DNA of 30,844 bases from IMG/VR virus record IMGVR_UViG_3300017963_000593, positions 1 through 30,844 of that record, one strand, 5' to 3'. Positions within the stretch are counted from its first letter, which is position 1, and every line of letters begins with the position of its first letter. Shown here piece after piece: positions 1-30,844 of the stretch. The DNA comes from a virus (taxonomy: Duplodnaviria > Caudoviricetes). The notes beneath the pieces were generated by a model. The model saw nothing but the letters and a program-made list of their open reading frames with translations. It searched no databases and was not told the DNA's origin. A program made the position numbers and the translations under genes.

Positions 1-132
1 GATATATCTAACAGAAGTGTCAACTACCAACCTGCGTCTGGCAGCGTAAGTATTGTATCTTTTAGAACAGATACAGGTGCTTTAACAGACGATCAGGGTG
101 TTGACAGTAAATTCCACGGAGACTTAGCATGA
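1..132 (+). CDS. 3' end of a small tail-fibre/receptor-binding-type protein (partial), probable paralog of 129-494
   Basis: Frame 1 is open from base 1 (DISNRSVNYQPASGSVSIVSFRTDTGALTDDQGVDSKFHGDLA*). TGA at 130-132 overlaps the next ATG. Ends in GDLA like the GELA of the next gene. Not in the ORF track. Confidence 0.75.
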   Translation, partial: DISNRSVNYQPASGSVSIVSFRTDTGALTDDQGVDSKFHGDLA

Positions 133-494
133 GTACACTAAACGTATCAAACATCTCCGATGGCACAACAACCGTAGGCACTGGTTATGTCGTCAATGGG
201 TCGGCTAAGGCTTGGGTGACACATGAAGCTGCTACAACTGTGCAAGACAGTCTTAACGTTAGCTCACTAACAGATACTGCGACAGGGAAAACAGCGGTTA
301 ATTTTAGTAATTCTTTTGGTGCTAAAAATTATGCTACAAGTATTTGTCAAATGAGGAGTAGCGGGTCTAATTCTGAGTATGAAGACAATGGAATAGCCGG
401 AAACGCTTCTAATGTGAACGTTGTTTTTACAAGCGGTACTTCCTTTGCGGATACCAACCACGCAAGCATTATTTCTATTGGAGAACTCGCATGA
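129..494 (+). CDS. small tail-fibre-associated beta-rich protein (GSAKAWV...SLNVSSLTD motif)
   Basis: 121 aa, Ser/Thr/Gly/Asn-rich. Motif resembles small tail-fibre domains of marine podoviruses. GGAGA RBS and ATGA coupling at both ends. Confidence 0.7.
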   Translation: MSTLNVSNISDGTTTVGTGYVVNGSAKAWVTHEAATTVQDSLNVSSLTDTATGKTAVNFSNSFGAKNYATSICQMRSSGSNSEYEDNGIAGNASNVNVVFTSGTSFADTNHASIISIGELA

Positions 495-898
495 CGCATC
501 TCTGGGAACGCCTACTAGAAGCCAAGTCACGCTTGAAGCCTGTGCAGTCTAAGTACCGTGTGCTGTTTGAAGACCCACGGGAACCAGACGCCCCTGCCAA
601 GGTGCTTGTCCCTGATCCAAACTTTCTGGCAGCTGGTCTGGCTGGCGGTTACCTCAGTCCAATTGAGACATATCTACGTGACCGTGACGTGCCTGACGGA
701 GAGCCGAAAGAGCATCCATATGCAGAGCCTATTGGTCCCCAAGACGAAGAGACACTTATCGAATATCTCATTCAAAAGGATATCTGTCCAAGCATATGGA
801 GAGACTACCAAGGCAACCGCACGATCCTAAAGATTGTGCCTGTTGAAATGATCCCTTCGGATCGGTCATTTAGAAACGCATGGAGAATTGCACAATGA
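491..898 (+). CDS. putative tail fibre assembly/chaperone-like protein
   Basis: 135 aa, C-terminal KD..P..IV....IPSDRSFRNAW motif seen in fibre-associated proteins; located within the fibre module. Confidence 0.5.
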   Translation: MTHLWERLLEAKSRLKPVQSKYRVLFEDPREPDAPAKVLVPDPNFLAAGLAGGYLSPIETYLRDRDVPDGEPKEHPYAEPIGPQDEETLIEYLIQKDICPSIWRDYQGNRTILKIVPVEMIPSDRSFRNAWRIAQ

Positions 899-1242
899 CG
901 ACCTATATTAACATCAACGGAGATGTTCGTGATGCAGCATCTCTTACCGTTCCAACAGACCGCACCTTCCGTGGGGCTTGGTCATTCAACGGCAATGCTG
1001 TTGAAGTAGACATGGCGGCTGCACGTGACATCCACAAGGACAACCTACGTGCAGAACGTAAGCCACGCCTAGAAGCCTTGGACGTTGCTTATATGAAAGC
1101 ACTAGAAGCTGGCACAGGTGCGGCTGAGATTGCAACCCAAAAGCAAACACTGCGTAACATCACAAATGATGCACGTATTGCAGCGGCAGCGACACCTGAT
1201 GCACTCAAGGCATTGGACTTGGCTACCCTGTTGGGAGAATAA
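895..1242 (+). CDS. putative tail fibre assembly chaperone
   Basis: Start moved to ATG 895 (ATGA overlap, GGAGA at 882-886). Contains PTDRTFRGAW and LRAER...L..LD......Q.LR.IT, which resembles fibre-assembly chaperones. Confidence 0.6.
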   Translation: MTTYININGDVRDAASLTVPTDRTFRGAWSFNGNAVEVDMAAARDIHKDNLRAERKPRLEALDVAYMKALEAGTGAAEIATQKQTLRNITNDARIAAAATPDALKALDLATLLGE

Positions 1243-1245
1243 GCT

Positions 1246-2343
1246 ATGAGCAAGGCACGACAGTTAGCAGACTTAGGTAACGTCTATGACGATGGTGCCT
1301 TGTCGAACAGGAACCGCATCATCAACGGTGCAATGGTCATTGATCAACGCAACGGCGGGTCGGCGGTGACGCCTACTGCTGACGGAACTTATACGCTTGA
1401 CCGTTGGCAGTCTCAACTAAGCGCATCATCTAAGTTTTCAGTACAGAAAAGTTCAACGGCTCCCGATGGTTTTTCATCTTCAATGCTGATTACATCGCTT
1501 TCTGCGTTTTCTGTTGCTAGTGGCTCATATTTCCGCCAAGCACAGGTTATTGAGGGCTTTAATACTGCTGACTTGGGTTGGGGCACCGCAAGCGCACAAG
1601 ACGTAACTCTGTCATTCTGGGTCCGTTCAAGCCTTACGGGAACTTTCGGCGGTGCGATTAACAACTCTGCTCAAAACCGATCTTACCCTTTTACATACAC
1701 GATCAGCACGGCAAATACTTGGGAGCAAAAGACCCTCACGATTGCGGGAGACACAAGCGGAACGTGGAACACTAACAACTTAGGCGGCGTTATTGTTTCA
1801 CTTGGCCTTGGTGTTGGATCAACGTACAGCGGAACTGCTGGAGCATGGGCGGGTGCAACATACTTGTCAGCCACAGGAGCAACCTCAGTCGTCGGAACCA
1901 ACGGAGCAACCTTCTACCTCACAGGCGTTCAATTGGAAGTTGGCGATTTAAGCACCGCCACCCCCTTTGAGCATCGGTCATACGGGGATGAACTGGCGAG
2001 GTGCCAGAGGTATTTTAACCGATATAAAACGGCGGGGGGCTATACGCTTGTAATTCCCTCTATAAATGGTGGAACCGCAAATGCACGTTGCGCAATTGCT
2101 TTGAGTACAAAACTTAGAACCACTCCAACAGTTACACCTTCCTCGTCGGACGCTATGGCGATTAGAAATAACGGTAGTTTTACGTTTTATACTTCAACTG
2201 CGGTAGGGCTTGGAAGTGAACAACAGGTAGAACCTAATTTTGTAGCTCTTAGCGTAACTGTTGCAAGTGGGCTTACGTCTGCGTCAATAAACCTTCCTTA
2301 TATAAATACTGACGGTTACATAGACTGTGATGCGGAGCTTTAA
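1246..2343 (+). CDS. tail fibre / receptor-binding protein with carbohydrate-binding-like domain
   Basis: 365 aa with NRNRIINGAM..DQR, DRW and VQLEVG..ATPFEHRSYGDELARCQRYF motifs typical of podovirus fibre proteins. Confidence 0.8.
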   Translation: MSKARQLADLGNVYDDGALSNRNRIINGAMVIDQRNGGSAVTPTADGTYTLDRWQSQLSASSKFSVQKSSTAPDGFSSSMLITSLSAFSVASGSYFRQAQVIEGFNTADLGWGTASAQDVTLSFWVRSSLTGTFGGAINNSAQNRSYPFTYTISTANTWEQKTLTIAGDTSGTWNTNNLGGVIVSLGLGVGSTYSGTAGAWAGATYLSATGATSVVGTNGATFYLTGVQLEVGDLSTATPFEHRSYGDELARCQRYFNRYKTAGGYTLVIPSINGGTANARCAIALSTKLRTTPTVTPSSSDAMAIRNNGSFTFYTSTAVGLGSEQQVEPNFVALSVTVASGLTSASINLPYINTDGYIDCDAEL

Positions 2344-2345
2344 CT

Positions 2346-2534
2346 ATGAACATAACTAATGCAAAATATGTTAACGATTATATGGGCAATGAGTTAGTTG
2401 CAGAAAACTATGCTATTACTGCAACGATAGATGGAGTTGTATGCTCTGTTCCAGTAAACCCCAGCAACCGCCACTACGCAGAGATCATGCGTCAGGTTGA
2501 GGCTGGGACGCTTGTGATACAAGAGGCTGACTGA
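2346..2534 (+). CDS. small fibre-associated protein (probable chaperone)
   Basis: 62 aa, SVP.NP.NRHYAEI motif; directly follows the fibre gene; TGATG coupling to the next gene. Confidence 0.55.
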   Translation: MNITNAKYVNDYMGNELVAENYAITATIDGVVCSVPVNPSNRHYAEIMRQVEAGTLVIQEAD

Positions 2535-2770
2535 TGGCTCCTGAAGAACTTGAAGCAATGTTAGACAGGGCAGCTAAAAAAGGTGCAGCAGAGGCATTGC
2601 GTTCTTTAGGATTACACGATGAAGATGCAGCAGGTGATATACGTGATATGCGTAGTTTACTTGACGCATGGAGAATGACCAAGAAAAGTATCTGGTCTAC
2701 TACAGTTAAGATGGGTACAGTAGCTGTACTAAGCTTTATAGCTGCTGCAATGTGGATGTCTTTAAAGTAA
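2534..2770 (+). CDS. small C-terminally anchored membrane protein (DUF6127-like)
   Basis: EELEAMLDRAA..GA..AL..LGL.DEDA..DIRD.RSLLDAWR followed by a hydrophobic C-terminal helix; family recalled from alphaproteobacterial phages. Confidence 0.6.
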   Translation: MAPEELEAMLDRAAKKGAAEALRSLGLHDEDAAGDIRDMRSLLDAWRMTKKSIWSTTVKMGTVAVLSFIAAAMWMSLK

Positions 2771-4306
2771 ATGTCAGCTTTAGATCAAATAAGAATAGCT
2801 GCTGAAGATGATCTGGTAACCTTTATTAAACTTATAGCACCAGAGCAAGTACTAGGGCAATGTCACGAAGATGTCTGCAATTGGTGGACAAGAGAAGACA
2901 GTAAGTCACATCAGCTACTTCTATTCCCTAGGGATCACGGCAAGTCACGGCTTATAGCTTACAGGGTAGCATGGGAACTAACCAAAGACCCAACACTTAG
3001 AATACTTTATATCTCAGCAACAGCTAACCTAGCAGAGAAACAACTAGGCTTTATCAAAGGCATACTTACATCTGAGATATACAGACGGTACTGGCCTGAT
3101 CACGTAAACTTTGATGAAGGCAAACGTACACGATGGACCAACTCAGAGATTATGTTGGATCATCCTTTAAGGAAGAAAGAAAATGTTAGAGACCCTTCGA
3201 TCTTTACTGGTGGACTTACGACTTCGCTTACAGGACTTCATTGCGACATCGCAGTCCTTGATGATTGTGTCGTTTACGAAAATGCTTACACAGGCGAGGG
3301 AAGGAATAAAGTCAAAAGTCAATACTCTCTTCTCTCCTCTATTGAAGGTGCTGAAGCGAAAGAGTGGGTCGTAGGCACTAGGTATCACCCTTCTGATCTG
3401 TACAATGATCTTCTTCAAATGATGGAAGACCAGTACAACGAGAACGGTGAGAAGACAGGTGAAGAGAATATCTACGAGGTATTTGAGAGACCAGTGGAAG
3501 ACCTAGGGGATGGCACAGGTGAGTTCCTCTGGCCTAGACAGCAACGTAAAGACGGTAAGTGGTTCGGGTTTGACATTAAAATTCTCGCTAAGAAACGAGG
3601 TCAGTACTTAGACAAAGGCCAGTTCAGAGCACAGTACTACAACGACCCTTCTGATCCAGACAACGTTCCCGTAGGCAGCGAAAAGTTTCAGTACTTTGAT
3701 CGTAAGCATTTAAAAGAAGAAAACGGATACTGGTTCTATAAAGACAACAAGTTAAACCTGTATGCAGCCGTTGACTTTGCATTTAGTTTATCTAAGAAGG
3801 CTGACTCAACAGCTATCGTTGTCATAGGAATAGATGCTGACAACAATGTTTATGTTTTAGATATTGACAGGTTCAAGACTGATCGCATCTCAGTTTACTT
3901 TGATCACATCTTTCATCTGGTCAACAAGTGGTCATTCAGAAAAATGAGGGCCGAAACAACAGTAGCTCAGATGGCTATTGTCAGACAACTAAAAGAACTA
4001 ATCAAACAACATGGGTTGTCTTTAAGTATCAACGAGTACAGACCCAATAAGAACCAAGGCAACAAACAGGAACGGATAGCTTCTATTTTGGAACCTCGTT
4101 ATGATAACATGAGCATGTGGCACTACAGGGGTGGCAACATTCAAATACTAGAAGAAGAGTTGTCTTCTCGTAACCCTGCACACGATGACGTTATAGATGC
4201 CTTAGCTTCAGCAGTTGACATGGCAGTTAAACCTTCTAGGAAAATCTTTAGAAGCAGAGACAACGTTGTACAGTTTAATAAAAGATTTGGTGGAGTTTCG
4301 TTCTAA
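2771..4306 (+). CDS. terL: terminase large subunit
   Basis: 511 aa; Walker A-like PRDHGKS, Walker B IAVLDD, coupling motif VGTRY, nuclease motifs AVDFA and HDDVIDALA; immediately upstream of portal. Confidence 0.95.
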   Translation: MSALDQIRIAAEDDLVTFIKLIAPEQVLGQCHEDVCNWWTREDSKSHQLLLFPRDHGKSRLIAYRVAWELTKDPTLRILYISATANLAEKQLGFIKGILTSEIYRRYWPDHVNFDEGKRTRWTNSEIMLDHPLRKKENVRDPSIFTGGLTTSLTGLHCDIAVLDDCVVYENAYTGEGRNKVKSQYSLLSSIEGAEAKEWVVGTRYHPSDLYNDLLQMMEDQYNENGEKTGEENIYEVFERPVEDLGDGTGEFLWPRQQRKDGKWFGFDIKILAKKRGQYLDKGQFRAQYYNDPSDPDNVPVGSEKFQYFDRKHLKEENGYWFYKDNKLNLYAAVDFAFSLSKKADSTAIVVIGIDADNNVYVLDIDRFKTDRISVYFDHIFHLVNKWSFRKMRAETTVAQMAIVRQLKELIKQHGLSLSINEYRPNKNQGNKQERIASILEPRYDNMSMWHYRGGNIQILEEELSSRNPAHDDVIDALASAVDMAVKPSRKIFRSRDNVVQFNKRFGGVSF

Positions 4307-6051
4307 TGGCTGGAACAACTATTGATCTCTATTCTCTTATAGCTCCTCACGCATTAGCTACGGAGATTGCAGACAGATGGACTATTTGGAATAACTCACG
4401 TCAGCAAAAGATCGAAGAGTGGAAAGAAATCCGTAACTATATCTACGCAACGGATACTCGTACTACCTCCAACAGTAAGCTGCCTTGGACTAACAGTACG
4501 ACAACACCTAAGCTAACACAGATTGCTGACAATTTACATGCTAATTATTTCTCAGCTTTGTTTCCTCAGAAACGTTTCTTTAGGTTTGAAGCGAGTGATC
4601 AAGAAGCTAACACAAAGAATAAACGTGACGTTATCCAAGCCTACATGGAAAACAAAATACGTCAGTCAGACTTTGAGAATACTGTAAGCAAACTTATCAA
4701 TGATTATATTCAGTACGGAAACTGTTTTGCTACTGTAGATTTTGTCAGAGACTACACTGAGTACGAGGATGGTGAGAGGGCCGTTAACTATGTTGGACCT
4801 AAGCTTGTTCGTGTTTCTCCTTTTGATATTTGTTTTAACCCCTTAGCCGCTTCCTTTATTGACTCACCTAAAATTGTCAGAACGCTTCTTACAAAGGGTG
4901 AAGTCAAAAGAAAAATTGACGAGACTGTAGACAACGCCTACATGAACGACATCTTTGAGAAGATGATGTATAACCGTTCATATGCTACAGGTAATGACGT
5001 AGATGTACATAAGTCAGAGGGGTTCTTAGCTGATGGGTTTTCTGACATCAAGCAATACTTTGAGTCTGACTATATAGAAATCCTTACGTTCTACGGTGAC
5101 ATGTACGATGCTGATACAAATCAGTTCATGAAGAACCGTGTGATCACAGTTGTTGACAGGTCTTATGTCTTGTCAAACGAACAGAACCCTAGTTGGCTAG
5201 GCAAAGCTTCTGTCTTCCATGCAGGTTGGAGAGATCGTCCTGATAACCTCTATGCAATGGGACCACTGGATAACCTAGTAGGTATGCAGTATCGTATTGA
5301 CCACTTAGAGAATCTCAAGGCTGATGTCTTTGATCAGATAGCCTATCCTATTCTCAAAATCAGAGGTGACGTAGAGGACTTTGACTTTGAGCCAGCAGCC
5401 CGTATATACATGGGTGAAGAAGGTGACGTAGGGTACCTAGCACCAGATGCAACTGCACTCAATGCTGACTTCCAGATTCAGAACCTAGAGAATAAAATGG
5501 AGATGATGGCAGGTGCACCAAGGGAAGCTATGGGTATCCGTAGTGCAGGTGAGAAGACAGCCTTCGAAGTAAACCAATTGATGACAGCAGCAGGTCGTAT
5601 CTTCCAGCATAAGACTGCACACTTCGAAAGAGTTTTCTTAGAGCCTATCCTCAATGCTATGCTAGAAGCAGCTAGACGTAACATGGATTATGCTGACACT
5701 ATCAGAGTCCTCAACGAAGATACTGGTGTCTTTTTCTTCGAAGAGATTACCAAGGAAGACATCAAAGCTAACGGTAAGATAGTGCCTATGGGTGCTAGAC
5801 ACTTTGCTGAAAGAGCACAGAGGGTACAGAATATTACTCAGCTATACCAACTTAAACTAGCTGACCCAGCTATAGCTGTCCACATGTCAGGCAAAGAGTT
5901 TGCTCGTATCTTGGCTGATGAGTTAGGTGAGCCTACCTTGTTTGCGGAGAACGTAGCTATCCTTGAGCAAATGCAGACTGAGAAGATGTCGATAGAAGCT
6001 CAAGTTCAACTAGAGGAAGAACAAGAAATTGCTATTGAGAAAGGACTATAA
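4306..6051 (+). CDS. portal (head-tail connector) protein
   Basis: 581 aa, position after TerL, size and motifs (YGNCF, RVSPFDI, GEKTAFEV) consistent with podovirus portals. Confidence 0.9.
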   Translation: MAGTTIDLYSLIAPHALATEIADRWTIWNNSRQQKIEEWKEIRNYIYATDTRTTSNSKLPWTNSTTTPKLTQIADNLHANYFSALFPQKRFFRFEASDQEANTKNKRDVIQAYMENKIRQSDFENTVSKLINDYIQYGNCFATVDFVRDYTEYEDGERAVNYVGPKLVRVSPFDICFNPLAASFIDSPKIVRTLLTKGEVKRKIDETVDNAYMNDIFEKMMYNRSYATGNDVDVHKSEGFLADGFSDIKQYFESDYIEILTFYGDMYDADTNQFMKNRVITVVDRSYVLSNEQNPSWLGKASVFHAGWRDRPDNLYAMGPLDNLVGMQYRIDHLENLKADVFDQIAYPILKIRGDVEDFDFEPAARIYMGEEGDVGYLAPDATALNADFQIQNLENKMEMMAGAPREAMGIRSAGEKTAFEVNQLMTAAGRIFQHKTAHFERVFLEPILNAMLEAARRNMDYADTIRVLNEDTGVFFFEEITKEDIKANGKIVPMGARHFAERAQRVQNITQLYQLKLADPAIAVHMSGKEFARILADELGEPTLFAENVAILEQMQTEKMSIEAQVQLEEEQEIAIEKGL

Positions 6052-6052
6052 G

Positions 6053-6121
6053 ATGCCATATAAAAAGGGCAAGGTCAAACCTTACAAGAACACAACTAAG
6101 AAGCCAATGAAAAAGAAATAA
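6053..6121 (+). CDS. 22-aa Lys-rich microprotein
   Basis: MPYKKGKVKPYKNTTKKPMKKK*. AAAGGA RBS at about 6040-6045; TAATG coupling to the next gene; exactly fills the gap after portal. Confidence 0.6.
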   Translation: MPYKKGKVKPYKNTTKKPMKKK

Positions 6122-6363
6122 TGAAGTCCTATTGGTTTTCTAAATGCAAAACACCTGAGGAAAAGTTTGAGCTACGACAAAAAATCTTGTCAAACCGTGA
6201 AAGCTTAGACCGCCTCAGAGAAATACTTGAGCCTATGCTCAAGGATACAGGACCAGAGGCTGACTATGACAGCCCCTCATGGGCCTACAAGCAAGCTGAT
6301 CGTATCGGCTACAACAGAGCACTAACCAAGGTGCTTGATATTATCAACCTAGACAAGGAATAA
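6121..6363 (+). CDS. conserved-type hypothetical protein between portal and scaffold
   Basis: 80 aa with DYDSPSWAYKQADRIGY motif; tight packing with neighbours. Confidence 0.75.
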   Translation: MKSYWFSKCKTPEEKFELRQKILSNRESLDRLREILEPMLKDTGPEADYDSPSWAYKQADRIGYNRALTKVLDIINLDKE

Positions 6364-6367
6364 CATT

Positions 6368-7132
6368 ATGGTATTTTCTGAGCAGAGTCCAACCACAGAC
6401 CAAACTCAGGCAGAGCAACAAGTACAAGAAGCCCCACCACAGGATTCGTACTTACAGAAGCTCGTAGAGACTAAGGGAGAAAACTGGAAAGACCCTGAGG
6501 TACTAGCCAAAGGCAAGTTAGAAGCTGATGGCTACATTAAAAACTTAGAGGCTCAACTTGAAGAAATGAGAGAAGACCTCAAGAAGTCACAGTACCAAAA
6601 GGAAGTTTTCGAACAACTTCAGAGTAAGGCCACTGACTCTACTACAGTAAACTCTGGGGTGTCTCAAGATAAAAGTAGCATTAATAGCCAGAACACCACT
6701 GCACCTATTAATGAGGAAGACCTGAAGAGCCTAGTCGAACAGACACTTACTCAACGAGAACAAGAGAGTATTATTAAACGTAATCTTGCTCAAGTTGATG
6801 CAGAGCTAGAGAAAAGTTTTGGCACTGAAGCCAAGGCTGAGATCGAAAAGAAAGCATTTGAGTTAGGTATGTCATTGGAACGTATGCGTGACATTGCTGC
6901 TGAATCTCCTTCTGCCTTCTTTGCTCTTATCGGTGAACCAAAGAAAACCTTTAGTCCTATAACTCAAGGTTCGGTTCGTACCGAAGGTGTCGGTATGCAA
7001 ACCTCTACGGAACGTAATTGGTCTTACTACCAAAAACTACGTAGGGAAAATCGTAACATGTACTATTCAGCCAAGACACAACAGCAAATGTTTGAAGACA
7101 AAGCCCGTCTTGGTGACAAGTTTGGTGCATAA
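6368..7132 (+). CDS. capsid scaffolding protein
   Basis: 254 aa, acidic, coiled-coil-like, directly upstream of the major capsid gene; AAGGA RBS. Confidence 0.8.
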   Translation: MVFSEQSPTTDQTQAEQQVQEAPPQDSYLQKLVETKGENWKDPEVLAKGKLEADGYIKNLEAQLEEMREDLKKSQYQKEVFEQLQSKATDSTTVNSGVSQDKSSINSQNTTAPINEEDLKSLVEQTLTQREQESIIKRNLAQVDAELEKSFGTEAKAEIEKKAFELGMSLERMRDIAAESPSAFFALIGEPKKTFSPITQGSVRTEGVGMQTSTERNWSYYQKLRRENRNMYYSAKTQQQMFEDKARLGDKFGA

Positions 7133-7147
7133 GGAAGGAACTTAGAA

Positions 7148-8116
7148 ATGGCAATGACCACATCTAATACCTCGTTCCTGCAACGTGCTCAAGTCTACTC
7201 AACAGAACTCAAAGAGATTCTGCGTGATGAGATGATGGCACAGCGATATGTGCGTATGCTTGATGGTTTTCCTGATGGAAACAATTTCAACATCCCCTCT
7301 ATCGGTCAGGCACAGGTAGACAACTACTCTGAAGACAGTGCAGTTACTTATCGTCCACTCGACACAGGTAACTTCACATTCTCCGTTGACAAGTATCTGT
7401 CATCAGCTACTTACATGACGAAGAAAGCAGAACAAGACACATTCTATGCTAACGAATTGATGTCTCGTTTTGTCCCTGAACAAGAACGTGCAATCATGGA
7501 GCACTTTGAGTCAACTACTCTTGCTGCCCCTGAAGCTGGTGTTTCTGCTAACTCAGAAGAAACACTTAATGGCATTAAGATGCGTGTTGCAGCCTCTGGA
7601 TCAGGTGAGGTAATCACCCTTAAAGAGTTTGCATATGCTCGTTATGCCCTTAAAAAGCAAAGCGTTCCAGATAACAACTTGGTTGCTATCGTTGATCCTT
7701 CAGTTGAATACGCATTGAACACTTTAGGTAACATCGTAAACGTGTCAAACAACCCACGTTTCGAAGGACTTGTTCGTGATGGTATCGCAACTGGTATGCG
7801 TTTCGTAGCAAACGTATATGGCTTCGACGTGTACTGTTCAAACTTCTTGGCAGATGCAACTGACTCAGGTCTTGAGCAAGCGTTTAGCGCAACCACTGGT
7901 GACTTCTCAAGCACCAATGGTAAAGTTAACCTCTTCTTCTCAGCTTCACAAGAAGTAAACCCATTCGTGGGTGCCTTCCGTCAGATGCCTGAGGTTGACT
8001 ATGAGTACAACAAAGACCATCAACGTCATGAGTTCGTAACAACGGCTCGTTATGGTGTCAAGTTGTATCGTCCTGAAAACATGGTTCGTGTTATCACGAA
8101 ACCAACAGTAGCGTAA
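7148..8116 (+). CDS. major capsid protein
   Basis: 322 aa, IPSIGQ and YGVKLYRPE motifs, strong AAGGAAGGA RBS, canonical position. Confidence 0.9.
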   Translation: MAMTTSNTSFLQRAQVYSTELKEILRDEMMAQRYVRMLDGFPDGNNFNIPSIGQAQVDNYSEDSAVTYRPLDTGNFTFSVDKYLSSATYMTKKAEQDTFYANELMSRFVPEQERAIMEHFESTTLAAPEAGVSANSEETLNGIKMRVAASGSGEVITLKEFAYARYALKKQSVPDNNLVAIVDPSVEYALNTLGNIVNVSNNPRFEGLVRDGIATGMRFVANVYGFDVYCSNFLADATDSGLEQAFSATTGDFSSTNGKVNLFFSASQEVNPFVGAFRQMPEVDYEYNKDHQRHEFVTTARYGVKLYRPENMVRVITKPTVA

Positions 8117-8129
8117 GGAGGACTAAATC

Positions 8130-8600
8130 ATGGCATATGTTAATGCAGACGGTCTGGAAATCCTTACGGCTGGTGAAGCAGGTGTTCCAGCAAAGCGTGG
8201 CACAGCAGTTTCTCCTAAGAAAGCTTTGGTAATGACGATCACAGGGACAGACCTTGCTTCTTCAGCAGCGACTCCCCAAGATCACGATGCTTTCATTCCA
8301 GCAGGTTCGTACATCACTTCAGCGAGCCTTATTGTCACTTCAGCCTTCACCTCAGGTGGTGCAGCTACGTTGACAATTGGTGCTTACACACAAGCAGGTG
8401 CTACTGTAGATGCTGACGGTATCGACGCAACTGTTGCTCTTGCGGCTCTCGCAGCTAACAAGGGTGTAGCTTGTAACGGTGATCTAGTCGGTGGTACAGC
8501 CACTGTTGGTGCAGCGGATGTGTACATCGAAGCTAACTACGGCACAGCAGCCTTTACTGCTGGTGAAGCCAAGTTGGTTATCGAATACATCGAACCATAA
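8130..8600 (+). CDS. putative capsid decoration / minor capsid protein
   Basis: 156 aa Ala/Gly/Thr-rich beta protein; very strong AAGGAGG RBS; lies between the capsid gene and a terminator. Confidence 0.6.
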   Translation: MAYVNADGLEILTAGEAGVPAKRGTAVSPKKALVMTITGTDLASSAATPQDHDAFIPAGSYITSASLIVTSAFTSGGAATLTIGAYTQAGATVDADGIDATVALAALAANKGVACNGDLVGGTATVGAADVYIEANYGTAAFTAGEAKLVIEYIEP

Positions 8601-8606
8601 AATACT

Positions 8607-8646
8607 AGGGTGTCCCTAAGTTTTTTAGGGGCATCCTCATTTTTTT
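8607..8646 (+). terminator. intrinsic terminator after the capsid genes
   Basis: 13-bp stem AGGGTGTCCCTAA / TTAGGGGCATCCT (two G-U pairs), loop GTTTT, then CA and a T run. Confidence 0.85.
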
Positions 8647-8647
8647 C

Positions 8648-8676
8648 TTGACAAGATAGATAAAGTATGTTATCAT
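8648..8676 (+). promoter_or_regulatory. sigma70-type promoter for tail genes
   Basis: TTGACA (8648-8653), 17-nt spacer, TATCAT (8671-8676), with extended -10 TG at 8668-8669; intergenic. Confidence 0.8.
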
Positions 8677-8702
8677 ATCTTTAACTGATGCAGGGGCTAT
8701 AT

Positions 8703-9269
8703 ATGGCTAACGTAAATCACAGTTCACTTACTGATCCTTACTTACATGAACCTAAAGGTGTAGCCTCTGCACTTAGTGGTGATGTTTATATAGCTAATGG
8801 TTCAGGTTCAGGAGCTTGGAGACAAGCACATGCCCATGTAGATGCTTACTTAGCATTTGATGCTACTACCCCAGCTTATGCACACTCAGCAACTACATCG
8901 TTTACAGCTATAAACCCAACATTAACTACTTCAAGTACTGATGATTTTACTGTAACCAACACCCCTAATGCTAGACTAACATACACAGGCACTCAAAACA
9001 TTACAAGTAATATCCATATTTCAATATCTACAGCACAAGCAACTGGAACTAACAAAGATGTTCAATGGAAAATATATAAAAATGGTTCTCCTTTGGCTGG
9101 TTCACATGTAATTAGAACTATTAGTTCAGGTTCTTGGGGTTCAGTTTCTTTACTTGGAAATAGTACTTTAGCAACTGATGATTACCTTGAGATATATTCA
9201 AGTATTGATTCAGCAAGTACAGTAAACTACGCATCTATTTTTTGGTCAGTTAAAGGTTTACCAGAATAA
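8703..9269 (+). CDS. virion structural protein (short fibre/spike-like)
   Basis: ATG 8703 with AGGGG RBS preferred over 8688. N-terminal HSSLTDPYLHEPKG..YIANGSGSG.W motif, then a Ser/Thr-rich beta domain. Confidence 0.6.
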   Translation: MANVNHSSLTDPYLHEPKGVASALSGDVYIANGSGSGAWRQAHAHVDAYLAFDATTPAYAHSATTSFTAINPTLTTSSTDDFTVTNTPNARLTYTGTQNITSNIHISISTAQATGTNKDVQWKIYKNGSPLAGSHVIRTISSGSWGSVSLLGNSTLATDDYLEIYSSIDSASTVNYASIFWSVKGLPE

Positions 9270-10000
9270 TGAAACGCACTCTTCTGGAAATGGTTCAGTC
9301 TATTCTGTCCGATATGGACTCAGAGGATGTGAACTCTATCAGCGACACTAACGAAGCTGAACAGATAGCTTCTGTCATCGAAGATACATACTATAATATC
9401 ATATCAGCTAGGGATATACCAGAGCACCAACAGCTTCTCAAGCTAACCTCATTGTCTGAACTAGCAAGACCTACACACTTTAGGTATCCTGACAATGTAA
9501 AACAAATTGAGAGTTTGTCTTATAATATAGCTACCACAGGAAGTAATTACAAAAGTATTTACTATGTCCATCCTTTAGAGTTCCTAGAGAAGATGGATGA
9601 TCAGTCTAGTGCTTCACTTAAAATAGCTGACAAGGTAGGCAACACAGACTTGTTTGTCTATAACAATGTTGACCCTAGCTACTATACATCATTTGATGAC
9701 TATCATATCGTTATGGATGCGTATGATGCTTCTAAAGGTACAACACTAGAGGCTAATAGAACAAGAGCATACGGTACTGTCTATCCAACCTTTACTATCT
9801 CAGATAGCTTTGAGCCAGACCTAGATGACAACATGTTGCCCTACCTTTTAGCTGAAGCTAAGTCAACTTGTTTTTCTTTGTTCAAGGCTGGGTCTGATCC
9901 TAAAGTAGAACAACAAGCTAGACGCTTAAAGTCATACGTACAGAACGATATGTACAGAACAAAACAGGCAAACAAAAGGCCATCCTACGGAAGAACATAA
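9269..10000 (+). CDS. tail tubular protein A (head-tail adaptor, T7 gp11-like)
   Basis: 243 aa, N-terminal TLLEMVQSILSDMDSEDVNSISDT.EA pattern; position upstream of the nozzle gene. Confidence 0.75.
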   Translation: MKRTLLEMVQSILSDMDSEDVNSISDTNEAEQIASVIEDTYYNIISARDIPEHQQLLKLTSLSELARPTHFRYPDNVKQIESLSYNIATTGSNYKSIYYVHPLEFLEKMDDQSSASLKIADKVGNTDLFVYNNVDPSYYTSFDDYHIVMDAYDASKGTTLEANRTRAYGTVYPTFTISDSFEPDLDDNMLPYLLAEAKSTCFSLFKAGSDPKVEQQARRLKSYVQNDMYRTKQANKRPSYGRT

Positions 10001-10299
10001 TGCTAGACTTTACAGAAGACACAGTAAACCAAACCTGTGTAGCTAAGTCAGAGAAGTTAGTTACAGAAGTTACAATATCAAAAGAGATCAGTCCTTTTTC
10101 TTTCTTTGTTATTAACTTCAAGAACGGTAAGGTACCTAAGGAACTCAGTGGACGTTACACAAGCATCAACGCAGCTAAGAAAGCCTTAGAGAGTTACCTA
10201 AGAAACAAGCCTAAGTCTCGTACAGTTCAAAGAAATGAGTACGCAGACATGAGAGAGAAAGAACGTAATGCCGCAAAGTCTAGGTCAGAAGGCAGTTAA
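10000..10299 (+). CDS. hypothetical protein
   Basis: 99 aa, TAATG-coupled start, G.VPKELSGRYTS...A motif; 32-nt overlap with the next gene. Confidence 0.65.
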   Translation: MLDFTEDTVNQTCVAKSEKLVTEVTISKEISPFSFFVINFKNGKVPKELSGRYTSINAAKKALESYLRNKPKSRTVQRNEYADMREKERNAAKSRSEGS

Positions 10300-12424
10300 C
10301 AACTTTGTCAGGGGTTTGATCACTGAAGCTGGTGAGCTAACGTTTCCTGAAGGTGCCTCTGTAGATGAATCAAATTGTGAGCTACGTAGAGATGGCTCAA
10401 GGAGAAGAAGATTAGGAGTAGCTTTAGAAAGCAGCTACGTCCTGTCTTCTTTTACTGTTTCTGACAGTGAGATTGTTCACACTGGTGATTGGCTAAACGT
10501 AGGCGGTAACGCTGACCTTGAGTTTTTGGTTGTACAAAAGGGTTCTAATCTTTATTTCTATAATAAGTCAACACTACCTTATTCTTCTCAAGGGTACACA
10601 GACTACGTAGATTTAACTGCCCATGAGTACTCAGGTTCTGCTGGGGCTGAATCAGCTAAGTGTCAGTTTGCTAGTATTAACGGTAATCTGATTGTTTCGT
10701 CTGAAGCTATTGATACTATCTATGTAACGTTTGATAGTGCTAGTGTAGGCAATGAGTTTGCTAGTGTGGCTATCTCTTTTCAAGTTAGAGACTTCGATTG
10801 GCAGGGTAACACAGATACCTATAAGACAGCAGGTTCTACAAACGCAGCAAGAACGTATGACACAAAGAACGCAGGTTGGGTAGGAACTAAGGGTGAGGCA
10901 GCTAGAAGTACTTGGTCAGCAGCTAACTCAGGTAATTACCCACCGCTTACACACCCTTGGTACGCAGGTAAAGACTCTGATAATAACTTTGATGCAGCCG
11001 AATGGGATAAGGTTTTTGCTGGTAACACACTAACCTCTAACGGTCACTACCTTGTTGACTTCTTCAATAAAGTTAGATCAGGTCTGTCTACTGAGACCAT
11101 AGGCACAAGATTTAAATCTGTAGCCTCCTTTGGTGGTCGTGTGTTTTACTCAGGTGTTGCTGATGCTAAACATGCAGGTCACGTTCTATTCTCTAAAGTT
11201 GTAGAAAGTGTAAACGATCTAGGTATTTGTCACCAAGTAAATGACCCAACTGCTGAATACTTAAATGATCTCTTAGCTAGTGATGGTGGTGTTCTTGTTA
11301 TACCTGACGCAGTTAACATCCAGCTTCTTTATCCTTATCAATCAGCCTTGTTTGTCTTTGCTGAGAATGGTGTCTGGCAGATCACAGGTGTAGACGGAGT
11401 ATTCTCCGCTTCTCAGTACGGTATTAACCGTGTGTCTAAGGTAGGTCTTTTAAATCCTCAGACATTTGTAGCTGCTGAAGGTACACCTTTCTGGTGGTCA
11501 AGGTTTGGTATTCACACACTTACGACTGACTCAGTGTCAGGCCAAGGTCAAGAACAAAATATAAGCCTGACAACTATTCAAAGTTTTTGGGATAATATAA
11601 ATACTTCAGTTAAAAATAAAGTAACTTCTGTTTACGATAGTATCAACAAGAAAATTTATTGGGCTTACCCTAATAATGGTGAGGGTGTAGTATCTAAGTT
11701 AAATAACTTTCTCATACTAGATTTAGCTCTTCAGGCTTTTATACCTTGGTCCGTACCTGATCAGACATCAAGTACAGACTGTATAGTAGGTCTAGCATTC
11801 TACTCAGGTTTTGGGGCTGCTGAACTTGAGCTTGACGTTACCTCTAACAGTGGGGCCGATGATGTTGTAACATCTGCTGGTGACGATGTTGTGTCAACTC
11901 AGGTTTCAAGTTTTGCTACTGGTGACCCAGCTTTGGTGCTTGTAGTAAGAGAAGGTAGCAGCAATAAGATAACTATGGCATCCTTTAGTAGTGAAACTTT
12001 CTTGGATTGGGGTGACACAAACTACTCATCCTTTGCTGTCACAGGGTATGACTTTGTAGGAGACCTAGTGACAAAGAAGAATGCACCCTACATTGCTGTC
12101 TACTCAAGATTGACTGAAGAGGGTTTCACAGGCAATGCTATAGATGGCTATGAATCTATCAGACCATCCTCTCTTCTGGTCTCAGCAGCTTGGGACTTTG
12201 CAGATACCTTTAGTTCTACACAACAAGCTTATAGACTAAAGTATCCTGTTGTAGTTGACCCAACTAACTTATCTAACTTTGCGTACCCTGAGGATATTAT
12301 AGTTACCAGACTAAAGATCAGAGGTCATGGCAGGTCTATGAGAATTAAATACGAAAGTGAACAAGGCAAAGACTTTATCCTTTTAGGATGGGGTATGATC
12401 CAAGGAAGGAACACTAGGTTTTAA
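10268..12424 (+). CDS. tail tubular protein B (nozzle, T7 gp12 / P22 gp10-like)
   Basis: 718 aa beta-rich; N-terminal NF.RGLITE...G.RRRRLG pattern; position. Confidence 0.8.
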   Translation: MPQSLGQKAVNNFVRGLITEAGELTFPEGASVDESNCELRRDGSRRRRLGVALESSYVLSSFTVSDSEIVHTGDWLNVGGNADLEFLVVQKGSNLYFYNKSTLPYSSQGYTDYVDLTAHEYSGSAGAESAKCQFASINGNLIVSSEAIDTIYVTFDSASVGNEFASVAISFQVRDFDWQGNTDTYKTAGSTNAARTYDTKNAGWVGTKGEAARSTWSAANSGNYPPLTHPWYAGKDSDNNFDAAEWDKVFAGNTLTSNGHYLVDFFNKVRSGLSTETIGTRFKSVASFGGRVFYSGVADAKHAGHVLFSKVVESVNDLGICHQVNDPTAEYLNDLLASDGGVLVIPDAVNIQLLYPYQSALFVFAENGVWQITGVDGVFSASQYGINRVSKVGLLNPQTFVAAEGTPFWWSRFGIHTLTTDSVSGQGQEQNISLTTIQSFWDNINTSVKNKVTSVYDSINKKIYWAYPNNGEGVVSKLNNFLILDLALQAFIPWSVPDQTSSTDCIVGLAFYSGFGAAELELDVTSNSGADDVVTSAGDDVVSTQVSSFATGDPALVLVVREGSSNKITMASFSSETFLDWGDTNYSSFAVTGYDFVGDLVTKKNAPYIAVYSRLTEEGFTGNAIDGYESIRPSSLLVSAAWDFADTFSSTQQAYRLKYPVVVDPTNLSNFAYPEDIIVTRLKIRGHGRSMRIKYESEQGKDFILLGWGMIQGRNTRF

Positions 12425-12885
12425 TGTCAGAATATACAATACGTGATGCAACCGAACAGGACGTATTAGAAGTTGTAATAGCAGTCAAACAGTTCTGTAA
12501 GGAAATACCCCACCCAGCTTGGAAAAGTTTTGAAGCTAACAAAGTAAGCGAGTTACTTATAAATCTAATCAGACACGAACTAGGTCTTGTTAAGATTGTA
12601 GAGTACGAAGGAGAAATCGTAGGTGCCTTGATTGGAGTAATCAGTAGCCTACCTATTAATAATCTTACCTTCGCACAAGAGTTAATGTTCTGGATAGAAC
12701 CTGAACATAGAAACGGGAAGACAGGACCAAAACTCATAGATCAATACGTAGTCTGGTCGAAAGAAAACGGATGTGAATTTGTTAGGTTGTCAACCTTAGA
12801 TGAAGTCCTAGGAAGCAAGGCTGGTATTCTATTTAGGAGAAAAGGTTTCAGACCTACAGAGACAGCCTATATAAAGGAAGTATAG
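12424..12885 (+). CDS. GNAT-family acetyltransferase-like protein
   Basis: YTIRDATEQD start, FWIEPEHRNGKTGPKLI acetyl-CoA-binding motif A, and LFRRKGF motif B. Confidence 0.85.
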   Translation: MSEYTIRDATEQDVLEVVIAVKQFCKEIPHPAWKSFEANKVSELLINLIRHELGLVKIVEYEGEIVGALIGVISSLPINNLTFAQELMFWIEPEHRNGKTGPKLIDQYVVWSKENGCEFVRLSTLDEVLGSKAGILFRRKGFRPTETAYIKEV

Positions 12886-12886
12886 T

Positions 12887-13450
12887 ATGGCAATATTTAC
12901 AGCTATAGCAACGGGCCTAACTGCTATTGGTCTTACTGGTGTAACAGCAGCAGGTGTTGCTGCAACAGCAGCAGTTGGGGCTACTGCTTATGGTGTCCAG
13001 CAGTCACAAAAGGCAGCAAGTGCAGCTAGAGAATCTGCCCAGATACAGAGACAAGCGGCAGAAACTCAAGTTAGAATGCAAAGAGAAGAAGCCTCTAGAG
13101 CCAGACGCAGTGCTGTAAGACAAAGTATCATCGCTAGAAGTAGATCAAGGGCAGCAGCAGCAGCCCAAAGACAACTAGGTGCTTCTGGTTACTTAGGTGG
13201 TATGGCCTCCCTTACTTCCCAACTAGGAGCTAACCTAGGGTTTGGAAGCATGATGTCAAGTCTAGGCTCTCAGTACACAAGTCTAACAGGTCAAGCCTCT
13301 TATCTAGGTGGTCTATCTCAAATGTATTCCGCAAGGGGTAGTATAGGATTTACCTTGGCTAGTGCTATTAGTGGTCTAAGTGGTCTTTCTAATGTACCTA
13401 CAGCCTCTCCTCCGCAAGAAATACCTTACCCTAGGGGACAGCAATACTAA
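12887..13450 (+). CDS. internal virion / ejection protein (T7 gp14-like)
   Basis: 187 aa, hydrophobic Ala/Gly N-terminus followed by a Gln/Arg/Ala helix; position after nozzle and GNAT. Confidence 0.65.
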   Translation: MAIFTAIATGLTAIGLTGVTAAGVAATAAVGATAYGVQQSQKAASAARESAQIQRQAAETQVRMQREEASRARRSAVRQSIIARSRSRAAAAAQRQLGASGYLGGMASLTSQLGANLGFGSMMSSLGSQYTSLTGQASYLGGLSQMYSARGSIGFTLASAISGLSGLSNVPTASPPQEIPYPRGQQY

Positions 13451-16400
13451 TGGTATCCCTTCTTACTCTCAATGATCAGATAATCAATGAGCAAATCCTC
13501 AAGGAATCTCTCATTGGTCCTCAGATCAGTAAACCTTACAACTCTAGGAGCCAAGTCGAAAGGACTAAGGCTCAAGAGATTTCTATCGCTACAGATTTAC
13601 CTGTAGACCAGATAGAAGCTGAACGTGAGGTAGGTGACGATAGCTCAGAGGTTATAGCTAAGAACGAAAGTCTCAACTTTGACTATGCCTTAGCTATCAA
13701 TCAAGCCTATCAGGATGGTCTACCACCTGAGACTATAGCAGCTATCATTGAGGAACGTAAGGAAAAGGGTGAAGACATGTCTCTTAGTGAGTACATGTTG
13801 GTTCAACACCTTATGCTCTCCGATGGTGACATAAATCCCTATGCAGCTAGAACCCTGACTAACATGGAGACATGGAACAGGTTGATGCAAGAGGCCATCG
13901 AAGAGAATGACCAGAGTGGTATAGGTAAAGTACTTAGTTTCTTCGATGTAAATATCCTCAGAGAGATTACTATCGGTGCATTTGAGAATGTAACCCTTAG
14001 GTCTAACCGTGAAGGTGATACTATCAGGGCTGCATTTAACCAAATGAAACCTGCTGAGTTCGAGAAGTGGGCTTTAGAGTACATAGAGGAACGTAAAGAG
14101 GAGGGTATCTTTAGTTCAGATAGTATCTGGAACTTGTACAAGACAGCTAATGATGCAACCTACCTAGGGGATGACCCTATGTCTGGTGTCTATGCGTTGT
14201 TTGGTGTTGCTGACATAGCTACGCTTGGGTCAACAAGACTCGTAACAGGACCAGCCTCTGCCTTGGCTAGACAAACAGGCAAGGTTTTAGGTATAACCAA
14301 AGCTAAAAGACCTGTTGATGTGATAGCTACACTAGGTGATGAGGTACAGGCAGCAAGTGTATCAGCAAGGTTAGTGGATGATGTAGGCGCACAGACAGAC
14401 GAGATCAATGCTGGACGTACACTGCCAGAAGAACTAGACCCTGTTTCTGGGCCAAATGCTCGTCCATCAAGTGCCACAGTAAGAGATCACACAGTAAAGA
14501 CTAGGCTCACAGAAGAGTTAGAGTTAGCTAACCGAAGAGGTACCTTTGGTGAGTACGTACCTAGAGCCAGTATCGACGCCTTAGCCCTTAGAACAGCAGA
14601 GAGTATAGCTAAGAAAACAAACAACGTAGCTCTTACTCGTTCTGTCAAACCTATGTCTGTAATTGATGAAGGCTCAGATGACTACAAGATCGTAGTTCGT
14701 ATGGGTAAAGACAAGACAGGTGGTTTTTTCAGACGTAAGATGGACGCAGAGGCCATAGCTAAGAACGATCCTACACTAAGAGTAGTCAAAAGGGAAGAGG
14801 GTCGTGGCTGGTACCTAGAGACAGAGAAGAGACTTGACATCTCTGACCTACCTGAGGCTATGCAGATAGTACAGAAGTCTGACTTTATCAGAGATGCTAT
14901 CAATAAAGTCTTTGGTGCAGCTACAGTTCGCCTAGGTGACAAGCTAGGTGCCAAGTTCTTACAGGCTGAGTCTGGTCAGGCTCTCATAGGTGACCTCGTA
15001 AAGCCATACCAAAAGAAAATAAACAAGGTTAAAGGCAAAGAACTAGAAAACCTGTCAGATTTCATGACGCAGCTACGTGATGGTGAGCTATCACATATGC
15101 GTCAGGCTCCTTCTGTAGCTAGCTTTGAGGCCATGTACAAAACTATGTACGGGTCTACCCCCAGCAAAGCTACTACGGAAGGATATGAGGCTCTTATTGA
15201 CATCCTAGATACAACGTGGCAGATTAAATCTTCTGAGAGATTGAAGAGAGCCGTGGCTGCTGATGGTGTCTTCCTTGAGATGACCGATGAGTTTGGAAAT
15301 GTAGCCTATAAGGTAGCCCAGAGCCAGATAGACGATGAGTTTATTCTTGATCTAGCTACACTAAGGCCAATCCGTAAGGATAAACTCAAGGGTGACCAGA
15401 TAGTCTACAAGGTTCCTGAGACATTCATGGACCATCTATACTTTGTCAACCCTAAGAGTGTCAGAGTTTTAGAACGAGTAGACATTATGCCGTACAATAT
15501 CGGTGGTCCTCGTACTAACTCTGAGTTCCGTTGGTTCTTGGGTACTGTTAAGGAGCAAAGGCTCGCTTCAGGTAAGTCTGTGTCTGTGGGTTTCAAGACT
15601 CTACTAGGTTCTTTCGGTAAAGACCAGATAGAACTGGCTGTATCTCAGCTAAATAACATAAGTCGTTCAGTTAAGAAACTCCTAGATCAGAACGGTATTG
15701 ATGACATCGCATTACTTAGTCTAAGCAAAGCTGAGTATGATGAGCTAGGTAATGTTATCAGGGCCAACAATACATGGAATAAACACGTCACTGACCTAGA
15801 AGATTTGCAGAGGCTAGCCCAAACCCACAAGTTCAACTTTACAGAACAATTCGTAGCTAAAGCTAGGGACGAAAAGATTTCTATAGGTGAAGCTGGTGGT
15901 GATCCTACTCGCTTTGGTTTGTCAGTAGGTGAAGACGTAAGTGTCAAGATGAATAACCTTGGCATGAAACGAGGTGACACACCTCTCATTGAGTTTGGCG
16001 GTAAGTCAGCTACGAATGCTAATCCAATATCAGCTATCGCTGACCAGTTTGGTACTGAAGCTTTTGGTTATGCTAATCGTGCAGCCTCACAGAGTGCTTT
16101 AGTTGGCTGGAATAAACTAGCAGAAGCTAACCAAGGACTAATCAGGAATTGGGATAGAGTTAGTGCTCTCCCTAAGAATGACTTCTTGGGTAGACTTTTG
16201 GAAGCTGAAGTTACCAAGACAGGTAAGTTTAACGATGTAGCTGCACAACTACGTGAGACACAGGATGTCATCAAGCGTAGGCTCAATCAACCTACTTGGC
16301 TGTCAGATAAATGGGAATCCTTCACAAGGTCAGCTACTGAATACGTCTTCGAAAAGACAGGGTTCAAGTGGGACTTAGCTGCTACTGACCCCTCATCTCA

Positions 16401-17901
16401 ACTACTGAAAGTTGGCTTCTACTCTAAGTTTGGTTTCTTCAATCCAGACCAATTTATGCTTCAGGGTTTGCATAGTCTTACCATCGTAGGTATCTCTCCT
16501 ACCAGTGGTGTTAAAGCACTAGGTCTGACGACACCTATGATGGTCATAGCAAACTCTAAAGGTGCCGCTAGACAGACAGCAATTAAACGTTTAGCTAAGA
16601 TGTCAGGTCTATCTGAGGATGAGTTGAATACTCTTGTCAGATACATAGATGAAAGCGGGAGGAATATCATTGACAACCAAGTTATCGAACTCCAAGCTCC
16701 TCAAAAATTTGGTGCGGCTAGCACTCTTACGGGCAAAGCTCAAGCATCAGTTGGAAAATTCTTAGACACCTCAACCGTTTTCTTCAGAGAGGGTGAACGT
16801 TTCTCTCGTATGACAGGGATTATTACAGCATTCCTTGAGCACAGAGCTAAACGTCCCGACATTGATCCTCTGTCTCCCTCAGGTAAGACTTGGATTACCA
16901 ACAGAGAACAAGACCTCACCTTCCGTATGACCTCAGCATCTAGAAGTTTTGCTCAGTCAGGTCCGATGAGAGTACCTACTCAGTGGTTAACCTTCTCCCT
17001 CAGAGCTATGGAGAACATAGTTGTAGGCCGTAACTTTACTGTTGGCGAGAGAAGACGTATGGCTCTAGTTATGGGGCCAATGTGGGGCTTGACAGGACTT
17101 GGTATAGGCCGTACAGCAGGGTACGTCACAGAAAAATTAGGATACTCCTCAGATGATCCTCAGGCTGTAGAGAGGCACAACATGATCAAGTACGGATTAT
17201 TTGATCAGCTTCTAGGTTGGGGTCTAGGTACTGAGACAGCATATGCACAAAGGGCTGCACCTCTAGGTCAGGTCACAGACACCTATCGTAAGCTCTTCGA
17301 TGAAAGCCTGATCACCACTCTATTCGGTCCATCAGGTGAAATCGCAGAAGACTTCTCCTCTGCTGGTGTCAACGCTATCAGGTCAATGTTTGGTGGACGT
17401 ACTGAAATGGTACGAGAAGACTTGACGCAAGTGGTTCGCAACTTGTCTACTGTTGACAAGATCGTAAAGATCAGAGAACTTATAGAAACTGGTAACTATC
17501 GTAGCCGTACACGTAAGTTAGTAGTCGGTGGTCTGACAACCAGAGATGCTGCTGCTGTACTTATGGGTGCTACCCCTGCACCTGTACAGAACTACTACGA
17601 CTATCAAGAGATGGTCTTCAAGAAGAACGAGAAGTACCGTGAGATAAGAACCAGATTAAAGTCTAAGGCTGATAGAGCTATGTCTTTATTGACAGAAGGT
17701 GACCAAGAGGACTTCCTAAAAGGCTCTAAACTTTGGGAAGAAATTAATGATGAACTATGGGCTATGCCTTTGTCTAATGAGCTAAAAATATCTCTTCAGA
17801 ATAGTCTTGTGAACGCAGGTCAAATACCTGATATAATGAGAAATGCCCACAAACTGAACCTAGGCTACTCTGCTGGTCTTCTTCAGCAACAAATGTATTA
17901 A
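13450..17901 (+). CDS. large internal virion / ejection protein
   Basis: 1483 aa mostly helical ORF in the ejection-protein position; no catalytic motif recognised. Confidence 0.7.
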   Translation: MVSLLTLNDQIINEQILKESLIGPQISKPYNSRSQVERTKAQEISIATDLPVDQIEAEREVGDDSSEVIAKNESLNFDYALAINQAYQDGLPPETIAAIIEERKEKGEDMSLSEYMLVQHLMLSDGDINPYAARTLTNMETWNRLMQEAIEENDQSGIGKVLSFFDVNILREITIGAFENVTLRSNREGDTIRAAFNQMKPAEFEKWALEYIEERKEEGIFSSDSIWNLYKTANDATYLGDDPMSGVYALFGVADIATLGSTRLVTGPASALARQTGKVLGITKAKRPVDVIATLGDEVQAASVSARLVDDVGAQTDEINAGRTLPEELDPVSGPNARPSSATVRDHTVKTRLTEELELANRRGTFGEYVPRASIDALALRTAESIAKKTNNVALTRSVKPMSVIDEGSDDYKIVVRMGKDKTGGFFRRKMDAEAIAKNDPTLRVVKREEGRGWYLETEKRLDISDLPEAMQIVQKSDFIRDAINKVFGAATVRLGDKLGAKFLQAESGQALIGDLVKPYQKKINKVKGKELENLSDFMTQLRDGELSHMRQAPSVASFEAMYKTMYGSTPSKATTEGYEALIDILDTTWQIKSSERLKRAVAADGVFLEMTDEFGNVAYKVAQSQIDDEFILDLATLRPIRKDKLKGDQIVYKVPETFMDHLYFVNPKSVRVLERVDIMPYNIGGPRTNSEFRWFLGTVKEQRLASGKSVSVGFKTLLGSFGKDQIELAVSQLNNISRSVKKLLDQNGIDDIALLSLSKAEYDELGNVIRANNTWNKHVTDLEDLQRLAQTHKFNFTEQFVAKARDEKISIGEAGGDPTRFGLSVGEDVSVKMNNLGMKRGDTPLIEFGGKSATNANPISAIADQFGTEAFGYANRAASQSALVGWNKLAEANQGLIRNWDRVSALPKNDFLGRLLEAEVTKTGKFNDVAAQLRETQDVIKRRLNQPTWLSDKWESFTRSATEYVFEKTGFKWDLAATDPSSQLLKVGFYSKFGFFNPDQFMLQGLHSLTIVGISPTSGVKALGLTTPMMVIANSKGAARQTAIKRLAKMSGLSEDELNTLVRYIDESGRNIIDNQVIELQAPQKFGAASTLTGKAQASVGKFLDTSTVFFREGERFSRMTGIITAFLEHRAKRPDIDPLSPSGKTWITNREQDLTFRMTSASRSFAQSGPMRVPTQWLTFSLRAMENIVVGRNFTVGERRRMALVMGPMWGLTGLGIGRTAGYVTEKLGYSSDDPQAVERHNMIKYGLFDQLLGWGLGTETAYAQRAAPLGQVTDTYRKLFDESLITTLFGPSGEIAEDFSSAGVNAIRSMFGGRTEMVREDLTQVVRNLSTVDKIVKIRELIETGNYRSRTRKLVVGGLTTRDAAAVLMGATPAPVQNYYDYQEMVFKKNEKYREIRTRLKSKADRAMSLLTEGDQEDFLKGSKLWEEINDELWAMPLSNELKISLQNSLVNAGQIPDIMRNAHKLNLGYSAGLLQQQMY

Positions 17902-17910
17902 GGAAAAACT

Positions 17911-19842
17911 ATGGCTGGATATGCAATGGATTTAGGTGAGGCTGGCTCTGAGTATGCACAAGGTGTCACAATGCCTAGTGCAACTGAGCTAGGTGCATCT
18001 GCCCAAGCGATAGAGGGTATAGGTAGGGGTCTCTTCAGTGTCATGGATAGCATGGTGTCCTCTGGTAAACAGAAGACACAAGCCTCTATTGACCGTGAGA
18101 TGTACGGAAGCTTTGCTAAACGCCTACAAGAATTAAAAGGACAGGAAGGTCTTACTCTCAGGTCTTCTGTCAACTCTCTTATATCTGAGTACTCAGCCCA
18201 AGGTTTTGAAATTGATGCTAACGCATCTAAGCTTATCAAGATGCAGACAGGTATTGATGTTGATTACCTTAATGTAAACCCTCAGCAAGAAGCTTTGAAC
18301 TTAGTCAGTAAGAAGATAGCAGAGAACCCAGCTTATTTGATCCTTGCAGAACAAACTCTAGCTGCTACAGGCAAACCGCCCACAGATCAGGACATACTTG
18401 TAGAAGCTATCGGTCAAGTGCAGAGGAACGAAGCAGCAGCTTTGTACCTGACTAATTCTAAGAACGTAGGGAGGGCTGAGTTCTACTCCTCTTATCTACC
18501 TCAAGCTACAATGGCTCTAGACAATGTAAGAAATCTTGCCTTGATGGGCTTGGATATAGAACTAGCAGGTGGGAACGTTAGCCCTGATAGCATTATGCAA
18601 TTGAAAGCTAAGTTTGATGTAGTCAAAAGTCAATTCGTTAAACCACCTCTAATTCAAGACGACGACTGGCAAAATGTAAAAAGCCAGATTGATACCTTGG
18701 ATCAACTTCTAGTCAGACTTGAGACATACGATGAGGAAAGACTAAAGAAAGTTAAAGCTGGTATCATTACTCCTCTGACAGAAGCCATAGCTATGCAAGC
18801 TAAGACTATGGAAGACCCAGCAGCAGCCTTTGCTATTCTTAGTAATTTAGATAAGGTGTCTGATATTTGGATGAATAAATATCTTCCAGAACAAATAAAA
18901 TTATCTAACGAAATCTTACCTAATAACGTAGAGTTTACTTCTCTTCCTGTCTTCCCTGAGTTAGCTCAGCAGGTCAGCCAGAACGTAGAAGAAGCTACAC
19001 TCACGCCAACAGAAGTTCTTCACACTCAGGAATCTATTGCAGCAGCAGAAAAGAGAAAACCTAAAGACCGTAAGGAAGCTATTGACTTTGCCTACCTCAA
19101 TCAGGTATCTCTATTCACACCTGACACAATGGCTGAAGACTTTGCTAGAGAAAACTTTGTCAGAGGCTTAGAGATCATCTCTGTCAATATGATAACATCA
19201 CCTAATATTATAGATGATGCAACTATAGCTAAGATATTCTCAGAGGATACCTTTAATAAACTAAGGAAACTCAAGCAGTACGATAATGATGCCTACTTGG
19301 TAACTAAAGAACGTATAGCAAATGCGTTACGATTCCAGAAAACAGCGCAAGCTACAGCAGTTCAGGGTGCACTGAAAGACCCTGAAAATAGATTCCTGAC
19401 TGTAGGTGACCAAGGTCAAGTTATGCTAAATGAAGAGGCTATTGCTACTGCTTATCCAACAGGTGAGAAAGTCCTCTTCAAAGTAAAAGACTTGGCTAAT
19501 ACTTACTATAACAATGATCTCATGGAGATGTATAGAGATTTAGGCCGCAAGATTCCTATGGAAACAAGACGTGAGTTCAAAGGAACAAGTCTTGACTTTG
19601 CTCGAATAAATGAGGCAGTTAGAAAAGCTGACAAGCTTATGTCAGGTGTCACCAAATACGATGAACTCCTACGTAGACTAGGTGCTCCTACTGAGGTACC
19701 TACGGCTGGTGCAGACTATACAGAAGATAATCCTTATACTTTCTCAGGTCAAACAGACGAAGAACAACAGGTTGAGTTCGATCAACTACCTGCTGACAGT
19801 TGGTTTATTGATCCTGATACTGGTATTTTGGCACAGAAGTGA
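17911..19842 (+). CDS. internal virion / ejection protein
   Basis: 643 aa helical protein, AAGGA RBS, C-terminal FDQLP..SWFIDPD.G motif. Confidence 0.6.
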   Translation: MAGYAMDLGEAGSEYAQGVTMPSATELGASAQAIEGIGRGLFSVMDSMVSSGKQKTQASIDREMYGSFAKRLQELKGQEGLTLRSSVNSLISEYSAQGFEIDANASKLIKMQTGIDVDYLNVNPQQEALNLVSKKIAENPAYLILAEQTLAATGKPPTDQDILVEAIGQVQRNEAAALYLTNSKNVGRAEFYSSYLPQATMALDNVRNLALMGLDIELAGGNVSPDSIMQLKAKFDVVKSQFVKPPLIQDDDWQNVKSQIDTLDQLLVRLETYDEERLKKVKAGIITPLTEAIAMQAKTMEDPAAAFAILSNLDKVSDIWMNKYLPEQIKLSNEILPNNVEFTSLPVFPELAQQVSQNVEEATLTPTEVLHTQESIAAAEKRKPKDRKEAIDFAYLNQVSLFTPDTMAEDFARENFVRGLEIISVNMITSPNIIDDATIAKIFSEDTFNKLRKLKQYDNDAYLVTKERIANALRFQKTAQATAVQGALKDPENRFLTVGDQGQVMLNEEAIATAYPTGEKVLFKVKDLANTYYNNDLMEMYRDLGRKIPMETRREFKGTSLDFARINEAVRKADKLMSGVTKYDELLRRLGAPTEVPTAGADYTEDNPYTFSGQTDEEQQVEFDQLPADSWFIDPDTGILAQK

Positions 19843-19849
19843 GAATATA

Positions 19850-21268
19850 ATGGCCTCTTTCATACAAAAAGCTAAGACACTAAAACCTCAAGGTATAGGT
19901 CTTGTTGTTCAACCACCTGAAGCTATGCAACAACCCACTGCGGATCAAGGTGTTATACCTAGTCCTGTTCCTTTGGCTAAAGTTAATAGAACACAGGAGT
20001 TACCTAAGGTAGCTGCACCACAAATGGCTCAACAGAGTGGGGATATTATTCCTACACCCCCTTGGTCAAGCCAGCCATTACCTGCGGCGTCTCCTCAAGC
20101 CCCAGCTATATCTACTCAAGCACCACAAAGACAAGCAGATACCTCTCAGATTGACCTGAAAAATTTAATTAGAGCTACTCTAGCTGAAGTGATGGGAACC
20201 TCAGGCACACAGCCTATGCAGAACTCAGCACTTCTTCAACCACCAGTTCAGACTGAGGCTCTTGATCAGCTAACAGATGTAGCCAGAGAAGACCCTGACT
20301 TCCAATTCAAGCAATCCTTTACGCCAGCAGAGGAGAGACCTGCTGAATTAACTCAAGAGGAAGTACTAAGACCTAGGACTAGACCTGAACCTGAAATCTC
20401 TAGTTTACGTCCTAGAGCTAGACCTGAGGGTATTCAGCCTATAACAAAACCAGAAGTTCAAAATGTTATTGATATTCTACCTACAGGATTAGATGAGTCC
20501 GTTCAAGATAAACTTGAAGATAGCCCCCCAAAAACAACAGGAGATGTTAACTTAGCTATTTTTGATTCTGCTACTTGGGATGGAACTATCCCAGAAATTA
20601 AAAAGGGTGAAAATTTCATAGAGTATTTTGCTAGAAGTGGGCTAATAGGGGCTGACGAAAAAGACCCAAGATTTATAGAAGCTTATAAAAACTTTGGTAT
20701 GGGTCTTGACCCCAGTAAAACACCTTGGTGTGCTGATTTATTAGGGAGTCTGATACTTAAATCAGGAGGAAAATTAACTGAAGGGGCTGTACAATATAGA
20801 GCAGGTTCTCAAAACTATGAGTTCATTGGTGATGATGTCTATAACCACAACCCAACTACAGGTGAAACATATTTCGGAAGCCCTTCTGATGTGAGGGCAG
20901 GGGATATTGTGGTGTTTAACAATAGACAAGATGGCACACGTCAAAAAAACGGAAACTTTAAGTATCCTAGTCAGGCCCTCAAGAAAGGGCTTGGATTGGG
21001 CCATGTCTCTGTTGTCTTAGATATAAAAGAAGATGGCACTATTATAGCCATAGGTGGTAATCAATCTGCTGGGGCTACGTCTTATGTAACAGGAACAAAA
21101 TCTACAGGAGGTATAAGGGTTTCAGAGTATACTCCTGAAGTTATGAAAAACAATTATAAAGGTGGTTTTAAAATAAAAAGATTAACTGATACCTCCTTAT
21201 CTCAGGCTGACCCAGAGCTAATAGCTTCTATAACAAAGAACGCTGGAATAGCTGGTACTGGACAATGA
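19850..21268 (+). CDS. peptidoglycan hydrolase (CHAP/NlpC-P60-like, TIGR02594-type) with long Pro/Gln-rich N-terminus
   Basis: Start moved to ATG 19850, just after the upstream TGA (472 aa). C-terminal TPWCA...AGDIVVF...GHVSVV...AIGGNQS Cys-His motif set. Confidence 0.75.
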   Translation: MASFIQKAKTLKPQGIGLVVQPPEAMQQPTADQGVIPSPVPLAKVNRTQELPKVAAPQMAQQSGDIIPTPPWSSQPLPAASPQAPAISTQAPQRQADTSQIDLKNLIRATLAEVMGTSGTQPMQNSALLQPPVQTEALDQLTDVAREDPDFQFKQSFTPAEERPAELTQEEVLRPRTRPEPEISSLRPRARPEGIQPITKPEVQNVIDILPTGLDESVQDKLEDSPPKTTGDVNLAIFDSATWDGTIPEIKKGENFIEYFARSGLIGADEKDPRFIEAYKNFGMGLDPSKTPWCADLLGSLILKSGGKLTEGAVQYRAGSQNYEFIGDDVYNHNPTTGETYFGSPSDVRAGDIVVFNNRQDGTRQKNGNFKYPSQALKKGLGLGHVSVVLDIKEDGTIIAIGGNQSAGATSYVTGTKSTGGIRVSEYTPEVMKNNYKGGFKIKRLTDTSLSQADPELIASITKNAGIAGTGQ

Positions 21269-21621
21269 GGTTTCTTATAGCCATACTCCTATGCCTAACA
21301 CTTAGTGCTTGCCTTAATCCCATGTCTCTCCTTGGGGGTGGCGGTGGTGGACCTACTGTTAACGCAAACACTCAGGTAGGTAAAGAGAATAACCAGTCAG
21401 CTATAGACCAAAGCAGAGACATCGAAGCTGAGAACGTACAGGTAGACGAGTCCAAAGGTTCATTCAATCTGGCTGGTTCAGTAGATAGTGTCAAGGTCTT
21501 GAACCAAGACATACCCACATGGGTCATACTTATGATGATCCTAGGGTGGATGCTTCCATCCCCTATAGAGATATGGAGAGGGTTCCTTAAAACTATAACA
21601 TTTGGAAGATACCGTGGCTAA
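21265..21621 (+). CDS. unimolecular spanin (u-spanin)
   Basis: Signal peptide with lipobox LSAC (Cys16), Gly6 linker, polar periplasmic part, C-terminal TM segment (PTWVILMMILGWMLP) and basic tail; same architecture as T1 gp11. Confidence 0.8.
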   Translation: MRFLIAILLCLTLSACLNPMSLLGGGGGGPTVNANTQVGKENNQSAIDQSRDIEAENVQVDESKGSFNLAGSVDSVKVLNQDIPTWVILMMILGWMLPSPIEIWRGFLKTITFGRYRG

Positions 21622-21856
21622 GATAGACAAATCAAAGATGAAGTGTAACAGCCCGAAGCGTCAGGTTTCAGGCGGTAAGAAGTTTGTTGTCAAAGCTTGT
21701 AAGGACGGCAAAGAGAAGATCATTCGCTTTGGGGATGCCAATATGAAGATCAAGAAGAACATACCAGCCAGACGCAAGAGCTTCAGGGCTAGACACAATT
21801 GTGACACAGCCACAGATAAGTTCACAGCTAGATACTGGTCATGTAAGAAATGGTAA
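21614..21856 (+). CDS. small basic protein (DUF6321/DUF5754-like)
   Basis: GTG 21614 is the likely start. KKFVVK...KIIRFGD..M.IKK..PARRKSFRARHNC...ARYWSC.KW motif; family names recalled, not searched. Confidence 0.7.
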   Translation: MAKIDKSKMKCNSPKRQVSGGKKFVVKACKDGKEKIIRFGDANMKIKKNIPARRKSFRARHNCDTATDKFTARYWSCKKW

Positions 21857-22089
21857 ACACAGGTCTACTATCGTATCTACCTCTACCTAGGATGCCATTC
21901 GACACACATGAGACTGTTGTCTTCCAAGATACTACACCTAAGAATAGGGTAGTAGAGGAATCTAAGGCTGCTGTAGAAGCTAAGGCTCAGAAGTATAAGC
22001 ACGAAGAAGCCTATACTTATCATCCTCACAACATGAACAAGGTACCACAAAGAGTAGGTGAGAACGTAGACTTCATAGTGTGGGGATGA
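21850..22089 (+). CDS. hypothetical protein
   Basis: 79-aa ORF tightly packed between neighbours. Confidence 0.6.
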   Translation: MVNTGLLSYLPLPRMPFDTHETVVFQDTTPKNRVVEESKAAVEAKAQKYKHEEAYTYHPHNMNKVPQRVGENVDFIVWG

Positions 22090-22090
22090 T

Positions 22091-22531
22091 ATGGACCCGT
22101 TAACAATTTTTGCTGGCGTCAAGGCAGGGATAGCTGCTGGCAAAGAGATAACCTCACTTGCCAAAGACTTGGGTGCTCTTTTCGATGCTATAGATGGTGC
22201 CAAGAAGGACCATGACAAGAAGAAGAACAGTCTCTTCTCGTCAGCTAATGAAGAAGCCTTAGACACTTTCGTTAAACGTAAGCAAGCCGACGATATAGAA
22301 AATCAACTTAGAGAAATAGTCATAGCCACTAGAGGATTCTCAGCTTGGCAGGAGTTGATAGAGCTACGTAAAGAGATCAGGGTCAGACGTAAGAAAGAAC
22401 AAGAAGAAAGAGAGAAGAGAAGAGAGAAACTCTGGGAGAATATACTCCTCTTTGGTCTGGTAACTCTCCTTGTTGTCTTCACAGGTGGTCTAGCCTTGAT
22501 TGTTCTTCTAGCTTACTTAGGTAAAATATAA
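22091..22531 (+). CDS. membrane-anchored coiled-coil protein
   Basis: 146 aa; charged helix followed by a long C-terminal hydrophobic segment. Confidence 0.7.
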   Translation: MDPLTIFAGVKAGIAAGKEITSLAKDLGALFDAIDGAKKDHDKKKNSLFSSANEEALDTFVKRKQADDIENQLREIVIATRGFSAWQELIELRKEIRVRRKKEQEEREKRREKLWENILLFGLVTLLVVFTGGLALIVLLAYLGKI

Positions 22532-22728
22532 TGGCTCATACTGTATTAGATGACTGGAAGGTTCTGCCCCGCCTGATGATGCTAGTCTTCACTGTCATGA
22601 GTTGGAGAGTTGTTGAGTGGTTCATGCTTTTGCCTGACCCCACAACACAACAGACTTCACTGGTGTCAGTGTGCATGGGTGCAGCCACGGGAGCCTTCGG
22701 CATCTGGATGTCAAAAGAGGTAAAGTAA
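22531..22728 (+). CDS. putative two-TM holin
   Basis: 65 aa, LDDWKVLPRL start, two hydrophobic segments, near the spanin and hydrolase genes. Confidence 0.55.
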   Translation: MAHTVLDDWKVLPRLMMLVFTVMSWRVVEWFMLLPDPTTQQTSLVSVCMGAATGAFGIWMSKEVK

Positions 22729-22902
22729 ATGGCAAGTAGTCCTAAACCAAACAACCCTAGTCTGTGGTCTAGAGCCAAAGCAGAGGCTAAGAAGAAGTTC
22801 AAGGTCTACCCCTCAGCTTATGCAAATGCTTGGGCTTCCAAGTGGTACAAGTCTAAGGGTGGAACATGGTCAGGTAAAGACAACAGAGTAAGGAAGAAGT
22901 GA
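22729..22902 (+). CDS. 57-aa basic protein (DUF5872 N-terminal-like)
   Basis: MASSPKPNNPSLWSRAKAEAKKKFKVYPSAYANAWASKWYKSKGGTWSGKDNRVRKK*; GAGG RBS; below the ORF-track cutoff. Confidence 0.75.
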   Translation: MASSPKPNNPSLWSRAKAEAKKKFKVYPSAYANAWASKWYKSKGGTWSGKDNRVRKK

Positions 22903-23072
22903 TGGTGTACAAGAAGCAAAAGACACCTACTAGATTTGCACCTAGAAAACTTGGTGATGTTCCTGTAGAACAGAAGTACATCAAGAAAAAGAAACCTAAG
23001 CCTAGGGTCTACAAGGACAAGCAGGGCTACACTGTGATAGATATTCCAACGTCAATAACTAAGAAGTTGTAG
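22902..23072 (+). CDS. 56-aa Lys-rich hypothetical protein
   Basis: MVYKKQKTPTRFAPRKLGDVPVEQKYIKKKKPKPRVYKDKQGYTVIDIPTSITKKL*; TGATG coupling and AAGGA RBS; below the ORF-track cutoff. Confidence 0.65.
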   Translation: MVYKKQKTPTRFAPRKLGDVPVEQKYIKKKKPKPRVYKDKQGYTVIDIPTSITKKL

Positions 23073-23080
23073 AGATTAAG

Positions 23081-23302
23081 ATGGCTAAGGGTGGCTTAGG
23101 TAAATGGTTCGCTGAAGAGTGGACAGATGTCAAGACAGGTAAACCTTGTGGACGTAAGAGTGCCAAGGGAAGCAAACGTCCTTACCCTGCGTGTAGACCT
23201 AAGGCAGTAGCAGGTAAGATAACAAAAAAAGAGGCCAGCAAAAAGACTGGCCCCAAGAGAGTGAAGTGGTCAACGACAGCTTCAGGGAAGAAACGAACTT
23301 AG
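23081..23302 (+). CDS. 73-aa basic protein (DUF5872 C-terminal-like)
   Basis: GGLGKWFAEEWTDVKTGKPCGR....RPYPACRP motif; last gene of the + arm. Confidence 0.75.
   Translation: MAKGGLGKWFAEEWTDVKTGKPCGRKSAKGSKRPYPACRPKAVAGKITKKEASKKTGPKRVKWSTTASGKKRT
23224..23254 (-). terminator. intrinsic terminator ending the replication arm
   Basis: Minus strand reads GGGGCCAG-TCTTTTTG-CTGGCCTC-TTTTTTT: 8-bp stem (one G-U) plus T7, about 45 nt past the last - strand stop codon. Confidence 0.7.
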
Positions 23303-23529
23303 GTTTTATTTTTTCTAGGGTTTACCTTAACAGGAACACATTGGACATCTGTTATGTAAGCACCAGCAGGGGGTGGCATGACAGCTACCATTAAGGCAGC
23401 ATCCTTTATGCACTCCTCTTCAGTAGAAACTAAACGTCTCTGGAAGATAATTCCACACCCTTGATTAAGTAATGGGTCACCTTCTATTAATCCACAGGCA
23501 ACTGCCAGTGCTACAAACATAGTCTCCAT
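23299..23529 (-). CDS. small Cys-containing, possibly exported hypothetical protein
   Basis: 76 aa, hydrophobic N-terminus, four Cys, GGAGG RBS. Confidence 0.6.
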   Translation of the reverse strand: METMFVALAVACGLIEGDPLLNQGCGIIFQRRLVSTEEECIKDAALMVAVMPPPAGAYITDVQCVPVKVNPRKNKT

Positions 23530-23530
23530 A

Positions 23531-23752
23531 TCATTTAGCCTCCATCTCTTCTACTAATCTGTTAAGGTACCATTGTGCTTTCTTCAAGTCCTCTAAAGGT
23601 TTTCCTTTATATCTGTATCGGTGAAGGTATTTCTTAGTGTTACCCTCTAGGTATCCCATGAACATCATAAAGTCCATGTTGTCTTTCATGTACTCTATAC
23701 ACTCAATAGACCCATCTCCATAGTGAGGTGGGTTATTTATTATGTCAGACAT
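23531..23752 (-). CDS. DUF3310 family protein (T7 gp1.7-like nucleotide kinase domain)
   Basis: D.IN.PPHY....IECIE...GN..KY..RY..KG...EDLKKA.WYL signature. Confidence 0.85.
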   Translation of the reverse strand: MSDIINNPPHYGDGSIECIEYMKDNMDFMMFMGYLEGNTKKYLHRYRYKGKPLEDLKKAQWYLNRLVEEMEAK

Positions 23753-24188
23753 TAATTAACTCCGCTTCTGTATAGGGTATATGAAAGAACTTCTCACCTG
23801 CGTGGATGTATCTACCCTTAGCTTCTCTCAAACCCTCTTCAGTTAACTGTGTGTCCTTGATTCTCCATACTTGCTTCAGGTCTTTACTGAAGACATAGAA
23901 GTTTAAGACACCCTTCTCATCTTGATATTTAGCTAGCAGTCTTTTCTTTCTCTCTGGAATCCTGATCTCCTTCCAAGTGGTAGGCCAGCTATCAGTCCAT
24001 GCTGTCTTTACCTCAGCCTCACTGTAGTATGTGTACCCATCCTTCTGTGATACTACGTCTACGAAGTAGTCTTCATCTGAAGAGATAATGGTGTGGCCCC
24101 TCTCAGAGAGAAGGGTCACCAGTTTATCCTTAGCTGTCTGATCGTACAGATCATAAGCTTCTTTGCTAAACTTTCTTTTAGTCGGCAT
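23745..24188 (-). CDS. hypothetical protein, possible PD-(D/E)xK nuclease fold
   Basis: 147 aa with YFVDVV...YSEAEVK arrangement. Confidence 0.55.
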   Translation of the reverse strand: MPTKRKFSKEAYDLYDQTAKDKLVTLLSERGHTIISSDEDYFVDVVSQKDGYTYYSEAEVKTAWTDSWPTTWKEIRIPERKKRLLAKYQDEKGVLNFYVFSKDLKQVWRIKDTQLTEEGLREAKGRYIHAGEKFFHIPYTEAELINV

Positions 24189-24297
24189 TCACAACTTCCT
24201 GTACGGTCTCCCATGTTGTCTCAGCAACAGGTACGACTACATCCTCTATCACACCAAGTGATACCAAAGTTACAACAAACATTTCTATTAGACCCAT
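24178..24297 (-). CDS. 39-aa hydrophobic/acidic microprotein
   Basis: MGLIEMFVVTLVSLGVIEDVVVPVAETTWETVQEVVNAD*; AAAGGAAAG RBS; fills the gap after the RNR gene. Confidence 0.65.
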   Translation of the reverse strand: MGLIEMFVVTLVSLGVIEDVVVPVAETTWETVQEVVNAD

Positions 24298-24308
24298 GAT
24301 ACTTTCCT

Positions 24309-26207
24309 TTATGTTAAGTCTACGATTTCACACACATCACCAGAGCAAGCCATCGTTTGCATAGCTACAGTGTTGTCTTCCTTCTCATACTCAGACAGCT
24401 TATTCCAATCAATCTTATCTGGCATGAGAGATAATAGCATATTATAGTCACTCTTGCCAATCTCTTGATAAGGTGCTTGCTGATAAGTATGTTCATTGTA
24501 TGGCAAAAATGACACACCTGACATCTCATCGAAGTGTTTATGCACGAAGGCTCCTACCTCAAACCACTCATCAGGTCTGACATTGATAGTGACAGATGGT
24601 TTGTGTTCACACCAGTGTCTCTGATAGGTGAGCCAAGTCTCTAGTTGTTCTATCGCTGTCAGGTCAGAGGTAACAACGGCTCCATCTGGTGACTTGATAG
24701 GGAACGAGAAGACAGTAGTGTTAGTTGGCTTCATTACATCTGGTTCGTTAGGGATACCCATGTCCTTCATGAAGGAGGTAAGGGGGTCTTTGTTATCGGC
24801 TCTAACGGTTCTAATGTAATAATTCGAATACCGTGCGTGTATTCCTGAGGCACTGTCAACGAGTTGTGAGACTGTTCCTGATGGTTTAACACACGTAATA
24901 GCAACACTAGGGTTAACGTCAAGCTTACTGCTGACGTCAATATTAGTATCAACTGCAACCTGTCTAAGGTGCGCAAGAGTTTTTGGTAGACCATGATTCT
25001 TACTCGTTAGTAGAGGGTTATCCATTATCCCTGTGAGTGACACACCCAACAGGCGTTCTTCTTCTGTATTTCGCTGCCACACCTTTCGCAAGTATGGGAA
25101 GTGGGTGTAGACAGATTGAATTGTTCCCAGAACTGTTGCAATACGTACCTTTCGCTCAAGGTCTTCGATAGTATCTGTAGCCCTGACCACAACTTCAGTG
25201 AGATTACAGAACTGATATGGACGTAGGATAATCTCTGAGCAAGGATTAGTTCCGAAGTCATAGTCAGGATCACGTCTGCCATACTTCTCAGCTTGTTTCT
25301 TAGACGCTTCACGATTGAATACTCCTCGTTCTCCACTGCCTGATTCTACTAAGGCCATCCATTCTCTCATGAATGAGACAGCATCTGGTTTGTCTGTATA
25401 GCTCACACTGTTGTTAGCCAAGGCTCTCTGTGGGTTGTTCTCCCACCAAGCACCTGACTTAGCGTGACGCATACGGTCATCTGATAGGTTAGACAAAGAG
25501 ATCATTGCTGATCTGCGTACACCACCCACAACTACGATCTCACCTACCTTACACATGATGTCATGACACTCAATGCTAGACAGCTTGCGTCCTTGAGCAT
25601 CCTTGAATGTCTTGATAGTAAAGTTGAAGAGATCAACGAGAGGTGCAGGGCCACTGGCTCTACCCCCGAATGTCTTTAGTCTAGCACCAGCAGGTCTGAC
25701 TTTAGATATATCCCACTGAGGGATTTCACCAGCCCAGAGGAGAGCCAACAATTGTCTGAACGCCTTAGCCCATCCCTCCTTGCTGTCCTTCACAACGATA
25801 GTGGTATCGCTTTGGAAGAGAGTAGGGATTTCAGGGAGCTTACTGACGTACTGCCTCTCGACACTAAAGCCAACACCAGTACCACAGAGAAGGATGAACA
25901 TAGCCTCATCGAAGGACTTAGGGTCATCTACGGGTAGGTAGCTACAGTTGTACATACAGGTGTTGTCTCTCTTAGAGGCTGGACCTGCTGTCATCATTGA
26001 CCGCATAGATGGCATGACCTCTAGGCTTAGGATAGCATCCCGTATTGACTTTGTGTATGAGTCCTCCCCTAGTTTAGGGTAGACAATGTTCTCCATGTAT
26101 CGTTCTACTGTGTCTTCCCATGACTCACGGCCCTTACCATCGAAGTACTTTGCGTACCTTGATTTGTGTATGAACTCTTGGTAATCTGTTGGTAAATAGT
26201 TGTTCAT
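24309..26207 (-). CDS. nrdJ: class II adenosylcobalamin-dependent ribonucleotide reductase (monomeric RTPR-type)
   Basis: 632 aa; YNCSY, TNPCSEI...CNLTEV finger loop, TCVKPSGTVSQL, C-terminal CSGDVC; no adjacent nrdB. Confidence 0.93.
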   Translation of the reverse strand: MNNYLPTDYQEFIHKSRYAKYFDGKGRESWEDTVERYMENIVYPKLGEDSYTKSIRDAILSLEVMPSMRSMMTAGPASKRDNTCMYNCSYLPVDDPKSFDEAMFILLCGTGVGFSVERQYVSKLPEIPTLFQSDTTIVVKDSKEGWAKAFRQLLALLWAGEIPQWDISKVRPAGARLKTFGGRASGPAPLVDLFNFTIKTFKDAQGRKLSSIECHDIMCKVGEIVVVGGVRRSAMISLSNLSDDRMRHAKSGAWWENNPQRALANNSVSYTDKPDAVSFMREWMALVESGSGERGVFNREASKKQAEKYGRRDPDYDFGTNPCSEIILRPYQFCNLTEVVVRATDTIEDLERKVRIATVLGTIQSVYTHFPYLRKVWQRNTEEERLLGVSLTGIMDNPLLTSKNHGLPKTLAHLRQVAVDTNIDVSSKLDVNPSVAITCVKPSGTVSQLVDSASGIHARYSNYYIRTVRADNKDPLTSFMKDMGIPNEPDVMKPTNTTVFSFPIKSPDGAVVTSDLTAIEQLETWLTYQRHWCEHKPSVTINVRPDEWFEVGAFVHKHFDEMSGVSFLPYNEHTYQQAPYQEIGKSDYNMLLSLMPDKIDWNKLSEYEKEDNTVAMQTMACSGDVCEIVDLT

Positions 26208-26566
26208 CTTTTATCCCCTGAACCTCCTAGTGTGCCTCGTTTCTGTCTGTCTTCTAGTTTCTTTAAGTTATCATATGCTATGTCTGACAGATTGAAACCT
26301 AAGTCTTTAGCTAAGATAGCTAGATACCATAAGACATCACCTAGTTCTTTAGCTATGTCATCACGATCAAACTTATTGTCTCTTAGTATCTTCTTTACTT
26401 TGTTAGCTACCTCACCTGCCTCGCCTACCATACCTAAGGTAGGATACAGTATAGCACAGCTAGCTGGATAGATAGCTGTACTCCTAGCTTTCCTTTGGTA
26501 TTCATTAAGTGACATCTCATGGCTGTTATAGTATTCAAAGGCTTCTATGTCTGTCTCGTTTATCAT
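26204..26566 (-). CDS. mazG: MazG-like nucleoside triphosphate pyrophosphohydrolase
   Basis: GEAGEVANKVKK...KELGDVLWY motif; start ATG 26566 chosen from the ATGA overlap. Confidence 0.85.
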   Translation of the reverse strand: MINETDIEAFEYYNSHEMSLNEYQRKARSTAIYPASCAILYPTLGMVGEAGEVANKVKKILRDNKFDRDDIAKELGDVLWYLAILAKDLGFNLSDIAYDNLKKLEDRQKRGTLGGSGDKR

Positions 26567-26748
26567 TCTTCCAGTCTTCTCCACTCTTCTATTTCTGCGT
26601 CTAGATTAAAGTAATCTTCTAAGTCTATCAACCCTTCTTCTACTAGGTACTTGATGACAAAGGTATCCCTTATGTCGTTCTCTTCTAGAAGAAACTGTAG
26701 ATCATAGTTCTCAGCAAGAGCAAGTATTTTACTCTCTTCGTCTAGCAT
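26563..26748 (-). CDS. small highly acidic protein
   Basis: 61 aa from ATG 26748 (AAAGGAAAGG RBS); 20 Asp/Glu versus 5 Lys/Arg. Confidence 0.7.
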   Translation of the reverse strand: MLDEESKILALAENYDLQFLLEENDIRDTFVIKYLVEEGLIDLEDYFNLDAEIEEWRRLEE

Positions 26749-26750
26749 TG

Positions 26751-27137
26751 TCAAGTACCTTTCCTTTCTTTTATCCACTCAAGAGGTATTTCTTCTTTAG
26801 CCCATTTGAAACCATGCTTATCACACCAGCCAGCATATGTTGTCTTTGATCCTTTGTAAAGCTTAGAGTTAGGATTAGAGAAAACAAATCTAATGTCCAA
26901 GTCAGGGTGTTGCTCTTTTATCATCAAGTGTTTCTGTCTGTCAGATGTGATGAATCTTCCTTTAGTTTCTACTATGATTCCGTTAGCCAGTATAAAGTCA
27001 GGTGTGTAAGTTCTGTATCTCAGGTCTTGCCATCTTATTTTTAGTTTCTCGTATGTGAACTTTACCTTGAGTTTCTTTAGGTACTTGGCTGTGCGTTCCT
27101 CTAGCCCTGATCTGAATCGCATTTGGGTGGTTCCCAT
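26751..27137 (-). CDS. T7 endonuclease I-like Holliday junction resolvase
   Basis: FRSGLE, YTPDF, IVETKGRF, HPDLDIRFVF, YKGSKTTY..WC.KHGF motifs; start could be 27122. Confidence 0.92.
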   Translation of the reverse strand: MGTTQMRFRSGLEERTAKYLKKLKVKFTYEKLKIRWQDLRYRTYTPDFILANGIIVETKGRFITSDRQKHLMIKEQHPDLDIRFVFSNPNSKLYKGSKTTYAGWCDKHGFKWAKEEIPLEWIKERKGT

Positions 27138-27811
27138 ATCTGACCCTCGAACCTACGCAGCCAGAGAAGCTTACCGTTTTCTATTACTCTGTCTTCTTCT
27201 CCACCGTAACTACGCAGACAAGCCTCATACATATCAGCCTCCTCTTCGTAGTCCTCAAGTATCTTCTCAGCTTTCTTTGGGCCTATACCGTACAGACCTA
27301 TGATGTTGTCAGCCCTATCACCTGTGAGTATCTGGGAGTAGAAGAACCTGTTACCCTCTACCTCTGATACCTTAGAGAAAGACCTACGGTTAGGGTTGAA
27401 GTGTCTGCAAGGTAGCTGCATCATGTCTTTGTCCACTGAGATAACGATACAGTCAGGCCCGTATTGAGTAGACCAGATTCCTATTAGATCGTCAGCCTCT
27501 TCACCGTCTGACACGATAGCATCCCACTGTTCTATCATGTGTTGACGTACACTTTGGAGATGCTTGGGTTTCTCTGCGTCTTTCCTGTTGCCCTTGTACT
27601 CATGGGTGGTGGCTATGTCGTACCTGAAGTTACCCTTGCCTGTAAGGAATACTTGGAAGTCCTCCTCACTTACTTCCCACATGACCTTGTTTAGGGAGTC
27701 CTCTAGGAGTTCATCTACTTTGTCAATTGCATCCTCTATGTCATTGTCTTCACAGGAGAATGCTGCACGATAAGCAAAGGTATCTCCGTCTATAAGAACT
27801 TGTTTACTCAT
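27101..27811 (-). CDS. 5'-3' exonuclease (T7 gp6-like)
   Basis: LIDGD, YKGNR, EADD, SVDKD, TGDRADNI.G..GIGPKKA motifs; ATG 27811 with AGGAG RBS. Confidence 0.92.
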   Translation of the reverse strand: MSKQVLIDGDTFAYRAAFSCEDNDIEDAIDKVDELLEDSLNKVMWEVSEEDFQVFLTGKGNFRYDIATTHEYKGNRKDAEKPKHLQSVRQHMIEQWDAIVSDGEEADDLIGIWSTQYGPDCIVISVDKDMMQLPCRHFNPNRRSFSKVSEVEGNRFFYSQILTGDRADNIIGLYGIGPKKAEKILEDYEEEADMYEACLRSYGGEEDRVIENGKLLWLRRFEGQIWEPPKCDSDQG

Positions 27812-28031
27812 CTTGCTCCTCATCTTTATTGTATCTGATGTGATCCTCTATGAAGTCATACACTAACTGCATATCCATCTTAGCTGCTGCACAGTACATC
27901 ACTAGCTTCAAGCCTTCCTCTGTGAGTAACCCACGGGCATGTGCATCCATGTGAAACTTAAATGTTGCACTACCATCTTCGTGTTCTTCTACGGTCTCGA
28001 CACCAATGATACCTGCGTCTTTATTCATCAT
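27804..28031 (-). CDS. hypothetical protein
   Basis: Acidic 75-aa ORF with EHEDGSAT motif; AGGAG RBS before ATG 28031/28028. Confidence 0.7.
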   Translation of the reverse strand: MMNKDAGIIGVETVEEHEDGSATFKFHMDAHARGLLTEEGLKLVMYCAAAKMDMQLVYDFIEDHIRYNKDEEQDE

Positions 28032-28686
28032 TGTTCTCCTCGTACCCAAACTTATACTCTGTCAAGCCATCTGTCAATGCTGCCCATGATATAGGAAACA
28101 GCTTACGCATTCTGTCACTGATTTGTGTAGCAACTTCTCTTGTCTCCGCTTGTGTATCAGAAGCACAACGCAGGTTACACATATCAGCAAAGGCATCAAG
28201 GCTACCTGACCAGTACCACTCAGTCATCATCGACTGTGGTAGGACCATACGTGCTTGCTCTGGGCAGACGCCTTCATCTAATAACTGACTATACATAAAG
28301 AGTGAATCAAGTTGAAGATTACAGGCGTTTGAGTTTGTCTTAACTTCACCCTCACTTCCTTGCTTCTTATCTTTAGCACGTCCTCTCCATGTCTTTGGTT
28401 CGTAAAACTCAGGCTCTTCATCCACATACCTACGGCTGATCTCGTTCCAGCGTAGGAACTTATGTTTCACAAGTTGACGTGCCACAAAGATAGGAGCCTT
28501 AACGTGGAAGCTGGCAAAGCAATGACCAAAGGGAGACATGTGTTTGTGCTCTGCCAGATACCAGATTAGTTTCTCATCTTTGGCTGTTGTATATGTGTTA
28601 CTGGACTTCTTGCCGAAGGACACTCTTGCAGCATTAACGACAGTAATATCACTGCCCATGTAATCCATCAGGGTTGCTTTAATCAT
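28021..28686 (-). CDS. thyX: flavin-dependent thymidylate synthase
   Basis: VVNAARVSF, HKHMSPF, PIFVARQLVKH...NEISRRYV, EQARMVLP and AQ.E-like motifs. Confidence 0.93.
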   Translation of the reverse strand: MIKATLMDYMGSDITVVNAARVSFGKKSSNTYTTAKDEKLIWYLAEHKHMSPFGHCFASFHVKAPIFVARQLVKHKFLRWNEISRRYVDEEPEFYEPKTWRGRAKDKKQGSEGEVKTNSNACNLQLDSLFMYSQLLDEGVCPEQARMVLPQSMMTEWYWSGSLDAFADMCNLRCASDTQAETREVATQISDRMRKLFPISWAALTDGLTEYKFGYEENNDE

Positions 28687-28814
28687 TCTATACTGTCTTT
28701 ACCTTTGTGTTTTTCTTTACGTACTGGCTTAGGTTTCTTCTTGTCAGGCACAACCCTAGGCTTGTACTTGGGTTGCCTCAAGTCCCTAGCCATTGGGTTG
28801 CGCCTGTTGTTCAT
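28683..28814 (-). CDS. 43-aa basic protein resembling ribosome-rescue factor ArfA
   Basis: MNNRRNPMARDLRQPKYKPRVVPDKKKPKPVRKEKHKGKDSIE*; starts 1 nt after the ssb stop and overlaps thyX by ATGA. The ORF is well supported; the function is inference. Confidence 0.6.
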   Translation of the reverse strand: MNNRRNPMARDLRQPKYKPRVVPDKKKPKPVRKEKHKGKDSIE

Positions 28815-28815
28815 C

Positions 28816-29298
28816 TTACCAACGATCTTCCATCTCTAGTTCTTTGTAAGGTACGTGCTCAATGATACCTACCTTCTCAAGACGGACAGAGGCAGTTGAC
28901 CCCTTGCCGTAGATAGAAATCTTGACCTTGGCTTTAGTGCCGTTGCCAAGTGCACCGTCTTCGATGTAGTCCCAAGGTGTATTTGTTGTACCCTTGGTGA
29001 CAGATGGTGCTCCACCGAAGTCATCAATACCTGATGGGTGTACATTAGGACGCTTGAGTTTCATACCCTTACGTCCACCTGCTGCATCGAAGGGCTTGAT
29101 CATCTTGTTACCCATTGACTCCTCAGGGAAACCTAGCTCAACCATCTTGTTAATCTCTTCGTCATCCTTAGGAACGAAGACAGTATTGAACTGGCCTGAG
29201 GTGCGTTCATGGTACTCAGAGTCATCCATGTTGTCTGTGTGCAGACGGGCATAGTAGAGTTCACCCTCGAATACACCGTACTTAGTTTTAGAAGCCAT
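28816..29298 (-). CDS. single-stranded DNA-binding protein (T7 gp2.5-like)
   Basis: 160 aa, LGNGTKAKV.I..Y...RLEKV.I OB-fold pattern, short acidic tail ending in an aromatic residue, strong AAGGAG RBS, own promoter. Confidence 0.75.
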   Translation of the reverse strand: MASKTKYGVFEGELYYARLHTDNMDDSEYHERTSGQFNTVFVPKDDEEINKMVELGFPEESMGNKMIKPFDAAGGRKGMKLKRPNVHPSGIDDFGGAPSVTKGTTNTPWDYIEDGALGNGTKAKVKISIYGKGSTASVRLEKVGIIEHVPYKELEMEDRW

Positions 29299-29330
29299 CA
29301 GAATCTCCTTTGCTGGCTGTTGATCGGTTC

Positions 29331-29359
29331 ATCATATACGTTATTACCTGTATTGTCAA
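29331..29359 (-). promoter_or_regulatory. sigma70-type promoter for ssb and downstream genes
   Basis: Minus strand TTGACA (29359-29354), 17-nt spacer, TATGAT (29336-29331); intergenic with an AT-rich upstream region. Confidence 0.8.
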
Positions 29360-29377
29360 GACAAAAATTACAGGTAA
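29344..29377. repeat. nested inverted repeat covering the ssb promoter -35 box
   Basis: TTACCTGTA-TTGTC-AA-GACAA-AAAT-TACAGGTAA: 9-bp outer arms and 5-bp inner arms. Confidence 0.8.
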
Positions 29378-29403
29378 CAGTGCAAAAATAAAGTTAAAGA
29401 TTA

Positions 29404-30435
29404 TCAATGTGTATCTCTCCAAGATTTACCTATGTCAGTTGACCCAGCTAGAGGACAGACCATGTTGAAGTTCTTACCTGCATCAACGATAGCTTGACGT
29501 TGTATCTCACCTAGTAGTTCAGCATCCTTGTATGGTCCTGTCACTTCTGTCTGCCACTCATCGTGAGGCCAAGTGACTAGCTTGAAGTTAATCCATTGAC
29601 GTTTAGCTTTGTATGTCCAGTCAAGTGCTGCGTGTTTCATGATCACAGCCTCACCATTCTGTAGCATACCTGCCAAGGTCTTGTGCTCAGATGGTACTGG
29701 CACCTTGCGTCCATCCAACCCAATGAAGTACCCTCGCTTTGCTATGTGAGGTATGATCTTCTTCTTGAGGTTAGCTAACCCTTGGATAGACTCCATGAAG
29801 TTATCGACTGCTTGTGTTGCCTCCTTGTTTGATACGTTAAGAATCTGACTGATCTTGCCTGTACCTGCACCTAGCAGAAAGGCATAGATGAAAGTCTTAG
29901 CCATGTCTCTTGTTACATGTGACATACCTAGAGCCTTACGGTTGAGGTTGTGTATGTCAGTCTCGTCCTCCTTCTTACCTGACACGATAGCGTTAACATA
30001 CTCCTCTGAGTTCATCAGGTGAGCTAGCACCCGTAGCTGTATGCCCTCAGCGTCTGTGCCTACCAGCCAGCTATCCTCAGGCACGGTCCATAGTGCTCTG
30101 AACTGACCGTCATACTTAGCCTTCACCTCCTCTACTGCTGACTTAGGTGTGCCATGAAACTCAGCAGGGATGTTAGCTTGGTTGGGTGCTCTGTGAGCCA
30201 TGCGTCCTGTCCATGCACCAATGCCCATGAACTGCCCATGAATACGAGAATCGTCACCACAGTGGCCCAGCCACTCCACCAGTGAGGAACGTCTACCCTC
30301 AAGGGTCAACCACTCAGTTAAACGTTTGGCTCCTGTAGGGGCTGTCTCAGGCAGTGTGCTAAGGTTAGTCTCAGATAGAGTCCACCCGTACTTAGCAAAC
30401 TTAGAGCCTCTATCTTCGGTTCTGTTCTCTGTCAT
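29404..30435 (-). CDS. polA: family A DNA polymerase, C-terminal catalytic part
   Basis: TGRMAH..PN.ANIP, motif A DAEGIQLR, motif B RDMAKTFIYAFLLG, motif C HDE. Frame open to 30480; ATG 30435 has AAAGGA 10 nt upstream. Confidence 0.9.
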   Translation of the reverse strand: MTENRTEDRGSKFAKYGWTLSETNLSTLPETAPTGAKRLTEWLTLEGRRSSLVEWLGHCGDDSRIHGQFMGIGAWTGRMAHRAPNQANIPAEFHGTPKSAVEEVKAKYDGQFRALWTVPEDSWLVGTDAEGIQLRVLAHLMNSEEYVNAIVSGKKEDETDIHNLNRKALGMSHVTRDMAKTFIYAFLLGAGTGKISQILNVSNKEATQAVDNFMESIQGLANLKKKIIPHIAKRGYFIGLDGRKVPVPSEHKTLAGMLQNGEAVIMKHAALDWTYKAKRQWINFKLVTWPHDEWQTEVTGPYKDAELLGEIQRQAIVDAGKNFNMVCPLAGSTDIGKSWRDTH

Positions 30436-30844
30436 ACTCAATGTGTCCTTTGGTTTTGTCCACTGGTTTCCAACCTGCATCCCATAGTCTTTCGATACGC
30501 ATCTTAGGTGACGATGGTTTGAACTTGACCCAATCCATACAGATAAGCTGGGCTGGGAATGTATCGTAACTGATCTTGACCTTAGGGTATTTCTTTATAG
30601 CATCTTTGACAACCTTTGTCAACTCCCCATCTGACTTTTTCCTGTACAAAATACGATTGACTTCTTCTAGTTGGGGTGGGAAGTCCTCTTGGAAACCATC
30701 CTCTAGTTCTGCCATACGCAGTTCAATCTCATCTAGCAGATGCTCTGCCTTCTCCTTGTCGAAGAAGAAACCATTGTTGTGCATCTCCTCACATAGAATC
30801 TGAATGTCGTGCTCCACCTTGATAGCTTCTTGTTGTGTCTGATC
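30410..30844 (-). CDS. polA: family A DNA polymerase, N-terminal part (thumb region; partial, runs off the window)
   Basis: EH......EM..NGFFFD and FKPSS..RIERLWDAGWKP resemble T7 gp5 FNPSS...AGWVP; frame open to the window end; stops at TAG 30412-30410. Confidence 0.85.
   Translation of the reverse strand, partial: DQTQQEAIKVEHDIQILCEEMHNNGFFFDKEKAEHLLDEIELRMAELEDGFQEDFPPQLEEVNRILYRKKSDGELTKVVKDAIKKYPKVKISYDTFPAQLICMDWVKFKPSSPKMRIERLWDAGWKPVDKTKGHIEYDREQNRR

Follow-up and report, generated by a model that had tools for sequence, protein, structure and literature searches.

The window analysed here is the whole 30,844-nucleotide stretch of DNA, from a marine phage, and the features discussed below all lie on its minus strand:

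28021..28686, minus strand: thyX (PF02511), the downstream neighbour of ORF43.
28683..28686, minus strand: ATGA overlap between the ORF43 stop and the thyX start, read from the sequence and suggestive of translational coupling.
28683..28814, minus strand: ORF43, encoding a 43-aa basic protein of Pfam family DUF7230 that is a distant ArfA relative, supported by its frame, the Pfam match, selection and a survey of starts.
28707..28799, minus strand: conserved core of ORF43, N6-H36, one residue shorter than the E. coli ArfA segment N14-H45 to which it aligns.
28816..29298, minus strand: 160-aa gene upstream of ORF43, whose product shares 71% identity with hypothetical proteins from the cobaviruses CRP-5 and ICBM2.
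29331..29359, minus strand: sigma-70-type promoter-like site, TTGACA-17-TATGAT, matching the consensus at 11/12 positions, a consensus match only.

ORF43 is a 43-codon ATG..TGA frame at 28683-28814 whose product contains 16 lysine or arginine and 5 aspartate or glutamate residues, and both the frame and the sequence given in a preliminary description of this DNA were reproduced. Across 51 distinct 31-codon cores, drawn from 68 of 80 related viral loci and compared with the window, pN/pS was 0.166 in the frame of ORF43; four alternative frames gave 1.4-3.4, and the antisense frame whose third positions coincide with those of ORF43 gave 0.22. The ORF43 frame is under purifying selection and is a real, previously unannotated gene. 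Some gene callers place its start so as to give a 36-aa product, but we favour the 43-aa start because all 55 distinct relatives checked, those with sequence upstream, have an in-frame start 2-10 codons 5' of the invariant NP. Contigs from metatranscriptomes spanned ORF43 wholly in two of four runs, partly in one and not at all in one, a count made without a silent-stretch control.

The preliminary description placed ORF43 as translationally coupled between ssb and thyX. On the thyX side this claim is supported by the PF02511 match and the ATGA overlap. On the upstream side a gap of 1 nt separates the ORF43 ATG from the stop of the 160-aa gene, so that the two are adjacent and do not overlap, and the ssb label was not confirmed. 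The 160-aa gene, which is possibly an SSB, had no match in Pfam, PHROG or the PDB, and its single-sequence structure model reached a pLDDT of 38. Its product (28816-29298, minus strand) has an acidic, aromatic C-terminal end. The promoter-like site lies upstream of the 160-aa gene, ORF43 and thyX alike, though the scan that found this 1 site would be expected to find 1.6 at the looser 9-of-12 threshold. The association with thyX was borne out by a synteny survey of 80 related viral loci, 66 of which have a thyX homologue downstream in the flanking sequence retrieved, and five of which have the very same upstream neighbour. The best thyX matches were to cobaviruses and other roseobacter phages, and these matches, along with the identity of the upstream gene to CRP-5 and ICBM2 proteins, suggest that the host is likely of roseobacter type, in keeping with the alphaproteobacterial host proposed earlier. 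Because the cultured cobaviruses CRP-5 and ICBM2 hold unrelated genes in the corresponding slot, ORF43 is an accessory gene; a scan of five stretches from cultured cobaviruses, none a whole genome, turned up no family member. Further upstream, DNA polymerase A (29404-30844, minus strand) apparently comes as two ORFs that overlap (30410-end and 29404-30480), an arrangement also annotated in CRP-5.

The ORF43 protein narrowly exceeded the Pfam cut-off for DUF7230 (27.3 vs 27 bits, E 3.9e-6), and 32 of the 35 rows of our alignment A4 matched that family at E<=10. DUF7230 (PF23876; PHROGs 1359 and 20887) is to our knowledge a family with no assigned function, and a literature search that left most subscription journals outside its scope returned no paper on it. 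Its members resemble ORF43 in being short and basic, with NPxAK... and a KHKG end; the ORF43 clade represents a P-K-Y form, while the members of T4, KVP40 and a bacterial locus discussed below (L282) represent a shorter F-N form. A profile of the ORF43 clade retrieved 497 proteins at E<=0.01, and a broader profile free of KGKGS retrieved 909 representatives at 50% identity from 1.84 billion proteins searched. ORF43 is one more member of a widespread family. KH followed the core in only 40 of 135 new family representatives, among which the tail after the core varied widely. In three proteins (P0198, P0204 and P0177), DUF7230-like cores were joined to other phage modules.

Members above the DUF7230 cut-off included KVP40 gp286, KaAlpha gp306 and one Vibrio megaplasmid gene, and the KaAlpha protein matched 1113 phage records at E<=1, mostly T4-like. 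In phage T4 itself (NC_000866.4, 161580-161699, minus strand; L307:381-500, minus strand), we found a 39-codon DUF7230 gene scoring 44.9 bits between arn.1 and arn, with GAGG upstream and an end that overlaps the arn start. This gene is absent from the RefSeq annotation, and similar ORFs are common in T4-like phages. We had considered arn.1 as the T4 member, but annotated arn.1 does not match DUF7230 and the member is a separate, unannotated frame. The arn transcript of T2 has been described as five genes (bioRxiv 10.64898/2026.06.19.733364). The ESM Atlas gave DUF7230 at 0.98 and a cluster with 16% ArfA at only 0.82, which is at most a lead.

The preliminary description identified ORF43 as resembling the ribosome-rescue factor ArfA. 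Its by-eye alignment was recovered in the same register by BLASTP against E. coli ArfA (13/39, pairwise E 4e-4), though this is weak alone. The ORF43 protein had no match to PF03889 (ArfA) at E<=10 in Pfam and no ArfA match in NCBIfam, the PDB or the phage collection, of which a tblastn miss may be explained by the low-complexity filter. For comparison, we assembled an ArfA set of 35 loci from 37 matches in 401 Pseudomonadota genomes and took from it 33 cores picked by the KG[KR]GS motif; as sequence sets were chosen by motif, columns within those motifs are invariant by construction. An HMM of the 33 ArfA cores scored ORF43 at 4.5 bits, which 11 of 2000 shuffles also reached, and direct hhalign probabilities were 3.6% to E. 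coli ArfA and 33.5% and 45.9% to 21 ArfA sequences. In the reverse comparison, an HMM built from 104 cores of the ORF43 clade gave 22 of the 33 ArfA cores a score higher than the 99th percentile of 1527 natural basic decoys, the top decoy being itself an ArfA that had passed the filter, and 19 of 33 a score higher than that of 1650 shuffles. No shuffle among 2000 reached the score of ORF43 against three related HMMs.

A firmer link ran through a group of gp30-type phage proteins, relatives of pelagiphage HTVC027P gp30, to which the ORF43 clade aligned with an hhalign probability of 96.1% and whose profile in turn matched the 21 ArfA sequences at 97.0%. All 14 aligned gp30-type proteins matched PF03889, with the first row at 27.7 bits against a cut-off of 25.5, and in the PDB their profile retrieved six ArfA chains at E 3-8e-5 and nothing else below 0.8. 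The KGKGS-free profile likewise retrieved, at E 3e-8 among 1.84 billion proteins, one protein (P0256) that passes the Pfam ArfA model at 35.5 bits, the only one to do so of 135 new representatives scanned. When searched against 151 genomes of one family (that of G219), the gp30-type profile found one weak, stop-containing match. Profile comparison thus establishes common ancestry of the ORF43 clade and ArfA by a transitive link only, the direct link being weak, and by sequence ORF43 is a variant akin to ArfA, not an ArfA member. Of the earlier identification, distant kinship through intermediates therefore survives, and the name does not, as ORF43 falls in DUF7230 and lacks a Pfam ArfA match.

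This kinship might instead be convergent or mosaic, with only the KGKGS-bearing bridge proteins related to ArfA and the ORF43 clade sharing a separate rRNA-binding motif such as the N-terminus of uS14. The weak direct scores would fit such an origin, as would a 39-column tree in which ArfA fell among KGKGS-type phage rows on a branch 2.9 long, an alignment too short to give direction. The KGKGS-free profile also failed to find ArfA in the PDB at E<=10, and its top match there was uS14, but at E 0.36 over 13 residues that match is not significant. Furthermore, the two homology links cover the same segment and overlap on the same residues, and the clade keeps the R..KH of ArfA that the bridge lacks; the bridge proteins keep KGKGS without KH, and the clade does the reverse. 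KGKGS itself varies among close gp30 relatives, with 26 cores having it and 13 not. We consider convergence very improbable.

Common ancestry makes it possible to ask which parts of ArfA the clade has kept. In E. coli ArfA (YhdL; PF03889; PDB 5MDV, 5U4I, 5H5U and 5MGP), residues 31-48 fill the mRNA channel, P23 touches A1492/A1493 and residues 27-30 add a strand to RF2, and RF2 is opened by L19/L24/F25, A18 and the N-terminal minidomain (PMC5378476, PMC8012679). The alignment pairs ORF43 P15 with P23, Y17 with F25, R10 with A18, D11 with L19, K16 with L24, and K35-H36 with K44-H45. ORF43 shares with ArfA N14, P23, the aromatic residue at 25, the pattern of strand 27-30 and a basic tail with R..KH at nearly equal spacing: the clade has proline at position 23 in 93% of cores and tyrosine at 25 in 100%, the distance from N to KH is 29 in 96 of 102 clade cores against 30 in all 18 ArfA that have KH, and the 18 residues matching the channel segment include 10 basic residues in ORF43 and 9 in E. 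coli ArfA. The conservation of L..P.Y and R..KH anticipated by the preliminary description was confirmed, with R..KH present in 102 of 104 cores.

What is missing is concentrated elsewhere. KG[KR]GS occurs in none of the 104 clade cores, as against all 33 motif-picked ArfA cores, and it is invariant in our alignment A3. The earlier remark that the KGKGS loop is not conserved was correct but incomplete, as the losses extend to the N-terminal minidomain, to A18 and to two of three RF2-activating residues: the clade has lysine or arginine at position 18 in 95% of cores, aspartate or glutamate at 19 in 97% and lysine at 24 in 100%, and only 5 residues precede the equivalent of N14 in ORF43 (2-10 across relatives), compared with 13 in ArfA. 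The clade keeps the predicted binding features and not the E. coli activation surface.

We suggest that ORF43 likely functions at the ribosome, and our preferred reading, to which we assign a probability of about 0.5, is that its product would bind host 70S ribosomes stalled on stop-less mRNA and promote release with a host release factor. In this model the basic half at the C-terminus, with R..KH at its end, would enter the empty mRNA channel along the path taken by ArfA 31-48, and the P-K-Y segment with the strand that follows would occupy the decoding centre and offer RF2 a docking site, in the manner of ArfA P23, F25 and 27-30. RF2 would have to be opened through contacts other than those of E. 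coli, since the clade has lost the N-terminal minidomain, A18, L19 and L24. Likely made with the replication operon and independently of tmRNA load, the protein could keep ribosomes free during host mRNA decay. Ribosome binding, RF2 docking and a benefit to the phage are steps that we infer from the conserved residues. No arfA gene was detected among 2376 alphaproteobacterial genomes (PMC11633108, Table 1), which we count in favour of rescue; the same source lists ArfB in 2022 of the 2376 and tmRNA in nearly all. Since most alphaproteobacteria have ArfB and nearly all have tmRNA, and the hosts of T4-like phages have ArfA, such a factor need not fill a gap in the host. Also counting against rescue are the accessory standing of ORF43 and the scarcity of KH among the new family representatives (40 of 135).

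The same pattern of residues suggests a second, rather unlikely reading, in which the protein would occupy the channel and A site without activating a release factor and would exclude tmRNA-SmpB or ArfB, or park idle ribosomes, to the advantage of the phage. What the clade has lost is the RF2 switch (A18, L19, L24 and the N-terminal minidomain) and what it has kept are the residues by which ArfA binds the ribosome (P23, the basic tail and KH), and ArfA(A18T) offers a precedent, as it binds and recruits RF2 but gives no release (PMC8012679). However, loss of the activation residues does not exclude rescue. Q19/R24 and a short N-terminus are found as well in one ArfA of our set that passes Pfam (L273, 53.4 bits), and BrfA of B. 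subtilis, whose KH motif lies in the mRNA channel, switches RF2 on through an N-terminus that does not resemble that of ArfA (PMC8012679). BrfA, likened here by its description, differs from ORF43 in being made from non-stop mRNA.

Regulation also separates ORF43 from bacterial ArfA. As the preliminary description stated, ORF43 has its own stop and no hydrophobic tail; the stop falls 7 residues after KH, and there is no internal terminator and no degron-like end. The clade shares this arrangement: a median of 7.5 residues follows KH, a terminator-like site falls inside none of 50 distinct clade genes compared with 8 of 35 ArfA under the same simple scan, and AA/LA-type ends occur in 0 of 50 against 14 of 35. 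The 70 nt that follow the core folded with a median energy of -8.0 in the clade and -25.8 in ArfA. On its sequence, then, ORF43 is devoid of the internal hairpin and the non-stop or degron switch, and this, together with the probable coupling to thyX, suggests that it is likely expressed constitutively with its operon. Many bacterial ArfA frames end in -AA (L265, L266, L271, L273, L274, L276 and L279-L281), ends that presumably resemble an ssrA-type degron.

Bacterial relatives of ORF43 also bear on whether rescue or blocking is the better reading. A bacterial DUF7230 gene (L282:1480-1710, plus strand, G178:C1) lies between Fic and Mrr genes and carries within its ORF, directly behind KH, a terminator-like hairpin, followed by a hydrophobic tail, which is the non-stop layout of ArfA and BrfA expected of a back-up rescue factor; the convergent Mrr gene ends about 70 nt short of this hairpin, which could also act for Mrr. 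This was the only such layout among 105 DUF7230-type genes scanned; the 41 gp30-type genes, the 12 bacterial VVPDK-type genes and the one further gene showed none. Among 81 genomes (G178 and relatives), one further member exceeded the cut-off, without this layout. A metagenome search for similar terminator-bearing genes returned two loci: L300, which runs antisense to a long ORF and was rejected as chance, and L301, a near copy. The VVPDK-type relatives (L283 and L289-L299), of which 8 of 12 exceed the DUF7230 cut-off, have acidic tails and their own stop. In 12 of 61 related bacterial genomes they lie amid housekeeping genes, so a harmless or useful product fits better than an inhibitor of translation. 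Several of the VVPDK-type genes adjoin rfbC/rfbD-like genes.

It is also conceivable, though unlikely, that ORF43 encodes a small basic nucleic-acid-binding module employed elsewhere, for instance on the DNA or RNA of the phage in replication or in the virion, whose kinship to ArfA is real but whose function has drifted. ORF43 lies in a DNA-metabolism operon near thyX (66 of 80 loci), some relatives are joined to other basic phage modules (P0198, P0204 and the N-terminal extension of gp30-type proteins), and the variable tail after the core would suit such a module. Pelagiphage HTVC027P gp30 adjoins the small terminase gene and is listed as Late, with no more than 66 raw fragments per sample in the published table (PMC12753301). 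Against this, the invariant columns are those of the ArfA decoding-centre segment at fixed spacing, a likeness beyond charge that none of 2000 shuffles reproduced.

Rescue by ORF43 would have consequences beyond this locus. Phages from marine podoviruses to T4 would carry their own ribosome-rescue factor, a common family would gain a function, and release factors would have a minimal activation route without the surface thought essential in E. coli ArfA. Blocking would instead mean that the phage inhibits non-stop rescue, against which antibiotics are being sought, and under either reading the T4 member allows the family to be tested cheaply in E. coli. A broader proposal, which we offer tentatively and think somewhat more apt to fail than to hold, is that the proteins of DUF7230, a very large phage family with 909 clusters at 50% identity in this branch alone, may all be ribosome factors of the ArfA type, the T4 product included. 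They would recycle non-stop ribosomes while lacking the surface through which E. coli ArfA activates RF2, and bacterial ArfA would perhaps be one domesticated, tmRNA-regulated offshoot.

Phage genes annotated as ArfA are already in print. Both HTVC027P gp30 (PMC12753301) and Citromicrobium phage RXM g10 (PMC8953757) were so called from sequence only, and both, like ORF43, are phage-borne with alphaproteobacterial hosts, the likeness of RXM g10 being that of its published annotation. Our literature search, with most subscription journals outside its scope, found no functional test of a phage ArfA. For phage proteins on host ribosomes there is precedent in PhiKZ014 and other ribosome-binding proteins of jumbo phages; PhiKZ014 binds the 50S subunit, and ArfA goes unmentioned in that paper (PMC10914614). 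HTVC027P gp30 matches the ORF43 clade at an hhalign probability of 94.6% but differs from ORF43 in having KGRGS, an N-terminal extension and no KH, and at 20.2 bits it falls below the Pfam ArfA cut-off. Its relatives (L087-L166) have in common a WDG.SR N-terminal module, and their tails switch between KGKGS and K.Y.RK among close kin.
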